Shown here: in pieces, positions 1 through 64,000 of the stretch
How the letters are laid out: every line of letters begins with the position of its first letter
Numbering within the stretch: position 1 is the first letter of the stretch
Origin: Escherichia phage FL23
Length of the DNA stretch: 64,000 nt
Sequence record: PP400787
Direction: 5' to 3' (one strand)
The notes under the pieces: generated by a model
What the model was told of the DNA's origin: nothing
The model's database searches: none
Seen by the model: the letters and a program-made list of their open reading frames with translations, nothing else
Position numbers and translations under genes: made by a program

Positions 1-1
1 T

Positions 2-91
2 CTACGCGATCTTTATATTGCGATGAACGAAGAAATGATAAAAGAGCTAAAACGTCAACTGAAGGTGATTCAATTTGGCCAGGGAAATTAA
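2..91 (+). CDS. 3' end of an upstream early ORF, 5'-truncated by the window edge (ends ...VIQFGQGN*)
   Basis: Open frame from position 2 to TAA at 89-91; synteny (arn.x region upstream of arn). Confidence 0.3.
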   Translation, partial: LRDLYIAMNEEMIKELKRQLKVIQFGQGN

Positions 92-293
92 TTCAAAATC
101 CGATTATTTTAACTCTCTCAATGATAAAGATAAAAATCTAATACGGCATTTTATTGTTGAGATGGGATATACCGATACACGCGATTTAAGAGAACATATA
201 TTTGAATGTGGTGTAGCTAAAAAGTTTTCATTCACATGCAAATGTTTAAGAGAGGTAATTCAGCACTATGAACAATTTAGTCGCAAAACATAA
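75..293 (+). CDS. hypothetical small protein; start uncertain (TTG at 75, alternative ATG at 162)
   Basis: ORF track; AAGG 9 nt upstream of TTG; no recognisable motif. Confidence 0.35.
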   Translation: MAREINSKSDYFNSLNDKDKNLIRHFIVEMGYTDTRDLREHIFECGVAKKFSFTCKCLREVIQHYEQFSRKT

Positions 294-376
294 TTTTAAT
301 AAAGCTTCTGTTCATAAGGATAAGAAGAAAGCGTTTAAAGAATCTAATCGCAAACAGAAACATAAGGGGAAGGTCT

Positions 377-655
377 ATGATTATTGATTCTCAATCCGTG
401 GTTCAATACACAATCAAAATTGATATTCTAGAAAAGCTATATAAGTTTCTACCAAACCTATACCATTCAATTGTTAATGAATTAGTTGAAGAACTACATC
501 TTGAGAATAATGATTTCTTAATTGGAACTTATAAAGACCTCTCAAAAGCAGGATATTTCTACGTAATTCCAGCTCCAGGAAAAAGTATTGATGATGTATT
601 AAAAACTATAATGATTTATGTCCATGATTATGAAATTGAAGATTATTTCGAATGA
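377..655 (+). CDS. arn: Arn-like anti-restriction protein (92 aa, acidic)
   Basis: 92-aa ORF next to asiA, sequence recognised as T4 Arn-like; SD AAGGGGA before ATG. Confidence 0.65.
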   Translation: MIIDSQSVVQYTIKIDILEKLYKFLPNLYHSIVNELVEELHLENNDFLIGTYKDLSKAGYFYVIPAPGKSIDDVLKTIMIYVHDYEIEDYFE

Positions 656-804
656 GTCATAATCTTGAAAAGGTAATCGAGCATAATGTAGCTCAGGAAC
701 GTAAGTCGTTCAAGGAATTCGTAGAAAAAATTTTTGAAGAAAATAACACAGACCAGTTTACAAATCAAGCGTCTGATGATATTATAACAAAGTCAACTAA
801 TTGA
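652..804 (+). CDS. small hypothetical ORF (50 aa) between arn and asiA
   Basis: ATG overlaps arn stop (ATGA); not in ORF track (below length cutoff). Confidence 0.35.
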   Translation: MSHNLEKVIEHNVAQERKSFKEFVEKIFEENNTDQFTNQASDDIITKSTN

Positions 805-816
805 GTGGTATAGTTA

Positions 817-1089
817 ATGAATAAAAACATTGATACAGTTCGTGAAATTATTACTGTTGCGTCTATTTTGATTAAATTTTCCAGAGAAGATATTGTTGAG
901 AATCGTGCTAATTTTATTGCATTTCTGAATGAGATTGGAGTAACGCATGAAGGTAGAAAATTAAATCAGAATTCATTCCGTAAAATTGTTTCTGAATTAA
1001 CTCAAGAAGATAAGAAAACCCTCATCGACGAATTCAACGAGGGTTTTGAGGGTGTATATCGATATCTAGAGATGTATACGAACAAATAA
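817..1089 (+). CDS. asiA: AsiA anti-sigma70 factor / MotA co-activator
   Basis: 90-aa protein MNKNIDTVREIITVASILIKF...EMYTNK recognised as T4 AsiA. Confidence 0.9.
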   Translation: MNKNIDTVREIITVASILIKFSREDIVENRANFIAFLNEIGVTHEGRKLNQNSFRKIVSELTQEDKKTLIDEFNEGFEGVYRYLEMYTNK

Positions 1090-1746
1090 TTATTTAGCCC
1101 TTCCTAATATTCTGGCCGCCTGAGCACATATTGATTCAAGGCGGTCATTACTTATATGATCATTTCTATACCAGTACATGGTTATCGTTCCAGCATAGAT
1201 ATTATCCAAATTAAAATATGGACAACTGTACATGTAGTTTATTTCGGGAGTAGGCTTTTTAGTTGGTAAAAAAGCAAATTTTGAGTTGGAATAATAATGA
1301 CGTCCATTTAAATGAACTGCATATTCATCCATAGTTTTATCAACAGGATATCCTCCAAGTGATTTTTCACTTATTGTTGAAGGTAATTTTCCTTCATATG
1401 CTATAATATCAACAAAATAGTTTAAGTTTTTAGGGCGGAAAGAATACACCGCACTAAAGTCTGCCTCAGATGATATATGAACTATCTGGAGTTGTTCCAG
1501 GGCGACAGATTCAAAGCGTGCATTTCTTTCCTTTTCAATAATTTCACTGTATGTTTCATACTTTGATTGCTTGTAGTACTCAAAGAAACTATCTCCCCTA
1601 TACCAAACAATCGCCATTATAAACAAAAGAATTACGACAGCTACCCGGGAAGCAAGAACTTTCCCGGTAGCGTTATCTTTGAACAAGCGATCTAGAACAC
1701 CAAACAGAATATCAGAGGGCGAAAATGATATTCTAGGTGCTGCCAT
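1090..1746 (-). CDS. t: holin t
   Basis: 218 aa, N-terminal MAAPRISFSPSDILFGVLDRLF and one TM segment; T4 holin; downstream of gene 38. Confidence 0.9.
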   Translation of the reverse strand: MAAPRISFSPSDILFGVLDRLFKDNATGKVLASRVAVVILLFIMAIVWYRGDSFFEYYKQSKYETYSEIIEKERNARFESVALEQLQIVHISSEADFSAVYSFRPKNLNYFVDIIAYEGKLPSTISEKSLGGYPVDKTMDEYAVHLNGRHYYSNSKFAFLPTKKPTPEINYMYSCPYFNLDNIYAGTITMYWYRNDHISNDRLESICAQAARILGRAK

Positions 1747-1776
1747 AGACCCTCCTTTTAAGGATATTTATTCAAA

Positions 1777-2553
1777 TTATACTCTTGGACCATATATTGC
1801 TCCAACATTTATCCACGTTGGAGCAGACCCTATAACAGCATAACCAGCAGCGCCGCCATTATATTCAGATCCTTGACCGCGAATATTGCATCTACCTCCC
1901 GCGGAACCTACTTCACCACCGTTTCCGCCGTTATAGATACCATTCACGGATCCTGAGCCAGGTGCAGAAATAGTACCACCAGTCGCGCCTGATTGCATAT
2001 CAATAGATCCGCCTGGCGCACCAAAAGGACGACCGCCACCGCCGCCAAAGGTCAATCTCATTTGTGAAAAAGGAGAATAATATCCGCCGCCACCGCCGCC
2101 GCCACCGCCTGCAATAGCTCCACCATTATTAATTCTTAGTCTCCCACCAATATCGTTTTGAATACAATGACCTCCAGCTGAGCCAGGACTATTGCTACCG
2201 CCATTCCCGCCACGACCATACATCGTTACGCCGTGTATATTTAACTGAACATATTCATTCGGTGTATCTCCGTACATGAAGAATAAAGGAACATCTTTAG
2301 AATATGATACTAAATCTCCAGTGATATTAAACACTATAGGTGCACTACCTGCCTCAAAACATCTATCTCGGAACCATTGACCATTGAAGTTATGGTCTGC
2401 TCCAAGCGTGTGAATTACTTCAACAGATCGACCTATCATATTACTCATCCAAAATGGAATTCCCATTCTCAATCTCTGCGCGGCACCACCCATCCAAGGG
2501 TCTCCAGTTTGTACCCTCGCAGACCATCCTACCCACGGTCCTTCAACTGCCAT
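1777..2553 (-). CDS. 38: gp38 receptor-recognising adhesin, glycine-rich (T2/T6 type rather than the T4 assembly-chaperone type)
   Basis: Poly-Gly tracts ([23 protein letters not shown]) typical of gp38 adhesin glycine-rich motifs; start at second ATG (2553) preceded by GGAGG; ORF track start 2583 probably too far upstream. Confidence 0.8.
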
Positions 2554-2565
2554 ATAAACCTCCAA

Positions 2566-2579
2566 GGGGCCGAAGCCCC
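2566..2579 (-). other. GGGGCUUCGGCCCC tetraloop hairpin in the 37/38 intercistronic region, immediately 5' of the gene 38 SD
   Basis: Plus strand ggggccgaagcccc; 5-bp GC stem with UUCG loop on the minus-strand mRNA. Confidence 0.7.
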
Positions 2580-2584
2580 TCATT

Positions 2585-5500
2585 TTATTTTAACAATGAT
2601 TTGACTAATTTTTTAAGCTCTTCAATCTCTGACTTAAGTTCCGCAATTTCTGTAGTATGTTCATTTATTGCAGCTGTATTTAAACCAATTACACCGTTAT
2701 AGTTCAAACGAAGTAAAGCTTCGCCATCAGGGTCACCTTCAACTAATTCTGGTAAAATAGCTTGAACTTCTTGGGCTATCAAACCGGCGTTAGGTTCCCA
2801 TTTCTGATTGCCTTCTTCGTCCGTTCCACGTTTCTGCATATAAGTGTAACCGTTAATTTTAGAAAGCTTCTGAGAAGCATTTTCAAATTTAACAAGGTCT
2901 TTTTTAACACGAATATCAGAACGGACATAAACATCACGGACAAACGTTGAATAACTATCATTTGCCTGAACGAGATGCCCATGAGAAACGATAGCTCTTC
3001 CAACTTCTGTCCAAAAAGCACCGGTTGAATCCCAAAGCCCAGGATGAGATTGATAGCCTGCTCCCCAGTTTGCAATATGTACACCATTGGCAACCATGTT
3101 AATTCGCCCATCACCACCATGAACTAATCCGGTATCATTATCACCAATAACAAGACATGGTCCAGTCCACGCCGGGTCACCACCGCCAGCCGATAATCTT
3201 GCTCCGGCTTTAACCATGTCAGGAACGTACATGTTTCCATTATAGTGGAATTCGAAGATAGCTTGTGGGTCGGAACCGTTTTCCTGATTACCTACACGAA
3301 TAATACCTTGTGCCCAGTTATTAGGAATGCGTCGCATACCAAAATCAACACCAGATACGTATCCTTCATTCGTAATAACAGATTTTCCTTTGATAATTGG
3401 ATAATAACTATCATTACCGACGTAGCCAAAATCCACAAATATCGGAGCTTCCTGGCGCCATTGATTTCCCCAATCGCCGGCCTGGTGACTGGTCCAGACA
3501 GAGCCATTAATAAAAAGTCGGTCCCTATTAAAATTAAAAGTGGCAGACCCTTCCGGGTTTAAAGCAATATCACCACCATTATTAACATATATGCCTGATC
3601 TATTTTGGAAACTATAAAACGATATGGCATTATCAGCACCACCATTACCTACATACCAGTTATCAACGCCTGCTTTTTGTCCTTTCAAATAGCCAGATTC
3701 GGTTGCCGCGCTATTAATAACGATGGCATCAGAGTTTGCATTAAGAGTTAAGCGACCTGTCAGCGTATCGCCTTCTTTTGAAACACGGCTATAGACAGCA
3801 CCAAGAAGATTGGTTATATCACCGGAAGAATTAAACGTTTTCCAGATATCAGACCAGATGTTACCATTGCGACCAATAGTAGCTTCACCACCACCAACCT
3901 GGACATTATCAGGGAAGTTAACAGTACCGTCTTGATTAAAACGAGACGTATGGCCTTGTGATCCATCTTCTTTCAGATGATGAATAACGAATGTACCCGA
4001 ATTAATTTCAGTACCTAAAGACCAAACGGCTTTACCGTTTAAAAACTTCTGTTTAACAATAGGATAATATTTGCTTACAGCATCATCATCGATTTCCTGG
4101 AAAATAGGAGCCGCTTGAACATATTGAATATCATAACCACCAGCGCCTGCGCCATGACCAGTAAATTTAATATAGCCGTTTGCTGCGAACGTATTGTAAC
4201 TTGATTGTAAATCTGGAATAGTAACTTTACCAGTATCTAAAGCCATACTAAACGGGCGAAGTGGACCGATATCACCATTTTTACCTTCACCATAAGCAGT
4301 TGGAATAATATGAAGACTTCCTTCTGAACGTCTAAAAATAGCTCCATAATCTGCATTCCAAATGCGAAGAGCATTCACTGCTCCAGATGAAATTTCGCCT
4401 GTTGTGTGAACTCCCCTATTTCCAGCAGTAACACCAGATGATTCAAATGAACCGTTAACGTTCATTTCTACTTCACCTGTTGTAAGTCTTTGAATATAGC
4501 TCATCCAACTAGTTGCATCAGAAATTTCCATGACATTTTTACGATTACCTACACTAGGATTAGTAAACGTATTACCCCAAACAGAAATTGTCATATTATC
4601 AACTGAACTACTACCAGTTGTGTTACCTCTAAACAACAGTGTAGAAGCATTATTTATACCATCGATATTAACAGAACCACCAATAACGTCAATATTACCA
4701 GGAGTAACTAACAAACCGCCATGAGTATTAATGTTTGTAGTACCCTTACCACGGAAATAGTGATGATAATTACCGCCTTGATAATATCCTAAAAGAGTCT
4801 GACCATCTCCAAACGCGTTATTATCGTGGTATGTCACTACAGTAGCAAGAGCATAATTTTCAGTTGGAGGAGTAGTTAAATCGGTTCCGTTAGTAGAATA
4901 TCCAGCTACAAATTTTCTTAGGCTAGTTGTTTCGCTTGGACTAAATAAAAACGTTTTTGTGCCATTGTTAACACTGAAATAATATCCGTCTTGATGCCAT
5001 TTAAATCCAGTATCATTATCTCCTAAAGCAATTGAGGACGTTCCTAATTCAGAATATCCTTTAGGGCCGCCTGGGGTGCCTATAGAAATAGAATGACCCG
5101 CTTTCAATCCACCGGACCATGTAAACGACCAAAGATAAGCGTCAAGTCCATCACCTGCATACCAAGTTATCCCATCATTGTCTTTAACCTCATGAAAAAT
5201 ACCTGCACCTACGGCATTACGCATGACACGAAGATGATTAATAGCAGTAGTGCTTTCAGATAATGGGGTGTTATTTGCTAATGAATAGATATCATAATCT
5301 CCTGCCTTCTTCCCGTTTGTAATAACTTTGTCGGTCAGAATTTGTGGAGACGAAATAGATTTCCATGCTGATACTTCAGGTGAAGTAAATAGGCCACTGC
5401 CTGAAAATGCATAAGTGCTTTCGCTACCAGCGGCGTAGTCTTGAACCCTGATATTAAGTACTTGTGTAGTTAAACCATCATTAGCCGGGGAATAAATGAT

Positions 5501-5896
5501 TCCACGTTCGCGACTATTGCCATCGAAAAAACGAACATGCGCTGTACCTGAACTTTTTGTAATAAGTTCTCCGCCTTCAGTCATAATCTGCCCAGCAGCA
5601 ATAATATCGCGAGTTACTCGAGCAATACCAGTTAAATTAAAATTACCAGTCTGAGTGAAGGTGCCATCTAAAGTATAATCGCCAGTTTGGTTATAATTGC
5701 CTGTATGAATAACATTCCCGTCAATACTACCGCCTTTAGCAAAACCCAGATCAATAATATTTCCTTGGTCATCTTTAGTAAAAAGTACACGGTCTTTTAA
5801 GTTTATAGCCAATTCACCTTCGGCTAATACTGAAGCGGCAGGACGTGCTCCTGCAGTTTTGCTTCTTTTAAATTGTATTTGTTTTAAAGTAGCCAT
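2585..5896 (-). CDS. 37: gp37 long tail fibre distal subunit with C-terminal coiled-coil/intramolecular-chaperone-like end
   Basis: 1103 aa; N-terminus [13 protein letters not shown]...[12 protein letters not shown] is gp37-like; C-terminus ...[21 protein letters not shown] rather than a T4-type His-box tip. Confidence 0.9.
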
Positions 5897-5904
5897 AAGT
5901 CCTC

Positions 5905-6561
5905 TTAATAATAGCCGAAATCTTGAACAGAATCCTTAATAACAATTTGATCAAATCGTGGAACATGTGAGGGTTGAGATGCAGGATTCTGTGAAAAAAG
6001 GTTTGGCGCAGTTAAATTTCCTGTCATAGTGTCTCCAGAGCGTAATACCCTAGAGTTTGCGTTTGCTGTAACAATATTTATTGCTCCATCAACATAATCT
6101 TTCCGCGTAAGGTCATAATTATTTACTGGTGATAACGAAGTTACACGGATTTGTGATGCTTCAATTACACCCTTTGAGCTAATATCTCCATTTCGCGTGT
6201 TAATTACTACAGTTCTACCTGCTGTTCCTTGTGATGATTTAAAACCAATACCATACCACGAAACAATATCCATATTTGTAGTATCATACGTGGCACTATC
6301 ACCAGGACCAGCAAAAATACCATTATCACCTGACCCTGCGCCAGGAACAGTCATTCCTTTATTAAAAATTACTTTATTTAAATAAGTACCACCATTAGCT
6401 TTAGAAACGAAATCGTTATCAGCAGCTTGCGGTTTATTGTATTCTGAATATATTTTAAATGATTTATAGAGTACATCGTCACCGGCTGGATTCAATGGAA
6501 AATTTCCTTGATGCCAAATGACAGAGCCTCCGGTTGTTGAACCTACTTTTAAATCAGCCAT
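5905..6561 (-). CDS. 36: gp36 long tail fibre distal connector
   Basis: 218 aa, position between 35 and 37, sequence recognised. Confidence 0.85.
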   Translation of the reverse strand: MADLKVGSTTGGSVIWHQGNFPLNPAGDDVLYKSFKIYSEYNKPQAADNDFVSKANGGTYLNKVIFNKGMTVPGAGSGDNGIFAGPGDSATYDTTNMDIVSWYGIGFKSSQGTAGRTVVINTRNGDISSKGVIEASQIRVTSLSPVNNYDLTRKDYVDGAINIVTANANSRVLRSGDTMTGNLTAPNLFSQNPASQPSHVPRFDQIVIKDSVQDFGYY

Positions 6562-6584
6562 TGTATGCCCCTTTATTTTAATAG

Positions 6585-6592
6585 TATTTATA
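6585..6592 (-). promoter_or_regulatory. late promoter TATAAATA for genes 36-37-38
   Basis: Plus strand tatttata, about 24 nt upstream of the gene 36 ATG. Confidence 0.6.
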
Positions 6593-6595
6593 AAG

Positions 6596-6618
6596 AAAAA
6601 GGGAACCCGAAGGCTCCC
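6596..6618 (-). terminator. hairpin GGGAGCCUUCGGGUUCCC plus U-run after gene 35
   Basis: Plus strand aaaaagggaacccgaaggctccc; stem with one G-U wobble, UUCG loop. Confidence 0.6.
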
Positions 6619-6623
6619 TCAAT

Positions 6624-7739
6624 TTAAACTTCTCTAAATTCTTGTCCAAACACTTTACCAGTTTTAGACGATGCTTGTGTAGGAAGTACCATTATATCTG
6701 GAGGTGAAGCAGATTCACAGACATAATTAACGCGAATACCGTTGACGCCAAATTCAGCAGGTTTTGAAATGCCGCCATTTCTTGATACTTCAGAAAAGCT
6801 TAAATTTCTCATGCCTCCTTGACCTGCTTGGGCAGTTCTTTGTGCATATATCGTAAATCCTACCGCATTTTCAGGAACAACTACATAGTCTTCCTTTAAT
6901 TCCCATGACCCAGCTTGACCAGTAAACTCAGCATGTGTTGAAGAAATATATCCATCCGATTCATTATAAAATCTAATGGATATATTCGTAGTTCCAAGAG
7001 CAAGTAAATCAGCATCAGCATATAGTTGTGCTTTAAGATAAAGAACATCGCCTGGAATTAAATTATAATCAGATAATTTACTTATAGCAGCTGAAGTTGG
7101 TAGACGCGCAATTTCGTTATTAGTTCCACCAACCGCTGACATAAACTGCTCAACGCTTTCATATGTTCTTCTTGGAAACCCGGTAGCTCCGACGTCTTCT
7201 AAACTGTCAAATACAACATCTAAAATAGTTTGATAATCATCCGTGCTTTTTCTGTTGCTCAGTTTAACATGCTCTAATGCGATAGCTCTTTTAGAAGAAG
7301 TGTAAAAAGCAGCATATGATACATCAAATCTTGACAATACAGAGTCAGATGGAAAAGCAGACGTTCCTGCTGTTCTTAACCAAGATACTACTTCAGGAGG
7401 AAAATTAACCTTTCCGCTAGTTAATATAGCAACAATTCTATTATTCGTCAAAGAATTCATGAAACTAACAAAAGCGGCTGATGTAGTATCATTTGAAGTA
7501 GAAAAAGCATATGACTTACTATCAACTAATGCTCCTGTAGAGGGATCAAAAACTCTTAAATGAAGACCTGCGCTAAATGTTTGATTTCCTACAGGATTAT
7601 CCTGAAATTTAACATATGGTCCTGCGGTAGAAAGCGGGCAAGAACCCGCTATACTTATTTTGTATCTTACTGAATTGCTTTCCGATAAAAATGGCGTTTG
7701 GACATATCCTTGTCCAAACTCTGCCATAAATTTTTCCAT
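6624..7739 (-). CDS. 35: gp35 long tail fibre hinge connector
   Basis: 371 aa, synteny 34-35-36. Confidence 0.85.
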   Translation of the reverse strand: MEKFMAEFGQGYVQTPFLSESNSVRYKISIAGSCPLSTAGPYVKFQDNPVGNQTFSAGLHLRVFDPSTGALVDSKSYAFSTSNDTTSAAFVSFMNSLTNNRIVAILTSGKVNFPPEVVSWLRTAGTSAFPSDSVLSRFDVSYAAFYTSSKRAIALEHVKLSNRKSTDDYQTILDVVFDSLEDVGATGFPRRTYESVEQFMSAVGGTNNEIARLPTSAAISKLSDYNLIPGDVLYLKAQLYADADLLALGTTNISIRFYNESDGYISSTHAEFTGQAGSWELKEDYVVVPENAVGFTIYAQRTAQAGQGGMRNLSFSEVSRNGGISKPAEFGVNGIRVNYVCESASPPDIMVLPTQASSKTGKVFGQEFREV

Positions 7740-7747
7740 AATACCTC

Positions 7748-10700
7748 TTATTCAACCCATTCAAATTTAACAGTTTTATTCACTGGGTCAGGAACAATGC
7801 GAACATTACCAATTCGTAAGAAATCACGAATAGTAAGATTCCCCATTATAGCATTATCAGATGGTAAAGCACCAATATCAGATGGCTGAGGAGGGTTACC
7901 CCCATCAAATACTTGAACAAAACTTGACCAAGAGTTTTTGGTTTTCTGCCATGTACGTGTCCAACGAGTGGTACGTGCTTCTGGTGTTGTTGGATAAGTA
8001 ATCCAATCTTGGTAAAGCGAATCAAGTGTGTTACCAAACTGAGTCAGTGTACCAGGAGATTTAACTTCTTCGCCACGTTCTAAGTATGGAAGTCCAGTCA
8101 CTTCATTAGTTTTTTCAACCATTTTAAAATAACCAGGGAACTGGTTATAAGTGGCTGAATCGTTAATATCGATTGACCAGAATCCTACTGTATCAGATGT
8201 TGGTGCGCGGGTGTATAAATCAGATGTTTTAGTACCCTGAGAACGAATTCTCGAGTTAACAGTTAAACCACCGCTGTTAATTGTTGCTCCACCTTTACTA
8301 ATGATAAGCCCTTCACCAATTGTAACTTGACCGGATTGATTATTAATTGATAATGGACGTAATCCATTAAATCCACCAAACTGATCACCGGCTGCAGTGA
8401 GCATAAAATAGGTGTCATTACCAGCATTACGAATAAAGAATCCGTAATTTCCATTTATTGCTCTAAAAGCATTTGCTGATTTACTGGTAAATTCTCCATT
8501 AGCAGTAACTGAATTACCAAATGTTGCAACGCCATTCGCATTCAATGAACCAGAAGCATTTACATCTATCGGCATTACAGTACCATTGATATTAAACAAT
8601 ATCTTTCCAGCTGTATTGCGCTGAGAATAAAAGTGATGAGATGTTTCATCACCAACTTCAAATACAGTAGAACGCGTTGAATCTGGTCTGCCACTAAACT
8701 GGTTTCCCCAAACTTTGATAGTCATCGTCTGCGCTGGGTTAGTTTCAGTTTGAGGTCCTTTCTCAAAAATCAGACGAGCTGCTGTTCCAGTTTTAGAAAT
8801 AGTTAATGTATTTACCGAAACTGAACCACCAAACGTAGCAGTACTAGATGATACAAGAGGGGCACTCAGATTCGTTTGTTGGGTTAAGGTTAGTGAACCA
8901 TTAACCGTCTGTGCAATATCCCTACGAATGAACTGAGATGAATCTAGACCATCCAATAAATTACTATCTACAGCTTTTGCTTTTAACGGCAGATAATTTG
9001 CTAATACACGGTTTAATTCATATGGTGATATTGCATAGCTATTTTTCTCATATGATTCTAATGGCTGTGTTGAACCTACCGTATCATTACCAACGAACGT
9101 AATTGAACTAGATGAAGTTTTAACAAAACCTCTTATCGCAGTAGTAGCTGCCCAGGTAGGTTCACTCTGCACAATCCATTTTAAATTTTTTGGAGATACA
9201 GCAGTATTTGCTGACGTTCCAGTCACAGTTTCAGACTGAGTTGCAACTTTAATAACGCCTTCCTGTGCTTCAGTAGATTTAGTACCTAAAAGCTTTTTAG
9301 GAGTTATTAGAACATTATCCAATGTTCCTGCAGCAGCTTCAACTTGTGTAGCTACACGAAGTGTACCACGCTGTGTCTCATTTGCTTCAAGAATATTAAG
9401 GGTATAATGGTCCCAGAGAGTTCCTGATTCAACTAATCCAGATAGAGCAACAACAGAAGTACGATCAGTACTATTAAATCTGGTTTTAATTTTTAATGGT
9501 GTAGAGATACGAGTATCGTCGACGCCTGCGTCGAATTCAACTTGCGTAGCAATTTCAGCTATACCACTTAAACTTTCAGTTGCTCTACGGTCATTTAAAG
9601 TTTTAGGAGTGACTGCACGAGTATAGTCAGTTCCTGTATTAACTTCACTTTGCGTAGCAATTTCAATTAAACCAATTCTTCCATCAGTTGATGTCTTTTT
9701 ATGTAACGTTTCTGGCGTTACAACAGCATTTGCCCATCCTTGCTGACTTTGTCCAGCAATTACTTCACTTTCAACTGCTAAAATTACTGCACCCTGTTGA
9801 GTAGGCGTAGCTTTATACTGATCCAAAGCTTTAGGTGAAACAACTAAATTATTAGTGTTTTTATTATAAACATTCGTACCATTTAATTCACGGCTAGAAG
9901 CTGGAGTAGCTCCTGCAGTAGATACAAAAGTTACAATACCAGATAATGATTCAGAACCTTGACGAGCTTGAAGCTTTTTAGGAGTGATGATTGTAGTATC
10001 ATCAGTACCTGCATTAGTTTCTTGCTGCGTAGCAATTTCAGCAACACCTCTACGAGTTTCTGTAGCAGTTCTTTCATTCAGCTTTTTAGGAGTAATGATA
10101 AGGTCATCTGCAAAAGAGAATGTGGTGTTCTGATTCACTTGAGCAGTAGTTGCTATTCTTGCAATACCTCTACGAGTTTCAGTAGCAGTACGATTAGCTA
10201 ACGTTTCTGGAGTAATTGCTAATTCTTTTTGTGGAGAATTTTCTAAATCGACATTAGCTTGAGCTTGTGTAGCTAAAGCAATTACGCCTAATCTTGCTCT
10301 AGTAGAATCATTTAAAGAATCTACTCTTTCTACAGTTGGAACGTTTTGCTGTACAACCCAGTATTTTCCATCAGAATCTTCTATATAAGCAAGTTGTAAA
10401 ACTGGAACATAATTAGTTTCGCCATTAAAAACTAATTCTTGGACTGTAACCCATTTAGTTTCAGGCGGATATTCTGAACGTTTTGGGAATTGCAGCAATT
10501 GAACTGAAGAAGCAATTTTATCTTCATCAGCAGCTTTGATTTTAACTGTTTGTCCTTTTCTCATGTAATTCATGGAAATTTTAACAGTATCACCAACAGA
10601 AATATCAGTCGGAAGCTGAAGCTCAATTGTCTGAGCTGTTCCGTTATTCGCACCAAATACCATAACTTCTTCATTTGGACGAATATTAGAATTAGTTGTT

Positions 10701-11617
10701 ATAATACGTAAACGCGCTTTACTATCCCCGTCAAACAATCTCCACAATTTCTCATTATCATCAAACATCAAGAAACCGTCAATCGTTGTACGGCCTTCAA
10801 TGGAATGAGTTCCAACTTCTTGTATTGAAGTCGTTTCATCGTATGTAGTAACAATTGTATGATAAAGCGGATTTAGTTTATCTAAATCGACGAAATTAAT
10901 AATATCGCCATGATTAGCAAATCTTGGAAGTTTAACATTAATTGGTGCAGCAGAAGTAAATCTACGCACGATAAAATCGTTGGATTGCGCTTGATAAGTA
11001 TTCGCTGGTGTTACAACTATAGCTTCTCTACTATAATCAGCAACATACATTTGCCACAGACGATTACTAAAAATTAAAACTAGCTGTGACTTTGGATGAG
11101 TCATTAGTACTGAACGTACCTGTTCACCTCTAAAGTTTACAATACTTTGCACTGGAGCTACAATTAAAACTTGGTTAACTCCAGGTTTTCCTCCAATATC
11201 TTGGAGAACGATAGTATCACCATCAATTGGAGAAGATGGTAAAGTAAACGTGATGTCATTTCCAGCTGCGGTGTTAACCGAAATTGCTTCACCCGATTTT
11301 AATTGATATGAACCAGATGAAACCGTAATCCAGTTAGCATCGGTACGTAATGCTCTCCAGCGTCCGCTATTAAAAGCTCCTGCTGGTTTTGGAATATCAT
11401 TTATAGCAGCCCAAAAGCGGTTATCATAAATGATTACAAAATCTTTTAAATATCCACGAGTTGGATCATATTGTTGAACTGTGTTTTCTTGAATTAAGTA
11501 ATCAACGTTAACACCGTCAGTTCCTACGGTACGATCAGCTAAAGCTACGTTGATTATTTTATCGCCACCTGCGTCCAGACCATCTTCTGCTCTGAACTTT
11601 CTTTTAATCTCGGCCAT
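7748..11617 (-). CDS. 34: gp34 long tail fibre proximal subunit
   Basis: 1289 aa; N-terminus MAEIKRKFRAEDGLDAGGDKIINVALADRTVGTDGVN; internal ~40-aa tandem repeats. Confidence 0.9.
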   Translation of the reverse strand: MAEIKRKFRAEDGLDAGGDKIINVALADRTVGTDGVNVDYLIQENTVQQYDPTRGYLKDFVIIYDNRFWAAINDIPKPAGAFNSGRWRALRTDANWITVSSGSYQLKSGEAISVNTAAGNDITFTLPSSPIDGDTIVLQDIGGKPGVNQVLIVAPVQSIVNFRGEQVRSVLMTHPKSQLVLIFSNRLWQMYVADYSREAIVVTPANTYQAQSNDFIVRRFTSAAPINVKLPRFANHGDIINFVDLDKLNPLYHTIVTTYDETTSIQEVGTHSIEGRTTIDGFLMFDDNEKLWRLFDGDSKARLRIITTNSNIRPNEEVMVFGANNGTAQTIELQLPTDISVGDTVKISMNYMRKGQTVKIKAADEDKIASSVQLLQFPKRSEYPPETKWVTVQELVFNGETNYVPVLQLAYIEDSDGKYWVVQQNVPTVERVDSLNDSTRARLGVIALATQAQANVDLENSPQKELAITPETLANRTATETRRGIARIATTAQVNQNTTFSFADDLIITPKKLNERTATETRRGVAEIATQQETNAGTDDTTIITPKKLQARQGSESLSGIVTFVSTAGATPASSRELNGTNVYNKNTNNLVVSPKALDQYKATPTQQGAVILAVESEVIAGQSQQGWANAVVTPETLHKKTSTDGRIGLIEIATQSEVNTGTDYTRAVTPKTLNDRRATESLSGIAEIATQVEFDAGVDDTRISTPLKIKTRFNSTDRTSVVALSGLVESGTLWDHYTLNILEANETQRGTLRVATQVEAAAGTLDNVLITPKKLLGTKSTEAQEGVIKVATQSETVTGTSANTAVSPKNLKWIVQSEPTWAATTAIRGFVKTSSSSITFVGNDTVGSTQPLESYEKNSYAISPYELNRVLANYLPLKAKAVDSNLLDGLDSSQFIRRDIAQTVNGSLTLTQQTNLSAPLVSSSTATFGGSVSVNTLTISKTGTAARLIFEKGPQTETNPAQTMTIKVWGNQFSGRPDSTRSTVFEVGDETSHHFYSQRNTAGKILFNINGTVMPIDVNASGSLNANGVATFGNSVTANGEFTSKSANAFRAINGNYGFFIRNAGNDTYFMLTAAGDQFGGFNGLRPLSINNQSGQVTIGEGLIISKGGATINSGGLTVNSRIRSQGTKTSDLYTRAPTSDTVGFWSIDINDSATYNQFPGYFKMVEKTNEVTGLPYLERGEEVKSPGTLTQFGNTLDSLYQDWITYPTTPEARTTRWTRTWQKTKNSWSSFVQVFDGGNPPQPSDIGALPSDNAIMGNLTIRDFLRIGNVRIVPDPVNKTVKFEWVE
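9250..10330 (-). repeat. in-frame tandem repeats within gene 34 (about six ITPxxLxxRTATETRRGxAxIAT units)
   Basis: Repeated DNA, e.g. cctctacgagtttctgtagcagt near 10041 and 10161; protein-level repeats. Confidence 0.6.
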
Positions 11618-11651
11618 TCTCCCGGGCTCCTATTGTGTTTTCAATAATAAG

Positions 11652-11659
11652 TATTTATA
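11652..11659 (-). promoter_or_regulatory. late promoter TATAAATA for gene 34
   Basis: Plus strand tatttata, 35 nt upstream of the gene 34 start. Confidence 0.6.
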
Positions 11660-11662
11660 CTT

Positions 11663-11692
11663 GTTTACTTTAAGATTTGGATGGTATATAAT
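11663..11692 (+). promoter_or_regulatory. early promoter for rnh (GTTTACT-N17-TATAAT)
   Basis: gtttact ttaagatttggatggta tataat. Confidence 0.55.
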
Positions 11693-11721
11693 AGAAATCT
11701 CACTAATTGAACGAGGTTCAT

Positions 11722-12639
11722 ATGGATTTAGAAATGATGCTGGATGAAGATTATAAAGAAGGAATTTGCTTTATTGACTTTAGTCAAATTGCGCTTTCAA
11801 CTGCTCTTGTAAACTTCCCAGATAAAGAAAAAATTAATTTATCAATGGTTCGTCATTTGATATTGAACTCAATTAAGTTTAATGTCAAAAAAGCAAAAAC
11901 GCTTGGATACACTAAAATTGTACTGTGTATTGATAATGCGAAATCTGGATATTGGCGTCGTGATTTCGCGTATTATTATAAGAAAAACCGCGGAAAAGCA
12001 CGAGAAGAATCTACTTGGGACTGGGAAGGTTATTTTGAATCCAGCCATAAAGTTATAGATGAATTGAAAGCTTATATGCCATACATTGTTATGGATATTG
12101 ATAAGTATGAAGCGGATGACCACATTGCTGTTCTTGTTAAAAAGTTCTCTTTAGAAGGACACAAGATTTTAATCATTTCATCGGATGGTGACTTTACACA
12201 GCTTCACAAATACCCAAATGTTAAGCAATGGTCGCCGATGCATAAGAAATGGGTTAAAATTAAAAGCGGTTCTGCTGAAATTGACTGTATGACTAAAATC
12301 CTTAAAGGCGACAAAAAGGATAACGTTGCTTCAGTTAAAGTACGATCTGACTTTTGGTTTACCAGAGTTGAAGGTGAACGAACTCCTTCAATGAAAACTT
12401 CAATCGTTGAAGCTATTGCTAATGACCGTGAGCAAGCTAAGGTGCTTCTCACTGAATCTGAATATAATCGTTATAAAGAAAATTTAGTTCTAATTGATTT
12501 TGATTATATTCCTGATAATATTGCTTCAAACATTGTGAATTACTATAATTCATATAAATTACCACCGCGTGGCAAAATTTATTCATATTTTGTAAAAGCG
12601 GGTCTTTCTAAATTAACTAATAGCATTAATGAATTTTGA
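11722..12639 (+). CDS. rnh: RNase H (5'-3' exonuclease / flap endonuclease)
   Basis: 305 aa from ATG 11722 (MDLEMMLDEDYKEG...); ORF track TTG start at 11707 rejected. Confidence 0.9.
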   Translation: MDLEMMLDEDYKEGICFIDFSQIALSTALVNFPDKEKINLSMVRHLILNSIKFNVKKAKTLGYTKIVLCIDNAKSGYWRRDFAYYYKKNRGKAREESTWDWEGYFESSHKVIDELKAYMPYIVMDIDKYEADDHIAVLVKKFSLEGHKILIISSDGDFTQLHKYPNVKQWSPMHKKWVKIKSGSAEIDCMTKILKGDKKDNVASVKVRSDFWFTRVEGERTPSMKTSIVEAIANDREQAKVLLTESEYNRYKENLVLIDFDYIPDNIASNIVNYYNSYKLPPRGKIYSYFVKAGLSKLTNSINEF

Positions 12640-12647
12640 GGTGAATA

Positions 12648-12917
12648 ATGGCTAAAAAAGAAATGGTTGAATTTGATGAAGCTATCCATGGCGAAGACTT
12701 GGCCAAATTTATCAAAGAAGCATCTGATCATAAACTGAAAATTTCCGGTTATAATGAACTGATTAAAGATATTCGAATTCGTGCCAAAGATGAACTTGGC
12801 GTTGATGGTAAGATGTTTAATCGTCTGTTAGCTTTGTATCATAAAGATAACCGTGATGTGTTTGAAGCTGAAACTGAAGAGGTAGTTGAACTTTATGACA
12901 CAGTTTTCTCTAAATGA
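12648..12917 (+). CDS. dsbA: DsbA, dsDNA-binding late transcription enhancer
   Basis: 89 aa, synteny rnh-dsbA-33. Confidence 0.75.
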   Translation: MAKKEMVEFDEAIHGEDLAKFIKEASDHKLKISGYNELIKDIRIRAKDELGVDGKMFNRLLALYHKDNRDVFEAETEEVVELYDTVFSK

Positions 12918-13233
12918 TATTCGTCCGGTCGATGAGACCGGTCTTTCAGAAAAAGAACTTTCAATTAAGAAAGAAAAAGATGAAATTGCAAAGCTTCTTG
13001 ACCGTCAAGAAAATGGATTTATTATTGAAAAAATGGTAGAAGAGTTTGGAATGAGTTATCTTGAAGCTACAACAGCATTCTTAGAAGAAAACTCTATTCC
13101 TGAAACTCAATTTGCTAAATTTATTCCTTCGGGTATAATTGAAAAAATTCAGTCAGAAGCTATTGACGAAAATCTTTTACGTCCTTCTGTTGTTCGTTGT
13201 GAAAAAACTAATACATTAGATTTTCTGCTATGA
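12895..13233 (+). CDS. 33: gp33 late transcription co-activator
   Basis: 112 aa from MTQFSLNDIRP; acidic C-terminal region. Confidence 0.8.
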   Translation: MTQFSLNDIRPVDETGLSEKELSIKKEKDEIAKLLDRQENGFIIEKMVEEFGMSYLEATTAFLEENSIPETQFAKFIPSGIIEKIQSEAIDENLLRPSVVRCEKTNTLDFLL

Positions 13234-13883
13234 TTAAACTCCGCATGCCTGCTGGTGGTGAAAGATACATTGATGGTAAATCAGTTTATAAATTATACTT
13301 AATGATAAAACAACATATGAATGGAAAGTATGATGTTATTAAGTATAATTGGTGCATGCGGGTGTCTGATGCCGCTTATCAAAAGCGAAGGGATAAGTAT
13401 TTTTTCCAGAAGTTATCAGAAAAATATAAATTAAAGGAACTTGCTTTAATTTTTATAAGTAATTTGGTTGCTAACCAAGATGCTTGGATTGGTGACATCT
13501 CTGACGCTGATGCACTTGTGTTTTATCGTGAATATATCGGACGCTTAAAGCAAATTAAATTTAAGTTTGAAGAAGATATTCGCAACATTTATTATTTTAG
13601 TAAAAAAGTTGAAGTTTCTGCTTTTAAAGAAATCTTTGAATATAATCCAAAGGTTCAGTCAAGTTATATTTTTAAACTTCTGCAATCGAACATAATTTCG
13701 TTTGAGACGTTTATCTTGCTTGATTCATTTTTAAATATAATTGATAAACATGATGAACAGACTGATAATTTAGTCTGGAATAATTATTCTATAAAGTTAA
13801 AGGCTTATAGAAAAATTTTAAATATTGATTCACAGAAAGCTAAAAATGTTTTCATTGAAACTGTGAAATCTTGCAAGTATTAA
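13230..13883 (+). CDS. 59: gp59 helicase loader
   Basis: 217 aa, MIKLRMPAGGERYIDGKSVYKLY...; upstream of gene 32. Confidence 0.85.
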   Translation: MIKLRMPAGGERYIDGKSVYKLYLMIKQHMNGKYDVIKYNWCMRVSDAAYQKRRDKYFFQKLSEKYKLKELALIFISNLVANQDAWIGDISDADALVFYREYIGRLKQIKFKFEEDIRNIYYFSKKVEVSAFKEIFEYNPKVQSSYIFKLLQSNIISFETFILLDSFLNIIDKHDEQTDNLVWNNYSIKLKAYRKILNIDSQKAKNVFIETVKSCKY

Positions 13884-13884
13884 T

Positions 13885-13908
13885 TGCTTATTATAAATAG
13901 ATTATAAT
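13885..13908 (+). promoter_or_regulatory. gene 32 promoters: MotA-box-like TGCTTAT, late TATAAATA (13893-13900) and TATAAT
   Basis: ttgcttattataaatagattataat. Confidence 0.5.
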
Positions 13909-13912
13909 TATC

Positions 13913-13982
13913 TCACTGACCAGCTATGAGGTCATACATCGTCATAGCACCAACTGTTAATTAAATTAAAAAGGAAATAAAA
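13913..13982 (+). promoter_or_regulatory. gene 32 translational operator: pseudoknot plus AU-rich unstructured gp32-binding leader
   Basis: ctcactgaccagctatgaggtcatacatcgtcatagcac followed by aactgttaattaaattaaaaaggaaataaaa and then the ATG. Confidence 0.75.
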
Positions 13983-14891
13983 ATGTTTAAACGTAAATCT
14001 ACTGCTGAACTCGCTGCACAAATGGCTAAACTAGCTGGAAATAAAGGTGGTTTTTCTTCTGAAGATAAAGGCGAGTGGAAACTGAAACTCGACAATGCGG
14101 GTAACGGTCAAGCAGTAATTCGTTTTCTTCCGTCTAAAAATGATGAACAAGCACCATTCGCAATTCTTGTAAATCATGGTTTCAAGAAAAATGGTAAATG
14201 GTATATTGAAAACTGTTCATCTACCCACGGTGATTACGATTCTTGCCCAGTATGTCAATACATCAGTAAAAATGATCTGTACAACACTGATAATAAAGAG
14301 TACAGCCTTGTTAAACGTAAAACTTCTTACTGGGCTAACATTCTTGTTGTAAAAGACCCGGCTGTTCCAGAAAACGAAGGTAAAGTATTTAAATACCGTT
14401 TCGGTAAGAAAATCTGGGATAAAATCAATGCAATGATTGCGGTTGATGTCGAAATGGGTGAAACTCCGGTTGATGTAACTTGTCCGTGGGAAGGTGCTAA
14501 CTTTGTACTGAAAGTTAAACAAGTTTCTGGTTTTAGTAACTACGATGAATCTAAATTCCTGAATCAATCTGCGATTCCAAACATTGACGATGAATCTTTC
14601 CAGAAAGAACTGTTCGAACAAATGGTTGACCTTTCTGAAATGACTTCTAAAGATAAATTCAAATCGTTTGAAGAACTGAGCACTAAATTCGGTCAAGTTA
14701 TGGGAACTGCTGCTATGGGCGGTGCCGCAGCAACTGCCGCTAAGAAAGCTGATAAAGTTGCTGATGATTTGGATGCATTTAATGTTGATGACTTCAAAAC
14801 AAAAACTGAAGATGATTTTATGAGCTCAAGCTCTGGCAGTTCATCTAGTGCTGATGACACGGACCTGGATGACCTTTTGAATGACCTTTAA
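13983..14891 (+). CDS. 32: gp32 single-stranded DNA-binding protein
   Basis: 302 aa; [37 protein letters not shown]; acidic C-terminus. Confidence 0.95.
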
Positions 14892-14913
14892 CGGATTATA
14901 TTACTAATTAATT

Positions 14914-14938
14914 GGGGACCCTAGAGGTCCCCTTTTTT
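14914..14938 (+). terminator. rho-independent terminator after gene 32
   Basis: ggggacc-ctaga-ggtcccc followed by tttttt. Confidence 0.85.
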
Positions 14939-14964
14939 ATTTTAAAAAATTTTTTCACAAAACA

Positions 14965-14994
14965 GTTTACATACCACAAGGACTGTGGTACTAT
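14965..14994 (+). promoter_or_regulatory. early promoter with spacer stem-loop (GTTTACA-N17-TACTAT)
   Basis: gtttaca taccacaaggactgtgg tactat; ccaca/tgtgg hairpin in spacer. Confidence 0.5.
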
Positions 14995-15037
14995 ACAACT
15001 ATCGGCAATACTGCTGATGATTAAAGAGGAAAACAAT

Positions 15038-15265
15038 ATGGCTAAAGTTGATATTGACATCGTTGATTTTGAATATATTGAAGAAATTATTCGTAATCGT
15101 TATCCTGAACTTAGTATCACAAGCGTACAAGATTCTAAGTTTTGGAGTATTCAAATCGTTATTGAAGGTCCTCTTGAAGACCTCACCCGCTTTATGGCTA
15201 ATGAATATTGTGATGGCATGGATTCTGAAGACGCAGAATTTTACATGGGATTGATTGAACAATAA
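15038..15265 (+). CDS. hypothetical early protein (frd.3-like, 75 aa)
   Basis: ATG 15038 preceded by AAAGAGGA; ORF track start 14912 rejected. Confidence 0.55.
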
Positions 15266-15308
15266 TTATCAAGGGGCTATTAAGCCCCTATCAAAATGAG
15301 GAAACGTA

Positions 15309-15689
15309 ATGTATATTGGCAAAAAGTATGAACTTGTTCCAAGACTTATTGATACATTTATTAATTATAGCCCACGTTCTAATTCATCAATCGTTAAAGC
15401 TATTCGAGATAATGGCGGATGGTTTGAAGTTAAAGAAGTTTCCGTCGCTAATGGATATAAAGCAGTAAAACACATTGAATGCGCAAATGGAAAGCATTTT
15501 TACCTCAAAGATAGACTTTTAGAAATTTGCGAAGATGAATTTCATTGTTTTCGTGAGTATAAAGAACCGACTTCTGAAGAAGATGAAGTCAAAGACAAGG
15601 TTTCTGGCGTAACAAAAATTCACTGCATTGTTGACGAAAACAATGTAGATGAAATCATTGAACTTTTGCAAAAAACTTTCAAAAAGTAG
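15309..15689 (+). CDS. hypothetical early protein (frd.2-like, 126 aa)
   Basis: ATG with GAGGA SD. Confidence 0.55.
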   Translation: MYIGKKYELVPRLIDTFINYSPRSNSSIVKAIRDNGGWFEVKEVSVANGYKAVKHIECANGKHFYLKDRLLEICEDEFHCFREYKEPTSEEDEVKDKVSGVTKIHCIVDENNVDEIIELLQKTFKK

Positions 15690-15724
15690 TTTACAGTAGG
15701 GTAGTAGTGTGATGCTATTACCCT
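15689..15724 (+). promoter_or_regulatory. early promoter -35 GTTTACA with overlapping stem-loop (agggta/taccct)
   Basis: gtttacagtagggtagtagtgtgatgctattaccct. Confidence 0.4.
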
Positions 15725-15748
15725 ATCAAAACTAATGGAGAAAAGAAA

Positions 15749-15817
15749 ATGTTCGCACCTTATATTATGGCAGCAGTTATGTTGGTCTGTTTATATCTTT
15801 TGATTAAAGCTTGCTAA
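15749..15817 (+). CDS. 22-aa hydrophobic peptide ORF (MFAPYIMAAVMLVCLYLLIKAC)
   Basis: GGAG SD 10 nt upstream; single predicted TM helix; below ORF-track cutoff. Confidence 0.3.
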   Translation: MFAPYIMAAVMLVCLYLLIKAC

Positions 15818-15827
15818 GGAGAATAAA

Positions 15828-16070
15828 ATGAGATTACAACGCCAGAGCATCAAAGATTCAGAAGTTAGAGGTAAATGGTATTTTAATATCATCGGTAAAG
15901 ATTCTGAACTTGTTGAAAAAGCTGAACACCTTTTACGCGATATGGGATGGGAAGATGAATGTGATAGATGCCCTCTTTATGAGGATGGAGAAAGCGCAGG
16001 ATTCTGGATTTATCATTCTGACGTTGATCAGTTTAAAGCTGATTGGAAAATTGTGAAAAAGTCTATTTGA
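15828..16070 (+). CDS. hypothetical protein (80 aa)
   Basis: ATG with AGGAGA SD; no recognised domain. Confidence 0.5.
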   Translation: MRLQRQSIKDSEVRGKWYFNIIGKDSELVEKAEHLLRDMGWEDECDRCPLYEDGESAGFWIYHSDVDQFKADWKIVKKSI

Positions 16071-16080
16071 GGAAAATATT

Positions 16081-16413
16081 ATGTCTGACATTCATGTAAC
16101 TGGAATTTCACAAGTAAATATTCGCTGCCAATTTAAAACTGTACCCGGGGTGACTCATATTACTTTATCACACGACCCATATTCTCGTGGAAGACAGTTA
16201 ACTGGTGTAATTAAGTTTTTCGGTGGAATTGGTGGTAATGAATTTACTATAGGCGATGAAGAAATTGTTGGCTGTAAATTAAAAGTTCAGAAAGGCGTGT
16301 TAGAACTTTTTAGTGATGAAGTTTTTGATGAAATCTCACGGGCAGTTAACAAAGGAATGTTAACGTTAATTAAAATGATTAAAGCTAGCGGATATGTTCC
16401 TGATCCTTTTTAA
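16081..16413 (+). CDS. hypothetical protein (110 aa)
   Basis: ATG with GAGGA SD; no recognised domain. Confidence 0.5.
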   Translation: MSDIHVTGISQVNIRCQFKTVPGVTHITLSHDPYSRGRQLTGVIKFFGGIGGNEFTIGDEEIVGCKLKVQKGVLELFSDEVFDEISRAVNKGMLTLIKMIKASGYVPDPF

Positions 16414-16424
16414 TAGGAGATAAT

Positions 16425-17251
<827 letters not shown>

Positions 17252-17271
17252 AATAACGCGTGGCGGAAAAT

Positions 17272-17619
17272 ATGAATTTTAATTATTACCCTATTCTATT
17301 AGAAAAAGACATGAAACAGCCAAAATGGCAAGGTCCTCAGTTTATTAAAGGTGTCTATCAATTAGTAGTTCCTAAAGACAAGATTTATAGCAGTTGTTTC
17401 ACTGAATCCGCTTGCAGTATTTTCGGTAATAGTTCTCCGTATTGGAATTTTGACATAAAGCTGGATAGAAATATCGATATTTGGTTGAAAGCTATGGATA
17501 TTGGTAATATCACGTTTGATGAGAATAATTATCATATTATTGGTCGCTTTTCCAAACGCGGTAAAGAATTATATTTCACGCCTGAAATTGAGAGAAAATT
17601 TGATGCTAAACCGTATTGA
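17272..17619 (+). CDS. hypothetical protein (115 aa) in an insertion between frd and td
   Basis: ATG 17272 (ORF track GTG 17260); no recognised domain. Confidence 0.5.
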   Translation: MNFNYYPILLEKDMKQPKWQGPQFIKGVYQLVVPKDKIYSSCFTESACSIFGNSSPYWNFDIKLDRNIDIWLKAMDIGNITFDENNYHIIGRFSKRGKELYFTPEIERKFDAKPY

Positions 17620-17663
17620 TTATTAGCTTCATAAAATGTATTATAATTTATATAAGGTACTAA

Positions 17664-18212
17664 ATGAAACAATACCAAGATTTAATTAAAGACATTTTTG
17701 AAAATGGTTATGAAACCGATGACCGAACAGGCACAGGAACAATTGCTTTGTTCGGTACTAAATTGCGTTGGGATTTAACTAAAGGTTTTCCTGCAGTAAC
17801 AACTAAGAAGCTCGCCTGGAAAGCTTGCATTGCTGAGCTGCTTTGGTTTTTATCGGGAAGCACAAATGTCAATGATTTGCGATTAATTCAACATGATTCG
17901 TTAATCCAAGGCAAAACAGTTTGGGATGAAAATTACGAAAATCAAGCAAAAGATTTAGGATACCATAGCGGTGAACTTGGTCCAATTTATGGAAAACAGT
18001 GGCGTGATTTTGGTGGTGTAGACCAAATTATAGAAGTTATTGATCGTATTAAAAAATTGCCAAATGATAGGCGTCAAATTGTTTCAGCATGGAATCCAGC
18101 TGAACTCAAGCAGATGGCATTACCGCCTTGTCATATGTTCTATCAGTTTAATGTGCGTAATGGATACCTTGACCTTCAGTGGTATCAACGATCAGTAGAT
18201 GTTTTCTTGGGT
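17664..18212 (+). CDS. td: thymidylate synthase, exon 1 (183 codons)
   Basis: MKQYQDLIKDIFENGYETDDRTGTGT...; exon ends ...gttttcttgggt, intron starts taattgaggcctgag. Confidence 0.9.
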
Positions 18213-19228
18213 TAATTGAGGCCTGAGTATAAGGTGACTTATACTTGTAATCTATCTAAACGGGGAACCTCTCTAGTAGACAATCCCGTGCTAAATTGTA
18301 GGACTGCCCTTTAATAAATACTTCTATATTTAAAGAGGTATTTATGAAAAGCGGAATTTATCAGATTAAAAATACTTTAAACAATAAAGTATATGTAGGA
18401 AGTGCTAAAGATTTTGAAAAGAGATGGAAGAGGCATTTTAAAGATTTAGAAAAAGGATGCCATTCTTCTATAAAGCTTCAGAGGTCTTTTAACAAACATG
18501 GTAATGTGTTTGAATGTTCTATTTTGGAAGAAATTCCATATGAGAAAGATTTGATTATTGAACGAGAAAATTTTTGGATTAAAGAGCTTAATTCTAAAAT
18601 TAATGGATACAATATTGCTGATGCAACGTTTGGTGATACATGTTCTACGCATCCATTAAAAGAAGAAATTATTAAGAAACGTTCTGAAACTGTTAAAGCT
18701 AAGATGCTTAAACTTGGACCTGATGGTCGGAAAGCTCTTTACAGTAAACCCGGAAGTAAAAACGGGCGTTGGAATCCAGAAACCCATAAGTTTTGTAAGT
18801 GCGGTGTTCGCATACAAACTTCTGCTTATACTTGTAGTAAATGCAGAAATCGTTCAGGTGAAAATAATTCATTCTTTAATCATAAGCATTCAGACATAAC
18901 TAAATCTAAAATATCAGAAAAGATGAAAGGTAAAAAGCCTAGTAATATTAAAAAGATTTCATGTGATGGGGTTATTTTTGATTGTGCAGCAGATGCAGCT
19001 AGACATTTTAAAATTTCGTCTGGATTAGTTACTTATCGTGTAAAATCTGATAAATGGAATTGGTTCTACATAAATGCCTAACGACTATCCCTTTGGGGAG
19101 TAGGGTCAAGTGACTCGAAACGATAGACAACTTGCTTTAACAAGTTGGAGATATAGTCTGATCTGCATGGTGACATGCAGCTGGATATAATTCCGGGGTA
19201 AGATTAACGACCTTATCTGAACATAATG
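18213..19228 (+). mobile_element. group I self-splicing intron in td (1016 nt) carrying I-TevI
   Basis: P1/IGS gcctgag pairs with exon end cttgggt; core motifs gtagggtcaagtgactcgaaa and atatagtctgatctgcat; ends ...ctgaacataatg. Confidence 0.9.
18344..19081 (+). CDS. I-TevI: I-TevI GIY-YIG homing endonuclease (intron ORF)
   Basis: 245 aa; GIYQIKNTLNNKVYVGSAKDFEKRWKRH; C-terminal Zn finger and DNA-binding domain. Confidence 0.9.
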   Translation: MKSGIYQIKNTLNNKVYVGSAKDFEKRWKRHFKDLEKGCHSSIKLQRSFNKHGNVFECSILEEIPYEKDLIIERENFWIKELNSKINGYNIADATFGDTCSTHPLKEEIIKKRSETVKAKMLKLGPDGRKALYSKPGSKNGRWNPETHKFCKCGVRIQTSAYTCSKCRNRSGENNSFFNHKHSDITKSKISEKMKGKKPSNIKKISCDGVIFDCAADAARHFKISSGLVTYRVKSDKWNWFYINA

Positions 19229-19540
19229 CTTCCATTTAATATTGCATCATATGCTGCGTTAGTTCATATTGTAGCTAAGATGTGTAATCTTATCCCAGGA
19301 GATTTGATATTTTCTGGTGGTAATACTCATATCTATATGAATCACGTAGAACAATGTAAAGAAATTTTACGTCGTGAGCCTAAAGAACTGTGCGAACTTA
19401 AAATTGATTGGCCTATAGAGTTTGAAAATTGTGACACCGAAACACAGCTTTACTGGTTAACTGAATACATGAAACCGAAAGATTTTATCCTTGAAAATTA
19501 TGAATCGCATCCGGCAATTAAAGGGAAAATGGCAATATGA
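19229..19540 (+). CDS. td: thymidylate synthase, exon 2 (103 codons; spliced product 286 aa)
   Basis: In-frame continuation [21 protein letters not shown]...; frame verified across junction. Confidence 0.9.
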
Positions 19541-19800
19541 TTTTACGATTTAAAGATACTTCTGGCGTTGTTCTTTTTACACTTCCTAACCCAAGCGAGT
19601 TAGAAGTTCCAGGACCAGAACAGCCTATTATCATTTATGGTAAAAAATATTATACTCATAAAATGACTCGTGAGTATTTTGATAATAAAATTTCCACAGT
19701 TAAAACTTCTTCAGATTGTTACTATGATATTACTGTATTAACGGAAAAACAATATGACGAATTATCAACGCGCGGGCCGTCTATGCCAGGTAGTGAATAA
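19537..19800 (+). CDS. hypothetical protein (87 aa) between td and nrdA
   Basis: ATGA overlap with td stop. Confidence 0.5.
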
Positions 19801-20080
19801 ATATAAATCCGACTTTGATGTTAATATTCACCGTGGTACATTTTGGGGAAATTACGTCGGTAAAGATGCTGGCAGCCGGGAGGCTGCCATTGAATTATTC
19901 AAAAAAGATTTTATACGTCGAATTAAATCCGGAGAAATAACTAAAGCACATTTAGAGCCTTTACGTGGAATGAGGCTAGGATGCACATGTAAACCAAAGC
20001 CGTGTCATGGTGATATAATAGCTCATATAGTTAACCGATTGTTTAAAGACGATTTTCAAGTTGAGGACTTATGCAATTAA
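19754..20080 (+). CDS. DUF4326-like protein (C-terminal [12 protein letters not shown] signature)
   Basis: Motif recognition: WGNY... and L.C.C.P..CHGD; overlaps upstream ORF by 47 nt. Confidence 0.5.
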
Positions 20081-21504
20081 TTAATGTTATCAAAAGTAGT
20101 GGTGTTTCTCAGAGCTTTGACCCGCAAAAAATTATTAAAGTTTTATCTTGGGCAGCTGAGGGAACATCAGTAGATCCTTATGAATTATATGAAAATATTA
20201 AATCATATCTCCGTGATGGAATGACCACTGATGATATTCAGACTATTGTCATTAAGGCCGCTGCGAATTCTATTTCGGTTGAAGAACCTGATTATCAATA
20301 TGTAGCTGCACGCTGTTTAATGTTTGCTCTTCGTAAGCATGTTTATGGGCAGTATGAACCACGTTCATTTATTGACCATATTTCTTACTGTGTAAATGAA
20401 GGTAAATATGACCCTGAATTATTGTCAAAATATTCAGCAGAAGAAATTACATTTTTAGAATCAAAAATTAAGCACGAACGGGATATGGAATTTACTTATT
20501 CCGGGGCGATGCAATTAAAAGAAAAATATCTAGTTAAAGATAAAACCACTGGTCAAATTTATGAAACTCCGCAGTTTGCATTTATGACTATTGGAATGGC
20601 ACTGCATCAAGATGAACCTGTTGACAGATTAAAACATGTTATTCGTTTTTATGAAGCAGTATCTACTCGACAGATTTCACTGCCAACTCCTATTATGGCT
20701 GGTTGCCGTACTCCAACTCGACAGTTTAGTTCATGCGTTGTTATTGAAGCAGGTGATTCGCTGAAGTCTATCAATAAGGCTTCTGCTTCAATTGTTGAGT
20801 ATATTTCTAAACGAGCTGGAATTGGCATTAACGTTGGTATGATTCGTGCTGAAGGTTCTAAGATTGGCACAGGTGAAGTGCGTCATACTGGCGTTATTCC
20901 TTTTTGGAAACATTTTCAGACTGCTGTTAAATCATGCTCACAGGGTGGAATTCGTGGCGGCGCTGCTACTGCTTATTATCCTATTTGGCATTTGGAAGTT
21001 GAAAATCTTCTCGTTTTGAAAAATAACAAAGGCGTAGAAGAAAACCGTATCCGTCATATGGATTATGGCGTCCAGCTGAATGATTTGATGATGGAACGTT
21101 TTGGAAAGAACGACTACATCACTTTGTTCAGTCCACATGAAATGGGTGGCGAACTTTATTATTCTTATTTTAAAGACCAAGACCGTTTCCGTGAATTGTA
21201 CGAAGCAGCAGAAAAAGACCCTAATATTCGTAAAAAGCGTATTAAAGCTCGTGAACTATTTGAATTGCTCATGACTGAACGTTCAGGAACAGCAAGGATT
21301 TATGTACAGTTCATTGATAATACGAATAACTATACTCCGTTTATTCGTGAAAAGGCGCCTATTCGTCAGAGTAACTTGTGCTGTGAAATTGCTATTCCAA
21401 CAAATGATGTGAATAGCCAACAAACCCGTTTAATCAAAATTAAGAAGTCGGATGTAGCTAAGTTTTATGAAGCTAATCCTGGCGGTATAATTCAAAGCAA
21501 ATAA
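20071..21504 (+). CDS. nrdA: ribonucleotide reductase large subunit, N-terminal piece (nrdA-a)
   Basis: ATP-cone; FSSCVVIE (Cys225 equivalent); SNLCCEIAIPT (Asn/Cys/Glu active site); then 28 non-conserved codons to stop. Confidence 0.85.
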   Translation: MQLINVIKSSGVSQSFDPQKIIKVLSWAAEGTSVDPYELYENIKSYLRDGMTTDDIQTIVIKAAANSISVEEPDYQYVAARCLMFALRKHVYGQYEPRSFIDHISYCVNEGKYDPELLSKYSAEEITFLESKIKHERDMEFTYSGAMQLKEKYLVKDKTTGQIYETPQFAFMTIGMALHQDEPVDRLKHVIRFYEAVSTRQISLPTPIMAGCRTPTRQFSSCVVIEAGDSLKSINKASASIVEYISKRAGIGINVGMIRAEGSKIGTGEVRHTGVIPFWKHFQTAVKSCSQGGIRGGAATAYYPIWHLEVENLLVLKNNKGVEENRIRHMDYGVQLNDLMMERFGKNDYITLFSPHEMGGELYYSYFKDQDRFRELYEAAEKDPNIRKKRIKARELFELLMTERSGTARIYVQFIDNTNNYTPFIREKAPIRQSNLCCEIAIPTNDVNSQQTRLIKIKKSDVAKFYEANPGGIIQSK

Positions 21505-21549
21505 AGTACACAGACCGTTAATAAATAATCCATAACAAGAGGAAAAGTT

Positions 21550-22260
21550 ATGGATTATTTTAAAATTTACAATAACCTTATTTCTAAAGCTAAGAATAGA
21601 AAATTAGATTGCTATACCGAATCACACCATATTATACCTCTGTGTATTGGTGGTTCTGATACAAAGGAAAACCTGGTAGATTTGACACCAGAAGAGCATT
21701 ACATAGCTCATCAATTATTAGTAAAGATATATCCAGATAATCATAAATTGATATTTGCCGCTAATATGATGTGTGTTTATTCTAAAGATAATATTGAACG
21801 AAAGAACACCAATAAACGCCATGGGTGGCTTAGAAGAAAATTGGCTATTTCTGTATCTGAAAATAATAAAGGCAAACCAGCTTGGAACAAAGGTATTCCT
21901 ATGTCTCCAGAAGTTAAATCTCGACTTCAAACATCTTGGGTGTTTACATTTCCGGATGGTCATGAGGAAATTCATCGAGGTCTTAACGAATTTTGTAAAG
22001 AGCATAATTTAAATCCATCTGCAATGTCAGCCGTTTGTAAAGGTAAACGGTCGCATCACAAAGGATTTAAGTGTAAGAAATTGGATAAGATTTCAGAGCT
22101 TGATAATTTAGTTTTCGTCAGTAAACCTCATCCAAAGGGATTAAAACCCCATAACTTAATTGCTGTAAAAATAAACGGTATAGAATATCAATCAATACAT
22201 CGAGCATCTAAAGCTTTAGGAATTACTAGAAAAAAGGTAGAAGAATTAAATGAATATTGA
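21550..22260 (+). CDS. HNH homing endonuclease inserted within nrdA (MobE-like)
   Basis: CYTESHHIIPLCIGGSDTKENLVDLTPEEHYIAH HNH motif; SD GAGGA; stop overlaps nrdA-b start. Confidence 0.8.
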   Translation: MDYFKIYNNLISKAKNRKLDCYTESHHIIPLCIGGSDTKENLVDLTPEEHYIAHQLLVKIYPDNHKLIFAANMMCVYSKDNIERKNTNKRHGWLRRKLAISVSENNKGKPAWNKGIPMSPEVKSRLQTSWVFTFPDGHEEIHRGLNEFCKEHNLNPSAMSAVCKGKRSHHKGFKCKKLDKISELDNLVFVSKPHPKGLKPHNLIAVKINGIEYQSIHRASKALGITRKKVEELNEY

Positions 22261-23239
22261 TTATGAATTTGTAGATGAATTTTACGAAGATGATGAGTAT
22301 ACTACAATAAAAGTTATTGAAAACAAGGGAGAAGTGGGGCTTTGTACTCTCTCTGCATTCGTACTAGATAATTTTGACTGGCAAGACCAAGATAAAATTA
22401 ATGAATTGGCAGAAGTTCAAGTTCGTGCTCTTGATAATCTTTTGGATTACCAAGGATATCCAGTTCCTGAAGCAGAAAAAGCTAAAAAGCGTCGTAACCT
22501 TGGTGTAGGTGTTACTAACTATGCAGCTTGGCTGGCAAGTAACTTTGCTTCTTATGAAGATGCTAACGATTTAACACATGAACTATTTGAGAGATTACAG
22601 TATGGACTCATTAAAGCATCCATTAAGCTCGCCAAAGAAAAAGGACCTTGCGAATATTATTCAGACACTCGTTGGTCTCGAGGCGAACTACCTATCGACT
22701 GGTACAATAAAAAGATTGACCAAATCGCAGCTCCAAAATACGTTTGTGACTGGTCGTCGCTGCGGGAAGACCTTAAGCTCTTTGGCATCCGTAATAGCAC
22801 ATTATCAGCACTTATGCCATGTGAGTCATCTTCCCAAGTTTCTAACAGTACAAACGGTATCGAGCCTCCACGTGGACCGGTAAGTGTTAAAGAATCAAAA
22901 GAGGGTTCATTTAATCAAGTTGTTCCGAATATTGAGCATAACATAGACCTTTACGACTATACATGGAAATTAGCTAAGAAAGGTAATAAACCTTATCTTA
23001 CGCAGGTAGCTATTATGCTGAAATGGGTATGTCAATCGGCTTCAGCGAATACATATTATGACCCACAGATTTTTCCAAAAGGAAAGGTTCCAATGTCAAT
23101 AATGATTGATGATATGCTATACGGATGGTATTATGGCATTAAAAATTTCTATTATCATAATACCCGCGATGGTTCTGGTACTGATGATTATGAAATAGAA
23201 ACTCCAAAAGCAGATGATTGTTCATCCTGTAAATTATGA
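22250..23239 (+). CDS. nrdA: ribonucleotide reductase large subunit, C-terminal piece (nrdA-b)
   Basis: Own ATG; resumes at GLCTLSAF (second active-site Cys) and runs to the C-terminal DDCSSCKL redox tail. Confidence 0.85.
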   Translation: MNIDYEFVDEFYEDDEYTTIKVIENKGEVGLCTLSAFVLDNFDWQDQDKINELAEVQVRALDNLLDYQGYPVPEAEKAKKRRNLGVGVTNYAAWLASNFASYEDANDLTHELFERLQYGLIKASIKLAKEKGPCEYYSDTRWSRGELPIDWYNKKIDQIAAPKYVCDWSSLREDLKLFGIRNSTLSALMPCESSSQVSNSTNGIEPPRGPVSVKESKEGSFNQVVPNIEHNIDLYDYTWKLAKKGNKPYLTQVAIMLKWVCQSASANTYYDPQIFPKGKVPMSIMIDDMLYGWYYGIKNFYYHNTRDGSGTDDYEIETPKADDCSSCKL

Positions 23240-24848
23240 TATAATTACCACAAGGATGTGGTTAACTAAGAATAACGCTATGTTTGATAATATATACAAA
23301 AACGGAAAGTTTCTTCCATTTGGAGAAGAAAAACTTAAATCTAGACTAACAGAAGAAGATAAAGCTCTTCTAACTGATGGAATAGATTTTAAGCTCAATG
23401 TGTTCCAAATTATGGAAGGCATTGACATTAACGATCTAAAATGTGCAGTTTGTGGAAATTTCATTTCTCTGAAAACGGCAAAGAAACGTGTATTTCCAGC
23501 AACATGTAGTAAATCCTGCGCAGGGATATTTTTCGCGGATAAGAGAATTCAAAGCCGTGATACAAATTTTGGCGGAAAAGAAAAATATAAAAAATATTTG
23601 TCTGAACTTCAACGCAAAAATTCTTTAGAAAAATATGGAACAACTCATCAAAAAATTTCAAGAAATAAAAATAGAAAAACTTTAATTGAACGATATGGGG
23701 TAACGCATAATTCACAATTAGAAAGTGTGAAAGAAGCGAGAAAAGTTATAGAAAACGGTAAATCAGTTGATATTCTGAATTCTAGAAAATCTCGCGAAAA
23801 ATCTAAGAAGACTAAATTAAATTGGACTGAAGAATATAAGGCATCGTTATATTCATCTATAGGAAAATCTATTAAAAATAACGGTCATATTAATCATGAT
23901 ATACTAGATAAAATCAATTACAAAATTTCTATAGAAGAACTACAACAATTAGCAAATTGTTCTCGGATGACGGCTTATAGAGCTCTTTCATCCAAAGGAC
24001 TAATTGACGTTCATTATACTCAAAGTTCTATAGAGCAATTCATTTTAGATCTAGGATTTGATTGCGTAGAAACTAGAAAAATTATTCCTCCGTATGAATT
24101 AGATATTTACATTCCTGAGAAAAAATTGGCTATAGAATACGATGGAATTTATTGGCATTCTAGCGGGTCAAAGGAAACAGATAAAATTAAAGAAACTTAT
24201 CATTTGATGAAGACAGAGATGTGTGAAGCACAAGGAATTCAATTACTTCACATCTTCGAAAATGAATGGATTGATGATACAAAAAGAGAGATCTGGAAAT
24301 CCATTATAAAGCATAAATTAGGATTATCAGAAAGAATACCAGCCCGAAAATGCAAAGCGCGTTTTGTTAATAAGGATGAGGCAAAAGAATTTATTAATAA
24401 GAATCATCTTCAAGGATTTTGCTCGGGAGCTCATACGTATAAAGGACTTTATTACAATAATGAGTTAGTTCAAATTATTTCTATCGGTAAATCTAGATAT
24501 AGCTCAGGTGATGAACTTTTAAGGATGTGTTCAAAATTAGGGATTTGTGTTGTAGGAGGAGCCTCAAAATTATTAAAAGGAATTAATTGTCTATCTTATG
24601 GCAATCGAAGATGGTGCAGTACATTATCAAATGTTTATGACTCTGTCATGGAATTTAGTCATATCTCTGAGCCGTGTTATTGGTATGTCGATAAAGGAGA
24701 GGTATTTCACCGCTCGAGCTATATGAAACATAAGCTTAAAAACAAGCTTAAAAATTATGATGATACAATAACTGAAGTAGAAAATTGTTATGCAAATGGT
24801 CTTAGAAGAATCTGGGACTGTGGAAATTTAGTTTACAGGACAAAATAA
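23214..24848 (+). CDS. large multi-domain putative nuclease (Zn ribbon, repeated YG(T/V)TH motifs, Vsr/DUF559-like core, C-terminal domain)
   Basis: CAVCGN...CSKSC; EKYGTTHQ/ERYGVTHNSQ repeats; LAIEYDGIYWH...LLHIFENEW; start ambiguous (23214, 23256 or 23280). Confidence 0.55.
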   Translation: MIVHPVNYDIITTRMWLTKNNAMFDNIYKNGKFLPFGEEKLKSRLTEEDKALLTDGIDFKLNVFQIMEGIDINDLKCAVCGNFISLKTAKKRVFPATCSKSCAGIFFADKRIQSRDTNFGGKEKYKKYLSELQRKNSLEKYGTTHQKISRNKNRKTLIERYGVTHNSQLESVKEARKVIENGKSVDILNSRKSREKSKKTKLNWTEEYKASLYSSIGKSIKNNGHINHDILDKINYKISIEELQQLANCSRMTAYRALSSKGLIDVHYTQSSIEQFILDLGFDCVETRKIIPPYELDIYIPEKKLAIEYDGIYWHSSGSKETDKIKETYHLMKTEMCEAQGIQLLHIFENEWIDDTKREIWKSIIKHKLGLSERIPARKCKARFVNKDEAKEFINKNHLQGFCSGAHTYKGLYYNNELVQIISIGKSRYSSGDELLRMCSKLGICVVGGASKLLKGINCLSYGNRRWCSTLSNVYDSVMEFSHISEPCYWYVDKGEVFHRSSYMKHKLKNKLKNYDDTITEVENCYANGLRRIWDCGNLVYRTK

Positions 24849-25523
24849 TGAGTACAGTTTTTAATACTAAACAGGTCGATGTTTTAAAAGAACCTATGTT
24901 TTTTGGTTCAGGTCTTGGTATTGCGCGTTATGATATTCAACGGCATCGAGTATTTGAAGAACTTATTGAACGTCAGCTCTCGTTTTTCTGGCGTCCTGAA
25001 GAAGTAAACTTGATGATGGATGCTGCACAGTTTAATAAGCTTCCTCAGTATCAACAAAATATTTTTACTAATAATCTGAAGTATCAATCATTACTTGATA
25101 GTATTCAAGGTCGTGCGCCGTCTGCTGTACTTATGCCATTGCTTTCAGACCCAAGCCTTGATACATGGGTTGCTACATGGACTTTTAGTGAAACTATTCA
25201 CAGTCGTTCATATACTCATATCATGCGAAATCTTTATACTGATCCGTCAAAGGTATTTGATGAGATTGTATTAGATGAAGCTATTATGAAACGTGCTGAA
25301 TCTATCGGTCGTTATTATGATGATGTTCTGACTAAAACCCGTGAATGGGAAAATGCTAAAGAATTTGTAGAACTAGCTAAAGAATCTCCTGATGCCGACT
25401 TTCGTTTAAACCGAGCTATTAAACAAGAAGCCGAAGCTAAACGTGCTTTAATGAAATCTCTTTACCTCTGTTTGCACGTTATTAATGCCTTAGAAGCTAT
25501 TCGTTTTTATGTATCTTTTGCGT
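24848..25523 (+). CDS. nrdB: ribonucleotide reductase small subunit, exon 1
   Basis: LKEPMFFG...RYD...QLSFFWRPEEV...WAFSETIHSRSYTHI...FYVSFA; 5' splice site inferred after gcgt (P1 gcgu/gcgc). Confidence 0.8.
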
Positions 25524-26115
25524 AAAATGCGCCTTTAAACGGTAACGTTTATCGAAAACTCCTTTAATTGCTGGAAAGTCCTTTATAGGAAAACTAGCAG
25601 CCAAGGTTTTGCTTGCACCTTTAATTAGTATAATATGATTATACTTTTAAGAGGATGCACAATTGAACTATAGAAAAATTTGGATAGATGCTAACGGACC
25701 TACCTAAAGATTCTGATGGAAGACCATAAGAAAAGAACATCAGCAAAAACATTAGAAATGGTTAAGAATGGGACCCATCCTGCACAAAAAGAAATCACAT
25801 GTGATTTCTGCGGTCACATTGGTAAAGGTCCTGGATTTTATCTAAAACATAATGACAGATGTAAATTAAATCCAAATAGAATTCAATTGAATTGTCCATA
25901 TTGTGATAAGAAAGATTTATCACCATCAACATATAAACGATGGCACGGCGACAATTGCAAAGCAAGGTTCAACGACTAGTCTTCGGACGTAGGGTCAAGC
26001 GACTCGAAATGGGGAGAATCCCTCTGGGATTGTGATATAGTCTGGTCTGCATAGTAATATGTAGCAGTTCATAAGAGAACGGGTTGAGAATTAGCGAGCT
26101 CAATCGAACATAACG
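25524..26115 (+). mobile_element. group I intron in nrdB (about 592 nt; boundaries inferred, +/- a few nt)
   Basis: Core motifs gtagggtcaagcgactcgaaa and atatagtctggtctgcat shared with the td intron; splice restores FYVSFA-C-TFNF...MEGNAKIM. Confidence 0.75.
25716..25979 (+). CDS. intron ORF, likely a truncated I-TevIII-like endonuclease remnant (Zn-finger region only, 87 aa)
   Basis: CDFCGH...CPYCDK...WHGDNCKARF; no complete HNH/GIY-YIG catalytic motif seen. Confidence 0.55.
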   Translation: MEDHKKRTSAKTLEMVKNGTHPAQKEITCDFCGHIGKGPGFYLKHNDRCKLNPNRIQLNCPYCDKKDLSPSTYKRWHGDNCKARFND

Positions 26116-26618
26116 GTACCTTTAACTTCCATAAAAACATGGAAATCATGGAAGGTAATGCCAAGATTATGAAGTTCATTGCACGTGATGAGCAGCTTCA
26201 TCTTAAAGGTACACAATATATTATTCGTCAACTTCAATCTGGTACTGATGGCGATGAATGGGTTAAAATTGCTCAAGAGTGCGAGCAAGAAGCAGTTGAT
26301 ATTTTCATGGAAGTTAACCGCCAAGAAAAAGATTGGGCAGTTCATTTATTTAAAGATGGCGATGTTCCTGGATTAAATACAAATAGCATGTGGAGCTTTA
26401 TTGATTACTTAACTGTATCTCGTATGAAACAGTGTGGTCTTCCATGCCCAATTACCGATGCTCCGGTTAAACACCCATATCCTTGGATTCGTGAATATCT
26501 TAATTCTGATAATGTTCAATCCGCGCCACAAGAAGTAGAACTGTCATCTTACCTTGTTGCGCAGATTGATAATGATGTTGATGATAAAGTTATGATGAGT
26601 TTTAAAAAATACTTTTAA
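26116..26618 (+). CDS. nrdB: ribonucleotide reductase small subunit, exon 2
   Basis: ...MEGNAKIMKFIARDEQLHLKGTQ...SSYLVAQID; aligns with class Ia NrdB C-terminus. Confidence 0.8.
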
Positions 26619-26622
26619 GGAG

Positions 26623-26644
26623 TGGGCCGCAAGGCCCATTTTAT
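26623..26644 (+). terminator. terminator-like hairpin after nrdB
   Basis: gggcc-gcaa-ggccc followed by attttatt. Confidence 0.6.
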
Positions 26645-26645
26645 T

Positions 26646-28233
<1,588 letters not shown>

Positions 28234-28236
28234 GCT

Positions 28237-28290
28237 GTTTACAAGTCCCTCGTGTTGTGTTATAGTAGTCTTACTGACATAACATGAGGA
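28237..28290 (+). repeat. 54-bp early-promoter/leader cassette, copy A (identical to 42394-42447)
   Basis: gtttacaagtccctcgtgttgtgttatagtagtcttactgacataacatgagga; -35 GTTTACA, 17-nt spacer, -10 TATAGT, SD GAGGA. Confidence 0.8.
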
Positions 28291-28297
28291 CTTTATG

Positions 28298-28801
28298 ATG
28301 GATTTACAACTTATTACTACTGAAATGGTCGTTGAAGCATACGGTGATACTACAGATGGGATTTCTGTATTCAAAGGAAATCGTCGAGTTGGATATATCA
28401 CCGATCTTAAGAAAGATTTAGCTAAGCAAGTCAAGCGGAAAACGACCATTAAAGAATATCGAAATCGTCGTCTTGAGCAAGCCCGTGATATGCTTCCTGA
28501 TGCGGTTGAAGAGATGAAAGTCTTTTTAGAAAATCAACTCGCTAAGTATGAGTGCGAAGTATTCATTAATCAGACTCAACCCAATGTTCATATCAATAGC
28601 TGCAAATGCTACATTATTGTTAATCCTTTGACGGGAAAGCATCGTCTTGGAATTAGTAATCCAAATCGTAGTGCATCGGATATGGCAGAAGATGTTGAGG
28701 CATGCTTTAAAATTTCTAAATCTCCAGCTGAACATCATATTTTAATTAACGGTCTTTCTCAAGACGATATTATAGAGGTTATTAAAACTTTATGCAATTA
28801 A
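28298..28801 (+). CDS. alc: Alc (blocks host transcription on cytosine-containing DNA)
   Basis: 167 aa, position between rnlA and pseT, sequence recognised. Confidence 0.75.
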   Translation: MDLQLITTEMVVEAYGDTTDGISVFKGNRRVGYITDLKKDLAKQVKRKTTIKEYRNRRLEQARDMLPDAVEEMKVFLENQLAKYECEVFINQTQPNVHINSCKCYIIVNPLTGKHRLGISNPNRSASDMAEDVEACFKISKSPAEHHILINGLSQDDIIEVIKTLCN

Positions 28802-29145
28802 GTAATACAACAGCTGGATTGCTATTACTTGTAATAGCATTTGGCGGAACATCTATTATTTTAAAAAATAAGGTAGAAAGATTAGAAACATCAGTTACTG
28901 AAATTACAAAAACGGCCAATGAAAACGCCTTAGCATTAAATAATTTGCGAATTCAGTATAATTATATTGATGCGATGAATAATAAAAATCGTGAGGCAAT
29001 TGCTGCTATTGAGCGTGAAAATGAAAAACTGCGCAAAGACGCAAAGAAGGCGGATGTGGTGGCTCATAAGCCAGGATTGGTTGAAAAACAAATCAACAAC
29101 TCCTTCAACAAGTTCGCAGAAGACATCCAGGACCTTTCTAAATGA
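28792..29145 (+). CDS. hypothetical membrane protein (pseT.3-like; N-terminal TM segment)
   Basis: LLLLVIAFGGTSIIL hydrophobic segment followed by coiled-coil-like region. Confidence 0.5.
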   Translation: MQLSNTTAGLLLLVIAFGGTSIILKNKVERLETSVTEITKTANENALALNNLRIQYNYIDAMNNKNREAIAAIERENEKLRKDAKKADVVAHKPGLVEKQINNSFNKFAEDIQDLSK

Positions 29146-29441
29146 TTAAACTATCAGCAGTAATATTATCTATTGGTCTTCTAGTTGGTTGTTCGACAAA
29201 GCCTCTAGAAGTAAAGAAAGAAACAGTTCATCCTAATTGGCCAGTACAAATAAAGTCATACGATGAAGCTAAACTATCCTGGCAAGTTAAAGTTATTGAT
29301 GGTAAAGCTTGGGTCGGTATGCCATTTGAAGATTCCCAGGAATTTCGCATTTGGCTTAATGATGTAAAACGATATGTACATGATCAGAAAACTATGATAT
29401 GTTATTATCGTCAAGAGTTAAAAGAGGATAAATGCAAATGA
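29142..29441 (+). CDS. putative lipoprotein (pseT.2-like)
   Basis: Signal peptide with lipobox LLVGC. Confidence 0.5.
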   Translation: MIKLSAVILSIGLLVGCSTKPLEVKKETVHPNWPVQIKSYDEAKLSWQVKVIDGKAWVGMPFEDSQEFRIWLNDVKRYVHDQKTMICYYRQELKEDKCK

Positions 29442-29662
29442 TTTCATGGCATCAATTTGAACATCTCAAAGGATTGATTTATGAATCCGAGATGGCTGCA
29501 ATGATTTATGGACGCCAGATTCAACGGTTAGAATCTTTACCTCCAACTAATGATGTTTTATTAGCTCAATCTCGGGCTAATCTTAAAAATGAATACCAAA
29601 ATAAGTGGGGTAAAGCATCTAAAGACCTGCATGATTATATTCAATCATTGGTTGAGAAATAA
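29432..29662 (+). CDS. hypothetical protein (76 aa)
   Basis: ORF with ATG, translational coupling to neighbours. Confidence 0.45.
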   Translation: MQMISWHQFEHLKGLIYESEMAAMIYGRQIQRLESLPPTNDVLLAQSRANLKNEYQNKWGKASKDLHDYIQSLVEK

Positions 29663-29665
29663 TAA

Positions 29666-30890
<1,225 letters not shown>

Positions 30891-30891
<1 letters not shown>

Positions 30892-31088
30892 TGGCTTTGC
30901 ATCATGAAACTTGGGCTATTGTTATTGTAAATAGCGGTTTAGTTGGTACTAGTAATGGTCAATTTTGTGATTTCACTAGTGAAATCAGAGCTTGGGAGGA
31001 ATGTCTTAAATTAAGAGAAAAGAATCCCGATGTTGAACTAACAGTAAAGAAAACTAAACTGCCTTTACCGTGGAAAACTTATGAATAA
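30891..31088 (+). CDS. hypothetical protein (65 aa)
   Basis: ORF, ATGG overlap with pseT stop. Confidence 0.45.
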
Positions 31089-31281
31089 TCTAGAAAAGAT
31101 TTATCGTCTTTGTGATAAAATTGAAAAAGAAAAGAAATATCTATTTTGTTTATGGCCTATTGTTGACGGAAGAGTAGGCCTAGATGTTCTTGATTATGAA
31201 ACAGAAGACAAAGTAGATGGTTCAACTTTTGATAACGCTTTGGATGTTATTGATTGGCTCGAAGAAAATTATGTGAGGTAA
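31081..31281 (+). CDS. hypothetical protein (66 aa)
   Basis: ORF with ATG. Confidence 0.45.
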   Translation: MNNLEKIYRLCDKIEKEKKYLFCLWPIVDGRVGLDVLDYETEDKVDGSTFDNALDVIDWLEENYVR

Positions 31282-31283
31282 AT

Positions 31284-31559
31284 ATGTTTCCGACTTACTC
31301 TAAAATCGTAGAAGTAGTGTTTAGCCAAATTATCGCTAATAACATGTTTGAAAAGCTTGATAATGCAGCTGAACTTCGAATCCACGCTCAAGTGACTCAT
31401 GTATTGAATACTTTGCTTCCAGACCAGGTGGATTCTGTTGCCATCACGTTGTATCCAGGTTCCGCGCATATCATTGTTGTATTCGGTCTTGATGCTGAGC
31501 TAGTCATCAAAGGCGATATTCGCTTTGAATCACAGACATCAGAATTCAAAGCAATTTAA
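31284..31559 (+). CDS. hypothetical protein (91 aa)
   Basis: ATG 31284 preferred over upstream ORF-track start. Confidence 0.45.
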   Translation: MFPTYSKIVEVVFSQIIANNMFEKLDNAAELRIHAQVTHVLNTLLPDQVDSVAITLYPGSAHIIVVFGLDAELVIKGDIRFESQTSEFKAI

Positions 31560-31561
31560 TA

Positions 31562-31600
31562 GTTTACTTTACGGTAGAGTTGTGATATTATAGCTCTACC
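31562..31600 (+). promoter_or_regulatory. early promoter with stem-loop (GTTTACT-N17-TATTAT; ggtagag/ctctacc)
   Basis: agtttactttacggtagagttgtgatattatagctctacc. Confidence 0.5.
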
Positions 31601-31621
31601 AAAACAAACGAGGAAATTGAA

Positions 31622-32149
31622 ATGAGCGAATGGTTTGAAGAAGATAAGGTTTATCGCTTTAAAACTGGGTATAAAGATATTTTTAATGAAACTTGCGGGG
31701 CTAATAAACGAATTGCCCAGTTTATTGGGGAAAATTCATTTAAAGTAAAAATAGATCCTGCGAAAAATGTTATTAGCATTAAACGCGAAATTGATGACTG
31801 CTGGTATAAAGCTGTTGATGTAATGGGCGAATCTTATAAAGTTAGCCCGTTATTTTCAATTGCTTATATGTTAGAATATTCTTTTTTCGAAGAAGTTCAA
31901 AAAGATGATTCTGTCAGTAAATTTGAAATTAAAGCTGATAAAGAAATTAAGTGGAAAGTAGTAGGTATTACTGGTTGTATGTTTTATATCTATGCTCAAA
32001 CTGATACGAAGGAAGAAGCTAAAAAGAAAGCTCTAGAATATCTTGAAGAGTATGAAGAAGGTCCGGTAATGATTACTCAAGATGCTGAATTAGTTTCTGT
32101 CAAATTAGTTAAAAACGTTGAAAGTAAGGAGCTGGGATCAACATGCTAA
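31622..32149 (+). CDS. hypothetical protein (175 aa)
   Basis: ORF with GAGGA SD. Confidence 0.5.
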   Translation: MSEWFEEDKVYRFKTGYKDIFNETCGANKRIAQFIGENSFKVKIDPAKNVISIKREIDDCWYKAVDVMGESYKVSPLFSIAYMLEYSFFEEVQKDDSVSKFEIKADKEIKWKVVGITGCMFYIYAQTDTKEEAKKKALEYLEEYEEGPVMITQDAELVSVKLVKNVESKELGSTC

Positions 32150-32379
32150 GTGAAAAACCAATTACTGTTAAAGAATTCCAAGAAAAAGTTAAGCTATTTG
32201 CGCAGGAATTGGTAAATAAGGTTTCTGAACGATTTCCTGAAACATCGGTTCGTGTTATTACCGAAACTCCTCGTTCAGTATTAGTAATTGTGAATCCAGG
32301 TGATGGCGATCAAATATCGCATCTTAAATTAGATTTTGATGGATTAGTTGAAGCACAAAGGGTGTATGGCGTACTATGA
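32143..32379 (+). CDS. hypothetical protein (78 aa)
   Basis: ORF, overlaps neighbours. Confidence 0.45.
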   Translation: MLSEKPITVKEFQEKVKLFAQELVNKVSERFPETSVRVITETPRSVLVIVNPGDGDQISHLKLDFDGLVEAQRVYGVL

Positions 32380-32714
32380 TGAATTTAACTGATATAATTG
32401 ATAATTGTCTTGAAAATGATACTGGCGATCATAGAGCGCTTGATTCTGAAACAGCAAAGTTCATTAGAATAACTTTAATGAATGATACTCTGGTGAATAG
32501 TATTCATCCTTCTGTGTATGATGCTATTATTGTGACGAAGTATCCAGTTGAGCTTCACAAAAAGATGACTGGCGCAGTTTTTATTGATAAGAAAAACCGC
32601 TTTAAAGATGGGCTGAATATAATTACTTCTGTTGTTAAAAGTATAACTAAACTTCGTCACGAAATTTATCGTGTTGAAACTGCTAAATCTGCTTATCTGG
32701 TGATTATGAAATGA
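32376..32714 (+). CDS. hypothetical protein (112 aa)
   Basis: ORF, overlaps neighbours. Confidence 0.45.
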   Translation: MMNLTDIIDNCLENDTGDHRALDSETAKFIRITLMNDTLVNSIHPSVYDAIIVTKYPVELHKKMTGAVFIDKKNRFKDGLNIITSVVKSITKLRHEIYRVETAKSAYLVIMK

Positions 32715-33292
32715 AAGCGAGTACAGTACTTCAAATTGCATATTTAGTATCACAGGAATCAAAATGTTGCTCCTGGAAGGTAGGAGCAGTAATTGAAAAG
32801 AATGGACGTATTATTTCTACTGGGTATAATGGTTCACCCGCAGGGGGTGTGAACTGTTGTGATTATGCTGCTGAGCAAGGTTGGTTGCTAAATAAACCTA
32901 AACATACTATCATTCAAGGTCATAAGCCTGAATGTGTATCATTTGGTTCAACTGATCGTTTTGTCTTGGCGAAAGAACACCGCAGCGCTCACTCGGAATG
33001 GTCATCTAAAAATGAAATTCATGCTGAACTAAATGCAATTTTGTTTGCTGCACGAAATGGTTCTTCTATTGAAGGTGCTACTATGTATGTAACACTTTCT
33101 CCTTGCCCAGATTGCGCAAAAGCGATAGCTCAATCTGGTATTAAAAAGCTGGTTTATTGTGAAACATACGACAAAAATAAACCTGGTTGGGATGATATTC
33201 TGCGAAATGCAGGTATTGAAGTGTTTAATGTTCCTAAGAAAAACTTGAATAAGTTAAATTGGGAAAATATCAACGAATTCTGCGGTGAATAA
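32711..33292 (+). CDS. cd: dCMP deaminase
   Basis: 193 aa; HAE...PCPDC zinc-binding cytidine/dCMP deaminase motifs. Confidence 0.9.
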   Translation: MKASTVLQIAYLVSQESKCCSWKVGAVIEKNGRIISTGYNGSPAGGVNCCDYAAEQGWLLNKPKHTIIQGHKPECVSFGSTDRFVLAKEHRSAHSEWSSKNEIHAELNAILFAARNGSSIEGATMYVTLSPCPDCAKAIAQSGIKKLVYCETYDKNKPGWDDILRNAGIEVFNVPKKNLNKLNWENINEFCGE

Positions 33293-33528
33293 TGAAATTT
33301 CGTTTGGTAAAGCTCACAGCAATTAGTTCTTATTCTAACGAGAACATCTCATTTGCTGTAGAGTATAAGAAATATTTTTTCTCTAAATGGAAACAGTATT
33401 ATAAAACTGACTGGACTAGTATTGATAGACCATATAGTTGGAAATCTGATTTAGAAAAATGTCAAAAATTACTTTCCACCCTTAAAGAACGTGGAACAAC
33501 TCATATTAAAACTGTAATAGGTAAATAA
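33292..33528 (+). CDS. hypothetical protein (78 aa)
   Basis: ORF, ATGA coupling to cd. Confidence 0.45.
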   Translation: MKFRLVKLTAISSYSNENISFAVEYKKYFFSKWKQYYKTDWTSIDRPYSWKSDLEKCQKLLSTLKERGTTHIKTVIGK

Positions 33529-33837
33529 ATGAAACTAACAACTGAGCAGAAAGTAGCAATTCGTGAAATTTTGAAAACTAAATTGTCCATGGGTGTTTCA
33601 AACGTAGTTTTTGAAAAGTCTGATGGTACTATTCGTACTATGAAAGGTACTCGTGATGCAGACTTTATGCCAACCATGCAAACTGGTAAATTGACTGAAT
33701 CTACTCGGAAAGAATCTACGGATATGATTCCAGTATTTGATGTTGAACTTGGCGCTTGGCGAGGTTTTTCTATTGACAAATTGATTTCTGTTAATGGTAT
33801 GAAAGTTGAGCATTTGCTCCAATTTATTGGTAAATAA
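33529..33837 (+). CDS. hypothetical protein (102 aa)
   Basis: ORF. Confidence 0.45.
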   Translation: MKLTTEQKVAIREILKTKLSMGVSNVVFEKSDGTIRTMKGTRDADFMPTMQTGKLTESTRKESTDMIPVFDVELGAWRGFSIDKLISVNGMKVEHLLQFIGK

Positions 33838-33894
33838 ATGCTTTAAGAATTATTTGTTAATATTAATTTATCTGTTAACAAAAAAGGAAAAACG

Positions 33895-34230
33895 ATGTCT
33901 GAAGTACAACAGCTACCAATTCGTGCTGTCGGTGAATATGTTATTTTAGTTTCTGAACCTGCACAAGCCGGTGATGAAGAAGTTACAGAATCAGGACTTA
34001 TTATTGGTAAACGTGTTCAAGGTGAAGTTCCTGAACTGTGTGTAGTTCACTCTGTTGGTCCTGATGTTCCTGAAGGTTTCTGCGAAGTTGGTGATTTGAC
34101 TTCTCTTCCAGTTGGTCAAATTCGAAATGTTCCGCATCCTTTTGTAGCTCTGGGTCTTAAGCAGCCAAAAGAAATTAAACAAAAATTCGTTACCTGTCAC
34201 TATAAAGCTATTCCGTGTCTTTATAAGTGA
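33895..34230 (+). CDS. 31: gp31 co-chaperonin (GroES analogue for capsid folding)
   Basis: 111 aa; [22 protein letters not shown]... Confidence 0.9.
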
Positions 34231-34238
34231 TATAAATA
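34231..34238 (+). promoter_or_regulatory. candidate late promoter TATAAATA upstream of rIII
   Basis: gtgatataaataataat. Confidence 0.35.
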
Positions 34239-34377
34239 ATAATATGAATTGGGTGTCGGAATAATAAGTTAACCGAACAATTCTATGTGGTAGTCTACAA
34301 CTGAGAGATCTGTCGAAAGAAGATGAAATTCAGAAGAACGTGACTACCGAGTTTTAATCTCTAACGAGAATTTTTAA

Positions 34378-34626
34378 ATGATTAAACAATTACAACACGC
34401 TCTTGAACTGCAACGAAACGCATGGAATAATGGTCACGAAAACTATGGCGCATCTATTGATGTTGAAGCCGAAGCTCTTGAAATCCTGCGTTATTTCAAA
34501 CATCTGAATCCTGCTCAAACTGCATTAGCTGCTGAGCTTCAGGAAAAAGATGAACTTAAATATGCTAAGCCTCTGGCTTCTGCTGCACGAAAAGCAGTTC
34601 GTCACTTTGTGGTAACACTGAAGTAA
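34378..34626 (+). CDS. rIII: RIII lysis-inhibition accessory protein
   Basis: 82 aa; MIKQLQHALELQRNAWNNGHENYG... Confidence 0.85.
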   Translation: MIKQLQHALELQRNAWNNGHENYGASIDVEAEALEILRYFKHLNPAQTALAAELQEKDELKYAKPLASAARKAVRHFVVTLK

Positions 34627-34865
34627 TTTACTGGAGATTCACTGCCTTAGTGTGAGCTAAAATCGAGGAGCCGTCGAACTGTCTGATTAATGATTTGCGA
34701 ATCATTATAGTTTTAAGACCCCGGCAGTTTTACGGTGTACCTCTTGAATGTTACTATCATGCGTCAGAAAAGTGTTATCTGTGTAAGTCTTGGTGGTATG
34801 ATGACGAGGTTTATGGTTATCCTGTCGGTAAATATTCAAAACCTATGTTCCCCTTGAGGGCTTGC

Positions 34866-34900
34866 GCAGGCAATGCCAATAAGTCCTGCATTTTCATTTA
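34866..34900 (+). terminator. terminator-like hairpin plus U-rich tail at the end of an ORF-free segment
   Basis: gcagg...cctgc followed by attttcattt. Confidence 0.4.
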
Positions 34901-34914
34901 AAAGAGAATTTATA

Positions 34915-35091
34915 ATGGCAAAACAAGCTAAAGCAAAGAAAGCAGTTGAAAAGAAAGTTGGTGATTCTAAACGCGCTGGCTACAAGCGTGGGTCGAACTC
35001 TCGTATCAATCAAACTGTTGAGAAGATCATGCGCCGAGCACGTGCGGTTCTTCGAGATGATGCTTCTCGTTTTGGTAAGCAGAAAGCATAA
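34915..35091 (+). CDS. small basic lysine-rich protein (30.9-like, 58 aa)
   Basis: ATG 34915 with AAAGAGA SD; MAKQAKAKKAVEKKVGDSKRAGYKRG. Confidence 0.5.
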   Translation: MAKQAKAKKAVEKKVGDSKRAGYKRGSNSRINQTVEKIMRRARAVLRDDASRFGKQKA

Positions 35092-35095
35092 GTTG

Positions 35096-35126
35096 AGGAC
35101 TCCTTCGGGAGTCCTTTTTTATTTTC
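35096..35126 (+). terminator. rho-independent terminator (UUCG loop)
   Basis: aggactcc-ttcg-ggagtcct followed by ttttttatttt. Confidence 0.85.
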
Positions 35127-35144
35127 CAAAGATTGCATAAAGTT

Positions 35145-35174
35145 GTTTACAGTACGGTTCCTTTGTGATAGTAT
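35145..35174 (+). promoter_or_regulatory. early promoter (GTTTACA-N17-TAGTAT)
   Basis: gtttaca gtacggttcctttgtga tagtat. Confidence 0.5.
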
Positions 35175-35201
35175 TATCTTACACAAACAAAGGAGAATAA
35201 A

Positions 35202-35534
35202 ATGAAAACGATTAATCTGAACGCTGCAGTTAAAACTAAATGCTTCAATGGTAAATATAATGAAACTATGTGGTTCTTAATGGCAGTTGAAGGTGATATT
35301 ATTGAAGTAGAAACAACAGAAGGTATGGGAACAGATTTCACCTTTACAATTCAAGTTCATAATTTCTTTACTGGTTGGATTTATGAATTGAATAAAGTAA
35401 TCGTTGGAAAAATTGAACAAAATGAATTAGGTGAATGGTATTATGTTACAGCTCGCCAACGTGCCGAACGCTTAATTGAGAAGATGAAAAAAGTTGGTAA
35501 ACTTGACATGCAGCATTGGAAAGTAGTAAAATAA
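35202..35534 (+). CDS. hypothetical protein (110 aa)
   Basis: ORF with AGGAGA SD. Confidence 0.5.
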   Translation: MKTINLNAAVKTKCFNGKYNETMWFLMAVEGDIIEVETTEGMGTDFTFTIQVHNFFTGWIYELNKVIVGKIEQNELGEWYYVTARQRAERLIEKMKKVGKLDMQHWKVVK

Positions 35535-35536
35535 TT

Positions 35537-35575
35537 GTTTACTTTTGTACAGGACATGATATTATATACCTGTAC
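35537..35575 (+). promoter_or_regulatory. early promoter with stem-loop (GTTTACT...; gtacagg/cctgtac)
   Basis: gtttacttttgtacaggacatgatattatatacctgtac. Confidence 0.5.
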
Positions 35576-35601
35576 CGCAATTAAACATCTTGGAGAATAA
35601 A

Positions 35602-35967
35602 ATGAACTACATTAACTTTGAACGTAAATATGTTTCTAATGGTATTGCAGGTTCTATTGATACCATCTGCCTTTGGAAACATCAAAATGGATCAGTATGC
35701 GAAATCGAACAGTATATGACTCCTAACTACGTTTATATGCGATTTGAAAACGGTATCACGGTTTCAATCACGATGGAAGGTTCCAACTTTAAAATCGCTC
35801 TGGATGATGATTTCCGTCAACGTGATTTAGGGACTCATCCTTGCTGGAATGGTGCTAATCGTAAACTCTTAGTTAAAACTTGGATTCGTCATATTCTGAG
35901 TAACAAAGCTAAACCTGAGCACTTGGAAGCAATCTTTGATGTAGTTCTTAACGAATTTGATATTTAA
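35602..35967 (+). CDS. hypothetical protein (121 aa)
   Basis: ATG 35602 with GGAGAA SD; ORF track TTG 35590 rejected. Confidence 0.5.
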   Translation: MNYINFERKYVSNGIAGSIDTICLWKHQNGSVCEIEQYMTPNYVYMRFENGITVSITMEGSNFKIALDDDFRQRDLGTHPCWNGANRKLLVKTWIRHILSNKAKPEHLEAIFDVVLNEFDI

Positions 35968-35977
35968 AATAAATGAG

Positions 35978-35991
35978 GGGCTTCGGCCCCT
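35978..35991 (+). other. GGGGCUUCGGCCCC tetraloop hairpin between a stop codon and the next SD
   Basis: taaatgaggggcttcggcccctattgaggaaaatattatg. Confidence 0.7.
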
Positions 35992-36006
35992 ATTGAGGAA
36001 AATATT

Positions 36007-36294
36007 ATGTTTATGACTACTTATTTTGATACCCGCAAAAATTTCTGTGAAGTTGTTTTCTCAAAGGCACCTAAAGACCTTCCTGCACATTTGCAACCTA
36101 CTAGCGAATCGATTAAAAACTACGTTGATGTGGTTTGTCCTTTAGAGTTCCGTACTGTAAATGGGCGTGATACTTTAGCTATCACTAAACTCAATCGCGA
36201 AATTGACATTGACCCTTCAATTGCGCGCGAAATTAATATCTCTGATATTGGCGGCGGTAATGTTAAATCGCACGGTTTTCAGATGAGGTTCTAA
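36007..36294 (+). CDS. hypothetical protein (95 aa)
   Basis: ORF with GAGGA SD. Confidence 0.5.
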   Translation: MFMTTYFDTRKNFCEVVFSKAPKDLPAHLQPTSESIKNYVDVVCPLEFRTVNGRDTLAITKLNREIDIDPSIAREINISDIGGGNVKSHGFQMRF

Positions 36295-36491
36295 TGAAAT
36301 TCTTTTTAGGTCAAACTGTTGAATTAAAGGGAGTTGGTATACCTGGATTAATTTCTAAGGTTCTACCTCCATTTAAATGGAGTGGTATTCAAATAAAAGA
36401 GGCTTATATTGTTTCCTGGGTAGATGGAAATGAAGACCTTCGTATGGGTGATGAATTATCTCCTATCTACGGATTAAAGGAATTAGTATGA
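36294..36491 (+). CDS. hypothetical protein (65 aa)
   Basis: ORF, coupled to neighbours. Confidence 0.45.
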   Translation: MKFFLGQTVELKGVGIPGLISKVLPPFKWSGIQIKEAYIVSWVDGNEDLRMGDELSPIYGLKELV

Positions 36492-36694
36492 ATATAATTA
36501 ATAAGATTTTTGGAATTCAGTACATTAAGGTCACATATAAAGTAACAGATAAAAATCCATATACTGATGAACGTGAAGAACCACGAGTTGAGTCTATTAT
36601 ATTAGAAAAGGACCCTAACTGGCCAGTTGAATTTCGTCTACCAAACTATGGTCATTGGGCTGATGTTGAAATTATAAGCATTGAAAATGTCTGA
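36488..36694 (+). CDS. hypothetical protein (68 aa)
   Basis: ORF, coupled to neighbours. Confidence 0.45.
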   Translation: MNIINKIFGIQYIKVTYKVTDKNPYTDEREEPRVESIILEKDPNWPVEFRLPNYGHWADVEIISIENV

Positions 36695-37145
36695 GTTAGA
36701 GATTAGAAGCAATTTTAGGTGGCCATCATGTGCATTAAGTAATTTCGCCCATTGGCCTTTCGTTATGGATGGTATTCAATTTGGAGGTCTTGAAGGATTC
36801 CTCCAAGGATGCAAGGTGAAAAATGTTGAACAACAACGTCGTATATTTGGGTTATCCGGGCTTGCCGCCCAACAAGCTGGAAGGTCTTATGCAAGAGCTC
36901 AGGACCGCGGAACCCTCTTCTGGCTTGGAGTTCCATTTTCAAGATACTCCCCAGCGTGGAAAGAATTATACACAAATGCATATTTTGAAGCAGCGATCCA
37001 AAACAGAGGCTTTCGCGATGCATTACAAGCCTCGAAAGGAAAAGTTTTGAAGCACAGCATGGCTAGTGGTCTAACAAAAGATGATACAATACTAACCGAA
37101 GCTGAATTTATTGATGTGTTAAACCTATTAAGAGACTCTCTATGA
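36687..37145 (+). CDS. NADAR / YbiA-like (DUF1768) domain protein
   Basis: ALSNFAHWPFVMDGIQFGGLEGFLQGCKV resembles the YbiA core (FSNFAAWPIKVDGKTW...SEHYFQAQKF); locally elevated GC. Confidence 0.65.
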   Translation: MSELEIRSNFRWPSCALSNFAHWPFVMDGIQFGGLEGFLQGCKVKNVEQQRRIFGLSGLAAQQAGRSYARAQDRGTLFWLGVPFSRYSPAWKELYTNAYFEAAIQNRGFRDALQASKGKVLKHSMASGLTKDDTILTEAEFIDVLNLLRDSL

Positions 37146-37978
37146 AGCCTACTATTTTAACTGATATTGATGGAGTATGTTTAAGCTGGCAATCAGGCCT
37201 TCCTTATTTTGCTCAGAAATATAATCTTCCGTTAGAACATATTTTAAAAATGATCCAAGATGAAAAATTTATTTCTCCAGGTAAACTCTTTAACTGCGAT
37301 GAAGAACTTGGTGTCAAGTTAATTGAAAAATACAATCGTTCAGATTTTATTCGTTACTTGTCTCCATATAAAGATGCTCTGTGTGTAATTAACAAATTAA
37401 AAGAAGATTATAATTTTGTTGCTGTTACAGCATTGGGTGATTCTATTGACGCTCTGCTGAATCGTCAATTTAATTTGAATGCTCTTTTTCCTGGTGCCTT
37501 CTCAGAAGTAATGATGTGTGGTCACGATTCTTCAAAAGAAGAGTTGTTCAAAAAGGCAAAAGAGAAATATAACGTAATTTGTTATATCGACGATCTCGCT
37601 CACCACTGTGATCATGCGAGTGAAATATTAAGTGTTCCTGTTTATTGGATGGCTCGAGGGGAGCGTGACAATATTCCAAAAACTGCTCAGCGAGTTTATA
37701 CATGGAATGATGTAGAGAATAAGCTTTTTTCGCCGAAGGAAAATAAAGAAAGTTTTGATCGTGAAAAAGCTATAAAAGATGCAATCGAGAAGATGATTAA
37801 AAACGATTCTTTTCCTTGGAACACTACCTGGAGAACTCCTGGATTTAATCCTTATAATCTATATCATCCATATCAGACGCATCCGTTTCAGACATGGAAC
37901 TATATTAAACCCGGTGGCATAGAGTATTTGTATAATAGACCTACTTGTGGTGATAATATTTTCCAAGGAGCATTTTAA
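37142..37978 (+). CDS. HAD-superfamily hydrolase-like protein with C-terminal extension (30.2-like)
   Basis: N-terminal LTDIDGV (HAD motif I DxDG); 278 aa. Confidence 0.5.
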   Translation: MKPTILTDIDGVCLSWQSGLPYFAQKYNLPLEHILKMIQDEKFISPGKLFNCDEELGVKLIEKYNRSDFIRYLSPYKDALCVINKLKEDYNFVAVTALGDSIDALLNRQFNLNALFPGAFSEVMMCGHDSSKEELFKKAKEKYNVICYIDDLAHHCDHASEILSVPVYWMARGERDNIPKTAQRVYTWNDVENKLFSPKENKESFDREKAIKDAIEKMIKNDSFPWNTTWRTPGFNPYNLYHPYQTHPFQTWNYIKPGGIEYLYNRPTCGDNIFQGAF

Positions 37979-38247
37979 TGTTTGTTGTTCACACTATTTA
38001 TGAAAATGAAGGTAATACTACACGTGATTACGGTCACGTAAATCAATTTTTTAGATGCAATCCAGAATTCCGAGCTCAAAAAGACGAACGAATTTTTAAA
38101 AAATGCGTAGAGCAAGGTTTCATTTATATCAAGCACTGGATGCAAGGAAATAAAGTTAGAACCACATATCATAAGTCTTTGACTGAGCTTAATGATGAAT
38201 TGATTTATAATAGAGCTGTAAACCAAACTCTGAAGGATGAACAATGA
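37978..38247 (+). CDS. hypothetical protein (89 aa)
   Basis: ORF, ATGA-type coupling. Confidence 0.45.
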   Translation: MFVVHTIYENEGNTTRDYGHVNQFFRCNPEFRAQKDERIFKKCVEQGFIYIKHWMQGNKVRTTYHKSLTELNDELIYNRAVNQTLKDEQ

Positions 38248-39707
38248 TTCTTAAAATTCTGAACGAAATAGCATCTATTGGTTCAACTAAGCAGAAGCAA
38301 GCAATTCTTGAAAAGAATAAAGATAATGAATTGCTTAAACGAGTATATCGTCTGACTTATTCTCGTGGGCTGCAGTATTATATCAAGAAATGGCCTAAAC
38401 CTGGTATTGCTACCCAGAGTTTTGGAATGTTGACTCTTACCGATATGCTTGACTTCATTGAATTCACATTAGCTACTCGGAAATTGACTGGAAATGCAGC
38501 AATTGAGGAATTAACTGGATATATCACCGATGGTAAAAAAGATGATGTTGAAGTTTTGCGTCGAGTGATGATGCGAGACCTTGAATGTGGTGCTTCAGTA
38601 TCTATTGCAAACAAAGTTTGGCCAGGTTTAATTCCTGAACAACCTCAAATGCTTGCAAGTTCTTATGATGAAAAAGGCATTAATAGGAATATCAAATTTC
38701 CAGCTTTTGCCCAGTTAAAAGCTGATGGAGCTCGGTGCTTTGCCGAAGTCAGAGGTGATGAATTAGATGATGTTCGTCTTTTATCACGAGCCGGTAATGA
38801 ATATCTAGGATTAGATCTTCTTAAGGAAGAATTAATCAAAATGACCGCTGAAGCTCGCCAGATTCATCCAGAAGGTGTGTTAATTGATGGCGAATTGGTA
38901 TACCATGAGCAAGTTAAAAAGGAGCCAGAAGGCCTAGATTTTCTTTTTGATGCTCATCCTGAAAACAGTAAAGTTAAAGACTTCACAGAAGTAGCTGAAT
39001 CACGTACTGCTTCTAATGGAATCGCTAATAAATCTTTAAAGGGAACCATTTCCGAAAAAGAAGCACAATGCATGAAGTTTCAGGTCTGGGATTATGTACC
39101 GTTGGTAGAAATATACGGTCTTCCTGCATTTCGTTTGAAATATGATGTACGTTTTTCTAAACTAGAACAAATGACATCTGGATATGATAAAGTAATTTTA
39201 ATTGAAAACCAGGTAGTAAATAACCTAGATGAAGCTAAGGTAATTTATAAAAAGTATATTGACCAAGGTCTTGAAGGTATTATTCTCAAAAATATCGATG
39301 GATTATGGGAAAATGCTCGTTCAAAAAATCTCTATAAATTTAAAGAAGTAATTGATGTTGATTTAAAAATTGTAGGAATTTATCCTCACCGTAAAGACCC
39401 TACTAAAGCAGGTGGATTTATTCTTGAGTCAGAGTGTGGAAAAATTAAAGTAAATGCTGGTTCAGGCTTAAAAGATAAAGCCGGTGTAAAATCACATGAA
39501 CTTGACCGTACTCGCATTATGGAAAACCAAAATTATTATATTGGAAAAATTCTAGAGTGCGAATGCAACGGTTGGTTAAAATCTGATGGCCGCACTGATT
39601 ACGTTAAATTATTTCTTCCGATTGCGATTCGTTTACGTGAAGATAAAACTAAAGCTAATACATTCGAAGATGTATTTGGTGATTTTCATGAGGTAACTGG
39701 TTTATGA
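38244..39707 (+). CDS. 30: ATP-dependent DNA ligase
   Basis: 487 aa; MILKILNEIASIGSTKQKQAILEKN; KADG adenylation motif. Confidence 0.9.
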   Translation: MILKILNEIASIGSTKQKQAILEKNKDNELLKRVYRLTYSRGLQYYIKKWPKPGIATQSFGMLTLTDMLDFIEFTLATRKLTGNAAIEELTGYITDGKKDDVEVLRRVMMRDLECGASVSIANKVWPGLIPEQPQMLASSYDEKGINRNIKFPAFAQLKADGARCFAEVRGDELDDVRLLSRAGNEYLGLDLLKEELIKMTAEARQIHPEGVLIDGELVYHEQVKKEPEGLDFLFDAHPENSKVKDFTEVAESRTASNGIANKSLKGTISEKEAQCMKFQVWDYVPLVEIYGLPAFRLKYDVRFSKLEQMTSGYDKVILIENQVVNNLDEAKVIYKKYIDQGLEGIILKNIDGLWENARSKNLYKFKEVIDVDLKIVGIYPHRKDPTKAGGFILESECGKIKVNAGSGLKDKAGVKSHELDRTRIMENQNYYIGKILECECNGWLKSDGRTDYVKLFLPIAIRLREDKTKANTFEDVFGDFHEVTGL

Positions 39708-39892
39708 AAGCTTACTTAGAAACAATTGTCGTGGCTCAAAAAGAAGGTGGAGATGTTTCTACTTCTGTATCACAAATCATGATTGAATTTATAGATGCAT
39801 ACGCTTATAATAAATTCACAGAAACATTTGATGCCTATGAAAAAGGTCCAAAGTTTGAAATATATCGTACTCTCTTACCACTAGATTATTAA
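39704..39892 (+). CDS. hypothetical protein (62 aa)
   Basis: ATGA overlap with ligase stop. Confidence 0.4.
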   Translation: MKAYLETIVVAQKEGGDVSTSVSQIMIEFIDAYAYNKFTETFDAYEKGPKFEIYRTLLPLDY

Positions 39893-39913
39893 AGGCCTTC
39901 GGGCCTTTAATTT
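39891..39913 (+). terminator. rho-independent terminator (UUCG loop)
   Basis: aaaggcc-ttcg-ggccttt followed by aatttt. Confidence 0.75.
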
Positions 39914-39921
39914 TATAAATA
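39914..39921 (+). promoter_or_regulatory. late promoter TATAAATA for alt
   Basis: ttttataaatag, about 20 nt upstream of the alt ATG. Confidence 0.6.
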
Positions 39922-39941
39922 GAATAAACACTAGAGAGGAT

Positions 39942-42032
39942 ATGATGGAACTAATTACAGAATTATTTGACGAAGATACTACTCTTCCGATTACAAACTT
40001 AAATCCAAAGAAGAAAATACCACAAATTTTTTCAGTTCATGTTGATGATGCAATTGAACAACCAGGCTTTCGTTTATGTACCTATACATCTGGAGGTGAT
40101 ACTAATCGCGATTTAAAGATGGGCGATAAAATGATGCATATTGTTCCTTTTACATTAACTGCTAAAGGTTCAATTGCCAAATTAAAAGGTCTTGGTCCAA
40201 GCCCAATTAATTATATCAATTCAGTTTTTACTGTTGCAATGCAAACAATGCGTCAGTATAAAATTGATGCCTGCATGCTTCGTATTCTTAAGTCTAAAAC
40301 CGCTGGTCAAGCTCGACAAATTCAAGTTATTGCTGATAGACTTATCCGTAGTCGTTCAGGGGGCAGATACGTCCTTCTTAAGGAACTCTGGGATTATGAT
40401 AAAAAGTACGCATATATTCTTATACATCGCAAAAATGTATCACTGGAAGACATTCCGGGAGTTCCGGAAATTAGTACCGAGCTCTTTACTAAAGTTGAAT
40501 CGAAGGTCGGTGATGTTTATATCAATAAAGATACTGGAGCTCAAGTAACTAAAAATGAGGCAATTGCAGCATCTATTGCGCAAGAAAATGATAAACGTTC
40601 TGATCAAGCTGTAATCGTTAAAGTTAAAATTTCCCGTAGAGCAATTGCACAAAGCCAGTCATTGGAATCTTCTAGATTTGAAAGTGAATTATTCCAGAAG
40701 TATGAATCTACCGCAGCTAATTTCAATAAACCTGCTACCGCTCCTTTAATTCCCGAAGCAGAAGAAATGAAGCTTGGAATTAATTCATTAGCTTCTAAAA
40801 CTAAGGCAGCAAAAATTATTGCCGAAGGAACTGCGAATGAACTTCACTATGACTATAAATTCTTTTCAAAAAGTGAGGTTGATGAAGTTTCTGAAAAAAT
40901 TAAAGATGTAATTCTTAATGCGATTAAAAATGAACCAACTACTTCAATAAAATGTTTAGAGAAATACGCAGCAGCTGTTAATCAACTCTTTGAAGAATAT
41001 AAAGATAATTGGCTTGATAAACATAATAAAACTCGTAAAGGGCAGACAGATGAAGTCTGGGGAGAAATAACTAAAAATGCCTGGAATGCAGCAAAAACTA
41101 AATTCCTCAAACGAATGATTTATAGTTTTTCTGGAATTGGTGCAGGCCCAATGATTGATATTACTATTGCCCGTGATGGTTCTAAATATACTCCATCGCA
41201 AAAGCGCGGTATTAGAGAGTATTGTGGTTCAGGATATACAGACATTAATAATCTTCTTTTAGGTCGTTACAATCCAGAACGATATGATGTAATGAGTGAA
41301 AAAGAAATTGAATCTGCTATAAATAATTTAGATTCAGCTTTTGAAAATGGTGACCGCATACCGGAAGGCATTACAGTTTATCGTGCTCAAAGTATGACTG
41401 CTCCTATATACGAAGCACTAGTTAAAAATAAAGTGTTCTATTTCAGAAATTTTGTATCTACTTCTTTAACTCCTATCATTTTTGGACGTTTTGGAATTAC
41501 ACATGCTGGTATTGGTCTTTTAGAACCAGAAGCTCGTAATGAATTAACAGTTGATAAAAATGAAGAAGGAATAACTATTAATCCAAACGAAATAAGAGCG
41601 TATAAAGAAAATCCTGAATACGTTAAAGTTCAAATAGGATGGGCAATTGATGGAGCTCATAAAGTTAATGTTGTATATCCAGGAAGTCTCGGAATAGCAA
41701 CAGAAGCTGAAGTTATTCTACCGCGCGGACTGATGGTCAAAGTTAATAAAATAACTGATGCTTCTAATAATGACGGAACAACATCTAACAATACAAAACT
41801 CATTCAAGCTGAAGTTATGACCACAGAAGAACTCACCGAATCGGTAATCTATGACGGAGACCATTTAATGGAAACTGGTGAATTGGTTACAATGACAGGT
41901 GATATAGAAGATAGAGTTGACTTTGCATCATTTGTTTCATCAAATGTTAAACAGAAAGTAGAATCATCTCTTGGAATTATTGCGTCTTGCATAGATATTA
42001 CAAACATGCCTTACAAGTTCGTTCAAGGATAA
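39942..42032 (+). CDS. alt: Alt, virion-packaged ADP-ribosyltransferase
   Basis: 696 aa; N-terminal MELITELFD capsid-targeting-like region; ART R-S-E motifs (YRAQ, FVSTSL); late promoter. Confidence 0.8.
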   Translation: MMELITELFDEDTTLPITNLNPKKKIPQIFSVHVDDAIEQPGFRLCTYTSGGDTNRDLKMGDKMMHIVPFTLTAKGSIAKLKGLGPSPINYINSVFTVAMQTMRQYKIDACMLRILKSKTAGQARQIQVIADRLIRSRSGGRYVLLKELWDYDKKYAYILIHRKNVSLEDIPGVPEISTELFTKVESKVGDVYINKDTGAQVTKNEAIAASIAQENDKRSDQAVIVKVKISRRAIAQSQSLESSRFESELFQKYESTAANFNKPATAPLIPEAEEMKLGINSLASKTKAAKIIAEGTANELHYDYKFFSKSEVDEVSEKIKDVILNAIKNEPTTSIKCLEKYAAAVNQLFEEYKDNWLDKHNKTRKGQTDEVWGEITKNAWNAAKTKFLKRMIYSFSGIGAGPMIDITIARDGSKYTPSQKRGIREYCGSGYTDINNLLLGRYNPERYDVMSEKEIESAINNLDSAFENGDRIPEGITVYRAQSMTAPIYEALVKNKVFYFRNFVSTSLTPIIFGRFGITHAGIGLLEPEARNELTVDKNEEGITINPNEIRAYKENPEYVKVQIGWAIDGAHKVNVVYPGSLGIATEAEVILPRGLMVKVNKITDASNNDGTTSNNTKLIQAEVMTTEELTESVIYDGDHLMETGELVTMTGDIEDRVDFASFVSSNVKQKVESSLGIIASCIDITNMPYKFVQG

Positions 42033-42035
42033 ATC

Positions 42036-42422
42036 ATGGAACTTATTACAGAATTATTTGACGGCGCTTCGGCGCCGGTTGTTAACTTAAATCCTAAGCA
42101 TAAAATACCACAAATTTTTGCTATCCAAGCCGGCGAAGAAAGCGTGCTTCCTGGATTTAGATTTTGTACATATACCTCTGGTGGTGATACAAATAAAAAC
42201 GTTAAGCCAGGCGATAAAATGATGCATATCGTAATGATAGGCGTCAACGAGAAATTATCGCTGGTTAAGCTTAGAAACTTGGGTGGAAATCCAATTGGCG
42301 TCATTAATGCGGTTTTTGATACTGCTCTTCAAACAATGAAGCAGTATAAAATTGACGCATGCCTATTCCGCGTACTAAAAAGTTCAAAATGTAGTTTACA
42401 AGTCCCTCGTGTTGTGTTATAG
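42036..42422 (+). CDS. truncated Alt N-terminal paralog (128 aa)
   Basis: MELITELFDG...LPGFRFCTYTSGGDTN...MMHIV...KQYKIDAC parallels Alt residues 1-125; ORF ends inside repeat copy B. Confidence 0.55.
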   Translation: MELITELFDGASAPVVNLNPKHKIPQIFAIQAGEESVLPGFRFCTYTSGGDTNKNVKPGDKMMHIVMIGVNEKLSLVKLRNLGGNPIGVINAVFDTALQTMKQYKIDACLFRVLKSSKCSLQVPRVVL

Positions 42423-42447
42423 TAGTCTTACTGACATAACATGAGGA
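42394..42447 (+). repeat. 54-bp early-promoter/leader cassette, copy B (identical to 28237-28290)
   Basis: Exact 54/54 match found by eye; flanks differ. Confidence 0.8.
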
Positions 42448-42454
42448 ACACAAA

Positions 42455-42745
42455 ATGAAATCTTCTTTGCGCTTTTTAGGTCAAGAACTTGTAGTTGAAG
42501 GCGTTATTCCTGCTGATAATGCTTTTAACGAAGCAGTTTATGATGAATTTATCAAAATTTTCGGAACAGATAAAAAGTTTGGAATTTTTCCTTCTAAAAA
42601 TTTTTCAAAGCCAGAACAGACTGAAAGTATTTTTCAGGGTGTAGTAACAGGTAAATTTGAGTCAGAAGCTCCTGTAAAAATTGAAGTTTATATTGAAGAC
42701 GGTTTAGTTGCTTCAGTTGCTGCTTTCATTTCATTCCGTAAATAA
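42455..42745 (+). CDS. hypothetical protein (96 aa) expressed from cassette copy B
   Basis: ATG 8 nt after the cassette SD. Confidence 0.5.
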   Translation: MKSSLRFLGQELVVEGVIPADNAFNEAVYDEFIKIFGTDKKFGIFPSKNFSKPEQTESIFQGVVTGKFESEAPVKIEVYIEDGLVASVAAFISFRK

Positions 42746-42751
42746 AAATAT

Positions 42752-42769
42752 GGGGACCGAAAGGTCCCC
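42752..42769. terminator. bidirectional terminator hairpin (GAAA loop) between convergent ORF and gene 54
   Basis: ggggacc-gaaa-ggtcccc with A/T runs on both sides. Confidence 0.7.
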
Positions 42770-42773
42770 ATTG

Positions 42774-43739
42774 TTATATTGCTCCTAATATTTTACTTTG
42801 CGAATTGACAATTCCTGTCATGGTATTAATGTTTGAAATGCTTCCAGCAGTTCCCCCTAATCTACTGAGTCGTGAAAGCGAATTAGATAGTCCAGTAACG
42901 CCTCCGCTATTTCCGAGAACGCTTTGAATACCATTTATAGCAGCAGATTCAAGCCATTCAAGCGCAGCTTGCCTATCAACTGCTCCAGCCTGCATCACTC
43001 TATACGCAAAAGTAACGTCAAATGTAGTTATTTGGTTATCTCCATCATATGATAACTCAGGAGCGCTCACTGATATTGGAATGCATCCGGTGAACATCAC
43101 CGCAGTATGAGGCAATCCATTACGAGAATGAAGATTAACTTGGATATCCGCCTCAACATCTTGCGGCAGAGCACGCAATCCAGTTACTGGGTCTTGAACA
43201 GCATTAACCCAGTCTTGCATTGCACGATAGTTACAAGCTTCTGAATCCATTCTAAATGAAATAACCAAAGGGTCTAATTCTCTCCCAGTTATACGAATAT
43301 TAGGGGAATTATAGTTCCAGTCAGTTTCATAAGATAATCTATTCTCTGGCATTTTTACAGAATATATCATCAATCCAGATGAGTTATATGCCATGTTAAA
43401 GAAGTCAATTAAATATGTACCAACTGTAAATGAGCCTAATAAACTCTGGACAGTACGTTGACTCATGGCACCAATAAGATATTTACTGACTCCTGATTTT
43501 CTTATTAGTTTTTGTGTGCCAGCTGTAATTAGCGTGGTAATTCCCTGATTAATATCACCTTGAGTTAATCCTAACCAATTTGAATTTAGGCCCAAGTTAT
43601 TATAAGAAAAGTTGCTAATTGAACTTATCAACGAAGAGCTTTTAGTTGATGGAGTTGTCGCAAAAACGCAGCTAAACATATTATTACGTTGGAAATCTGC
43701 GTTTATTGCTTGATTATTAAATTCCTCTAAAGAATACAT
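42774..43739 (-). CDS. 54: gp54 baseplate tail-tube initiator
   Basis: 321 aa; MYSLEEFNNQAINADFQRNNMF. Confidence 0.9.
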   Translation of the reverse strand: MYSLEEFNNQAINADFQRNNMFSCVFATTPSTKSSSLISSISNFSYNNLGLNSNWLGLTQGDINQGITTLITAGTQKLIRKSGVSKYLIGAMSQRTVQSLLGSFTVGTYLIDFFNMAYNSSGLMIYSVKMPENRLSYETDWNYNSPNIRITGRELDPLVISFRMDSEACNYRAMQDWVNAVQDPVTGLRALPQDVEADIQVNLHSRNGLPHTAVMFTGCIPISVSAPELSYDGDNQITTFDVTFAYRVMQAGAVDRQAALEWLESAAINGIQSVLGNSGGVTGLSNSLSRLSRLGGTAGSISNINTMTGIVNSQSKILGAI

Positions 43740-44833
43740 TAAAAAGTCCCCGCATATAAAGAAGCACGGTTTAACGTGATAATTTCTCTCATAGTAATCT
43801 CGAGAGTAAATGTACTAGGGAGGTTTGGAGCAATAGCTAATCCGTTAAAGTTACCATTAGGTGTTTTATCAAATCTGATGCTCTGGATTTGGCATGGACC
43901 AAATATTTCCGTTTTTCCATCAAACTTAGATGTTGCACCAAAGTTTTTCACCATCCAAACTGTCGGGTTTGAAACTACTAGAACGTTGGTTAAACTCGAT
44001 GTCATTTTCTCAAATAGTGTTTTATTTTTAGCTGCGTCTTCCGGAGATAAAGGTTCAATTAACGTAGAACGATACCAATCATCTAAATACCCCTTTATTT
44101 CAGCAGCATATTGAGATTTACCCGTTTCACCATAAGAAAAATAGTTAAAATATTGATAGATATTAATAATAGCCATTAAATCTTCTGTTGAACGTGGAGT
44201 CAAATCCCATGTAAACACTTTAGTTCTATTTTCAGCACCACCATACATACTTCTGGCTGTCGTATAAATCTGTTCATTATTATCAGCCATTATACCTTGT
44301 GTTATACTTTCCAACGCCCCAAATACTGCAGTTGAAGCAATATTACTTAGCACACCAGTAGCAGTACCTCCGCCTCTACTGATGAGGCTTTCTTGAACAT
44401 CATTAAATCTATGTGATGATGTATCAACATCAGATTTAGATCTCGGTAAAAGAATGTTTGCGATAGGAGATTTACTTATTGTTCCTGAATTATTATTTGA
44501 TATTAATCCATTTGATAGTTTTGATACTGTACTACTAATAGTGTTTCTAGCTGTACGTAAAATACTCGAAGATGAAGAAGAGTAGTTAGATCTCATCGAT
44601 CTAAGACTTCCAGAATCCCTAGATGACATATTGTATGCAGTAAATAATAATCCATTCTTATATAGATCTGTTACCTGGAAGTCCCCTGTAGTGTCATTAC
44701 CACTAGCACGCCCAGTTGGAAACTGGGCTGTGTATGTTTTAGTTCCTACTTCTGATTTAGTGCTCTGTCCGGCTGAAATTTTCTCACCGGACTTTTTAAT
44801 TAAATCAGCAGTTATTTCTTTAACAATTGCCAT
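43739..44833 (-). CDS. 48: gp48 baseplate / tail tube junction protein
   Basis: 364 aa, synteny 29-48-54. Confidence 0.9.
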   Translation of the reverse strand: MAIVKEITADLIKKSGEKISAGQSTKSEVGTKTYTAQFPTGRASGNDTTGDFQVTDLYKNGLLFTAYNMSSRDSGSLRSMRSNYSSSSSSILRTARNTISSTVSKLSNGLISNNNSGTISKSPIANILLPRSKSDVDTSSHRFNDVQESLISRGGGTATGVLSNIASTAVFGALESITQGIMADNNEQIYTTARSMYGGAENRTKVFTWDLTPRSTEDLMAIINIYQYFNYFSYGETGKSQYAAEIKGYLDDWYRSTLIEPLSPEDAAKNKTLFEKMTSSLTNVLVVSNPTVWMVKNFGATSKFDGKTEIFGPCQIQSIRFDKTPNGNFNGLAIAPNLPSTFTLEITMREIITLNRASLYAGTF

Positions 44834-44841
44834 ATTATTCC

Positions 44842-46614
44842 TTAATTAACTCCAGTCGCATCAAATACACCAGGAGCAGTCGTGCTCGTTACGGGTGTCA
44901 TATTATGAACGACAGTATTTTTCTTAATAACATTATTAGTATTATTGATTGAAGGAGATGCTTGTTGAACAGGAGCTTGCTGTGCTTTGTTCTTTTCAAT
45001 CACCTGGACTTGTTTCGCTTCTGGTGATTTAGCAGAAGTTTCAGGTTTGGCATTAGGCTGATTTTTCTTGAGCTCTTGATAAGTAGCATCAATTTTAGAA
45101 AATCTAGCAGCAAGTTCTTTTTTAACTGCCGGTGAATTATTTAAATCCGGGTCATCCATCCGTTTTTTAAGGTCTTCATAGGCAGCTTCAACTGATTTAA
45201 CCGTTGAGTCTTTACTCATATCAGCTGAATCGGCATATTGTTCAAAACGATTCATAGCAGCACGAGCTTCATTAGCTTTCATTAAAGCAATTTTAGCTTC
45301 TTCCGGAGAAAGTTGCTTTAATTTTTCTTCTTCCTCTGCTCTCTCTTCATCAGTCGTTAGTGCTTCTTTATTATCAACACCACGAATCCAGTTAGATGCG
45401 CGAGTTTTCCAGTTCGCAATTTTGTCTAATCCTTTCGCTATAGGCCCAAGATCTCCGTTCATTCTTTTGTATTGATAATTTGCAACTTTTTCTTGATCTT
45501 CTTTGCTAAGAGAAGCATTTGTAGTATTTTGGAAATTTTCCAGTGCTCTTCCTTCTACTTCATCAGCAGTGTCTTTCATGCCAGGAATGACTCGAAGAAT
45601 TGCAGCAGATAATTTAGCCATACCTAATTGAATAAGCTCTCCTAAATTAAAAAGAACCTTTCCAAGCCCTTCTACAATAGCTACCGTCAAACCACCCCAA
45701 TCTCCAGCTTCCCAGAACTTTTTAATTCCATCGATAGAACTAAAGATGCTCTGTAATAAAGGACCCCATGTTCCGGTTTCGCTAGAGAATTTAGTAAAGT
45801 CAGTATTAAATAAATCCCAGGCTTTTGAAAATTTATCTGACCAATATTTAAAGTGAACCATCAGCAGATCTATTCCAACAACAACAGCCAATATCATTGC
45901 AGTCATTTTAGCAGCTTCAATAGCAGCACTGACGGTGTACTTAAATAACATGCTTGATATTTTATCACTAATTGAAATGGATTTCTTAAATCCAAAATCA
46001 ACAGTCTTTGTTAATTTATCTAAAGCTTGAGATAATTTTAAGTTAAATGCTTCTTTTTTCTGTTTTTCTTCTGGCGATTCTTGTTTGGGTTCAACTGGCC
46101 GAGGGGTAGGGAAAAAATCAGCGTCAGGATCATTATTAACTGCTTCAGGAGTCGGTAATAAAGGACCCACAGATTCGGCAGTATCATCCTCAACGACTTT
46201 AACAGGAATAGCGCTTTCAACAGTGGCTAAACTAGTTCCAGTCTGTTGAATTCCAGCTGTCTGGATTTTTTGCTCTAGTAAACTTGTTAATTTATCTAAT
46301 TTGCTTCCGAGTGATTCACCGATTTCTTTATTAATATTGTTGCCAATTTCGACAGTTTCAGCAATTAACTCAGAACCGGCAGTAGTATCACTCACTGCGC
46401 TTTCTACGTTACCAATTGCTCCAACTATTTCATTCGATTTTTCTTCGACAGTTTGAGCTATTAATTCAGAAGCAGCTTGAGCATCATCCAATTTCGTAGA
46501 TATATCATTAAGTCCAGATAAAGTGTTAGAAGCGGATTTAGCCGCTTCCTGTGTCGGTTTATTATCTGAAATAACTTTTCTACGCATCGTTTGCATTTCT
46601 TGTGGCTTTTTCAT
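44842..46614 (-). CDS. 29: gp29 tape measure / baseplate hub protein
   Basis: 590 aa. Confidence 0.9.
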   Translation of the reverse strand: MKKPQEMQTMRRKVISDNKPTQEAAKSASNTLSGLNDISTKLDDAQAASELIAQTVEEKSNEIVGAIGNVESAVSDTTAGSELIAETVEIGNNINKEIGESLGSKLDKLTSLLEQKIQTAGIQQTGTSLATVESAIPVKVVEDDTAESVGPLLPTPEAVNNDPDADFFPTPRPVEPKQESPEEKQKKEAFNLKLSQALDKLTKTVDFGFKKSISISDKISSMLFKYTVSAAIEAAKMTAMILAVVVGIDLLMVHFKYWSDKFSKAWDLFNTDFTKFSSETGTWGPLLQSIFSSIDGIKKFWEAGDWGGLTVAIVEGLGKVLFNLGELIQLGMAKLSAAILRVIPGMKDTADEVEGRALENFQNTTNASLSKEDQEKVANYQYKRMNGDLGPIAKGLDKIANWKTRASNWIRGVDNKEALTTDEERAEEEEKLKQLSPEEAKIALMKANEARAAMNRFEQYADSADMSKDSTVKSVEAAYEDLKKRMDDPDLNNSPAVKKELAARFSKIDATYQELKKNQPNAKPETSAKSPEAKQVQVIEKNKAQQAPVQQASPSINNTNNVIKKNTVVHNMTPVTSTTAPGVFDATGVN

Positions 46615-47144
46615 TCAAATAATCCAATAATATTGCCAATTCCAGTTATTGGACCATTAGGGCCAGGAATTGCTAAAGTTGTAAAAATATCATTTGCCCA
46701 TTTTAAAACGAATGCTGGCATCTCAAGAAAATTAATTTCTTTAACTTCATCATTGACCTTAAGCAAGCATTTAGATAACATATCGCTCACCGTTAAAAAT
46801 TGTTCAAATTTTCCAGGAGGTCTAAAATAAAATGTATTTCCTTGGTATTGAAATTCTAATCTTTGGCATACATAAACATCATTAATGTCATAAGTATAGC
46901 CATCTATTTCTTTACGAGATTTAATCTTTCCATTAAATTCCAATAAATGAATAGAAACGAAATCAACTTCTGCCGGTGATAAATTCGGACAAATAGAATC
47001 AATAAGAAGTTTTAAATTTTCATCAGGACCTTTAACATCCTTTAAAATGTTATAATGTTTAAGACCCATTTTAGGAATAGAAACTTCTTTATTACTTATT
47101 GGAAGAACTACTTTCTTCAGTGGTAGTATCAGATTTAAATTCAT
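46611..47144 (-). CDS. 28: gp28 baseplate hub distal subunit
   Basis: 177 aa; overlaps the gene 27 3' end by 53 nt. Confidence 0.8.
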
Positions 47145-48264
47145 TTTTAACCTTAACTGGGTCTATTGTTTCCAGTTTCGTTGCATTAGTGAACATATAT
47201 AGATGAGTTACTGAATTATTATTGGATAATTCATGGATAACTTCATCAACGTAAAATTCTGTTTTAAATTGGTTTTTACTATCATTAAAAATAATTTTAA
47301 CACCAGGAGTCAAGTTAAAATTACCGACAGTAGAACATTTAGCATAGCCGTCATATTGTGCCATAGTTTGAAGACGAATAGCTTCTTCATATCCATTCCT
47401 ATAAGTCATTTCAGAATAAGCACCTGACCTTGACACCACAATAGAGTTTTCACCCTTTCCTGTAGTAATCATTGGCAGTGAAGAATCTAAAAATGAATGA
47501 GCATAGATAGTAGCATTTTTCATTGGGTCACGTTTGTGAGGATTCGATTTAGTCAACCAAACAAAATCATATGCTAATGGATATTTTAATTCTTGGACAA
47601 ATTGACCTATTAAAGATGGCTCACCGGCAATCATTGGATATGGTTCTTGATTTATCATCATATCATAGTCCATCATGTTAACTCCCATGATGTCTTGCCA
47701 TACAAATACAAATTTGTCGCTTCCTACAGCTAGAGCAACTTCTCTTACATATGACAAATAATTTTCAAATGTACTAGTCCATGGAATATCAGGAACATAA
47801 GCATTTATAGCATTTATTGCTGGAGTTAATAATGTGCGGTCTTGATAAATGACGCCAAGCATTTCTTTTATAGATTCACCTGCATCAGGGAAAAATGGTC
47901 GACCAAATTTAAGATTTTCTATAGAATGAATAGTTCCCAATTCAATAGCAATGATGTTATCACCTTTTGAATCTACTGACACAGAAAAATGCTTACATCC
48001 ATAAATTCGTGTTTTAACATTATTAATATCATTTGCATTAGCTACAGAAATCTGAATTATTTCATTTCCATCCATTTTTGTATGGATGTTTTTAGAATCA
48101 TAAAACTGCAGCATTCCTTCATTTCGGCCATAAAGAGAATCCCGCATAGTTAATGTAGTAATAGTAGCAGCTAATTCAACAAATCTATTATTACTCCAAG
48201 CGTCGTAGCTATCAAATAATTTAACGCTGAGATTTGGATATCCGGGGCGTTGCAACATACTCAT
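47092..48264 (-). CDS. 27: gp27 baseplate hub
   Basis: 390 aa. Confidence 0.85.
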
Positions 48265-49013
48265 TATTGTTTATCCTTCTCAATCAGTTTTAATACGAAT
48301 CCGCGCTCAGCAGGAATCATTTTCATTATTGAATTTAAGCTATAATTACTTTTTACGAGTGTGTGATTAATTTGATAAAAAGTAAATATCTCATCTGGGT
48401 TAACTAATAGCTTAAACACGTCTACTATATCAGTGTATTTTTTAATGTACTTATTACAGCATGACATATGTAGAGTTAAATTAATAGGATTCATTGCATC
48501 GAGAATTTTTTCTAATGTTTCTATCTCGATGGCATCAACAAGTTCTATTTGACTGGACTCGCTAATTTCCTTCCAATCATACCAAATTTCATCTACTTGA
48601 ACAGAATGAATATTTTCAGTAATCATCTTTGCTTTATTTTCATAAAACTCAGAAGGAAACTTTAATTTAATTTTAACATTAGCTACATCAAAAACAGGTT
48701 CCTTTAATTCTTTTTGATATATTTCAAATGGAACTGTCTTTTCTTTTTTACATTTTGGACATACGAATGTGACTGGTACTTTAGTTTTACCTATTGACCC
48801 TACAAATACCTGCAAAAATATAAATGGTTGCCAAGTCTTCGGATAGTCTCCAAAATAATCATCAATTAAATCAGTAATTATTTCTTTTTGTTCTTGTGGT
48901 GACCGATGTTCTATATCGTTTCGAACTAACAAAAAATCTCGATAATCTTCTACCGTAAATGGTTTAAAACGATGAACACCATCTGGTAATTTACAACGAA
49001 TAATGTTTGCCAT
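48264..49013 (-). CDS. 51: gp51 baseplate hub assembly catalyst
   Basis: 249 aa. Confidence 0.85.
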
Positions 49014-49030
49014 AGATGCTCCTTTTATTC

Positions 49031-49042
49031 TATTTATAAATA
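49031..49042. promoter_or_regulatory. divergent overlapping late promoters (TATTTATAAATA) for gene 51 (minus) and gene 26 (plus)
   Basis: TATAAATA readable on both strands within 12 bp. Confidence 0.6.
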
Positions 49043-49063
49043 TGATAAATAAAGGAGCTAAAT

Positions 49064-49690
49064 ATGTATGAATACAAATTTGATGTGAGAGTTGGTTCTA
49101 AAATAATCAATTGTCGCGCATTCACGCTTAAAGAATATCTAGAACTTATTACTGCCAAAAATAATGGTTCCGTAGAAGTAATTGTTAAAAAGCTAATCAA
49201 AGACTGCACAAATGCAAAAGATTTAAACCGTCAAGAATCAGAACTATTGTTAATTCATTTATGGGCACATTCTCTCGGTGAAGTTAATCACGAAAACTCC
49301 TGGAAGTGCACCTGTGGAACTGAAATACCAACCCATATAAATCTATTACATACACAAATAGATGCACCAGAAGACCTCTGGTATACACTAGGTGACATTA
49401 AAATTAAATTCCGATACCCTAAAATTTTTGATGATAAAAATATAGCCCACATGATAGTATCATGCATAGAAACGATTCATGCTAACGGGGAAAGCATTCC
49501 AGTTGAAGACTTAAATGAAAAAGAACTGGAAGATTTATACTCTATCATCACAGAGTCAGATATTGTAGCTATAAAAGATATGCTTTTAAAGCCTACTGTT
49601 TATTTGGCTGTTCCAATTAAGTGTCCAGAGTGTGGAAAAACTCACGCTCATGTAATAAGAGGACTCAAAGAATTCTTTGAGTTACTATAA
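49064..49690 (+). CDS. 26: gp26 baseplate hub subunit
   Basis: 208 aa. Confidence 0.85.
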
Positions 49691-50088
49691 TGGCAAATAT
49701 TAATAAGCTTTATTCTGACATCGACCCAGAAATGAAAATGGACTGGGACAAAGACGTTTCCAGATCTCTTGGATTAAGGTCAATTAAAAATAGCCTTTTA
49801 GGAATTATTACAACCAGAAAAGGTTCAAGACCGTTTGACCCTGAATTTGGATGTGATTTATCAGATCAGCTTTTTGAAAATATGACTCCTCTTACTGCTG
49901 ATACGGTTGAGCGTAACATCGAAAGCGCAGTAAGAAACTATGAGCCACGTATTGATAAATTAGCAGTTAATGTAATACCGGTTTATGATGATTATACTCT
50001 GATAGTAGAAATACGCTTTTCGGTCATCGATAACCCCGATGATATTGAGCAGATAAAACTGCAATTGGCTTCCAGTAATAGGGTATAA
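49690..50088 (+). CDS. 25: gp25 baseplate wedge (sheath initiator)
   Basis: 132 aa. Confidence 0.85.
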   Translation: MANINKLYSDIDPEMKMDWDKDVSRSLGLRSIKNSLLGIITTRKGSRPFDPEFGCDLSDQLFENMTPLTADTVERNIESAVRNYEPRIDKLAVNVIPVYDDYTLIVEIRFSVIDNPDDIEQIKLQLASSNRV

Positions 50089-50114
50089 TGCTTCACGTTA
50101 AAACGTGGTATAAT
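50089..50114 (+). promoter_or_regulatory. MotA-dependent middle promoter of uvsY (TGCTTCA box + TATAAT); likely core of the uvsY replication origin
   Basis: atgcttca cgttaaaacgtgg tataat. Confidence 0.6.
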
Positions 50115-50154
50115 GAATCTAAGTCCATCCAATAACAATTGAATAGAGAACAAT

Positions 50155-50568
50155 ATGAGATTAGAAGATCTTCAAGAAGAATTGAAGAAAGATGTGTTTA
50201 TAGATTCGACTAAATTACAGTATGAAGCAGCTAATAATGTGATGTTATATAGTAAATGGCTTAATAAGCATTCAAGTATTAAAAAGGAAATGCTTAGAAT
50301 TGATGCACAGAAAAAAGTTGCTCTTAAAGCAAGATTAGACTACTACTCGGGACGAGGAGATGGTGATGAATTTAGTATGGATCGTTATGAGAAGTCAGAA
50401 ATGAAGACAGTTCTATCAGCTGATAAGGATGTTTTAAAGGTTGATACTTCATTACAATATTGGGGAATTTTATTAGATTTTTGTAGCGGAGCTCTTGATG
50501 CTATTAAATCACGTGGATTTGCTATTAAGCATATTCAAGACATGCGGGCATTTGAGGCTGGAAAATAA
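50155..50568 (+). CDS. uvsY: UvsY recombination mediator
   Basis: 137 aa; MRLEDLQEELKKDVFIDSTKLQYEAANN. Confidence 0.9.
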   Translation: MRLEDLQEELKKDVFIDSTKLQYEAANNVMLYSKWLNKHSSIKKEMLRIDAQKKVALKARLDYYSGRGDGDEFSMDRYEKSEMKTVLSADKDVLKVDTSLQYWGILLDFCSGALDAIKSRGFAIKHIQDMRAFEAGK

Positions 50569-50795
50569 TGAGATATAGCATTGATGACGCTTTTAATTAT
50601 GAAGAAGAATTTGAAACTGAGATTCAATTCTTAATGAAAAAGTATAATCTTAAGCGTCAGGATATTCGTATCCTGGCCGATCACCCGTGCGGTGAAGATG
50701 TCCTTTATATTAAAGGAAAATTTGCCGGATATCTTGATGAATATTTTTATTCTAAAGATATGGGCATTGATATGCATATGAGAGATATGGGGTAA
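50568..50795 (+). CDS. hypothetical protein (75 aa)
   Basis: ATGA overlap with uvsY stop. Confidence 0.5.
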   Translation: MRYSIDDAFNYEEEFETEIQFLMKKYNLKRQDIRILADHPCGEDVLYIKGKFAGYLDEYFYSKDMGIDMHMRDMG

Positions 50796-50797
50796 AT

Positions 50798-50890
50798 ATG
50801 ACAAATTATAAAGAAGTATTTAGACTTTTAGCAGAAATGGAAGCATGTTTAAAGCGTGTACAAGAAATGCGTTTTAAGATGGGGTTATAA
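50798..50890 (+). CDS. 30-aa small ORF (MTNYKEVFRLLAEMEACLKRVQEMRFKMGL)
   Basis: Tightly coupled to upstream ORF; below ORF-track cutoff. Confidence 0.3.
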   Translation: MTNYKEVFRLLAEMEACLKRVQEMRFKMGL

Positions 50891-50922
50891 ATAGATATAT
50901 ATATAATTCAGAGGAGACAATC

Positions 50923-51090
50923 ATGTCAGATAAGATTTGTGTTGTCTGTAAAACTCCAATCGATTCTGCATTGGTTGTTGAAACAGACAAAGGTCCTGTA
51001 CATCCTGGGCCTTGCTATAATTACATTAAAGAACTACCAGTTTCAGAAAGTTCGGAAGAACAATTAAATGAAACACAACTTTTGCTATAG
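50923..51090 (+). CDS. 55-aa CxxC...PC small protein (zinc-ribbon-like)
   Basis: GAGGAG SD; MSDKICVVCKTPIDS...HPGPCYNY. Confidence 0.4.
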   Translation: MSDKICVVCKTPIDSALVVETDKGPVHPGPCYNYIKELPVSESSEEQLNETQLLL

Positions 51091-51106
51091 TGTGACCTTT
51101 AGTCTA

Positions 51107-51136
51107 TAGTTTTGGCCCTTCCTTTTTGGTTGGGCC
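51107..51136 (+). terminator. terminator-like hairpin plus T-run
   Basis: ggccc...gggcc followed by ttttttaattt. Confidence 0.45.
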
Positions 51137-51145
51137 TTTTTTAAT

Positions 51146-51376
51146 TTAAAAGCTTTCTTCTACTTCATCGTCTGAATCTTCTAATTCAGCTCTTTTTCCT
51201 GCCAAAGCATCTCTCACAGAGATGTCATCAGTATCTTTTAATTCAGTTTCTTTAACTCTTTTCTTATAATAAGCTTCAAGTTCTTCTAAACCTTCTAATG
51301 TTTGACAAGAGGCAATTTTACCCATAAATTCATCAATAGAAGCTTCATAAAGAAATTGTTTAAATTCTAGTAACAT
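51146..51376 (-). CDS. uvsW.1: UvsW.1 (76 aa, acidic C-terminus)
   Basis: ATG at 51376 with GGAG SD; ORF track TTG start 51388 rejected. Confidence 0.65.
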   Translation of the reverse strand: MLLEFKQFLYEASIDEFMGKIASCQTLEGLEELEAYYKKRVKETELKDTDDISVRDALAGKRAELEDSDDEVEESF

Positions 51377-51387
51377 CTTTTTCTCCA

Positions 51388-51403
51388 AAGGGCCGAAGCC
51401 CTT
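51388..51403 (-). other. AAGGGCUUCGGCCCUU hairpin between the uvsW stop and the uvsW.1 SD
   Basis: Plus strand aagggccgaagccctt. Confidence 0.6.
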
Positions 51404-52910
51404 ATAAATTAACTGTTTTCATTACGTAATTAAATTTTTCATCTGCGTAGCGCTGAATACGATCAATGCCGTGTTTTAAAAGATAGTTCAAATGAACGTA
51501 TTTCTTTTTCGTATTAGCAGATTTTGGCTTGACGCCTGCGTCATCTATAAGATCCCAGACTGTTGCAATTGTTTTAGAACCATGTTTACGTAATACGCGA
51601 CCTATTGTTTGCAATACAATAATTTTAGATTTAACACCGTGTGCTAAAACAACGTGATGCAGATTTTTAACTGAAATACCAGTAGAAAATACACCATAAC
51701 TAGCTACTATAATTATTCCTTTACCGTTTTCAGCTAAGGTTTTCATTATATTGCGGGTTTCGGTATCAACTTCCCCTGATACGTAATAAACTTTATCGTA
51801 TTCATTTTTAATTAAATCGAAAATAGCTTTACCGTGCGATACGTGTTTAAACATGACAAAAGCGTTTTCATCTTTTTGTGCAAGCTTAATAGCCAATTTA
51901 GCGATCCATTTATTTCTTTTACTAAGCCCCGTAATAATTTTTATTTCTTCTTGATAAGTTTTTCCCTTTAATTTAGTAGTGAACTCATCGGGATAGCGAA
52001 GAAAAATACTATTAATTTTTAGCTCAGTTACTTGTCCATCTTCCATTAACTTAGAAGTCGTTACTGGCTTAAATATTTCACCAAACATTCCAACATACTG
52101 CATGATATTGGCTTTGCCATCACGTAATGAACCAGACAAACCGAATTTGAACATGCAGTTATTTAAACCTGATATGATAGATGAAATACTTTTTCCTGTA
52201 GCAAGATGACATTCATCATTCATCATCATTCCAAACTGTGAGAACCATTCTTTCGGTTGTTTTACTACAGTTTGCCATGTACCAACAACGACTGGTGCAT
52301 CATTTTTATATTTATCATCTTTTGATGCTCCGCCACCAATTTTCTTTATCATTGCATGACTGAATAAACGATAGTCAACGAAGTCATCAGCCATCTGAGT
52401 TGTCAGAGCAGTTGTTGGAACAATGATAAGAATTTTACCTTCATAATTTTCCAAATAATATCGCGCAAGCAAAGCTTGAATTAACGATTTACCAGCGGAT
52501 GTTGGAAGATTAAGAATTCTACGACGATTAACTAATCCTTCGAACACTGCATCTTTTTGATACCAGTGTGGTTCAATTCTTTTATTTCCTGAATAGATTT
52601 CTAATTTAGAAAGCCATTCATCAAAATCTTTTCTTGATAATTCTTCTTTTTCGTTAATTTGTGGGTCAATCCAGGCTTTATAGCCAAAGTTATCACAGAA
52701 CTTTTTAATTTGCCCGACTAAGCCGAATGGAAGAAGACGATTATAATCTAACAGACGGATTCGTCCATCCCAGTTGCCATATCTGAAGCGAGGGTTAAAT
52801 CTATATCCATCGGCCTCAAACGAAAAGAAATCTCTTAATTCGTGGAACGTGCTCTCTTCACAATCGATGCGTACATGACTGAAGTCGTGAAAATGTACTT
52901 TAATATCCAT
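51402..52910 (-). CDS. uvsW: UvsW SF2 helicase
   Basis: 502 aa; Walker A PTSAGKS; DECH box. Confidence 0.9.
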   Translation of the reverse strand: MDIKVHFHDFSHVRIDCEESTFHELRDFFSFEADGYRFNPRFRYGNWDGRIRLLDYNRLLPFGLVGQIKKFCDNFGYKAWIDPQINEKEELSRKDFDEWLSKLEIYSGNKRIEPHWYQKDAVFEGLVNRRRILNLPTSAGKSLIQALLARYYLENYEGKILIIVPTTALTTQMADDFVDYRLFSHAMIKKIGGGASKDDKYKNDAPVVVGTWQTVVKQPKEWFSQFGMMMNDECHLATGKSISSIISGLNNCMFKFGLSGSLRDGKANIMQYVGMFGEIFKPVTTSKLMEDGQVTELKINSIFLRYPDEFTTKLKGKTYQEEIKIITGLSKRNKWIAKLAIKLAQKDENAFVMFKHVSHGKAIFDLIKNEYDKVYYVSGEVDTETRNIMKTLAENGKGIIIVASYGVFSTGISVKNLHHVVLAHGVKSKIIVLQTIGRVLRKHGSKTIATVWDLIDDAGVKPKSANTKKKYVHLNYLLKHGIDRIQRYADEKFNYVMKTVNL

Positions 52911-52912
52911 AA

Positions 52913-53530
52913 TTATGCCTTACTAAATTTGCCTTTAGAATCTCTTTTCATGAGACGACCTTTAATAAATCCGTCGGGAATAATACCGTCTGGTTGTATT
53001 AATTTATTTATTGCGCCATTATTGACCCAAAAAGTTCCTGTGGTAGTCGGTTTGACTTTACATCCTTTTCTGGACTTTCTATTAGGATGAACCATCCCTT
53101 TTACAAATCCTTCTGGAACAAGTTCTCCAGGCTTAATAAAAATATTTTTAGTTCCATTAGTGTAACAAGTTGTACCTAATACCGTGCCCGGTGAGTTTTC
53201 AAATCTCTTAGCGGAAGATTCTTTCATCTTTGCTATAACCTCTGTAGTCATAACAATTCCACCAATTCCGCCAGGTTTCATATTATAATAATTTTTGCTT
53301 TTTATTATTTCAGAAGTTATAATTTCTTCTTCATACATGTACGCTTCTTCGGAAGTTTTAAACTCTTTTAGTATTGTTCTAGAGAAATTGTTTTCACCAT
53401 ATTTCTTTATGGCCTGCTGAATTGCCTTACCGGAACCAAGGTAACCATCATTCAAGTCATCAGTAGAGTGTTTTCCTATATACTTTTTACCATTTATTAG
53501 ATTTGTTGTTTCATATACAAAGTGGTACAT
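52913..53530 (-). CDS. segD: GIY-YIG homing endonuclease (Seg-like, likely segD)
   Basis: HFVYETTNLINGKKYIGKH; duplicated C-terminal NGxxNxxIxPGExxPEGFxKG motif. Confidence 0.7.
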   Translation of the reverse strand: MYHFVYETTNLINGKKYIGKHSTDDLNDGYLGSGKAIQQAIKKYGENNFSRTILKEFKTSEEAYMYEEEIITSEIIKSKNYYNMKPGGIGGIVMTTEVIAKMKESSAKRFENSPGTVLGTTCYTNGTKNIFIKPGELVPEGFVKGMVHPNRKSRKGCKVKPTTTGTFWVNNGAINKLIQPDGIIPDGFIKGRLMKRDSKGKFSKA

Positions 53531-53579
53531 ACTATTTTCCGAGTAATAAATATATCTATATTTATACTGAGGAAATATT

Positions 53580-54260
53580 ATGATAGATAAAGATTATATT
53601 GCAGAGCTGAAGGCTCTTGATGATAATAAAGAAGCTAAAGCTAAATTAGCTGAATATGCTGAACAGTTTGGTATAAAGGTCAAAAAGAATAAATCTTTTG
53701 ATAATATCGTTGTTGATATTGAAGAAGCCCTCCAGAAGCTCGCTAGTGAACCTATGCCAGAGACTGATGGGTTATCTATTAAAGACTTAATTGATGCTGC
53801 TGATGCCGCAGAGGGATTAAAATATGACGATGAAGAAGTCAATCCAGAAGCAGCACTTTTGATTGATTCTCCGGTTAAATCTGACATTAAAATTGAAGTA
53901 GTAGAAACGGATAAAATTCCTGAAAATACCGATGTTTTGATTGAAGATACTCCTTTTGTTGAAGAAAAATTCGAGCAGGCTGTAGCTGAGATTATTGAAT
54001 CTGAAAAGCCGTCTGTATTTACTCTTCCGGAAAACTTTAGTCCGAATCTTCAGCTGATTGGAAAAAATCCAGGATTCTGCACCGTTCCTTGGTGGATTTA
54101 CCAGTGGATTGCTGAAACTCCGGATTGGAAATCTCACCCAACTAGTTTTGAGCATGCGTCAGCACACCAAACTTTATTTAGCTTAATTTATTACATTAAC
54201 CGTGACGGATCAGTTTTAATTCGTGAAACACGCAATTCTTCTTTCGTAACATTAAAATAA
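53580..54260 (+). CDS. inh: Inh, inhibitor of prohead protease gp21
   Basis: 226 aa, acidic; synteny upstream of hoc. Confidence 0.6.
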   Translation: MIDKDYIAELKALDDNKEAKAKLAEYAEQFGIKVKKNKSFDNIVVDIEEALQKLASEPMPETDGLSIKDLIDAADAAEGLKYDDEEVNPEAALLIDSPVKSDIKIEVVETDKIPENTDVLIEDTPFVEEKFEQAVAEIIESEKPSVFTLPENFSPNLQLIGKNPGFCTVPWWIYQWIAETPDWKSHPTSFEHASAHQTLFSLIYYINRDGSVLIRETRNSSFVTLK

Positions 54261-54269
54261 GGATAACTT

Positions 54270-55400
54270 ATGACTTTTACAGTTGATATAACTCCTAAAA
54301 CACCTACTGGAGTTATAGATCAGACTCAGCAGTTTACTGCTACACCCAGTGGTCAAACTGGAGATGGACCTATTACATATGCTTGGAGCGTAGATGATGT
54401 TCCGCAAGATGGAACTGAAGCAACTTTTAGTTATGTACTAAAAGGACCTGCTGGTCAAAAGACTATTAAAGTAGTTGCAACAAACACAGTTCCAGATACT
54501 GATGCTGAAACAGCAGAAGCTACTACAACTATCACAGTTCAAAACAAGACACAGACAACTACCTTAGCTGTAACTCCTGCTAGTCCTGCTGCTGGAGTAA
54601 TTGGAACCCCAGTTCAATTTACTGCTGCCTTAGCTTCTCAACCATCAGGCGCATCTGCTACGTATCAGTGGCATGTAGATGGTTCTCCTGTGAGCGAAGC
54701 AACTAGTGCTACATTCAATTACACTCCTACTACAAGCGGAGTTAAAAAAATTAAGTGTGTAGCTCAAGTAACCGCGGCAGATTATGATGCACTGAGCGTT
54801 ACTTCTAATGAAGTATCACTGACTGTTAATAAGAAGACAATGAATCCACAGGTTACATTGACTCCTCCTTCTATTAATGTTCAGCAAGATGCTTCGGCTA
54901 CATTTACTGCTAATGTTACTGGCGCACCTGAGGCAGCACAAATTACTTACTCGTGGAAGAAAGATTCTTCTCCTGTAGAAGGGTCAACTAACGTATATAC
55001 TGTCGATACCTCATCTGTTGGAAGTCAAACTATTGAAGTTACTGCAACTGTTACCGCTACTGATTATGATAGCAAAACTATCGCAGCAGAAGGTCAAGTT
55101 CAGGTAACTGATAAAGTTGCTCCGGAACCAGAAGGTGAATTACCTTATGTTCATCCTCTTCCACATCGTACTTCAGCTTATATCTGGTGCGGTTGGTGGG
55201 TTATGGATGAAATCCAAAAAATGACTGAAGAAGGTAAAGACTGGAAAACTGACGACCCAGACAGTAAATACTACCTGCATCGTTACACTCTTCAGAAGAT
55301 GATGAAAGACTATCCAGAAGTTGATGTTCAAGAATCACGCAATGGATACATCATTCATAAAACTGCTTTAGAAACTGGTATCATCTATACCTATCCATAA
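54270..55400 (+). CDS. hoc: Hoc, highly immunogenic outer capsid protein (Ig-like repeats)
   Basis: 376 aa; repeated T/S/V-rich Ig-like modules; C-terminal capsid-binding domain. Confidence 0.85.
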   Translation: MTFTVDITPKTPTGVIDQTQQFTATPSGQTGDGPITYAWSVDDVPQDGTEATFSYVLKGPAGQKTIKVVATNTVPDTDAETAEATTTITVQNKTQTTTLAVTPASPAAGVIGTPVQFTAALASQPSGASATYQWHVDGSPVSEATSATFNYTPTTSGVKKIKCVAQVTAADYDALSVTSNEVSLTVNKKTMNPQVTLTPPSINVQQDASATFTANVTGAPEAAQITYSWKKDSSPVEGSTNVYTVDTSSVGSQTIEVTATVTATDYDSKTIAAEGQVQVTDKVAPEPEGELPYVHPLPHRTSAYIWCGWWVMDEIQKMTEEGKDWKTDDPDSKYYLHRYTLQKMMKDYPEVDVQESRNGYIIHKTALETGIIYTYP

Positions 55401-55406
55401 TCATAA

Positions 55407-55431
55407 GGGGCTTCGGCCCCTTTCTTCATTT
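55407..55431 (+). terminator. rho-independent terminator (UUCG loop) after hoc
   Basis: ggggc-ttcg-gcccc followed by tttcttcatttt. Confidence 0.8.
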
Positions 55432-55489
55432 TGAAAGCACACAAAACACAATCAGAAAATGATGTATATAATGGCACCAACTCGATAAC

Positions 55490-55687
55490 ATGAGATTGAT
55501 TATGAGAACTGAGGTTGTGGTGTTTACTCTTCATGAGTCTGGAAAGTCATTCATTGAAATTGCTCGTGAATTAAACTTACAGGCGAAAGAAGTGGCTGTA
55601 TTATGGGCTCGAGCTATGACTGCTAAGAATAAATTTGAAACTCGAGAAAAAGTTGTCTATAGAAAAAGACATATTAATAAAAGGTGA
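55490..55687 (+). CDS. hypothetical protein (65 aa, possible HTH)
   Basis: ORF with ATG. Confidence 0.45.
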   Translation: MRLIMRTEVVVFTLHESGKSFIEIARELNLQAKEVAVLWARAMTAKNKFETREKVVYRKRHINKR

Positions 55688-55690
55688 AAA

Positions 55691-55969
55691 ATGGAACAGT
55701 ATGATCTTTATGAAAATGAATCTTTTGCTAATCGATTACGCGAAAAAGCACTTAAAAGTAAACAGTTTAAACTAGAGTGTTTTATTAAAGATTTTTCGGA
55801 ACTTGCTAATAAAGCAGCTGAACAAGGTAAAACATATTTTAGTTATTATTGTACTGCTCGCGATAAATTGATTACTGAAGAAATTGGTGATTGGCTGAGA
55901 AAAGAAGGATTTAGCTTTAAAGTCAATAGTGATCAGCGTGATGGTGATTGGTTAGAAATTACATTTTGA
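55691..55969 (+). CDS. hypothetical protein (92 aa)
   Basis: ORF with ATG. Confidence 0.45.
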   Translation: MEQYDLYENESFANRLREKALKSKQFKLECFIKDFSELANKAAEQGKTYFSYYCTARDKLITEEIGDWLRKEGFSFKVNSDQRDGDWLEITF

Positions 55970-55978
55970 GGATTAATT

Positions 55979-56983
55979 ATGTTTAAAAAGTATAGCAGTC
56001 TTGAAAATCATTACAACTCTAAATTTATTGAAAAACTTTATAGCTTGGGATTGACTGGTGGGGAGTGGGTAGCTCGTGAAAAGATTCACGGCACAAATTT
56101 CTCATTGATTATTGAGCGTGATAAAGTAACTTGCGCTAAACGCACTGGTCCTATTCTTCCTGCTGAAGATTTCTTTGGGTATGAAATTATTTTGAAGAAT
56201 TACTCTGATTCCATTAAAGCAGTACAAGATATTATGGAAACTTCAGCGGTTGTATCTTATCAAGTTTTTGGCGAATTCGCTGGACCTGGCATTCAGAAGA
56301 ATGTCGATTATGGCGATAAAGATTTTTATGTATTTGACATTATTGTTACTACAGAAAGTGGTGATGTGACTTATGTCGATGATTATATGATGGAATCATT
56401 CTGCAATACATTTAAATTTAAAATGGCTCCACTTTTAGGTCGCGGTAAATTTGAAGAACTTATTAAATTGCCAAATGATTTAGATTCTGTCGTCCAGGAT
56501 TATAATTTTACGGTAGACCATGCTGGATTAGTTGATGCAAATAAATGCGTTTGGAATGCTGAAGTAAAAGGCGAAGTATTTACCGCTGAAGGATATGTAT
56601 TGAAACCTTGTTATCCTTCTTGGATGCCTAATGGCAATCGCGTAGCTATCAAATGCAAGAACTCTAAATTTAGTGAAAAGAAAAAGTCTGATAAGCCTAT
56701 TAAAGCTAAAGTTGAACTGTCAGAAGCTGATAACAAATTGGTTGGAATTTTAGCTTGTTACGTTACACTGAACCGAGTAAATAACGTTATTTCTAAAATT
56801 GGTGAAATTGGTCCAAAAGATTTTGGAAAGGTGATGGGGCTAACTGTTCAAGATATTTTGGAAGAAACTTCTCGTGAAGGTATTACTCTAACTCAAGCGG
56901 ATAATCCTTCTTTGATTAAGAAGGAATTAGTTAAAATGGTACAAGATGTACTTCGTCCGGCTTGGATTGAATTGGTAAGTTAA
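55979..56983 (+). CDS. rnlB: RNA ligase 2
   Basis: 334 aa; motif I KIHGTN. Confidence 0.9.
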
Positions 56984-56990
56984 ATAAAAA

Positions 56991-57017
56991 GGGACCTTTC
57001 GGTCCCTTTGTTTTATT
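56991..57017. terminator. bidirectional terminator between rnlB and gene 24
   Basis: gggacc-tttc-ggtccc flanked by A-run and T-run. Confidence 0.75.
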
Positions 57018-58296
57018 CATCAATGATAATTTTTGGTAGCTTAACACCTAATAAAACAGACAAATCTGAACGACCCGCCATTTTATCCATATCTCCACCA
57101 TCAATTACTCTTGCTTCTTTTTCATCTTTTGCTACAGTGTAAGGATTTGCAGATAAAGCATATCTAACTAATAAACCGATAGATGGCTGCAAACTTTCTG
57201 GATCAACTACAACTTTAAATGCACCTACATGTTCAGGGTCATCTAAGTCAAGACCTTCTGTATACGGAGCATAGAAAATTGATCCAACAATTTCTTTTTC
57301 ACCAATATTTTCTACTACGCCAACGATTACATAATCTAATGGACTGTTGGTATCGCAATAAAGCGGTAAACCATTAGCTAAGAACCCGTAGGCATTTTGT
57401 GAAAGATATTTGTCATCTTCTGGTTTATGTTTTAACCAACCTGATGCAGCAAGAATCGCAGCGGCACGAGCTGAAGCAACACAGAACGTTGCTGTATAAG
57501 TTGATTCTTTTTGGATATGTGAAACCATTTCACATACCATTCGATATAATGAACGACCCGCTTCAGGTGCAGATGCATAACTCAAATCAATGAATCCAGT
57601 ATCAGTAATTCCTGTAACTTTATAACGTTTTGATACTGTAATCAAAGACTGCAGAATATCTTTATTGATTTCATCTGCCATTTCGGTTGCAAGCAAATCT
57701 TCCAAGAAATTAGGAGCATCGAATCCATTTGCTTCTAAATCTTGTGCTAATTCAACTGTAATGCCAGTTTTAAGTTTACGAGATTTAACTGCGGTTTGCC
57801 ATTTATTAATCTGGAATCTAGCATCCGCAATTTCACTATCAGAGCTTTCAAATTTGCTTGTTACTGCAGCATCAGAAAATAGACGAACCTTTAAAAGAAC
57901 GATTGCAATCTGAAGAGCTAATTCTAAATCGCTTTCTTCAATATCAGCAAATGGTGTATCTTCTAATACTTTATAAACGATATTATTATATTTGAATAAA
58001 TCGCCTTTATTGAGAGTTAATTTAGACTCTTCTGTTAATTCTGTGATTTGTTCTCGGTCTACATACCCAGCTTCGCCAGCGTAAGTAGCACCAGTTTTAA
58101 ATGTAAATTCGTTATCTGGGTTAAGGTATTTGATACCATAAAAAGCAGCAACAGGTTGATTAGTTCTTTGCGTTGCTACAATGTCAGAATATATTAATTT
58201 AGTGGTAGCGCGAGTCAAAGCAACGAGATTTGGGCGACCGATTGAGTTGCTATTCGTTGTGGTTGATTCGCGCAGAAGTTCGTTGATTTTAGCCAT
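57013..58296 (-). CDS. 24: gp24 capsid vertex protein
   Basis: 427 aa, gp23 paralog. Confidence 0.9.
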   Translation of the reverse strand: MAKINELLRESTTTNSNSIGRPNLVALTRATTKLIYSDIVATQRTNQPVAAFYGIKYLNPDNEFTFKTGATYAGEAGYVDREQITELTEESKLTLNKGDLFKYNNIVYKVLEDTPFADIEESDLELALQIAIVLLKVRLFSDAAVTSKFESSDSEIADARFQINKWQTAVKSRKLKTGITVELAQDLEANGFDAPNFLEDLLATEMADEINKDILQSLITVSKRYKVTGITDTGFIDLSYASAPEAGRSLYRMVCEMVSHIQKESTYTATFCVASARAAAILAASGWLKHKPEDDKYLSQNAYGFLANGLPLYCDTNSPLDYVIVGVVENIGEKEIVGSIFYAPYTEGLDLDDPEHVGAFKVVVDPESLQPSIGLLVRYALSANPYTVAKDEKEARVIDGGDMDKMAGRSDLSVLLGVKLPKIIIDE

Positions 58297-58323
58297 TGCG
58301 CTTTCCTTTTGGTTTATATGATT

Positions 58324-58331
58324 TATTTATA
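58324..58331 (-). promoter_or_regulatory. late promoter TATAAATA for gene 24
   Basis: Plus strand tatttata. Confidence 0.6.
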
Positions 58332-58335
58332 CCAT

Positions 58336-58364
58336 AAAAACAACTAAAGGGACCCGAAGGTCCC
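58336..58364 (-). terminator. terminator after gene 23 (GGGACCUUCGGGUCCC plus U-run)
   Basis: Plus strand aaaaacaactaaagggacccgaaggtccc. Confidence 0.8.
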
Positions 58365-58379
58365 TTAAATCGTCAAAGA

Positions 58380-59945
58380 TTAGATACCTTTAACATATAC
58401 ACGTCTAAAGTAAGCGTTCTTACCAAGGCTATTCAGAATAGAAGGCATACCGCTCTGGATGCGAGAAGCCGGAGCCTGAGCAGCGGATTCTGCAAATGGG
58501 TTGATACCGATACCGTAACGAGTTTTGAATCCCATTACCGGTTGGAAGTTCTTCGGATCGGAACCACGCAGCGGAGTCAGAGCTACATATGGAGCATAGT
58601 AAATACCAGCATCCATTTCGTTAGGACCTTTATAACCTACAGTGAAATAATCCTGTTTAGCATACTGGTCGATATATACACGGTATTTACCACCCAGAAC
58701 ACCAGCAAATACTGACTTGGTAGTATCAGTGTTAAAGCCAGTAGCCAGACCTTGTGCAGCATAAGAAATGCCGGTATCAACTGAAGCCAGAACGTTAACT
58801 ACGTTACGGGAAGCGATAATGAAGTTACCTTCGCCGCGACCAGTCTGACGAGCAATTTCAACTGCTTCTTTGTCAATCTGGAACAACAGAGCTTTAAAGG
58901 ATTCACCTGCCCAGCGAGCACCACGAATATCGATTGGGTCCTGGAAGTCAAATACACCAGCTTTAGAACCCGGAGTCAGGGTCATACCAGATTTACCAAC
59001 CTGAGCGGAGTAGTTAATCCAATCAACAACTTCGCGGTTGATTTCCAGCATAATTTCGGTAGCCAGAATACCAGACAGTTCAGCATCAGCATCCATACCG
59101 TGAACAGCGCGAAGGTCTTGTGCTAATTCAATAGAGTAAGCAGCTTTCAGCTGACGAGATTTAGCTTCGATAACTTGCTTATCGATACGGAAGCCCATTT
59201 CATTCCATGGGTTATCGGTAGAACCATTGAAACCTTCCTGGAGTTCAGCGATAGAAGTAGCCATACCTTCAGCGATTTCTACCAGTACACCAGCTTCCAT
59301 TTGTTTCTTAATTTCAGCATCTAATTTAGCTGCGTCAGATGCACTAGTATCAATTTGCTTAACTTCTGTAGCTTGCAGATATACAGTACCAGTGTCCTGG
59401 AAGAAGTGGGTGTAAATAGTTCCAACTTCAAGAGTATCACTTGCTTTCAAAGCAGCGAATTTCTTAGCAGCACCCTGACCAGAGAACATTGCATCTGGAC
59501 CATACATTGGGTGGAATGCTTCTTTAGCACCGGCAGCGATCGGATCTTTACCATATACCGCGCGGAGTGCGAATACCTGACCGGTTGGGCTGTTCATCGG
59601 CTGAACACCACAAATATCGAAAGCAATCAGGTTAGGAATAGCACGACGTACCATACCCATAACAGCCGGGCCAATCTGGGTTACTGCGCCAGAAGTCTGA
59701 CCTGCAGCGATGTTGGTAGCATTGTAACCGTGGTCACCACCAATTTCAGCTTCTGTTAAGAAAGAACCGAATGCCTGAGCAATTTTTTCGTCTTTATATT
59801 CCGGAGCTGTCTGGAAATCTTTTTCCTGGTTTTCAAAGATTTTAGCGATAATCGCTTGTTTGCTATTAGCAATTTCCGGTAAACCTTCACCTTCCAGTAA
59901 TGGCTTCCATTTGTTCAAAAGTTCAGCTTTAGTTTTGATAGTCAT
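58380..59945 (-). CDS. 23: gp23 major capsid protein
   Basis: 521 aa; MTIKTKAELLNKWKPLLEGEG... Confidence 0.95.
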   Translation of the reverse strand: MTIKTKAELLNKWKPLLEGEGLPEIANSKQAIIAKIFENQEKDFQTAPEYKDEKIAQAFGSFLTEAEIGGDHGYNATNIAAGQTSGAVTQIGPAVMGMVRRAIPNLIAFDICGVQPMNSPTGQVFALRAVYGKDPIAAGAKEAFHPMYGPDAMFSGQGAAKKFAALKASDTLEVGTIYTHFFQDTGTVYLQATEVKQIDTSASDAAKLDAEIKKQMEAGVLVEIAEGMATSIAELQEGFNGSTDNPWNEMGFRIDKQVIEAKSRQLKAAYSIELAQDLRAVHGMDADAELSGILATEIMLEINREVVDWINYSAQVGKSGMTLTPGSKAGVFDFQDPIDIRGARWAGESFKALLFQIDKEAVEIARQTGRGEGNFIIASRNVVNVLASVDTGISYAAQGLATGFNTDTTKSVFAGVLGGKYRVYIDQYAKQDYFTVGYKGPNEMDAGIYYAPYVALTPLRGSDPKNFQPVMGFKTRYGIGINPFAESAAQAPASRIQSGMPSILNSLGKNAYFRRVYVKGI

Positions 59946-59963
59946 TTGTGTTAACCTTTAAAA

Positions 59964-60773
59964 TTAGAAACGAGATGCGACTTTCGCATATACACTTACA
60001 ATATCTTCTGCACCCTGTGCAGCTTTATCTTCTACAGCTTCAGTGACGAAATTCAGTCCGGCTGCTTCAGTATCAGGAGTATTTATACTCTCAGTAATAG
60101 TGCTTTCATCTTTATTAGATTTCTTCACCATTTCTACGATTGCACTCAATTTACTTGAGAATGCATCTGAATAATCCATACCTTCGACCAGAGCAGAGAC
60201 TTTTTCTTTTTGAGACTCAGTCAGATCTTTAGTACTTTCGCTCAATGCCACTTCACGCTGCACATAATTGATATATGCGTCACGCTTATTGAGTTCTTCG
60301 AACAGACGAGCTGATTCTTCTTTATGTTCTTGCAGCTCTTCTTCCATTTCAGCTACAACATCAACTGATTCTTCTGGAACAACAACGTTGTGTTCAATGA
60401 AGAGCTCTTTCAATCCACCAAGCATGGATTCAAACAGTTCGGCTTTGATACCTTTATCTACTGCTAATTTATTTTCAGTGAGCCATTCTTTTGCAAGATG
60501 GTCAAGGAATTTAGAAGCTTGCTCAGCGATTTTCTTCTCAGCTTTTTCTTCTGCTTCTTCTTTATTTTTTTCTACTTCTTCTTCTGCTTTTTCAGCAATT
60601 TTAGCGATATGAGATTCAGCTAATTTAACGGCGTGCTGCTTGACGGTAGCTTCGAATACAGTGCCGAAAGTTTCTTTTGCTTCCGGAGAAATATTAACTG
60701 ATTCGAAAATACTATCAAGAGCAACGGAAGCATCAATTTTCTGCGCTTCGGCAATCAGTTGTTCTTTAAGCAT
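59964..60773 (-). CDS. 22: gp22 prohead core scaffold
   Basis: 269 aa, Ala/Glu/Lys-rich coiled coil. Confidence 0.9.
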   Translation of the reverse strand: MLKEQLIAEAQKIDASVALDSIFESVNISPEAKETFGTVFEATVKQHAVKLAESHIAKIAEKAEEEVEKNKEEAEEKAEKKIAEQASKFLDHLAKEWLTENKLAVDKGIKAELFESMLGGLKELFIEHNVVVPEESVDVVAEMEEELQEHKEESARLFEELNKRDAYINYVQREVALSESTKDLTESQKEKVSALVEGMDYSDAFSSKLSAIVEMVKKSNKDESTITESINTPDTEAAGLNFVTEAVEDKAAQGAEDIVSVYAKVASRF

Positions 60774-60800
60774 TTTGTAGTCCTGTTGTTTAGATAATAA

Positions 60801-60808
60801 TATTTATA
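60801..60808 (-). promoter_or_regulatory. late promoter TATAAATA for gene 22, overlapping the gene 21 stop
   Basis: Plus strand tatttata. Confidence 0.6.
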
Positions 60809-61442
60809 ACGCTTTTTTCATGGCCTCTGCGAGAGCCATATAGGCGTCATCGGCACTTGTATCGGCTTCCGCCGTCTGTGATTCGGTAATTTCCTTAGGA
60901 GTTACCCATGCATCTGGAGCACTTGGACCCCATACTGCATCAACACCTACAGTTAATTTGAATCCTTCGTTTACGATACGATAACCTTTATTTGTGTCAG
61001 TCAATGAACCTAATCCACGAGAAGAAACTCCTGGAATCCATCCGGCACGAATATTAGCTGCTAATTTATCTCCAGGACCATGGTCACCTTCAATAACACG
61101 AGCTCGTCCGTATACGTCATTTCCTTTCCACCACATATCTTCTATAATGATAGCGGCTTGCATCGGGTCAACATTAGCGCGTGGAGGATGATTTAATTCT
61201 CCGAGAGCTTGTTTAGTTAAAACTTGCTCATTAATATAGTCTTTTACCGCTTTTTCTAATATACGTTTTGGATAAAGACGTTTATTTCTATTGACGACTT
61301 CCGCTTGCATGAATATTCCTTCGATGTATAAACCAGGTTTTAAACCTAAGTCTTTTCCATCATGAGATTCAAGCATTGGTACGCCATCAATAATTTCGCC
61401 AGGTTGACCCCAAGTTTCAATTAGTAATTGGGGTTCATTCAT
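60804..61442 (-). CDS. 21: gp21 prohead protease
   Basis: 212 aa; [30 protein letters not shown]. Confidence 0.9.
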   Translation of the reverse strand: MNEPQLLIETWGQPGEIIDGVPMLESHDGKDLGLKPGLYIEGIFMQAEVVNRNKRLYPKRILEKAVKDYINEQVLTKQALGELNHPPRANVDPMQAAIIIEDMWWKGNDVYGRARVIEGDHGPGDKLAANIRAGWIPGVSSRGLGSLTDTNKGYRIVNEGFKLTVGVDAVWGPSAPDAWVTPKEITESQTAEADTSADDAYMALAEAMKKAL

Positions 61443-61867
61443 TAGCTTAATCCTAATGCTTTACGGCGTTTAAGAGCTTTTTTACGCTTACGCTGAGCAC
61501 GAGATTGACCTGCTGGATTGGCAATCTTCGTTTTGGTAGCTTTACGAGCAATTTGTCTACGTTTTGCTTTAGACAACCCGGTAGTTTGAAATGCATTACG
61601 TTCGCGGGTTTTGCGATCTTTAGTGCGAGTAATTTCACCACGGGCAGAAACATGTTTAACGATAAATTCATTTAACGGCATATTTTCATTAATAGAAGCT
61701 AATGCAACCGCTAAATCAGTTTCATCATCAAGCATATTCTCGACAATTGTATTTATATCGTCTTTATTTAAAGCGGAAGACAATTCGTCAAAGCGACCCT
61801 GTGCTTCAGGAATAAGTGCTTCGACATTCTCGAGAACTAATTCATGAGTTTCAGGGATCAGAAGCAT
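61442..61867 (-). CDS. 68: gp68 prohead core protein
   Basis: 141 aa, basic C-terminus; synteny 20-67-68-21. Confidence 0.75.
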
Positions 61868-62105
61868 TATTCATCATCCTCGTCTTCGTCAGAGTCTTTG
61901 TCTTTTTTGTCGTCTTTATCATCACTATCTTCGTCTTCGTCATCATCCTCGTCATCAGGTTCTTCACCTTCGATTAAGAAATTACGAGCGATAGCGATTT
62001 TTTCTTCTTTAATTAAATCAGTCGTTCTTGCAGCCATGGCTTCAGCAAATAATTTACGAGCGGCTACGAGGTCGTTTGATTTAATAGCTTCAATTAAACC
62101 TTCCA

Positions 62106-62106
<1 letters not shown>
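61867..62106 (-). CDS. 67: gp67 prohead core protein (highly acidic C-terminus)
   Basis: 79 aa; [32 protein letters not shown]. Confidence 0.75.
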
Positions 62107-63731
<1,625 letters not shown>

Positions 63732-63763
63732 TTAAGCAGGATGGGGATTTCTCCCCATTCATT

Positions 63764-64000
63764 TTATTCCCAATAATCGAGAGCAAGAGTTACTTCAAAG
63801 GTTTGGATTTCATTGTTTGAATCCCAATCTAATTGAAGTTCACCCACGTTAGTAGGCCACAGACCTTTAATTTCAATTTCTTTTGTTACTGTTTTAGCAT
63901 CACGAGCATATTGACGAACAATAGCGCTCTTTTTATACTCTGCAGGTTTTCCACCAGTAATTTCGTTTCCTTGACCAGCAGCAATGCTTTGCCAATCAAC
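63764..64000 (-). CDS. 19: gp19 tail tube protein, C-terminal part (N-terminus beyond window end)
   Basis: Open minus-strand frame to window edge ending ...FEVTLALDYWE*; synteny upstream of gene 20. Confidence 0.65.
   Translation of the reverse strand, partial: VDWQSIAAGQGNEITGGKPAEYKKSAIVRQYARDAKTVTKEIEIKGLWPTNVGELQLDWDSNNEIQTFEVTLALDYWE

Follow-up and report, generated by a model that had tools for sequence, protein, structure and literature searches.

A mobile endonuclease cassette of the Aeh1 mobE type probably splits nrdA of a T4-like coliphage into separately translated, reassembling halves

The window considered here is the whole 64,000-nucleotide stretch of Escherichia phage FL23 (sequence record PP400787), a T4-like coliphage (Tequatrovirus) whose nrd genes lie at the T4 position, adjoining td. 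An earlier note, made from the letters of this DNA, had claimed that the gene that encodes the ribonucleotide reductase (RNR) large subunit is present as two open reading frames (ORFs) with an intact HNH endonuclease gene between them, the second half having its own ATG within the end of the endonuclease gene. We find the same ORFs again, with the ATG of nrdA-b lying 11 nt inside the HNH ORF, and a spacer of 45 nt separates nrdA-a from the HNH gene. The features are as follows.

20071-21504, + strand: nrdA-a (ORF call), encoding the N-terminal part (477 aa) of a class Ia RNR large subunit, with the ATP-cone, the all-alpha domain and the early barrel through SNLCCEIAIPTNDVNS, then a 28-aa tail
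21418-22342, + strand: inserted cassette, made up of tail, spacer, HNH gene, head and recoded loop; junctions by alignment to an intact allele
21418-21504, + strand: NrdA-a C-terminal tail, QQTRLIKIKKSDVAKFYEANPGGIIQSK plus stop, the left end of the cassette; junction by alignment
21520-21527, + strand: late-promoter-like motif AATAAATA, which differs at one base from TATAAATA, the T4 late-promoter consensus
21523-21560, + strand: RNA hairpin (14-bp stem, 10-nt loop), from folding and covariation
21550-22260, + strand: HNH gene, encoding a free-standing Mob-family homing endonuclease of 236 aa; ORF intact
22250-23239, + strand: nrdA-b (ORF call), the 329-aa C-terminal piece, with the second active-site cysteine (CTLSAF), the remaining barrel and the C-terminal CSSC tail
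22250-22318, + strand: NrdA-b N-terminal head, MNIDYEFVDEFYEDDEYTTIKVI, in the right-hand part of the cassette
22319-22342, + strand: recoded native loop ENKGEVGL, which has other codons than the PDAEIGL that intact alleles have in its place

Pfam assigns to nrdA-a the ATP-cone, Ribonuc_red_lgN and positions 1-221 of the RNR barrel, and to nrdA-b barrel positions 219-523. Aligned to the E. coli R1 structure, nrdA-a ends at residue 454/455 and nrdA-b restarts at 454, an alignment that puts the break between the equivalents of C439 and C462 of E. coli NrdA and bears out the earlier placing of the interruption between the two catalytic cysteines; the cassette site is the hairpin loop joining two active-site strands. 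The exact break emerges from alignment to the intact allele of Shigella phage SHFML-11, which reads ...PTNDVNS-PDAEIGL-CTLSAF; in the window phage 925 nt (21418-22342) take the place of the 21 nt for PDAEIGL, which lengthens the locus by 904 nt. Of 20 aligned bases within the recoded loop, only 9 agree with the intact allele, whereas the following 100 nt agree at 100 of 100, and this recoding probably destroys the target of the endonuclease, if the native loop is, as we infer, the target site.

The HNH ORF is indeed what it had been taken to be, with the catalytic HH...N...H residues intact. It scores 37.6 bits against the I-HmuI NUMOD-like domain of Pfam, above the cut-off, and weakly (18.2 bits, under the 21.4 cut-off) against the Pfam HNH domain, and its product matches phrog_655 (E 4e-59). 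It is 46% identical to MobE of Aeromonas phage Aeh1 (E 1e-57), and among 50,697 phage records these two proteins are mutual best full-length matches; judged by such matches, the gene is the ortholog of Aeh1 mobE. The nrdA-a/mobE/nrdA-b arrangement of Aeh1 was described by Friedrich et al. (2007, PNAS), according to PMC3045599, PMC2988022 and PMC3653736, and the two layouts are close: 473, 237 and 323 aa with a 46-nt spacer and a 14-nt overlap in Aeh1, and 477, 236 and 329 aa with 45 and 11 nt in the window phage. In both, the break falls in the same loop between the equivalents of C439 and C462, the 3' end of the endonuclease gene extends past the nrdA-b start codon, and a spacer of about 45 nt carries a hairpin that blocks, or here would block, initiation of endonuclease translation.

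A further resemblance lies in two short peptides that intact NrdA does not possess. The tail of NrdA-a (28 aa) is basic, with a pI of 10.0 and a net charge of +4, and the head of NrdA-b (23 aa) is acidic, with a pI of 4.05 and a net charge of -7. Each is homologous to its Aeh1 counterpart (shuffle z of 6.4 for the tail and 7.4 for the head), the shared motifs being KxKKSxVxKF and YEDxEYTT. The earlier note had called the 28 tail codons non-conserved, which is right relative to intact NrdA and wrong within the split family, where they are strongly conserved. Indeed, the tail core L[IV]K[IV][KR]KxD[VI]xxF (also written LxKIKKSDVxxF) and the head core IxYExVxExYEDxEYTT are each kept in at least eight of ten lineages, and the stop and start codons flanking the HNH gene are conserved across the ten as well, while the HNH proteins of these lineages have a mean pairwise identity of 54%. 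On these alignments the endonuclease has changed more than the cores of the tails, which would amount to evolutionary proof that the tails have a function.

How widespread is the arrangement? It is found in about 34 isolate records of deposited T-even phages and in eight metagenomic lineages. Since 32 phage records span the full 3169 nt and the six alleles that we checked all have three intact ORFs, of equal lengths except for nrdA-a (477 aa in three, 474 aa in three), the split is no sequencing artefact of frames broken by a stray base. The cassette occurs in both Tequatrovirus and Mosigvirus, and between the window phage and PTE-Eco05 every segment of it is 99.6-100% identical (about 99.8% overall) where the flanking nrdA exons are only 79% identical, a contrast that indicates recent lateral spread. 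The right junction is flanked by short mosaic tracts. Further split-type cassettes came from a larger protein collection; a scan of IMG/VR with the HNH alignment gave none beyond those, returning Aeh1 itself and many Mob relatives that share the N-terminal domain alone, most of them intergenic after nrdA. The earlier remark that such a split is not known for a T-even coliphage overstates the novelty, given these deposited records and a 2022 preprint that mentions, as unpublished, nrdA genes interrupted by MobE in 'Aeh1 and several others'. That one-sentence remark is all that we found on the coliphage split in the published literature, and the genome papers for vB_EcoM_112 and fPS-2/fPS-90 leave the split nrdA unmentioned.

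The spacer has its own story to tell. Its hairpin holds the Shine-Dalgarno (SD) sequence GAGG (21539-21542) in the loop and the HNH AUG (21550) in the 3' arm; it has a dG of -14.5 kcal/mol (z -4.4), with none of 200 shuffles equally stable. The structure was derived from the window phage and checked on seven related sequences, in which 94.7% of cells are paired, as against about 38% in slid controls, and three pairs show compensatory changes; lineages L093 and L094 and Aeh1 itself have a different fold. This makes the hairpin a likely translational repressor of the endonuclease. The motif AATAAATA overlaps the beginning of the 5' arm, and three related lineages have the exact TATAAATA at its position. 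For I-TevI and Aeh1 mobE the published logic is that an RNA structure blocks translation and late transcripts escape (PMC2988022), and by analogy AATAAATA may act as a late promoter. Motifs of this type are common in AT-rich DNA, and the window copy departs from the consensus at one position. A scan of 19900-25000 for sigma-70 promoters and terminators gave counts no higher than the shuffle level.

Taken together, we think it very probable that a mobile cassette of the Aeh1 mobE type splits nrdA into halves that are translated separately and reassemble. The cassette would give the upstream half its 28-codon basic extension and a stop codon, followed by the 45-nt spacer and the HNH homing endonuclease gene, and would then supply the downstream half with a new ATG inside the 3' end of the endonuclease gene, an acidic extension of 23 codons and the recoded native loop. 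By homology to Aeh1 and from the conservation described above, neither RNA nor protein splicing should be involved and the two NrdA polypeptides should be made independently. The early and middle transcripts would carry the hairpin, with the start codon buried and the endonuclease silenced, and late transcripts beginning from the motif in the 5' arm would presumably be unable to form it. The element would spread by homing into the uninterrupted nrdA of co-infecting T-even phages, bringing its own tails; because the tails travel with it, insertion should cost no enzyme function. Against this, T4 nrdA is dispensable where the host RNR is available, so a phage could tolerate a weaker enzyme. The protein side of this picture is borrowed from Aeh1, whose halves are independently translated and whose enzyme, with both separate chains present, is fully active and of normal specific activity (Crona et al. 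2011 NAR, PMC3045599). Its tails, of basic and acidic pI, are required for dimerisation and NrdB binding and not for association of the a and b pieces, and once they are deleted, activity falls about 2000-fold and no holoenzyme assembles (PMC3045599); in the window phage oppositely charged tails would likewise be needed for an active (a/b)2-NrdB2 enzyme. For the window phage, activity of both enzyme and endonuclease is predicted from this homology and from conservation.

Could the insert instead be a self-splicing group I or group II intron with an HNH ORF, removal of which from the mRNA restores a continuous nrdA frame? Two genuine group I introns, those of td and nrdB, do lie in the same window, removal of the 904-nt net gain would rejoin the exons at their native length, and the non-HNH sequence totals about 190 nt, near the size of the smallest group I introns. 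We nevertheless regard an intron as highly improbable. The earlier note had claimed that the td and nrdB core motifs are absent, and covariance models likewise detect no ribozyme: a permissive Rfam scan of 21380-22380 gave no intron match with E up to 10, RF00028 included, while the ORF-containing td intron was detected in a matched scan at 42.5 bits (E 3e-9). A wide scan of 17000-28000 had found the nrdB intron only and is unfair as a negative because it missed the td intron; it was repeated on 1-kb stretches with td as the control. The T4 intron core motifs are also absent from the insert even with 3 mismatches allowed, those quoted earlier mapping to 19103-19168 in the td intron and 25992-26052 in the nrdB intron. 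On each side of the HNH gene the sequence encodes protein in the frame of the adjoining exon, and its amino-acid sequence is conserved in ten lineages, as are the stop and start codons; the homologous Aeh1 element gives two polypeptides. Nor is there a fixed U before the junction, since that base is C in the window phage and T in F2. Splicing might equally occur at the protein level, with the tails as split-intein halves that ligate NrdA-a to NrdA-b in trans. This happens in the metagenomic 'fractured' nrdA genes, which have split inteins and a free-standing endonuclease gene (PMC2677866) and two of which, L027 and L030, were recovered here; a degenerate-intein origin of the Aeh1 tails was itself raised by Crona et al. 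(PMC3045599), and a metagenomic nrdA (L033), which a GIY-YIG gene interrupts at the same loop as in the window phage, has a tail resembling an N-intein (z 6.45). Yet the NrdA-a tail begins with Gln (QQTRL) rather than Cys or Ser, the head ends ...GEVGL with no His-Asn before Cys, Pfam detects no Hint or intein domain in either half, and the tails (28 and 23 aa) are much smaller than the intein halves that L027 and L030 carry. To these the tails of the window phage and of Aeh1 show no similarity (shuffle z below 2.3), in a test that evidently has power since the L033 tail passed it, and the active Aeh1 enzyme keeps its chains apart. We therefore give protein splicing hardly any credence. A by-eye likeness of 'IEH...VY.D' to intein block F, considered as a trace of degenerate split-intein tails, was rejected on the same shuffle scores.

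Two further readings were weighed. In one, the split gene is a decaying pseudogene, nrdA having been killed by the insertion with the host reductase used in its place, and phage nrdA is indeed not essential in laboratory hosts. This seems to us very unlikely, given three intact ORFs in each of the six alleles examined, tails conserved across ten lineages and the normal specific activity of the homologous Aeh1 enzyme; in addition, the codon differences between the window phage and HY01 are 49 synonymous to 0 non-synonymous in nrdA-a and 35 to 8 in nrdA-b. In the other, the insertion is independent of Aeh1, a different Mob endonuclease having entered the same exposed loop by convergence. Other endonuclease types do enter this loop, as the GIY-YIG gene of L033 attests, the 2022 preprint terms other insertions 'independent but similar', and the regulatory hairpin of Aeh1 is not homologous in sequence to that of the window phage. 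Convergence is still very improbable in the light of the reciprocal best full-length matches between the endonucleases, the highly significant motifs shared by the tails, and eight intermediate lineages that bridge the two phages, with HNH proteins 50-67% identical to that of the window phage as compared with 46% for Aeh1. On this sequence evidence, the likeness to Aeh1 is one of homology rather than analogy. The earlier preference for two separate polypeptides, as with mobE in Aeh1, is thereby strengthened: endonuclease and tails are homologous, the layout is the same and there is no ribozyme.

Homology does not mean identity, of course. Aeh1 belongs to the genus Cinqassovirus, not Tequatrovirus, and its nrd genes are relocated whereas those of the window phage sit beside td; its hairpin buries the SD, where that of the window phage buries the AUG and has its SD within the loop; and the two C-tails diverge in their distal part. 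Closer to home, T4 mobE (Wilson and Edgell 2009, PMC2790892) shares membership of the Mob HNH family and association with the nrd operon, and the N-terminal nuclease domain of RB59 mobE is about 46% identical to the window HNH protein over about 56% of that query. T4 mobE, however, is free-standing between nrdA and nrdB and splits nothing, whereas the window HNH gene lies inside nrdA; in the window phage the nrdA/nrdB intergenic slot (23214-24848) holds a gene for a 544-aa Hef-like endonuclease. The gene 39/mobA/gene 60 topoisomerase of T4 offers another case of a Mob HNH gene that splits an essential enzyme gene into two polypeptides with terminal extensions, of similar charge pattern according to Crona et al. 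(PMC3045599) and conserved according to the 2022 preprint, although the target gene is different and a 50-nt translational bypass is also involved. The fractured nrdA genes described by Dassa et al. (2009, PMC2677866) are likewise interrupted close to the active site and have a free-standing endonuclease gene separating their two parts. Their break, however, falls right at the C439 codon, and their recognisable N- and C-intein halves trans-splice; in the window phage the break lies 10 residues further downstream, following S449 where the intein site comes after C439, and intein motifs are absent. The T4 td intron with I-TevI, finally, also places a homing endonuclease gene in a nucleotide-metabolism gene, with RNA structure that blocks translation and late transcripts that escape, and it differs from the nrdA element in having a ribozyme.

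In 2010 the split reductase of Aeh1 was described as unique among 1200 nrdA sequences. The split-nrdA cassette family now extends to about 4% of deposited T-even-like genomes and to several uncultured lineages, so that the 'genes-in-pieces' reductase is no one-off but one of a family of mobile cassettes with sharp boundaries, still moving between genera. To the Aeh1 biochemistry the comparative data add selection on the tails, ongoing movement, and a conserved arrangement of hairpin and putative late promoter. A tentative idea, which we would place somewhat short of even chances, is that the tail-coding sequences are the most strongly selected and an integral part of a self-contained 'split-and-stitch' homing element, and not by-products of one ancient accident. 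The LIKIKKSDVxxF/EFYEDDEYTT pair stays near-invariant while the endonuclease drifts to about 46% identity, and it accompanies the endonuclease gene as this enters further nrdA alleles in at least three genera of Straboviridae, a process that is still under way. Because the tails prolong the two native beta-strands that flank the break, they might pair as an intermolecular two-stranded beta-ribbon with cross-strand Lys-Glu pairs and, if so, would represent a natural, portable fragment-complementation tag. The window phage and its relatives infect E. coli K-12, which brings homing, tail function and fragment assembly within reach of tractable genetics, something harder to achieve with Aeh1. For annotators, the paired 'nrdA' coding sequences of such phages should be neither fused nor called pseudogenes. 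Even the endonuclease gene is not uniform within the family, its middle third (21881-22115) existing in two variants that are about 70% identical.

The gene for the large ribonucleotide reductase subunit is in two pieces with an HNH endonuclease ORF between them, exactly at the positions that the earlier note had assigned, and the whole split-nrdA region (3169 nt) is 100% identical to that of Escherichia phage FL44 (PP400790.1, a Tequatrovirus from pig faeces), the name that we use for this sequence:

20071-21504, + strand: nrdA-a, upstream half, ORF of 477 aa
21550-22260, + strand: HNH ORF, 236 aa
22250-23239, + strand: nrdA-b, downstream half, ORF of 329 aa that starts at an ATG within the HNH ORF and shares its last 11 nt, the overlap that had been described

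The Pfam matches of nrdA-a are the ATP-cone, the all-alpha domain and positions 1-221 of the RNR barrel, those of nrdA-b are barrel positions 219-523, and the middle ORF has a match to an I-HmuI NUMOD-like domain and a weak one to the HNH domain. The break was mapped against the uninterrupted nrdA of Shigella phage SHFML-11, whose exons are 96-97% identical to those of FL44 and which reads ...PTNDVNS-PDAEIGL-CTLSAF... at this site. In FL44, the 21 nt for PDAEIGL have given way to 925 nt (21418-22342), so that the region is 904 nt longer; this insert, the cassette, comprises a C-terminal extension of NrdA-a (the tail, 28 codons), a spacer, the HNH gene, an N-terminal extension of NrdA-b (the head, 23 codons) and a recoded loop. 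Native residues are all retained, since NrdA-a is native through S449 and the extension of NrdA-b ends in ENKGEVGL (22319-22342), which is the native loop, recoded. With solved E. coli R1 structures as reference, NrdA-a can be aligned as far as residue 454/455 and NrdA-b from residue 454 on, so that the break lies at the tip of a hairpin between the C439/E441 strand and the C462 strand, and the interruption does indeed fall between the two catalytic cysteines. A sequencing error, which would have made the split an artefact, is contradicted by 32 phage records that cover the full 3169 nt and by three ORFs that are intact in all six alleles examined in detail; their lengths are equal except for nrdA-a, which encodes 477 aa in FL44, HY01 and RPN226 and 474 aa in F2, AV111 and PTE-Eco05. 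The split is not an artefact, and the HNH protein is found at 80% identity or more in 34 records, ~4% of the 806 with nrdA similarity.

The closest known system is that of Aeromonas phage Aeh1, beside whose layout that of FL44 can be set (477, 236 and 329 aa, a 45-nt spacer and an 11-nt overlap). The FL44 HNH protein is 46% identical to Aeh1 MobE over 227 residues (E 1e-57), and when Aeh1 MobE was searched by tblastn against 50,697 phage records its best non-self matches were the coliphage nrdA-internal genes (44-48%), followed by MobD-like genes at 31%; the converse search, from the FL44 protein, gave the matching outcome. The extensions are homologous as well, with QQTRLIKIKKSDVAKF... of FL44 aligning with KEKMLFKVKKSEVDKF... 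of Aeh1, and MNIDYEFVDEFYEDDEYTTIKV with MIEHERIYEVYEDEEYTTVEI (z = 6.4 and 7.4, as good in none of 2000 shuffles). Their computed charges, pI 10.0 (net +4) and pI 4.05 (net -7), repeat the basic/acidic pattern reported for Aeh1. Judged by this homology, the FL44 split is the Aeh1 element. For Aeh1, Crona et al. 2011 (PMC3045599), whose work extends that of Friedrich et al. 2007, report an (a/b)2-beta2 enzyme of normal specific activity. When both tails are deleted, a and b still associate, but neither the (a/b)2 dimer nor the holoenzyme forms, and activity drops ~2000-fold; the authors set the Aeh1 solution expressly apart from both RNA splicing and protein splicing (PMC3045599). By homology only, this biochemistry would carry over to FL44, and we think it very probable that FL44 NrdA is a non-spliced, tail-assisted, two-polypeptide protein made by an Aeh1-type mobE cassette.

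Two kinds of splicing have to be weighed against this. The earlier note had favoured two separately translated polypeptides over an intron, and the window does hold two group I introns with which the insert can be compared:

18344-19081 (ORF) and 18950-19180 (Rfam match): td group I intron with I-TevI
25824-26064 (Rfam match): nrdB group I intron

A first Rfam scan (17000-28000) found the nrdB intron only and missed td, and so is not a valid negative. The scan was therefore repeated on short stretches with more permissive filters and the td intron as control: this ORF-containing intron was now detected (Intron_gpI, 42.5 bits, E 3e-9), and the nrdA insert (21380-22380) gave no intron match, only snoRNA-like matches at chance level (E >0.2). 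The two core motifs that the earlier note had quoted occur within the window only in the td and nrdB introns, even at three mismatches, and were rightly said to be absent from the insert. In addition, the sequences on both sides of the HNH gene encode peptides in frame with the exons, and these peptides are conserved from lineage to lineage, which is incompatible with a ribozyme core; a group I intron in nrdA is very unlikely. A split intein, the other candidate, is also very unlikely: the tail begins with Gln, the head ends in ...GEVGL ahead of the Cys, Pfam found no Hint or intein domain in either NrdA half, and neither the FL44 nor the Aeh1 tails resemble the true split-intein halves of two metagenomic nrdA contigs, L027 and L030 (z <2.3). 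Separate translation as in Aeh1, the reading of the earlier note, is supported by homology and by the lack of any ribozyme match.

A protein search with the FL44 HNH sequence returned eight more full-length relatives from metagenome assemblies, 50-67% identical to that of FL44, and the order nrdA-a, HNH, nrdA-b recurs at all eight loci (L090-L097). Across ten lineages the HNH proteins share a mean pairwise identity of 54%, while the tail core L-[IV]-K-[IV]-[KR]-K-x-D-[VI]-x-x-F and the head core I-x-Y-E-x-V-x-E-x-Y-E-D-x-E-Y-T-T are nearly fixed, each being identical in at least eight of the ten, so the extensions are under stronger purifying selection than the endonuclease. Between FL44 and HY01, synonymous and non-synonymous codon differences number 49 and 0 in nrdA-a, 35 and 8 in nrdA-b, and 31 and 25 in the HNH gene; the nrdA halves, too, are strongly constrained.

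Split alleles are known from several Tequatrovirus species and one Mosigvirus, AV111; in T4 and T2, nrdA is intact. FL44 and PTE-Eco05 have nrdA exons that are 79% identical and a tail, spacer, HNH gene and head that are 99.6-100% identical, a pattern indicating that the cassette is currently mobile. Its edges are sharp, with native polymorphisms back at 15 nt from the junction on the left and within 0-21 nt on the right. In the right flank, RPN226 (T4-like exons) and F2 (divergent exons) have in common a tract, TGTACCCTTAGCGCATTTGTG, that neither exon lineage has, a mosaic of the type produced by co-conversion during homing. Within the HNH gene, the middle third (21881-22115, the NUMOD-like DNA-binding region) exists in two forms of ~70% nucleotide identity, one in FL44 and PTE-Eco05 and the other in HY01, RPN226 and AV111, with F2 a chimera, and the two forms reassort irrespective of exon background. 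The intact-allele sequence AATAGTCCTGATGCTGAAATTGGATTGTGT is a candidate region for the predicted HNH target; the recoded loop, which has only 9 of 20 bases in common with the intact allele, plausibly removes the endonuclease's own target.

A hairpin spans the start of the endonuclease gene and may control its expression:

21523-21560, + strand: hairpin of 14 bp, -14.5 kcal/mol, z -4.4

Its loop holds the Shine-Dalgarno sequence GAGG and its 3' arm the HNH AUG. In a small sample of seven lineages, and for a structure derived from FL44, 94.7% of cells are paired against ~38% with slid partners, with compensatory changes at three pairs and the observed covariation score reached in only 1 of 500 shuffles. 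The 5' arm carries the T4 late-promoter consensus TATAAATA, exact in three metagenomic loci (L090, L092 and L096), and the corresponding motif in FL44 is AATAAATA (21520-21527). The same arrangement is known from I-TevI, I-TevII, I-TevIII, segB and Aeh1 mobE, in which late transcripts begin too far downstream for the inhibitory structure to form (PMC2988022). RNA structure inhibits MobE expression in Aeh1 (PMC3045599); the hairpin there differs, having 13 bp, burying the SD and being non-homologous to that of FL44.

In 2010 the Aeh1 split was called unique among 1200 nrdA sequences (PMC3045599). Literature searches found no published description of a split nrdA in T-even coliphages, and the genome papers of vB_EcoM_112 and the fPS phages leave it unmentioned. 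A 2022 preprint supplement does list 'MobE_split' sequences, and two nrdA CDSs with a homing endonuclease are already annotated in GenBank records; the kind of split is already known, and our quantitative comparative points are modest additions.

The surroundings form a dense endonuclease island (18000-26700), in which three neighbouring genes of nucleotide metabolism contain four selfish elements over ~8 kb: the td intron with I-TevI, the mobE-type nrdA cassette, a Hef-like gene and the nrdB intron. The Hef-like homing endonuclease is a 544-aa ORF (23214-24848, + strand; phrog_3339, E 7e-152; weak Pfam REase_MTES_1575) whose first 26 nt overlap the end of nrdA-b and which occupies the nrdA/nrdB intergenic slot, which in T4 holds mobE. 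It is annotated as hypothetical in the FL44 record, is 65% identical to a gene of Yersinia phage phiR1-RT and is matched at 95% or more in only ~16 records. Upstream, a 108-aa ORF (19754-20080, + strand) overlaps the nrdA-a start by 10 nt and is conserved in this position in several lineages (L091, L094, L095 and L097); ORFs at the same position in related contigs are annotated DUF4326 (PF14216).

Metagenomic nrdA genes vary this theme. One locus (L092, ENA ERZ14207129 NODE_16, 607-4187) has a complete intein at the C439 site of nrdA-a (614-aa product, PT-HINT and Intein_splicing matches, ...ILVHN|CLEIAIPT) and, ~10-12 residues further downstream, the mobE-type split, so that two selfish elements of different kinds lie no more than about a dozen codons apart. 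Another (L033, IMGVR_UViG_3300042400_000402, 3-2441) is split at the same hairpin loop as FL44 nrdA, though by the gene of a GIY-YIG endonuclease. The tail of its NrdA-a, KLSLDDGTEVLIPGQHKVLLSNGDMKKVRELTEDDDI..., shows significant similarity to block B of split N-inteins (z 6.45) and is without the N-terminal Cys block, and its downstream half is without the HN-Cys junction. The extension may be what is left of a split intein after decay, now serving as a tail, and the same nrdA has a full intein further upstream. Finally, L027 and L030 (IMG/VR, first 2500 nt) are fractured genes of the Dassa 2009 type, with an N-intein directly after SNLC, then the gene of a free-standing endonuclease (322 aa, or a 242-aa GIY-YIG), a C-intein ending ...LVHN before CEI.LPT, and a second, Mob-like HNH gene after the nrdA stop.

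Follow-up and report, generated by a model that had tools for sequence, protein, structure and literature searches.

A hef gene, probably encoding a Vsr-like homing endonuclease with a Mom-like C-terminal domain, between nrdA and nrdB of Escherichia phage FL23

An intact open reading frame between nrdA and nrdB

The window analysed here is the whole 64,000-nucleotide stretch of Escherichia phage FL23 (record PP400787), in which the ORF map shows the gap between nrdA and nrdB to be wholly filled by one gene, hef. The ORF listing gives an uninterrupted frame of 544 codons plus stop on the plus strand (23214..24848), a free-standing homing endonuclease ORF whose ATG start overlaps the 3′ end of nrdA by 26 nt and whose TAA overlaps the nrdB ATG in a TAATG junction. 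A sequence-only reading of this DNA had described one long ORF at this position, which the listing confirms, and every motif quoted in it was located in the translation: C77-x2-C80…C98-x3-C102, EKYGTTH (aa 139–145), ERYGVTH (aa 159–165), LAIEYDGIYWH (aa 305–315) and LLHIFENEW (aa 344–352). In T4, the nrdA–nrdB gap carries nrdA.1, nrdA.2 and mobE.

The true start of hef is uncertain and could be either ATG 23214, the hef start in the GenBank record of phage U5, or the in-frame ATG 23280 (M23, plus strand), the RefSeq start for phage SG1. Close Hef homologs are 519–522 aa long and their alignment covers 95–96% of the query. The AF2 model of the whole protein has a mean pLDDT of 93, with values below 50 at aa 1–9 and 11–16.

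The combination of a nuclease with a C-terminal GNAT domain could resemble two genes fused by an assembly or sequencing error, an explanation for which no other support was found and which we consider scarcely credible. The full-length ORF is uninterrupted in 16 independently sequenced phage records at 99.3–100% identity, and homologs of 450–600 aa keep a conserved motif order (Zn-ribbon cysteines, nuclease, GNAT) that is common to proteins at 33–75% identity. Furthermore, almost all of the best 150 matches to the GNAT domain have it at the C-terminus of proteins of 450–770 aa. A chance ORF is thus excluded by the 16 records and the motif order of the homologs, as is the frameshift fusion that the sequence-only reading had itself raised; the GNAT-domain context also led us to reject the latter.

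A scan of positions 22800–25200 for promoters and terminators was uninformative: it gave 14 promoter-like sites, where 10.9 were expected, and no terminators.

Identity and spread of hef

Judged by its sequence, the 544-codon gene of FL23 is the already known hef. Its product is identical to U5 Hef (ABI48935.1) at 538 of 544 residues, with six substitutions and no gaps, the DNA identity to U5 hef is 99.3%, and Escherichia phage FL44 is a 100% match to the window at hef. The full length of the protein is matched by PHROG 3339 “homing endonuclease” (E 7e-152), and the PADLOC HEase model matches it too, while no NCBIfam family was found at E ≤ 1. The gene was reportedly first described in the T4-like phage U5 by Sandegren, Nord and Sjoberg (NAR 2005), in whose study Hef is said to have cut both the DNA of its own phage and hef-less DNA in vitro. 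A review passage citing that study describes U5 Hef as an nrdB-cleaving endonuclease (PMC2988022), and Hef-type enzymes were assigned to the Vsr-like EDxHD homing endonuclease family, defined in 2011 (PMC3239194). The earlier proposal of a free-standing multi-domain endonuclease unlike mobE of T4 is therefore upheld by 99% identity to an annotated homing endonuclease, but its architecture is not novel in being “different, larger”, since the family was named in 2005 and given its EDxHD placement in 2011 (PMC3239194, PMC2988022). As a gene call, such a near-identical copy is of small import. It is of use for annotation, as many GenBank records, including that of FL44, call hef a “hypothetical protein”.

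The FL23 and U5 genes are alike in their length of 544 aa, their position between nrdA and nrdB, and their overlaps with both neighbours (AY262133.2); hef is free-standing there, in place of mobE, in the U5 record and also in the contexts of SG1 and Yersinia phage phiR1-RT. The two phages differ in background, as nrdA in FL23 is split by an HNH gene, and nrdB spans ~1.77 kb (24848–26618) in FL23 compared with the 2,259 nt recorded for U5, a difference that points to a shorter nrdB intron in FL23. At the nrdA split, Rfam gave no group I intron signal at E ≤ 1, whereas the td and nrdB introns were detected.

Besides the 16 records with hef, 373 other phage records showed a match confined to the 31-nt nrdA tail, a patchy spread as expected of a mobile gene. 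The phiR1-RT ortholog, 65% identical and also located between nrdA and nrdB, suggests long residence of hef at this site. Other family members occur elsewhere, including, in phage RPN226, a 47%-identical paralog flanked by two capsid genes of the Gp23 family. In total, Hef-like genes were found at 959 places distributed over 407 phage records, a single genome having as many as 10–11 copies, and multiple copies per genome are typical of selfish endonuclease genes. Within the window, tblastn found no further Hef paralogs.

Domain architecture of the Hef protein

All domains are given in plus-strand coordinates. A small alpha/beta region at aa 23–75 (23280..23438), which AF2 models as short strands and helices (block-mean pLDDT 86–97) and which has no Pfam match, precedes the Zn ribbon C77-x2-C80…C98-x3-C102 (23442..23519). 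The Cys-rich ribbon pointed out in the sequence-only reading stands, its four cysteines being kept in 86–88 of 88 homologs, with C98 invariant and C77, C80 and C102 at least 90% conserved. Zinc-finger models (YacG, Zn_ribbon_8 or DUF4379) match single homologs.

The two YG(T/V)TH repeats lie in a basic helical region, aa 108–223 (23535..23882), modelled by AF2 as long helices at aa 108–161 and 191–223. DUF7487 matches 53 of the 88 homologs (best E 2.2e-48), and FL23 Hef itself gives a sub-threshold match to it (E 0.0078 at aa 109–174). Hence the tandem repeats are present, helical and DUF7487-like, but a kinship with NUMOD or AP2 modules was rejected for lack of any such Pfam match at E ≤ 1. 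NUMOD1, NUMOD3 and NUMOD4 gave no match to Hef at E ≤ 1 and none to its N-terminal half at E ≤ 0.1, in a scan that, as a positive control, did give NUMOD-type matches for the I-TevI and HNH ORFs nearby. From the architecture, the repeat region is presumed to bind DNA. Three short AF2 helices at aa 228–260 (23895..23993) may form a helix-turn-helix, hinted at by a weak HTH_11 match (E 0.13, aa 236–258) and by HTH models that match a few homologs.

The central domain, aa 268–368 (24015..24317), is a Vsr-like nuclease of EDxHD type within the PD-(D/E)xK superfamily. The Vsr/DUF559-like core seen in the sequence-only reading was borne out, both by the Vsr-like variant of the PD-(D/E)xK fold and by D297 and H315, which are invariant in the 88 homologs and align with the catalytic I-Bth D196/Vsr D51 and H213/H69, respectively. 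Invariant residues of the Hef family also include E308, H330, K333, H346 and E351. Two further motif residues are the first Glu (I-Bth E170) and the last Asp (I-Bth D222). I-Bth E170 lies outside the alignment, with E295, E308 and E351 as candidates among the conserved acidic residues, and D323 is two positions off I-Bth D222 in the phmmer alignment and gapped in ~22 distant homologs. PHROG 559, which matches aa 75–542, is labelled “HNH endonuclease”; this appears to be a misnomer for Hef, which has no HNH Pfam match and no HNH fold. Compared with I-Bth0305I (PDB 3R3P; Taylor et al. 2011, PMC3239194), an intron-encoded enzyme of 266 aa with NUMOD-type N-terminal motifs and a C-terminal nuclease, Hef comes from a free-standing gene, has double the length, replaces NUMOD by a Zn ribbon and DUF7487-type repeats, and carries an extra domain after the nuclease.

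This last domain, aa 373–544 (24330..24845), has a Mom-like GNAT fold. It comprises the C-terminal region of ~200 aa in which the sequence-only reading had recognised no motif, and the closest solved structure to these ~170 residues is Mom of phage Mu (PDB 8BV8). Of the Mom residues, H58, R111, R151 and Y159 have counterparts in 83–88 of 88 Hef homologs, and H183 has one in FL23 Hef too. R111 corresponds to R437 (87/88) and R151 to R466 (88/88), as hhalign and MAFFT agree, and both arginines are essential in Mom (PMC13219725). Other positions are less well preserved. S124 is also essential in Mom, and an Ala mutant of D149 has greatly reduced activity (PMC13219725). D149 aligns to Hef N464, which is Asn in 71 and Asp in 17 of the 88 homologs, while the alignments disagree over S124, placed in a gap by hhalign and opposite I444 by MAFFT. 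Neither alignment puts S124 at S451, a near-invariant residue that begins the next helix and is a candidate from its spacing alone. Hef lacks counterparts of Mom Y59, W181 and W48, the last a dimerisation residue, and is 11 residues shorter than Mom between the positions matching R111 and D149. AF2 places helices at aa 500–527, where Mom has an essential HTH-like insertion.

The Pfam Mom model (PF25680) does not match FL23 Hef, but matches 18 of the 88 homologs at E < 0.01; scanned singly, homologs P0053 and P0115 score 30.1 and 28.3 bits (cut-off 27.1). The domain family comprises 13,360 cluster representatives, and the domain in Hef is under strong purifying selection. Mu Mom, a dimeric enzyme of ~240 aa that stands alone, modifies adenine at N6 in a Gly-tRNA-dependent manner (PMC13219725), whereas the Hef domain is fused to a nuclease and has Asn at the D149 position and, in the sequence alignments, no clear S124 counterpart. 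The residual value of the FL23 gene lies in this domain, a Mom-like GNAT fold with most Mom active-site residues in a homing endonuclease reportedly validated by experiment. As the Gly-tRNA-dependent adenine modification carried out by Mom has been worked out only in recent years, the role of the domain in Hef is now directly testable.

Homing and the possible role of the Mom-like domain

Taken together, the FL23 gene very probably encodes a free-standing Hef, a homing endonuclease of the Vsr-like EDxHD family residing in the nrdA–nrdB gap. From its architecture, DNA would be bound by the Zn ribbon, the DUF7487-type repeats and a probable helix-turn-helix, and the Vsr-like domain, through catalytic Asp297 and His315 together with further invariant histidines and acidic residues, would cut near the hef locus. 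The cut site would be in nrdB, as reported for U5 in the review passage cited above (PMC2988022). On the model of MobE and the Seg enzymes, when a hef-less relative infects the same cell, its broken DNA would be mended by recombination with the genome that carries hef, so that hef and flanking markers, plausibly with the nrdB intron among them, would be copied over. Cleavage and homing of the FL23 allele, which differs from U5 Hef by its six substitutions, are extrapolated from the U5 literature. MobE of T4 shares the nrdA–nrdB intergenic site and the target nrdB (PMC2988022) and also mobilises the neighbouring nrdB intron (PMC2790892), but it is a small HNH enzyme, a protein unrelated to Hef.

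Degeneration is common among free-standing endonuclease genes, and the T4 nrdB intron holds an example of such a remnant in its truncated I-TevIII. With its uncertain start codon, hef might likewise persist as a decayed or domesticated gene that no longer encodes an active endonuclease. This is very improbable, as the ORF is intact over its full length with 99% identity to the U5 prototype, all family-invariant residues of both the nuclease and the GNAT domain are present, and neither the mean AF2 pLDDT of 93 nor the near-identity across the 16 records suggests decay.

In a homing endonuclease, the Mom-like domain would most likely be an extra DNA-engaging module, possibly base-flipping, rather than a genome-wide modifier; this is the least secure step of the proposed mechanism, and a purely DNA-binding role leaves the near-complete retention of the Mom active site unexplained. 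Alternatively, the domain could be an active, glycyl-tRNA-dependent adenine-N6 acylating enzyme which marks the phage's own DNA, leaving the nuclease to attack unmarked host or co-infecting phage DNA, in addition to or in place of classical homing. Iyer et al. (2021) proposed the same on computational grounds for T4-related jumbo phages, in which Mom domains and REase-fold nucleases are fused (PMC7824862), and the closeness to the Mom structure, the four widely conserved active-site counterparts and the helices at the place of the HTH-like insertion are in its favour. Nonetheless, we regard this restriction-modification-like function as quite unlikely given the predominance of Asn at the D149 position, the ambiguous S124 counterpart in both alignments and the loss of the Y59, W181 and W48 counterparts. 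Moreover, up to 10–11 divergent copies per genome at different loci fit a selfish endonuclease better than a genome-protecting modification, and the reported in vitro cutting by Hef of DNA from its own phage, and not only of hef-less DNA, also speaks against this function.

That the domain is a working DNA-adenine acylating enzyme at all, possibly dependent on aminoacyl-tRNA as Mu Mom is, is unlikely but conceivable. If true, the family would be homing endonucleases that fuse a nuclease to a DNA-modifying enzyme; the target site in the phage's own genome could be marked against self-cleavage, or DNA could be marked otherwise, and N6-carbamoylmethyl-adenine or a related mark would be predicted in T4-like phage DNA. 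The Mom-REase fusions of jumbo phages have the same domain combination as Hef, and were read as restriction-modification pairs in a paper that brings in neither Hef nor homing (PMC7824862), whereas the U5 data point to homing-endonuclease behaviour. Among the papers searched, none linked Mom-nuclease fusions with Hef, and working acylation would join the literature on the “Hef homing endonuclease” to that on “Mom-REase restriction-modification”. Five Hef-like places were seen in each of Cassandra and Paride, two Pseudomonas phages that we take to be relatives of the jumbo phage PA5oct, presumably matching the number in that phage. In PA5oct, “five momylating enzymes” were counted (PMC7824862).

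The hef gene and its relatives

A single ORF of 544 aa with an ATG start lies at 23214–24848 (+), between nrdA and nrdB as the sequence-only reading had claimed, and all four motifs quoted there are present: C77-x2-C80...C98-x3-C102, two YG(T/V)TH repeats (aa 139–145 and 159–165), LAIEYDGIYWH (aa 305–315) and LLHIFENEW (aa 344–352). The gene leaves no DNA unused between nrdA and nrdB: it begins with an ATG and overlaps the 3' end of nrdA by 26 nt, while its TAA stop and the nrdB ATG have one base in common (TAATG). Its GC content (0.29–0.33) is slightly lower than that of the flanking nrd genes (0.34–0.41). The surroundings are T4-like: a td intron that encodes I-TevI, nrdA divided into two ORFs by an HNH gene, hef, an nrdB that contains a group I intron, a denA-like GIY-YIG gene and rnlA.

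In a megablast search of 50,697 phage records, complete hef was detected in 16 (99.3–100% identity; 100% in Escherichia phage FL44), while 373 other matching records contained only a 31-nt nrdA tail, hence the presence of hef is sporadic even among very close relatives. The 16 include GenBank AY262133.2 (‘Bacteriophage U5 NrdA, Hef and NrdB’), whose annotation of the ORF reads ‘hef: Hef, homing endonuclease’. The two proteins align without gaps and are identical at 538 of 544 positions, which supports the initial reading of a free-standing multi-domain nuclease; the gene is thus already known, being a near-copy (99% identical) of a homing endonuclease that has been named and studied experimentally. 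Furthermore, a match to PHROG 3339 ‘homing endonuclease’ (E 7e-152) covers the whole protein. A frameshift fusion of two genes, also raised in that reading, was ruled out: the ORF recurs in independently sequenced phages, and of more than 1,855 homologs the 87 aligned keep one motif order, down to 33% identity. Database labels vary within the family (hypothetical protein, HNH endonuclease, endonuclease, nuclease/acetyltransferase, Hef-like), one GenBank record naming a homolog ‘putative nuclease/acetyltransferase protein’.

The true start codon is uncertain, with two in-frame ATGs at 23214 (GenBank U5) and 23280 (M23; RefSeq SG1), and no clear GGAG-type Shine-Dalgarno sequence was found upstream of either. 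Close homologs are 519–522 aa long, their alignments covering 95–96% of the query.

Domain architecture and the Vsr-like nuclease

An AlphaFold2 model built from 88 sequences (mean pLDDT 93, with only residues 1–9 and 11–16 poor, at pLDDT <50) and conservation across these homologs divide Hef into six parts. A small alpha/beta region (aa ~23–75) without a Pfam match is followed by the predicted Cys-rich Zn ribbon (aa 77–102), each of its four cysteines being kept in 86–88 of 88 homologs, then a basic helical region with the YG(T/V)TH repeats (aa 108–223) and three short helices with weak HTH matches (aa 228–260). The repeats had been likened to DNA-binding modules of homing endonucleases, with NUMOD and AP2-like models suggested as a check; the repeats stand, but neither model matched Hef in the Pfam scan. 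The NUMOD negative is meaningful because the neighbouring I-TevI and HNH ORFs gave NUMOD-type hits in the same scan. Instead, DUF7487 matched this region in homologs (53/88, best E 2.2e-48), with Hef of the window itself sub-threshold (E 0.0078).

The fifth part (aa 268–368) is a Vsr-like nuclease, confirming the proposed Vsr/DUF559-like core, with matches to DUF559 (E 0.011), MTES_1575 (E 1.5e-4), the PADLOC HEase model (E 3.4e-5) and, by phmmer, 3r3p, the structure of the homing endonuclease I-Bth0305I (E 0.03); structure comparison also places it here. In the phmmer alignment D297 pairs with catalytic D196 of I-Bth0305I (Vsr D51), D310 with N208 (Vsr H64) and H315 with H213 (Vsr H69), and D297, E308, H315, H330, K333, H346 and E351 are invariant across the 88 homologs. 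The family is already classified as Vsr-like: the ‘EDxHD’ homing endonucleases defined around I-Bth0305I explicitly include ‘bacteriophage Hef type homing endonucleases’ (Taylor et al. 2011, PMC3239194), and Hef-like genes are routinely tallied as a homing endonuclease gene class in T4-related genomes (PMC2993671; PMC3296691). That hef is a decayed remnant is very improbable, given 99% identity to U5, the invariant residues and the confident model.

A Mom-like C-terminal domain

The remaining part (aa 373–544), left unassigned in the sequence-only reading, has a GNAT fold, and among solved structures phage Mu Mom is the closest to it. PDB 8bv8 (Mom) ranked top in Foldseek against PDB (E 2.5e-6), and hhalign, comparing the Hef C-terminal alignment with one of 51 Mom sequences, gave a probability of 91.9% (E 7e-7). 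The Pfam Mom model matched 18 of 88 homologs and did not match Hef of the window. Searched alone, the domain matched 13,360 cluster representatives (E<=0.001), and nearly all of the top 150 matches are proteins of 450–770 aa that have it at their C-terminus; this, with the same ORF in 16 records, makes an assembly artefact a negligible prospect.

Mom attaches glycine, taken from Gly-tRNA(Gly), to the adenine N6 of double-stranded DNA. Its essential residues are R111, S124 and R151; D149A strongly lowers activity, H58, Y59, Y159, W48 and W181 play important roles, and the enzyme requires an HTH-like insertion (~175–209) (PMC13219725). Residue pairs agreed between hhalign and a joint MAFFT alignment, except for W48 (MAFFT only). 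Mom H58 corresponds to Hef H398 (86/88 homologs), R111 to R437 (87/88), R151 to R466 (88/88), Y159 to Y475 (83/88) and H183 to H499 (His in 50 of 88), whereas Y59 (L399), W181 (V497) and W48 (D388) are not kept. The alignments differ on S124; near-invariant S451, the first residue of the helix after strand beta-4, is a candidate by GNAT topology only, since the R437–S451 spacing is 14 residues versus 13 for R111–S124. In the model, helices at aa 500–527 stand where Mom has its HTH-like insertion. D149 corresponds to N464 (Asn in 71, Asp in 17 of 88), Asn occurring in all closer homologs (~38% identity and up) and Asp in the 17 more distant members. This column points to a clade-specific alteration of the GNAT pocket, which might separate catalytic from non-catalytic versions.

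The Hef family is very large, and its validated prototype bears a Mom-like domain with most Mom active-site residues; as Mom chemistry is known, the function of the domain is now testable. The domain could be the restriction-modification partner of the nuclease, partly overlapping with homing, and the set of Arg, His and Tyr residues that it has kept fits this. Such a role is unlikely, however, as Asn occupies the D149 position in this clade, Y59, W181 and W48 have no counterparts, the genes are distributed in a multi-copy, selfish manner, and Hef reportedly cuts its own phage's DNA in vitro. Tentatively, we regard the domain as an added DNA-engaging module rather than a genome-wide modifier.

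The Mom link had partly been made before: Iyer et al. read a Mom-nuclease fusion as a restriction-modification pair, citing five ‘momylating enzymes’ in phage PA5oct without mention of Hef (PMC7824862). The two papers on the mechanism of Mom are silent on nuclease fusions, and our literature search found no paper bringing Hef, Mom and homing together. As the Pseudomonas jumbo phages Cassandra and Paride have five Hef-like places each (tblastn), and assuming their kinship to PA5oct, we infer that the Hef family and these fusions are one protein family seen from two sides.

Probable homing and the neighbouring nrd and td genes

We consider hef very probably a free-standing homing endonuclease gene. 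This is supported by Yersinia phage phiR1-RT, which has a 65%-identical ortholog likewise placed between nrdA and nrdB, by phage RPN226, where two Gp23-family capsid genes flank a 47%-identical paralog, and by 959 Hef-like places in 407 phage records (tblastn). Campylobacter phages CP30A, CP39, F360 and Los1 have 10–11 copies per genome. In work from 2005, U5 Hef reportedly cut DNA close to its own locus and acted on both hef-containing and hef-less phage DNA, and its homing is reported to have been regarded as likely but not demonstrated. DNA binding would fall to the N-terminal Zn ribbon, repeats and HTH, and cutting near the locus, in nrdB (PMC2988022), to the Vsr-like domain; in mixed infection, recombinational repair would then spread hef with flanking markers, by analogy with MobE. 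MobE also mobilises the nrdB intron in T4 (PMC2790892), and a Hef cut in nrdB could likewise co-mobilise it.

nrdB (24848–26618) contains a group I intron (Intron_gpI E 8.9e-6, signal 25824–26064), whose ORF (25716–25979) is only 87 aa and Cys-rich and looks like a truncated I-TevIII. nrdB spans ~1.77 kb in the window versus 2,259 nt in the U5 record, hence the same hef allele adjoins different intron versions. nrdA is split into nrdA-a (20071–21504) and nrdA-b (22250–23239) around an HNH and I-HmuI-NUMOD-like endonuclease gene (21550–22260), an arrangement common to 34 phage records; in Salmonella phage SG1, a hef carrier, nrdA is unbroken (CDS 2,265 nt). As no group I intron signal was found across 20071–23239 at E<=1 in a scan that detected the td and nrdB introns, nrdA looks like the genes-in-pieces type described in Aeromonas phage Aeh1 (PMC3045599). 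A further group I intron (E 2.4e-8 at 18950–19180; region 18344–19180) splits the td gene and encodes full-length I-TevI with GIY-YIG, zinc finger and DNA-binding domains, hence the 18–27 kb region carries four endonuclease-type genes plus denA.

Follow-up and report, generated by a model that had tools for sequence, protein, structure and literature searches.

Genomic context of the nrdB locus

The window, a 64,000-nucleotide stretch of Escherichia phage FL23 (PP400787), holds part of a T-even (Tequatrovirus) genome in which nrdA, a 544-aa ORF, nrdB in two pieces, denA and rnlA follow one another in the T4 arrangement. Between the two pieces of nrdB lies a group I intron with a remnant of the homing endonuclease I-TevIII, and the 544-aa ORF upstream is hef (Table 1). 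Positions 25400-26250 are 100% identical to Escherichia phage FL44 (PP400790.1).

The window's hef shares 99.3% nucleotide identity with its counterpart in phage U5 (AY262133.2), where the gene was first described. Its product belongs to phrog_3339, 'homing endonuclease' (E 7e-152), and the same gene is labelled 'Hef-like homing endonuclease' in SG1 and N2. Pfam adds a weak match to REase_MTES_1575 (22 bits; cut-off 38). The gene occupies the place of mobE and nrdB.1, which T4 carries between nrdA and nrdB, and its stop codon overlaps the nrdB start (ATGA).

Exon 1 of nrdB contains a hypervariable, indel-rich segment at 25363-25444 (approximately residues 172-199), about 80-160 nt upstream of the intron. 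The versions in T4, in the window together with RB3, and in U5 are mutually unrelated, E. coli R2 has a gap there, and the flanks are nearly identical. The segment could be a scar of recombination or co-conversion, or a variable endonuclease target.

Table 1. Features of the hef-nrdB region, numbered from the first base of the window
Feature	Coordinates	Strand	Description
hef, free-standing homing endonuclease between nrdA and nrdB	23214-24848	+	544 aa
nrdB exon 1	24848-25523	+	225 codons and the first base, T, of a split Cys codon; from the ORF listing and the T4/RB3 nrdB alignment
Group IA2 intron of T4 nrdB type, predicted to self-splice	25524-26115	+	592 nt; insert defined by the intron-less allele
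P1	25520-25532	+	exon GCGU with guide GCGC, loop AAAAU; U25523.G25529 wobble at the 5' splice site
P2 hairpin	25536-25551	+	UAAACG-GUAA-CGUUUA
P3, 5' strand	25559-25564	+	CUCCUU, pairs with GGGGAG at 26011-26016
P4 around P5	25569-25599	+	P4 UGCUGG/CUAGCA; P5 hairpin UCCU-UUAU-AGGA
P6/P6a, 5' strand	25600-25617	+	pairs with 25956-25968; closes the ORF-bearing loop
RBS-sequestering hairpin	25618-25654	+	sequesters the old I-TevIII RBS, AAGAGGA (25649-25655)
Vestigial I-TevIII 5' end	25663-25707	+	TTG start and 13 codons (MNYRKIWIDANGPT), then TAA; from the RB3/T4/U5 alignment
Remnant ORF	25716-25979	+	87 aa, I-TevIII residues 183-269; two zinc fingers and dimerisation region, HNH absent
P6a/P6, 3' strand	25956-25968	+	
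P7	25974-26042	+	GACUA 25974-25978 with UAGUC 26038-26042; encloses P7.1, P7.2, P3 3' strand and P8
P7.1	25979-25988	+	GUC-UUCG-GAC, UUCG loop
P7.2	25992-26005	+	GGGUC-AAGC-GACUC
P3, 3' strand	26011-26016	+	inside P7
P8	26018-26030	+	inside P7
Peripheral 3' domain	26047-26105	+	P9 26047-26064 (GUAA loop), P9.1 26067-26080, P9.2 26082-26105
Terminal guanosine (omega-G)	26115-26115	+	3' splice site
nrdB exon 2	26116-26618	+	GT completes the Cys codon; stop codon included

Intron boundaries and the spliced product

Both splice sites can be fixed to the base. The exon 1 ORF ends in TTT TAT GTA TCT TTT GCG T, the FYVSFA plus one extra T reported in the first-pass annotation, and the intron opens with AAAATGCGCC. 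At the other edge, ACATAACG ends the intron at 26115 and GTACCTTTAAC begins exon 2, in the frame GT ACC TTT. The intron begins with A and exon 2 with G, exon 1 ends in T and the intron in G, so the boundaries have no room to slide.

Intron-less alleles delimit the insert. A synthetic exon 1-exon 2 sequence, run as a query against phage records, gives a single unbroken match in many T-even phages. The intron-less allele reads TTTGCGT/GTACCTTT (slash, junction), and the extra segment in the window is 592 nt exactly; in the intron-less phage HEMP5, the nrdB site reads TCCTTTGCGT/GTACCTTTAAC.

The joined exons form a 1179-nt ORF of 392 aa with no internal stops and with FYVSFA-C-TFNFHKNMEIMEGNAKIM at the junction. 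Homologous boundaries in related phages yield introns of 598 nt (T4), 1091 nt (RB3) and 1083 nt (U5). The T4 product spliced in this way equals RIR2_BPT4 from the first to the last residue, and the RB3 and U5 products agree residue for residue with the NCBI nr NrdB entry EFD7934047.1 and with AAP86735.1, an NrdB deposited as a joined CDS. These exact matches, together with the intron-less allele, establish the start of exon 2 at 26116, as the first-pass annotation had proposed. That annotation also expected the restored cysteine to fit the class Ia NrdB pattern, and the alignment with E. coli R2 agrees. The spliced protein matches 1piy_A over residues 3-388 (E 2e-128), unbroken across the junction, where the aligned stretches include FYVSFACTFNFHKNMEIMEGNAKIM; Pfam Ribonuc_red_sm matches it with E 9e-37. 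The split codon aligns with C214 of R2 and lies between the codons for the iron ligands E204 and E238 (E. coli R2 numbering). The predicted junction in the spliced RNA is UUUGCGU/GUACCUUU (GCGU/GUACC).

An intron of 592 nt had earlier been set against about 598 nt for T4, with a caution that the inferred ends could lie a few nt away. Both lengths are correct and the caution is unfounded: the 6-nt difference is a real sequence change inside the intron. It is the sum of four indels relative to T4: the P5 loop gains 1 nt (+1), the hairpin loop loses 6 (-6), the ORF stub loses 2 (-2), and 1 nt is gained before the 3' splice site (+1).

Group I identity and RNA structure

Alignment with the T4 and RB3 nrdB introns, named earlier as a check, places all three at the same insertion site with 97.0% identity to T4 and 98.0% to RB3; the U5 intron likewise shares the site and high identity. 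The excised segment ends in G26115, and its removal restores the nrdB frame exactly. The identity values, the score of the ORF-excised core and the covariation described below uphold the reading as an nrdB group I intron.

Rfam at its gathering threshold returns no match in the whole window. The default search misses both introns there, in nrdB and in td, because their endonuclease ORFs interrupt the covariance model. With E-value reporting, RF00028 (curated gathering cut-off 50 bits) aligns to 25824-26064 at 34 bits (E 8e-7 on 851 nt), with the 3' core placed correctly and the 5' half of the model forced into the ORF. The nrdB intron falls below the cut-off because of the 290-nt ORF in its P6 loop. 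The td intron (18213-19228, 1016 nt), which carries an intact 245-aa I-TevI ORF at 18344-19081, scores 42.5 bits at 18950-19180, also below 50. Naturally ORF-less nrdB introns score 69.1 bits (SP21535, E 1e-16) and 68.6 bits (other alleles, 304 nt, E about 1e-16), and an intron-less nrdB locus gives no match to RF00028. When the ORF is cut from the window intron at the ACAATTG repeats, the result is identical to the 300-nt SP21535 intron; the window core therefore passes the curated threshold.

Structurally, the intron contains the P3-P6 and P7-P9 parts of a group I core, with the R and S elements GACUA and UAGUC, and P3 and P7 cross to form the pseudoknot. The IA2 hallmark, P7.1 and P7.2 between the 5' strand of P7 and the 3' strand of P3, is present. 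P1 pairs exon positions 25520-25523 with intron positions 25529-25532, just as the gcgu/gcgc pairing had been drawn before; it is short, at 4 bp. P10 was sought by pairing the P1 loop (AAAAU) with the start of exon 2 (GUACC), and no convincing helix emerged. Natural ORF-less alleles retain exactly the P6/P6a helix, and the RBS-sequestering hairpin folds at -17.6 kcal/mol. Folded by minimum free energy with no constraints, the mini-intron reproduces 66 of the 83 nested pairs.

Every one of the 88 proposed pairs is standard in the window, and comparison of alleles supports them further. When eight alleles that differ from one another (window, T4, RB3, G8, AV114, SG1, DCP80 and S16) are aligned, pairing holds in 99.7% of cells, and compensatory changes on both sides occur at nine pairs. 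Three of these are among the six pairs of P2 (in SG1, DCP80 and S16), one is in P5 (U-A to A-U or G-C), one in the RBS-sequestering hairpin (A-U to G-C in SG1), one in P7.2, one in P9 and two in P9.2; P7.2 additionally has a G.U to A-U change. Column shuffling reached the observed pairing and compensation values in 0 of 500 trials, and sliding the partners by 1-3 columns lowered pairing to 38-44% with no compensatory pairs. P1, P3, P4, P6, P7, P7.1 and P9.1 are invariant among the nrdB alleles and so uninformative in that alignment, and the sole variation in P8 is one C-G to U.G change. In the td and T4 nrdD introns, P3, P7.1, P8 and P9.2 lie at equivalent places with other sequence and are still complementary.

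One P6a pair, 25612/25962, is C-G in most alleles, including the window and RB3; in T4 a G-to-A change on the 3' strand leaves a C.A mismatch, and this helix is therefore paired less well in the T4 reference intron than in other alleles. DCP80 is the other mismatch-bearing allele among the eight, and FL18 and Manna share the G-to-A base.

The nrdB introns of T4 and RB3 are known to self-splice (literature in PMC2790892 and PMC1865063). Near-identity to the T4 and RB3 introns suggests that the window intron also undergoes guanosine-dependent self-splicing.

The I-TevIII remnant

The 87-aa ORF matches positions 184-269 of phrog_12324, the 269-position I-TevIII profile (E 5e-60), which bears out the earlier description of it as the zinc-finger part of a decayed homing endonuclease. 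It also matches positions 11-97 of phrog_27406, the profile of the 97-aa T4 remnant; a Pfam search with it finds no match. Both zinc fingers of the I-TevIII C-terminal region are present, of the form CX2C...HX3C, at C29/C32...H45/C49 and C60/C63...H76/C80. Their cysteines correspond to C211/C214 and C242/C245 of I-TevIII, which bind zinc and are required for DNA binding (PMC1865063), and the ORF contains the dimerisation region, mapped to residues 194-241 (PMC1865063). The N-terminal HNH catalytic domain is missing: approximately residues 20-182 are deleted, corresponding to about 490 nt relative to RB3, between the imperfect direct repeats GAAGAACA and GAAGACCA. The junction falls at 25718/25719, the same as in T4. 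The terminal codons of the ORF overlap the 3' strand of P6, J6/7 and the 5' strand of P7.

The base at the deletion junction is A in T4 and C in the window and the other aligned T4-type alleles; in the right-hand repeat, full-length S16 has A and RB3 has C. On this ground the deletions in T4 and the window could be independent events; a single event on different backgrounds explains the difference equally well. Substitutions among remnant-ORF alleles are too few for dN/dS.

The expression signals of the enzyme have also decayed. In the N-terminal stub, a 2-nt deletion that turns CCTATACC into CCTACC shifts the frame, and translation from the old RBS and TTG start (25649-25665) would stop after 14 codons. 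Compared with T4 and RB3, the hairpin loop has lost 6 nt and with them TATAAATA, present in both; a search of the window intron for this motif found no copy. TATAAATA is the T4 late-promoter consensus. The intron thus carries neither a late promoter nor an RBS and start that lead into the enzyme. Late promoters and RBS hairpins are known to control intron endonucleases, and U5 has an alternative I-TevIII hairpin (PMC2988022).

An alternative to simple decay is that the 87-aa ORF is kept for a function, as an inactive dimer that sits on the nrdB homing site or on an operator in the intron. Such a protein could protect against or interfere with the I-TevIII of co-infecting phages, or repress transcription. 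The retained fingers and dimerisation region are compatible with it, as is the occurrence of the identical 87-aa sequence on 14 contigs, including G8 (QBQ80106.1). Re-initiation is conceivable, given that the stub stops 8 nt before the ATG of the ORF, and an autorepressor role has been proposed for I-TevIII itself (PMC2988022). However, some natural introns have lost the whole ORF (300-309 nt) or its first finger (SG1), and FL18 and ESh36 have a 1-nt frameshift just past its ATG. The late-promoter motif is missing, and the one good RBS is sequestered and belongs to the 14-codon stub. In vitro, moreover, the 194C fragment of I-TevIII does not bind DNA, and the minimal binder, 166C, is longer than the ORF (PMC1865063). 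With the empty Pfam result added, a retained function is improbable, and we continue to regard the ORF as the residue of a dead endonuclease.

Intron alleles and a possible link to hef

The nrdB intron occurs in 128 phage records, against 665 records that match the exon junction. Its alleles fall into full-length forms (about 1085-1094 nt), forms with the T4-type deletion (587-599 nt), an SG1 type (420 nt) and ORF-less forms (300-309 nt). The ORF-less introns measure 300 nt in SP21535, 304 nt in PD112, BYEP01 and CE1, and 309 nt in DCP80 and CJY920; they occupy the window intron's site and have its core, with the whole ORF deleted between ACAATTG direct repeats. AV114 has another right-hand breakpoint, between AAGAACA repeats, which implies that internal deletions arose more than once. 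At least four natural I-TevIII deletions lie at short direct repeats, namely GAAGAACA/GAAGACCA, AAGAACA, AGAT and ACAATTG; introns produced by the four deletion types are about 590, 592, 420 and 300-309 nt long.

Sixteen phage records, representing 14 phages, contain hef. A decayed nrdB intron is found in 13 of these phages, one (N2) has no intron, and none has an intact I-TevIII. The introns are 592 nt in FL44, G8, FL18 and F26, 590 nt in FL12, about 591 nt in LH2 and about 595 nt in Lv5cm; the others measure 587 nt (ESh36), 599 nt (Manna), 420 nt (SG1), 300 nt (SP21535), 309 nt (CJY920) and 1083 nt (U5, with a frameshift). At least five lesions are represented: the 2-nt frameshift of U5, the T4-type deletion, the FL12 variant, the SG1 deletion and complete loss of the ORF. 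Phage N2 (ON645936.1) combines hef with an uninterrupted 1179-nt nrdB. It shows that hef and the intron are separable, and it rules out the notion that a decayed intron accompanies hef in every case.

Cleavage of nrdB by Hef has been reported (PMC2988022), and in T4 the adjacent MobE acts in trans to mobilise the intron along with its defunct I-TevIII (PMC2790892). Tentatively, the window allele might mark a step in a natural series of decay that is tied to the adjacent hef. If that doubtful link holds, the intron is now propagated by a neighbouring free-standing endonuclease and its own enzyme has come under weaker selection as a result, which would extend the trans-homing model drawn from T4 mobE.

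Proposed pathway and remaining alternatives

With a probability of roughly 96%, judged from sequence comparison, 25524-26115 is a T4-family nrdB group IA2 intron that splices to give full-length NrdB, in which I-TevIII is dead and which would persist through inheritance and Hef. By orthology with the T4 and RB3 introns, for which self-splicing is experimental, the pre-mRNA would fold into the P1-P9.2 core. Exogenous guanosine bound at P7 would attack the phosphate after U25523, in the U.G pair of P1, and the freed 3'-OH of exon 1 would then attack after the terminal G26115. Ligation as GCG-U/GU-ACC would restore the Cys codon, and the product would be the 392-aa NrdB.

In the decay of the enzyme, the deletion of about 490 nt between direct repeats took out the HNH domain, the 2-nt deletion shifted the frame of the stub, and the 6-nt deletion took away the late-promoter motif TATAAATA. 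From these three losses it follows that the intron is unable to home by itself. Its persistence is most probably explained by vertical inheritance and by co-conversion driven by the adjacent Hef, in parallel to trans homing by MobE in T4. Hef-initiated gene conversion would be the likeliest route by which such a non-autonomous intron spreads; against Hef-driven trans homing stands N2, with its hef beside an intron-less nrdB.

T4 nrdB is not essential on normal hosts. This leaves room for the view that the intron is a relic that no longer splices and that the phage lives on host NrdB. That view is very improbable: outside the ORF and the hairpin loop, the core is base for base that of the RB3 intron, which is reported to be mobile and functional (PMC1865063), every helix is intact, and the two exons, under obvious purifying constraint, form a complete ORF together. 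Least credible of all is a truly split nrdB whose two polypeptides assemble without RNA splicing, like the mobE-split nrdA of phage Aeh1, where an RNR built from separate fragments is known (PMC3045599). The FL44 record, with two 'ribonucleotide reductase beta subunit' CDSs and four small minus-strand ORFs between them, would suit this. Against it, the intervening 592 nt are a conserved, covarying group I core precisely missing from intron-less alleles, and the second annotated CDS, which begins at the internal Met (26148), would drop residues conserved with E. coli R2. The orthologues in T4 and U5 carry annotations for splicing at this junction, which for T4 has also been shown.

Annotation and significance

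The nrdB intron, the defective endonuclease of T4, its intact version in RB3 and hef of U5 are already known, and the window allele or near-identical ones are already in GenBank, often unannotated. The practical value of the present analysis lies in annotation, since FL44 and several other records split nrdB. For the stretch equivalent to window 24848-26618, FL44 (PP400790.1) gives nrdB as two CDSs and leaves the intron and I-TevIII unannotated. Four small minus-strand 'hypothetical proteins' are called inside its intron, and FL12, FL18 and ESh36 are treated likewise; these minus-strand ORFs are spurious. The set of alleles, which includes full-length, frameshifted and ORF-less forms and three different internal deletions, offers a natural illustration of homing-endonuclease decay inside a ribozyme that is probably still functional.

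Comparison with known introns

The 598-nt T4 nrdB intron (X04140, NC_000866) shares the insertion site with the window, after GCGU and, following the terminal G, before GUACC, as well as the IA2 core. T4 and the window also have in common the deletion junction that joins GATG to GAAGA(A/C)CATAAG and removes the HNH domain. They differ in P9, which has A-U and G.U pairs in the window and two G-C pairs in T4, and in P6a, with C-G in the window and C.A in T4. The remnant ORF is 87 aa in the window and 97 aa in T4, and the neighbouring endonuclease gene is hef in the former and mobE in the latter.

The 1091-nt RB3 intron is identical to that of the window in its core outside the ORF and the hairpin loop, and exon 1 is of the same type. 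Unlike the window, RB3 has the full 269-aa endonuclease with HNH domain and zinc fingers and retains TATAAATA; its intron homes autonomously (PMC1865063). U5 (AY262133.2) resembles the window in its hef, its 6-nt shorter hairpin loop and its core. In contrast to the window, its 1083-nt intron has no large deletion, and I-TevIII was killed by a 2-nt frameshift in the HNH region; the variable segment of exon 1 differs too.

Beyond the T-even phages, an ATPase gene of the marine, N4-like Pseudoalteromonas phage pYD6-A (NC_020849.1) is interrupted by a group I intron (1148-1590), and its record gives a joined CDS. Over 87-89 nt, the P9-P9.1-P9.2 region of this intron shares 86.5% identity with the 3' domain of the nrdB intron (window positions of about 26025-26113), and it scores 23 bits on RF00028. 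This common peripheral domain suggests either common ancestry or exchange of a module between the pYD6-A and nrdB introns.

The td intron of the window and the nrdD intron of T4 are paralogous IA2 introns that resemble the nrdB intron in the sequences of P7, P7.2 and P9 and in helix layout. Two motifs that the first-pass annotation described as common to nrdB and td, GTAGGGTCAAG(C/T)GACTCGAAA and ATATAGTCTGNTCTGCAT, are indeed found in the td intron. Each occurs twice in the window, at 25989 and 26035 in nrdB and at 19100 and 19151 in td, against approximately zero expected by chance. The td and nrdD introns differ from the nrdB intron in their host genes, in their P1-P6 sequences and in their endonucleases, namely I-TevI as well as I-TevII, which are of the GIY-YIG type, and the nrdD intron carries its ORF at a different position from that of nrdB.

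Follow-up and report, generated by a model that had tools for sequence, protein, structure and literature searches.

Bacteriophage T4 is a reference system for phage gene regulation. Its early promoters carry the -35 element GTTTAC and a -10 element that spans positions -12 to -7 (PMC1524935). Promoter early stem-loops (PeSLs) have been divided into five subclasses according to the position of the stem-loop, overlap with the -10 element among them (Arbiol et al. 2010, PMC2839356, section 14), and were later extended to the T4/PST pair with the promoter form TTTACW-N17-TAYWAT (Comeau et al. 2014, PMC4122927). In both papers the role given to the stem-loop is that of a terminator or attenuator; translation, ribosome binding and gene conversion are mentioned in neither (PMC2839356; PMC4122927). 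Recombination in T4 needs about 50 bp of homology or less (Singer et al. 1982, cited in PMC2839356; PMC4122927).

A different arrangement is known for the T4 genes e, soc, 49 and I-TevI, in which the Shine-Dalgarno sequence (SD) or the AUG lies in a helix of the long transcript. The 5' strand of that helix harbours a late promoter, so that translation is possible from the late RNA only (PMC3014915, section 29). The genes alc and alt.-3 are absent from the list of inhibitory structures at translation starts in that review (PMC3014915), and alt.-3 is absent from the main text of the T4 omics paper. In the literature that we reached, SD-sequestering hairpins are described only for these four late-promoter-gated genes, and PeSLs are regarded as terminators and recombination linkers. 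Among dispersed short repeats, concerted evolution by ectopic gene conversion is a general phenomenon.

Here we describe a 54-bp cassette that occurs twice in a 64,000-nucleotide stretch of Escherichia phage FL23 (sequence record PP400787), which we call the window. We propose, with a probability of roughly 0.6, that the cassette is an early promoter set inside an anti-SD hairpin that gates translation, that it is ancestral at alc, that it was carried to alt.-3 by gene conversion, and that the two copies exchanged variants later.

Results

A 54-bp repeat precedes alc and alt.-3

The 54-mer GTTTACAAGTCCCTCGTGTTGTGTTATAGTAGTCTTACTGACATAACATGAGGA is present exactly at 28237-28290 and at 42394-42447 of the window, both on the + strand. 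The original prediction of a perfect repeat, found twice at a distance of 14 kb, was thus correct, as was its statement that the flanks differ: the sequence is unrelated on both sides of the two copies, and there is no segmental duplication. The window holds no third match with up to three mismatches allowed, and none of 100 dinucleotide-preserving shuffles contained any match to the 54-mer. The other early-promoter-like sites of the window resemble one another at only 20-37 of 54 positions in pairwise comparison, so the 54/54 identity is a clear outlier. The two copies and their neighbourhood are as follows.

28237-28290, + strand: cassette copy A (alc locus) with promoter, hairpin, leader and SD; exact 54-mer, fold, covariance model R1 at 88 bits
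42394-42447, + strand: cassette copy B (alt.-3 locus), identical to copy A; exact 54-mer, fold, covariance model R1 at 88 bits
27109-28233, + strand: rnlA, the gene upstream of copy A; annotation
28298-28801 (alternative ATG at 28295), + strand: alc, host transcription inhibitor; Pfam PF17527 (E 2e-91) and annotation
39914-39921, + strand: late-promoter motif TATAAATA, upstream of alt; motif match
39942-42032, + strand: alt; annotation
42036-42422, + strand: truncated second alt paralog; annotation
42455-42745, + strand: alt.-3 (DUF5498), 96 aa, function unknown; Pfam PF17602 and T4 annotation
42750-42771, both strands: bidirectional terminator-like hairpin that closes the alt.-3 unit against gene 54; terminator scan

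Copy A fills the intergenic space between rnlA and alc, starting 3 nt past the rnlA stop codon and leaving 4-7 nt to the ATG of alc. The left end of copy B is at the stop codon of the second alt paralog, whose truncated version in the window reads 29 nt into the cassette, and the right end is 7 nt upstream of the ATG of the open reading frame 42455-42745, which is T4 alt.-3. The second alt paralog is full length in T6, PP01, KIT03 and other phages, and its truncation in the window is an internal deletion with an end that does not lie at the cassette. Mutations that allow escape from the CmdTAC defence have been located in alt.-3 (PMC11618068). A paralogy between Alt.-3 and gp30.5, hinted at by repeat D8, was rejected (BLASTP E = 0.055).

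Both copies carry a strong early promoter

Each copy contains a strong sigma70 promoter (TTTACA, 17-nt spacer, TG, TATAGT) with 10 of 12 matches to the consensus. The -35 GTTTACA, the 17-nt spacer, the -10 TATAGT and the GAGGA SD that had been predicted are all there in both copies, and because these motifs are identical at the two loci, the downstream genes have promoter, 5' untranslated region and SD in common, again as predicted.

28237-28243 (A) and 42394-42400 (B), + strand: -35 element GTTTACA; promoter scan
28258-28266 (A) and 42415-42423 (B), + strand: extended -10 element TGT-TATAGT, within the 5' arm of the hairpin; promoter scan and fold
28273 (A) and 42430 (B), + strand: predicted transcription start at cassette A37, 7 nt past the -10 element; deduced from T4 early promoter geometry

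The start site was predicted with the position rule for T4 early promoters, in which the -10 element lies at -12 to -7 (PMC1524935). The UP-element region lies outside the repeat and differs between the two loci. T4-type early promoters have an A/T-rich, UP-like stretch between -40 and -60. The sequence aaaaagttcaaaatgta is directly upstream of the alt.-3 copy, and the A/T run at the alc copy is more distant, past about -55. Annotators of phage records have labelled the cassette differently, as a promoter, a ribosome-binding site or a terminator; the record of phage Lutter has a promoter annotated there.

The cassette is predicted to bury the SD in read-through RNA

The whole 54-bp unit is an imperfect palindrome and folds, as RNA, into one long hairpin with 19 base pairs inside the 54-mer and 22 at alc.

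28246-28267 (A) and 42403-42424 (B), + strand: 5' arm, cassette positions 10-31, consisting of the spacer with the anti-SD CCCTC and the -10 element; minimum free energy (MFE) structure, centroid structure and pair table
28272-28290 (A) and 42429-42447 (B), + strand: 3' arm, cassette positions 36-54, consisting of the leader and the SD GAGGA; fold
28286-28290 (A) and 42443-42447 (B), + strand: SD GAGGA; sequence

Cassette positions 10-31 pair with positions 36-54, with C13 bulged, A26 and U27 unpaired, and a GUCU loop. The fold energy was -24.4 kcal/mol for copy A (z -5.3) and -23.0 kcal/mol for copy B (z -4.7), and none of 200 shuffles gave an RNA fold as stable as that of the cassette. The SD was sequestered in all 20 natural haplotypes of the cassette, with MFE values of -17 to -28 kcal/mol.

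The -10 element occupies cassette positions 25-30, that is, it lies in the 5' arm. Because the predicted start is at about A37, RNA made from the cassette's own promoter would carry the 3' arm only. Such RNA folds with only about -2 kcal/mol (z about 0). The predicted probability that the SD GAGGA is fully unpaired was 1e-7 to 1e-8 in read-through RNA versus 0.03-0.08 in own-promoter RNA, so that even in the latter it would be open only 3-8% of the time.

The cassette is fixed at two loci throughout the genus

A blastn search with the 54-mer against 50,697 phage records found it at 997 places in 499 records. There were two copies per genome and never three, the sole record with one copy being a partial genome, and all copies inspected were at the same two loci, alc and alt.-3. 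In T4 the alc copy is identical to that of the window and the alt.-3 copy is one base off (53/54 between the T4 copies). Since T4 and the 499 independent records show the same two-copy layout, an assembly artefact, which the original prediction had named as a possible refutation, is excluded. The occurrence at two fixed loci genus-wide also dates the duplication to the ancestor of Tequatrovirus. Pattern scans of public metagenomes and IMG/VR added only a few copies.

The exact identity of the two copies had been read as a sign of recent copying or gene conversion. The haplotype of the window is the commonest one at both loci, present in at least 122 of the 499 genomes at alc and at least 141 of the 499 at alt.-3 (exact matches including flanks; marginal counts per locus, taken from BLAST summaries), and 257 genomes hold at least one exact copy of it. 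The identity in the window phage therefore needs no recent event. Of the earlier alternatives, recent copying does not agree with a duplication that is old and genus-wide, and conversion is favoured by the shared polymorphisms described below.

The original prediction also regarded the cassette as mobile, as a member of the PeSL kind and as a pair of potential recombination points. Taken in full, this explanation says that the cassette moves or mediates gene shuffling or the formation of mini-circles, that it was copied recently in a transposition-like manner, and that its copies are active points of recombination. Its composition does agree with the PeSL layout, including the stem-loop overlapping the -10 element (PMC2839356, section 14), a feature that the earlier reader had overlooked. 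T4-type phages recombine at such motifs with less than 50 bp of homology (PMC2839356; PMC4122927), and variants have been exchanged between the two copies. What the explanation does not account for is the distribution. The 499 genomes have exactly two copies at the same loci and none elsewhere, and they include no rearranged genome. The gene order rnlA-alc and alt2-alt.-3 was constant in all 16 genomes inspected, with no difference in gene content at the cassette borders, and the deletion that truncates alt2 is internal, with no end at the cassette. If the two copies crossed over, 14 kb would be lost or duplicated, including genes 30 and 31 (both essential in T4), and no such genome was seen. 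We therefore consider a mobile cassette decidedly unlikely: the PeSL-like composition stands, the dispersal and the association with indel borders do not, and the role of the copies as recombination points is still theoretical.

Most other T4-like lineages keep the anti-SD hairpin upstream of alc

Variation inside Tequatrovirus was compatible with the hairpin, with 97.9% of pair cells standard and one compensatory double change, but these counts are uninformative, since 100 of 500 shuffles were equally good. Upstream of alc in other genera the sequence differs and the layout is kept: GTTTACA is followed by a spacer arm that pairs with the phage's own SD region, with the -10 element in the loop. 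This layout was found in Dhakavirus, Gelderlandvirus, Karamvirus, Jiaodavirus, Kanagawavirus and further lineages.

Dhakavirus alc hairpin: 5' arm TCTCCTCAT, 3' arm ATGAGGAGA
Gelderlandvirus alc hairpin: 5' arm ATCTCCGTTT, 3' arm AAACGGAGAT
Karamvirus alc hairpin (z -6.4): 5' arm TCTCCATTTGGTTGTGT, 3' arm ACACTAACCAAATGGAGA
Jiaodavirus alc hairpin: 5' arm ATCCTCGTCAG, 3' arm CTGATGAGGAT
Kanagawavirus alc hairpin: 5' arm AATCCCATTTTGTTGTGT, 3' arm ACACTAACAAAATGGGGATT

From 42 IMG/VR contigs encoding Alc we obtained 37 distinct upstream regions and with them more arm pairs. A MAFFT alignment of 32 alc upstream regions placed the 3' arms out of register and was discarded for pair counts; a swap test and a covariance-model alignment were therefore used instead.

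The swap test is alignment-free and compares spacer/leader duplexes among 16 lineage representatives. The duplex of a spacer with its own leader had a mean energy of -15.5 kcal/mol, versus -9.1 kcal/mol with the leaders of other lineages. The own leader ranked first in 11 of the 16, and none of 100,000 permutations reached the observed total. At fixed offsets from GTTTAC, most stem positions showed two to four types of Watson-Crick or wobble pair, and the stem partners were located 4-14 nt upstream of the alc ATG.

The covariance model built from the cassette detected the element directly upstream of alc in 22 non-Tequatrovirus loci. In the resulting alignment, which is fitted to the structure and includes two self-hits on the reverse strand and two short, partial matches that are noise and lend no support, standard pairs made up 89% of the pair cells versus 71% after shuffling, and 16 of 19 pairs had changes on both sides versus 9.3 after shuffling. 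The covariation score was 0.30, compared with 0.10 in shuffled alignments and 0.02-0.06 in slid controls, and none of 500 shuffles reached the observed values of these measures. The helix between the SD and the anti-SD was the best conserved and the most strongly covarying one, with 95% of its positions paired and compensatory changes in 9 of its 10 pairs. In the window itself the model found only one weak analogue beside the two copies, at 35145, and the reverse strand scored weakly.

The anti-SD hairpin upstream of alc is thus conserved in most other T4-like lineages. It is absent at alc in 4 of the 16 lineages, RB69-like phages among them, and in a fifth (L058/L072) the hairpin falls short of the SD, which indicates that SD gating is dispensable.

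Because covariation within an inverted repeat cannot by itself separate pairing in DNA from pairing in RNA, these results also bear on the idea that the palindrome acts as DNA, either as a cruciform or by binding a dimeric protein through which the promoter is controlled, and that the RNA has no role. The weak score of the reverse strand with the covariance model is in keeping with it. The G-U pairs, however, are common and replace Watson-Crick pairs and vice versa, as expected of RNA but not of DNA, and one arm is always the SD region. We regard a DNA-only role as extremely improbable.

A further possibility is that the hairpin acts on RNA made upstream, as an attenuator or terminator, as an RNase III site, or as a 3' stabiliser of the rnlA and alt mRNAs. 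With its length of about 20 bp, the stem could plausibly be a substrate for RNase III. The record of phage SA20RB has a WebGeSTer terminator over the alt.-3 copy, and in RB49 a PeSL stem-loop lowered the expression of a downstream lacZ gene (PMC2839356). In the window, by contrast, a terminator scan across each copy and up to 340 bp upstream of it gave no match, and neither copy is followed by a U-tract, so the stem plus U-tract of an intrinsic terminator is lacking. Moreover, the 3' arm includes the SD and the SD/anti-SD helix covaries most, and a terminator or stabiliser needs neither. An upstream-RNA role in place of translational gating therefore seems unlikely to us; the two are compatible and do not exclude each other.

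The two copies share polymorphisms

We compared both copies in 14 genomes, a sample picked for divergence and to that extent biased. No fixed locus-specific difference between the copies was found in these 14 genomes. The mean number of differences was 2.4 between paralogs within a genome, 2.3 (alc) and 2.9 (alt.-3) between orthologs, and 2.8 between paralogs of different genomes. There were 11 and 12 variants at the two loci, and seven of them were common to both, agreeing in position and in base change (hypergeometric P = 5e-7; 1e-4 when only transitions are counted). Part of this overlap may arise because few sites can vary freely. The cassette was at least as diverse (0.043-0.055) as the coding sequence that flanks it, and strong conservation alone therefore does not explain why the copies are similar.

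The linked haplotype A29+A32 is common at alt.-3 and was also found at alc in PP01 and UFV10. In each of these two phages the two copies are identical by virtue of this haplotype, and yet no pair of genomes is less similar across the region than PP01 and UFV10 (94.3% identity). In several other genomes four or five positions differ between the genome's own two copies, and the tendency of copies to be more alike within than between genomes was not significant in these 14 genomes (permutation p = 0.077). The shared polymorphisms thus suggest gene conversion between the copies, and the permutation result suggests that it is occasional and not continuous. The 54-bp tract is at the lower limit for homologous recombination in T4.

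These data bear on a simpler account without any copying between the loci, in which two promoters are held identical by selection for one optimum. An extended consensus is common to T4 early promoters (PMC2988021), and some of the variable sites are perhaps the only ones free to change. Yet other early promoters of the window agree at only 20-37 of 54 positions, the diversity of the cassette equals that of its flanks, linked haplotypes such as A29+A32 occur at both loci, and three other lineages have a promoter of another kind at alt.-3. Together these make convergence or constraint without copying highly improbable.

The alt.-3 copy probably came from alc

Three lineages outside Tequatrovirus have another early promoter, without an SD-sequestering hairpin, before alt.-3: RB69, Dhakavirus (MX01 and similar contigs) and a lineage of contigs that is probably Gaprivervirus-like. 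The z scores of these promoters were 0 to -1.2 (RB69, MX01) and their spacer/leader duplex was about -8 kcal/mol (two of the three lineages). They match the T4 cassette at its ends only, on the left in GTTTACAA(G) and on the right in AACATGAGGA.

Sequence identity does not give the direction of copying, as early promoter/leader units align at 37-43 of 54 positions with gaps. We infer the direction from alc to alt.-3 because the hairpin is present at alc in most lineages and absent at alt.-3 outside Tequatrovirus. The simplest history, judged from these sequences, would be that, in the ancestor of Tequatrovirus, about 35 nucleotides inside the resident alt.-3 promoter were replaced by those of the alc module. 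The most likely route would be short-patch ectopic gene conversion bordered by motifs that all early promoter/leader units have. The shared -35 motif (GTTTACAA) and the shared leader/SD motif (AACATGAGGA) may have served as the homologous borders of the converted tract, which would explain why the repeat begins exactly at the -35 element and stops exactly at the SD.

Discussion

We propose that the origin of a transcript decides whether alc or alt.-3 is translated from it. Transcripts that start at the cassette's own promoter would carry only the 3' arm, their SD would be far more accessible, and alc or alt.-3 would be translated. Read-through transcripts would carry both arms, the SD would be locked in the stem, and the gene would stay silent; such RNA may in addition be attenuated at the hairpin or processed there by RNase III. 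At alc, the read-through RNA would come from rnlA, which lies directly upstream of copy A, and from the genes before it, and at alt.-3 from the late alt genes; the scan found no terminator before either copy. We take the alt genes to be late because Alt is a packaged head protein and a late-promoter motif is present at 39914. The output of both proteins would thereby be tied to the immediate-early period, while early promoters fire.

If the gate works in this way, Alc and Alt.-3 would be made only in the first minutes of infection even though read-through transcription occurs later, and PeSL-type stem-loops would gain a role in translation. A regulatory programme would also have been transplanted by a conversion tract of only about 35-54 bp and kept similar in about 500 genomes. 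A broader generalization, which we offer tentatively and hold to be somewhat less probable than not, is that T4-like phages possess a portable gate of this type and that short-patch conversion moves a timing programme from one gene to another, as from alc to alt.-3. Such a gate would be portable because promoter, insulator and ribosome site form one unit of about 54 bp between motifs that all early promoters have. On this view, weaker versions at other early genes, for example 30.8, suggest a wider, hitherto undescribed layer of early-gene control in the best-studied phage. The cassette might also be of use as a compact, insulated expression part.

How does the cassette compare with systems that are already known? 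It shares with the early promoters of T4 the GTTTAC -35 element, the 17-bp spacer, the TGn and TAnnnT elements of the -10 region, and the orientation before early genes (PMC2988021; PMC1524935), whereas the ordinary early promoters of the window mostly lack an anti-SD in the spacer.

With PeSLs the cassette shares a stop codon directly before it, a sigma70-type early promoter, a stem-loop over the -10 element, and then an SD and an ATG, as well as a sequence that is repeated and able to recombine. PeSLs occur in many dispersed copies, with an enrichment in hyperplastic regions, and lie where close relatives differ by an insertion, deletion or replacement. The cassette differs from them in that it is present as two fixed copies in 499 genomes and not as a dispersed family, in that it has no link to indels or gene swaps (gene order being constant in 16 genomes), and in that its stem-loop lacks a U-tract and contains the SD in every case.

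Concerted evolution by ectopic gene conversion resembles the present case in three respects, namely the lack of fixed differences between paralogs, the shared haplotypes, and distances between paralogs that are about as large as those between orthologs. In contrast, the tract here is only 54 bp and the excess of similarity within genomes is weak (p = 0.077).

In its logic the cassette resembles the T4 genes e, soc, 49 and I-TevI. In both cases the SD would lie in a helix of the long RNA, a promoter is set in the 5' strand of that helix, and, according to the predicted folds, the origin of the transcript would decide translation. In those four genes, however, the internal promoter is late and it is the early read-through RNA that is silent. 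The cassette would be their mirror image, because its internal promoter is of the early sigma70 type and the silent RNA would be the one that reads through later or from upstream, and we therefore consider it a variant of this type and not a member. An earlier account in the older print literature is possible; by analogy with the four late genes, SD gating at alc and alt.-3 would be a new variant of a known T4 logic, with an early promoter in the place of the late one.

A weaker hairpin of the cassette type at the gene 30.8 promoter

When the window was searched with the covariance model built from the 54-bp cassette, the sole further match was the early promoter of gene 30.8 (E about 2). Other GTTTAC early promoters in the window carry inverted repeats over the spacer or the -10 element.

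Early promoters with hairpins or inverted repeats
35145-35204, early promoter of gene 30.8 with a weaker cassette-type hairpin (22542-22591 in T6, L011; 7225-7274 in PP01, L012)
31562-31624, GTTTAC promoter, GGTAGAG/CTCTACC
35537-35604, GTTTAC promoter, GTACAGG/CCTGTAC
14965-15040, GTTTAC promoter, CCACA/TGTGG

In the gene 30.8 hairpin, UUCCUUUGUG is paired with CAAAGGAG, with a predicted RNA folding energy of -12.1 kcal/mol (z -2.1), and its position is unchanged in T6 and PP01. This hairpin hints that the putative gating of the Shine-Dalgarno (SD) sequence is in use at further early genes.

Natural variants of the cassette

The haplotype T11-T15-A16 (base and cassette position) was found in the alt.-3 copy of the retrieved sequence L082, and also in T6 (L011, 31506) and GBLB0003 (L010, 31127). 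With these bases, Watson-Crick or wobble pairs take the place of a mismatch on the side of the bulge and of wobble pairs, and the predicted hairpin is stronger (-25.7 versus -23.0 kcal/mol). T15 in GBLB0003 occurs with A50, a true compensatory pair, and A50 weakens the SD from GAGGA to AAGGA.

Surroundings of the alt.-3 copy

Features beside the cassette copy at 42394-42447
42036-42422, ORF left over from the N-terminal part of a further paralog of alt (ADP-ribosyltransferase; compare 39942-40144)
42750-42771, hairpin between alt.-3 and gene 54, which are convergent; its 9-bp stem is G+C-rich and free of mismatches, and each strand has a T-run

Because an internal deletion shifted the frame, the remnant paralog runs 29 nt into the cassette and its stop falls within the -10 element. 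The second paralog is full length (685 aa) in T6, PP01, KIT03, P8, SA20RB, UFV10, ZJUN4 and GBLB0003, and in these eight phages its TAG includes the cassette's first G. In MX01 there are three paralogs of alt. The hairpin at 42750-42771 looks like a bidirectional terminator. Elsewhere in the window, a 68-nt direct repeat occurs in four diverged copies (63-74% identity, irregularly spaced) at 9240-10216, presumably a protein motif repeated in a structural gene.

The alc and alt.-3 upstream regions in other lineages

In the lineage of Shigella phage SP18 (L036) and two IMG/VR contigs (L049, L050), alc is duplicated in tandem (an alcb fragment and alca). Upstream of it, the place of the GTTTAC hairpin promoter is taken by GGGGTGTACAAGCCCC, a G+C-rich hairpin that resembles a terminator and precedes a T-run. 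This hairpin may be an alternative insulation of alc against upstream transcription. In RB69 (L029, L030) a 17-nt leader, ATCAACAACAYGAGGA, is near-identical at the alc and alt.-3 promoters and the spacers differ, which may reflect partial homogenisation of the two loci in Mosigvirus or merely the usual A/C-rich early leader. Separately, a 28-nt match between the interiors of alc (28390-28417) and the gene 30 DNA ligase (38516-38543), TGGATATATCACCGAT..AA.AAAGAT with 89% identity, is probably due to chance.

Comparison with promoter-early stem-loops

The stem-loops at 31562-31624, 35537-35604 and 14965-15040, in which the inverted repeats do not reach the SD, look like the ordinary promoter-early stem-loop (PeSL) type. 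Overlaps of a PeSL-type stem-loop with a promoter are annotated in the SA20RB record as a promoter plus a terminator.

Follow-up and report, generated by a model that had tools for sequence, protein, structure and literature searches.

A mosaic of structured RNA modules, including ToxI-like and TenpI-like pseudoknots, between rIII and 30.9 of T4-like phages

The gap between rIII and 30.9 in T4-like phages is best explained as a transcribed, noncoding mosaic of RNA modules that fold independently and form part of the rIII-30.9 mRNAs. Two of the modules resemble ToxI and TenpI, the pseudoknot RNA antitoxins of the type III toxin-antitoxin and abortive-infection systems ToxIN and TenpIN of enterobacterial plasmids, and the interval may be an RNA-based counter-defense locus.

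RESULTS

The interval and its neighbors

The window (the whole 64-kb stretch of DNA analyzed here) is a Tequatrovirus segment. Over 1 kb it shows 100% identity with Escherichia phage FL44, and its identity with many T4-type phages is about 99%. The gene order on the + strand is cd, 31.2, 31.1, 31, rIII, the interval, 30.9, a terminator, and 30.8, which has its own early promoter. The rIII gene ends at 34626 and the conserved start of 30.9 is the ATG at 34915 (stop at 35091), so the boundaries from which an earlier sequence-only reading had delimited the gap are correct. The gp30.9 protein, of 58 amino acids, is very basic and has no Pfam match. The features discussed below are as follows.

33895-34230, + strand: gene 31
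34289-34348, + strand: module F, in the gp31-rIII gap outside the interval, a hairpin with a conserved loop
34378-34626, + strand: rIII
34627-34914, + strand: the rIII-30.9 interval, a gene-free gap of 288 nt
34632-34663, + strand: module A, a single diverged ToxI-like (pseudo-ToxI) pseudoknot unit
34662-34750, + strand: module B, an extended hairpin of 89 nt
34752-34798, + strand: module G, an optional hairpin cassette
34800-34850, + strand: module D, an H-type pseudoknot of the TenpI type, about 51 nt
34847-34864, + strand: module E, a short GC hairpin
34866-34889, + strand: module H, a hairpin with a conserved 14-nt loop
34890-34909, + strand: predicted hairpin sequestering the Shine-Dalgarno region of 30.9
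35095-35125, + strand: strong intrinsic terminator after 30.9, called by the terminator scan

The T4 annotation places a middle promoter before gene 31, a late promoter just after it, further early promoters upstream, and a terminator after 30.9. Given the promoters on either side of gene 31, the + strand of the interval should therefore be transcribed within the 31/rIII/30.9 messages. The interval itself contains neither a promoter nor a canonical terminator. Its GC content (0.40) does exceed that of the wider neighborhood (0.30 to 0.37), as had been noticed from the sequence, but the enrichment is not specific to the gap, as rIII and 30.9 reach 0.41 to 0.43.

No coding frame is conserved

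The TTG-initiated frame at 34695-34901 is, as first described, a real open frame, and its peptide of 68 amino acids belongs to no family in Pfam or PHROG. The further statement, that no ORF with an ATG or GTG start and an SD lies in the gap, is accurate for long ORFs only: a GTG ORF of 40 amino acids occupies 34735-34857, and T4 annotates 30.9 from an upstream ATG that corresponds to position 34873 of the window. The interval is matched in 773 phage records and falls into length classes of about 244 bp (T4), 288 bp (window), and about 398 bp (slur03-type phages). An alignment of four near-identical phages displayed invariant flanks interrupted by 1-nt indels, by a 44-nt deletion in T4, and by an insertion of about 155 nt in slur03, all of them between phages that are 97 to 99% identical; the comparison with T4 that the sequence-only reading had proposed thus yields a shortened interval in which the frame is not kept. 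Moreover, no ORF or frame is common to the 37 distinct homologous rIII-to-30.9 intervals of our comparison set (120 to 422 bp, GC 0.39 to 0.48). The interval is noncoding, and these indels and length changes rule against the decayed gene that had been offered as one of two candidates. A decayed or unconventional TTG-initiated protein gene, as implied by some GenBank records, can point to its 68 open codons and to the hypothetical protein annotated there in FL44 and wV7. However, its frame is broken by the 1-nt indels and by the T4 deletion, and it has neither a common ORF nor a family match, so that the comparative data already refute it and its residual probability is negligible.

Compensatory changes on the mRNA strand

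The stability of the interval folded as a whole is not unusual (z = -1.0, and about -1 on both strands); the signal lies in conservation and covariation, which go far beyond chance. A structure built from RNAalifold and inspection was scored on 13 Tequatrovirus-type intervals, where 97.3% of cells proved paired, compared with 32 to 53% when the 3' partners are slid, and eight of its pairs are double-compensated, a number matched by none of 500 shuffles. We assign the structure to the + (mRNA) strand because it contains many invariant G-U pairs, which would be A-C on the opposite strand, and because UNCG and GNRA loops are present on the + strand. Helices are thus conserved with compensatory changes on that strand. 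This covariation-based folding, which had been suggested as a check, supports the proposal of a structured RNA, whose type turns out to be a mosaic of modules. The covariance scan of Rfam suggested alongside it returned no match for the interval at E <= 10, in the window or in seven plus one related loci. A genuine toxI array used as a control likewise gave no match, which shows that type III antitoxins are missing from Rfam 15, and little can therefore be concluded from these negatives.

T4-like phages differ through gain, loss, and rearrangement of modules. The window has the order A-B-G-D-E-H, T4 has A-B-D-E-H, and slur03 has A-B-C-D-E-H, while the 37 intervals also include X-D-A-C-E-F, E-C-D, E-D-G, and others in other genera. 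Each module block occurs as a single copy within the 64-kb window.

Rearranged loci were also observed. In two IMG/VR contigs (L045 and L046, 1293-1623), A-B-D-E-H is followed by an ORF in which the upstream extension of 30.9 is joined to the last 27 residues of rIII, and a tRNA-like region lies downstream. In more distant T4-like phages (L037, 1501-2117; rIII at most 66% identical), an ORF of 120 amino acids begins 5 nt after rIII, and the structured interval, module D, and 30.9 are jointly absent.

Module A resembles ToxI

In the window, stem S1 of module A includes G34633-C34646 and G34634-C34645, and stem S2 consists of C34640-G34654, A34641-U34653, and C34642-G34652. C-G and A-U pairs stand in place of the U-A and G-C pairs of ToxI; S2 is intact, and one S1 pair is a nonstandard A-G. 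The ToxN-type AAAU motif is found at 34660-34663 within the 3' tail, GCUAAAAU, while the 5' side, UAAUUUAC, is without a ToxN-type cleavage motif (AA^AU / GAA^AU). The copies of the T4/window type are 65 to 72% identical to six toxI units, with z values of 3.9 to 6.9 against shuffles.

The link to toxI is made through a graded series that connects the phage copies to plasmid toxI arrays. The copy of one sister phage (L029), GGUGAUUUGCUACCAAAGUGCAGCUAGAAAU, matches 65 small mobilizable plasmids of E. coli, Salmonella, Klebsiella, Yersinia, Pectobacterium, and Serratia in 3 to 10 tandem places each at 91 to 94% identity, as well as 52 of 5,426 E. coli genomes. In plasmid locus L066, 5.6 copies of a 36-nt repeat, AGGTGATTTGCTACCTTTAAGTGCAGCTAGAAATTC, precede a terminator and then a ToxN/AbiQ toxin gene; this repeat is the ToxI unit, and its numbering agrees with the published one (U9-A25, U16-18, C27U28A29; PMC3475682). 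With five further ToxN loci sampled for comparison of toxI clusters, the sister-phage copies proved 82 to 89% identical to toxI arrays on enterobacterial plasmids, and the closest cluster differs by lineage: Ec/Pa for L018 (89%), Ec for L029 (84%), Enterobacter for L061 (82%), and Serratia/E. coli IncF for L044 (82%). Among the enterobacterial plasmids compared (L096-L100 and L090-L095, with toxI or tenpI units), the toxI units themselves form several sequence clusters.

The ToxI pseudoknot pairs (2-4 with 13-15 and 9-11 with 23-25) are kept in 94.4% of cells across ToxI and 11 phage variants, and three of the six pairs (2-15, 9-25, and 10-24) show double changes, a result reached by 0 of 500 shuffles. 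The window copy keeps G5, A6, G21, U22, and C27U28A29, of which G5, A6, G21, U22, C27, and U28 were reported to be critical in ToxI (PMC8860590, PMC3475682). From these alignments and pairings, module A can be taken as shown to be a homolog of ToxI, the antitoxin of ToxIN. It shares the 36- to 38-nt H-type pseudoknot core of ToxI from P. atrosepticum pECA1039 and E. coli plasmids, together with the A-rich 3' tail bearing AAAU. In contrast to ToxI, the phage element has no tandem repeats, no operon of promoter, array, terminator, and toxin, and no ToxN gene, and the window copy further departs from it by an A inserted after position 25. Each phage locus has a single copy, as does the 64-kb window, with no tandem array of about 2 to 6 units, and the gene downstream of the interval is 30.9, whereas the sampled plasmid toxI loci do have ToxN. 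A degenerate ToxI pattern searched in 185k bacterial species genomes returned 20 single, evidently random matches and no arrays.

Module D resembles TenpI

CptI and TenpI are longer H-type pseudoknots with an A-rich loop (PMC5086642, PMC12283969). A tenpI unit has about 39 to 57 nt (mean, 50.9 nt; PMC3401426), with a conserved stem 1 besides the A-rich loop (PMC3401426, PMC12283969), and module D presents about 51 nt, a bulged S1, a covarying S2, and a 13-nt A-rich loop. In the window, S1 pairs 34803-34809 with 34821-34826, leaving G34806 bulged; S2a (34810-34818) follows, and the loop GGUAAAUAUUCAA (34827-34839) leads to S2b (34840-34848). The general layout among phages, in a unit of about 52 nt, is an S1 of 6 to 7 bp with one bulge, S2a directly next to it, a junction of 2 to 3 nt, S1b, an A-rich loop of 12 to 15 nt starting with G(U/G)UAAA, and then S2b. 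S2 reaches 9 bp and covaries strongly, as in UUGGUAGUU/AACUGCUAA, UUGUUGGUU/AACCAACGG, UUCAAGGUU/AAUCUUGGG, and UUGUGAG/CUCACAA; it occurs in 19 distinct variants, and the observed pairing was reached by none of 2,000 shuffles. In the window S2 is shortened to 4 to 5 bp, as GGUU/AACC or, alternatively, UAUGG/CUAUG.

Comparison with plasmid tenpI loci was made from Yersinia p153kb, a locus named in PMC3401426, whose TenpN was located with NCBIfam (112 bits). Two nonidentical units, GAUGUGGUGGAAGGAUGUUCCCCACGUAAAAAAAAAGAAGCAUCC and GAUGUGGUGGAAGAACAGCCCCACGUUAAAAAAAGAAGUGUUC, lie upstream of this gene; the imperfect repeats were missed by TRF. The p153kb units and phage module D (for instance GAUGUGGACGUUGUUGGUUAUCCCCACGUAAAACAUCCGAAACCAACGG in L029) share GAUGUGG..CCCCACGUAAAA and are alike in lead-in, bulged S1, S1b-GUAAAA junction, A-rich loop, and covarying S2. 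Among six more tenpIN plasmids examined, a subgroup with the unit GUGGCGGUAGGAACAUCCCCACGUUAAAAACCCAAAUUCC matches phage module D in its AUCC junction and its GUUAAA.A.CCAAA loop, and its CGGUAAA is exactly as in the window. A covariance model of phage module D only, run on the Yersinia tenpI locus alone, gave 11.6 bits, which is not significant; matches became significant only when the tenpI subgroup of Klebsiella, E. coli, and Citrobacter was included, where 8 of the 10 best matches in 167 kb were tenpI units, in register, with E = 0.002 to 0.04 for the top four. Conversely, a tenpI-only model built from 12 plasmid units placed its 11 best matches in 137 kb on phage D modules, the best at 27.2 bits (E = 6e-5). 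Searches in both directions thus identify the module D family, at the level of sequence and modeled structure, as a homolog of TenpI. The window copy scores 6.9 bits with the tenpI-only model, which is the best in its 1-kb surroundings and not significant alone, and we place it in the TenpI-like family because it is homologous to the copies in other phages, with a score of 62 bits under the phage-D model.

The likeness extends over the GAUG-type lead-in, the 6- to 7-bp S1 with a single bulge, S2a right after S1a, the AUCC junction, the A-rich loop starting with G(U/G)UAAA, S2b, and the covariation of S2 between units. Unlike TenpI of Photorhabdus, Yersinia, and plasmids of E. coli, Klebsiella, and Salmonella, which has similar units of about 50 nt, the phage unit is single and has no TenpN gene nearby; its loop is UAAAUAUCCAAAAC as against UAAAAACCCAAA or poly-A, and its S2 of up to 9 bp compares with 4 to 5 bp in plasmid tenpI. 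No TenpN relatives were found in metagenome contigs. On enterobacterial plasmids, tenpI units are often nonidentical pairs with S2 covarying between both units. A preQ1 or guanidine-III riboswitch was considered for module D and rejected, as there is no Rfam match and the stems differ.

Other modules

Module B is a long interrupted helix around the hairpin UAAUGAUU-UGCG-AAUCAUUA, with P1 pairing 34665-34668 with 34740-34743. Its minimum free energy fold equals the RNAalifold consensus (-25.9 kcal/mol, z = -3.3), and five pairs show double changes, with several G-U pairs kept. Module G pairs 34752-34761 with 34789-34798 around an inner stem, CAGA/UCUG, that covaries to CAGC/GCUG. Its presence or absence varies between flanks that are 98% identical; it is absent in T4, replaced by the ~140-nt module C in slur03-type phages, and found again in another context in L024, L032, and L044. 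Module E (CCC-UUGA-GGG, with conserved flanks GU(U/A) and CUUG) occurs in nearly all T4-like intervals at varying positions; its pairs are kept in 100% of cells, with one covarying variant, CCUC/GAGG in L033. A MotA promoter in module E was dropped as a poor match by eye. In module H, the stem GCAGG/CCUGC has the covarying form AACUGG/CCAGUU in L021 and L036, where the loop, CAAUGCCAAUAAGU, is preserved; the stem position is occupied by module F in other genera.

Module F lies in the gp31-rIII gap of the window (GGUAGUC/GACUACC, with the conserved loop GUCGAAAGAAG) and, by the nhmmer map and its fold, is the same module that is found directly before 30.9 in other T4-like genera. The sequences point to covariation of AACU/AGUU to AUCU/AGAU. 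Its CGAAAGAAG resembles the (A/C)GAAAGA junctions that end plasmid tenpI units, and from this likeness module F might be a mimic of a toxin substrate.

Module C is absent from the window and is inserted at the module G site (34752-34798) in slur03 (L006, 932-1075) and in L029 (1867-2004). Over about 140 nt it contains several apparent pseudoknots, GNRA loops, and visible covariation, and its 20-mer GCTAACGGTGTGCAACAGAT is invariant and single copy in each phage. This 20-mer has no exact match in 185k bacterial species genomes, and module C has no Rfam match; by its sequence it looks like an undescribed complex structured RNA. A tRNA-like fold on the minus strand was dropped, as the stems do not fit. 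Module X is a 34-nt element right after rIII in one clade (L029, 1750-1783), UUUGUACGCCCACCAUGUGUACGCAUGGGUAACG, predicted to be capable of forming a small H-type pseudoknot (GUAC/GUAC plus CCAUG/CAUGG); in other clades its place is taken by a 9-bp hairpin.

The interval without module A gave no BLAST match in 72,556 plasmids and 5,426 E. coli genomes, and in an interval containing modules C and F only the ToxI part matched plasmids and E. coli genomes. Searches of modules B, G, E/H, F, C, and X against 13 type III loci by nhmmer and blastn-short gave noise only.

The 3' end

The hairpin with a U-rich tail that had been noticed at 34866-34900 is present as GCAGG..CCUGC (34866-34889) followed by AUUUUCAUUU, but it is not a canonical terminator: such terminators have a GC-rich stem, a loop of 3 to 8 nt, and an immediate U tract, while here the stem has 5 bp and the loop 14 nt, and the terminator scan does not call it. 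The U-rich run pairs instead with the Shine-Dalgarno region of 30.9, as AUUUUC/GAGAAU in the window, and all other T4-like lineages conserve its equivalent, UUCUCC..GGAAGA, ahead of 30.9. Conservation of 30.9 begins at MAK(Q), whereas the upstream ATG of T4 sits in indel-bearing RNA structure; the longer T4 start (window 34873) is, on this alignment, not supported by conservation. The last 50 nt, i.e., module H and the sequestering hairpin, may additionally control or insulate the translation of 30.9.

DISCUSSION

Type III toxins are freed when the labile antitoxin RNA is not replenished after phage-induced shut-off of transcription (PMC10853763), and a pseudo-ToxI expressed by phage ΦTE can neutralize ToxN (PMC3475682). 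By analogy with ΦTE, we infer tentatively, and at somewhat less than an even chance, that the modules act as RNA decoys that replenish antitoxin during infection. T4-type infection would halt host transcription, the labile host antitoxin RNA would decay, and the endoribonuclease toxin would be freed. The phage transcript would then provide imitation pseudoknots that hold the toxin in an inactive, bound state, as demonstrated experimentally for the ΦTE pseudo-ToxI, and the toxin may excise the phage units at A-rich motifs, e.g., the AAAU at 34660 and 34830. A role as additional decoys, or as scaffolds for folding or stability, is possible for modules B, G, E, and H. In a bolder and unlikely extension, the locus would be a modular array of single decoys (an "RNA counter-defense island"), with each one imitating an RNA that inhibits, or is cut by, a different host defense nuclease. 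ToxI and TenpI would then be the two recognizable cases, modules B, G, E/H, C, and F would be decoys for undescribed RNA-binding effectors, and the locus could serve as a probe to discover such defense systems.

We remain cautious about a decoy role because the units of modules A and D are single copies, because divergence is greatest in the versions of the window and T4, and because E. coli ToxIN (ToxIN-Ec) restricts T4. A functional antitoxin has about two or more units in an array, and ΦTE had to expand its 1.5 repeats to 4.5-5.5 in order to escape (PMC3475682). Module A of wild-type T4 is of the window type, yet ToxIN-Ec restricts this phage, which escapes via the protein TifA and not through the rIII-30.9 locus (PMC9391042). 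The missing cleavage motif on the 5' side of module A, and the lack of counterparts of modules B, G, E, and H in the plasmids, E. coli genomes, and type III loci searched, also count against a decoy role.

The main rival, which we consider rather unlikely as a full account yet which may coexist with a decoy role, is a purely cis-acting untranslated region. The modules would stabilize the 3' end of the rIII mRNA and provide a regulatory leader for gp30.9, e.g., for autoregulation, and the similarity to ToxI and TenpI would reflect only a common descent of pseudoknot folds. The sequestering hairpin conserved in every lineage speaks for it, as do the small size and very basic character of gp30.9, the co-occurrence of module D with 30.9 (both are absent in L037-L043), and the known translational control in T4 via mRNA hairpins and pseudoknots (PMC3014915). 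On the other hand, free change of module order and content is not expected for one integrated leader, and T4 lacks module G without consequence. Moreover, the phage A variants track distinct plasmid toxI clusters (82 to 89%), which points to ToxN-type partners and not to a phage protein.

Two further explanations seem improbable to a similar degree. Scraps of plasmid antitoxin arrays and of other sequences could have been captured by recombination in a tolerant intergenic spot and be drifting neutrally as functionless relics. Such a capture of toxI by recombination is documented for ΦTE-F (PMC3475682), indels and cassette exchanges cluster at the locus, and the T4 copy gives no protection against ToxIN-Ec (PMC9391042). 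Yet modules A and D persist in genera that share only 54 to 77% identity in their rIII proteins, compensatory changes keep both pseudoknot stems while the loops are nearly invariant, and neutral scraps would be lost from a tightly packed genome. Alternatively, one or more discrete trans-acting small RNAs could be processed from the transcript and base pair with host or phage mRNAs. Stable structured segments, a hairpin near the 3' end, and the precedent of rnaC and rnaD, stable T4 RNAs of unknown role (PMC3014915), would fit such RNAs. However, the interval has neither promoter nor canonical terminator, its conserved helices and loops are typical of protein-binding pseudoknots and not of a single-stranded seed, it shows no similarity to rnaC or rnaD by eye, and it has no Rfam match, although Rfam lacks even ToxI.

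Phage RNA mimicry of a type III antitoxin is already known from ΦTE, the single documented example; a 2017 paper still called ΦTE the only phage with such mimicry (PMC5449768). The pseudo-ToxI locus of ΦTE (Blower et al. 2012, PMC3475682) is likewise ToxI-like, intergenic, located in a lytic myovirus, and transcribed in infection, and the L018 copy of module A deviates from ToxI in the same ways (the U9C/A25G compensatory pair, UUU to UU, and an extra 3' A). Whereas ΦTE has 1.5 units expandable to 5.5, there is one unit here. Furthermore, unlike in ΦTE, module A is conserved across the whole subfamily with lineage variants that match different toxI clusters, keeps CUA at positions 27-29 intact (GAC in ΦTE), and belongs to a mosaic that also contains a TenpI-like unit and further structured modules. 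The proposed logic of a toxin inhibitor supplied by the phage is also that of the T4 antitoxin mimics Dmd (against RnlA/LsoA) and TifA (against ToxN); these are proteins from the dmd-tifA locus elsewhere, while the rIII-30.9 locus would be an RNA-based route.

In the searchable literature, we found no prior account of a T4 noncoding RNA, of the rIII-30.9 region, or of a T4 ToxI-like sequence, and the accessible ToxIN and T4 literature does not mention a ToxI-like sequence in T4. What would be new here is the presence and conservation of such elements in T4-type phages, the TenpI-like unit, the mosaic of several families, and the cluster-tracking variation. If the decoy reading is true, RNA-based anti-abortive infection would be widespread and ancient, with a first mimic of TenpI, and it would offer a testable explanation for differences in the host range of therapeutic Tequatrovirus phages on strains with ToxIN or TenpIN plasmids.

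The analysis also corrects annotation. Rfam has no model for such RNAs, and many GenBank records carry a spurious protein here; the CDS annotations of the interval in some records are artifacts. Such CDSs occur at 34695-34901 and at homologous positions in many deposited genomes as hypothetical proteins (as in FL44 and wV7), and RAST-annotated records label the homologous positions "1,4-alpha-glucan branching enzyme."
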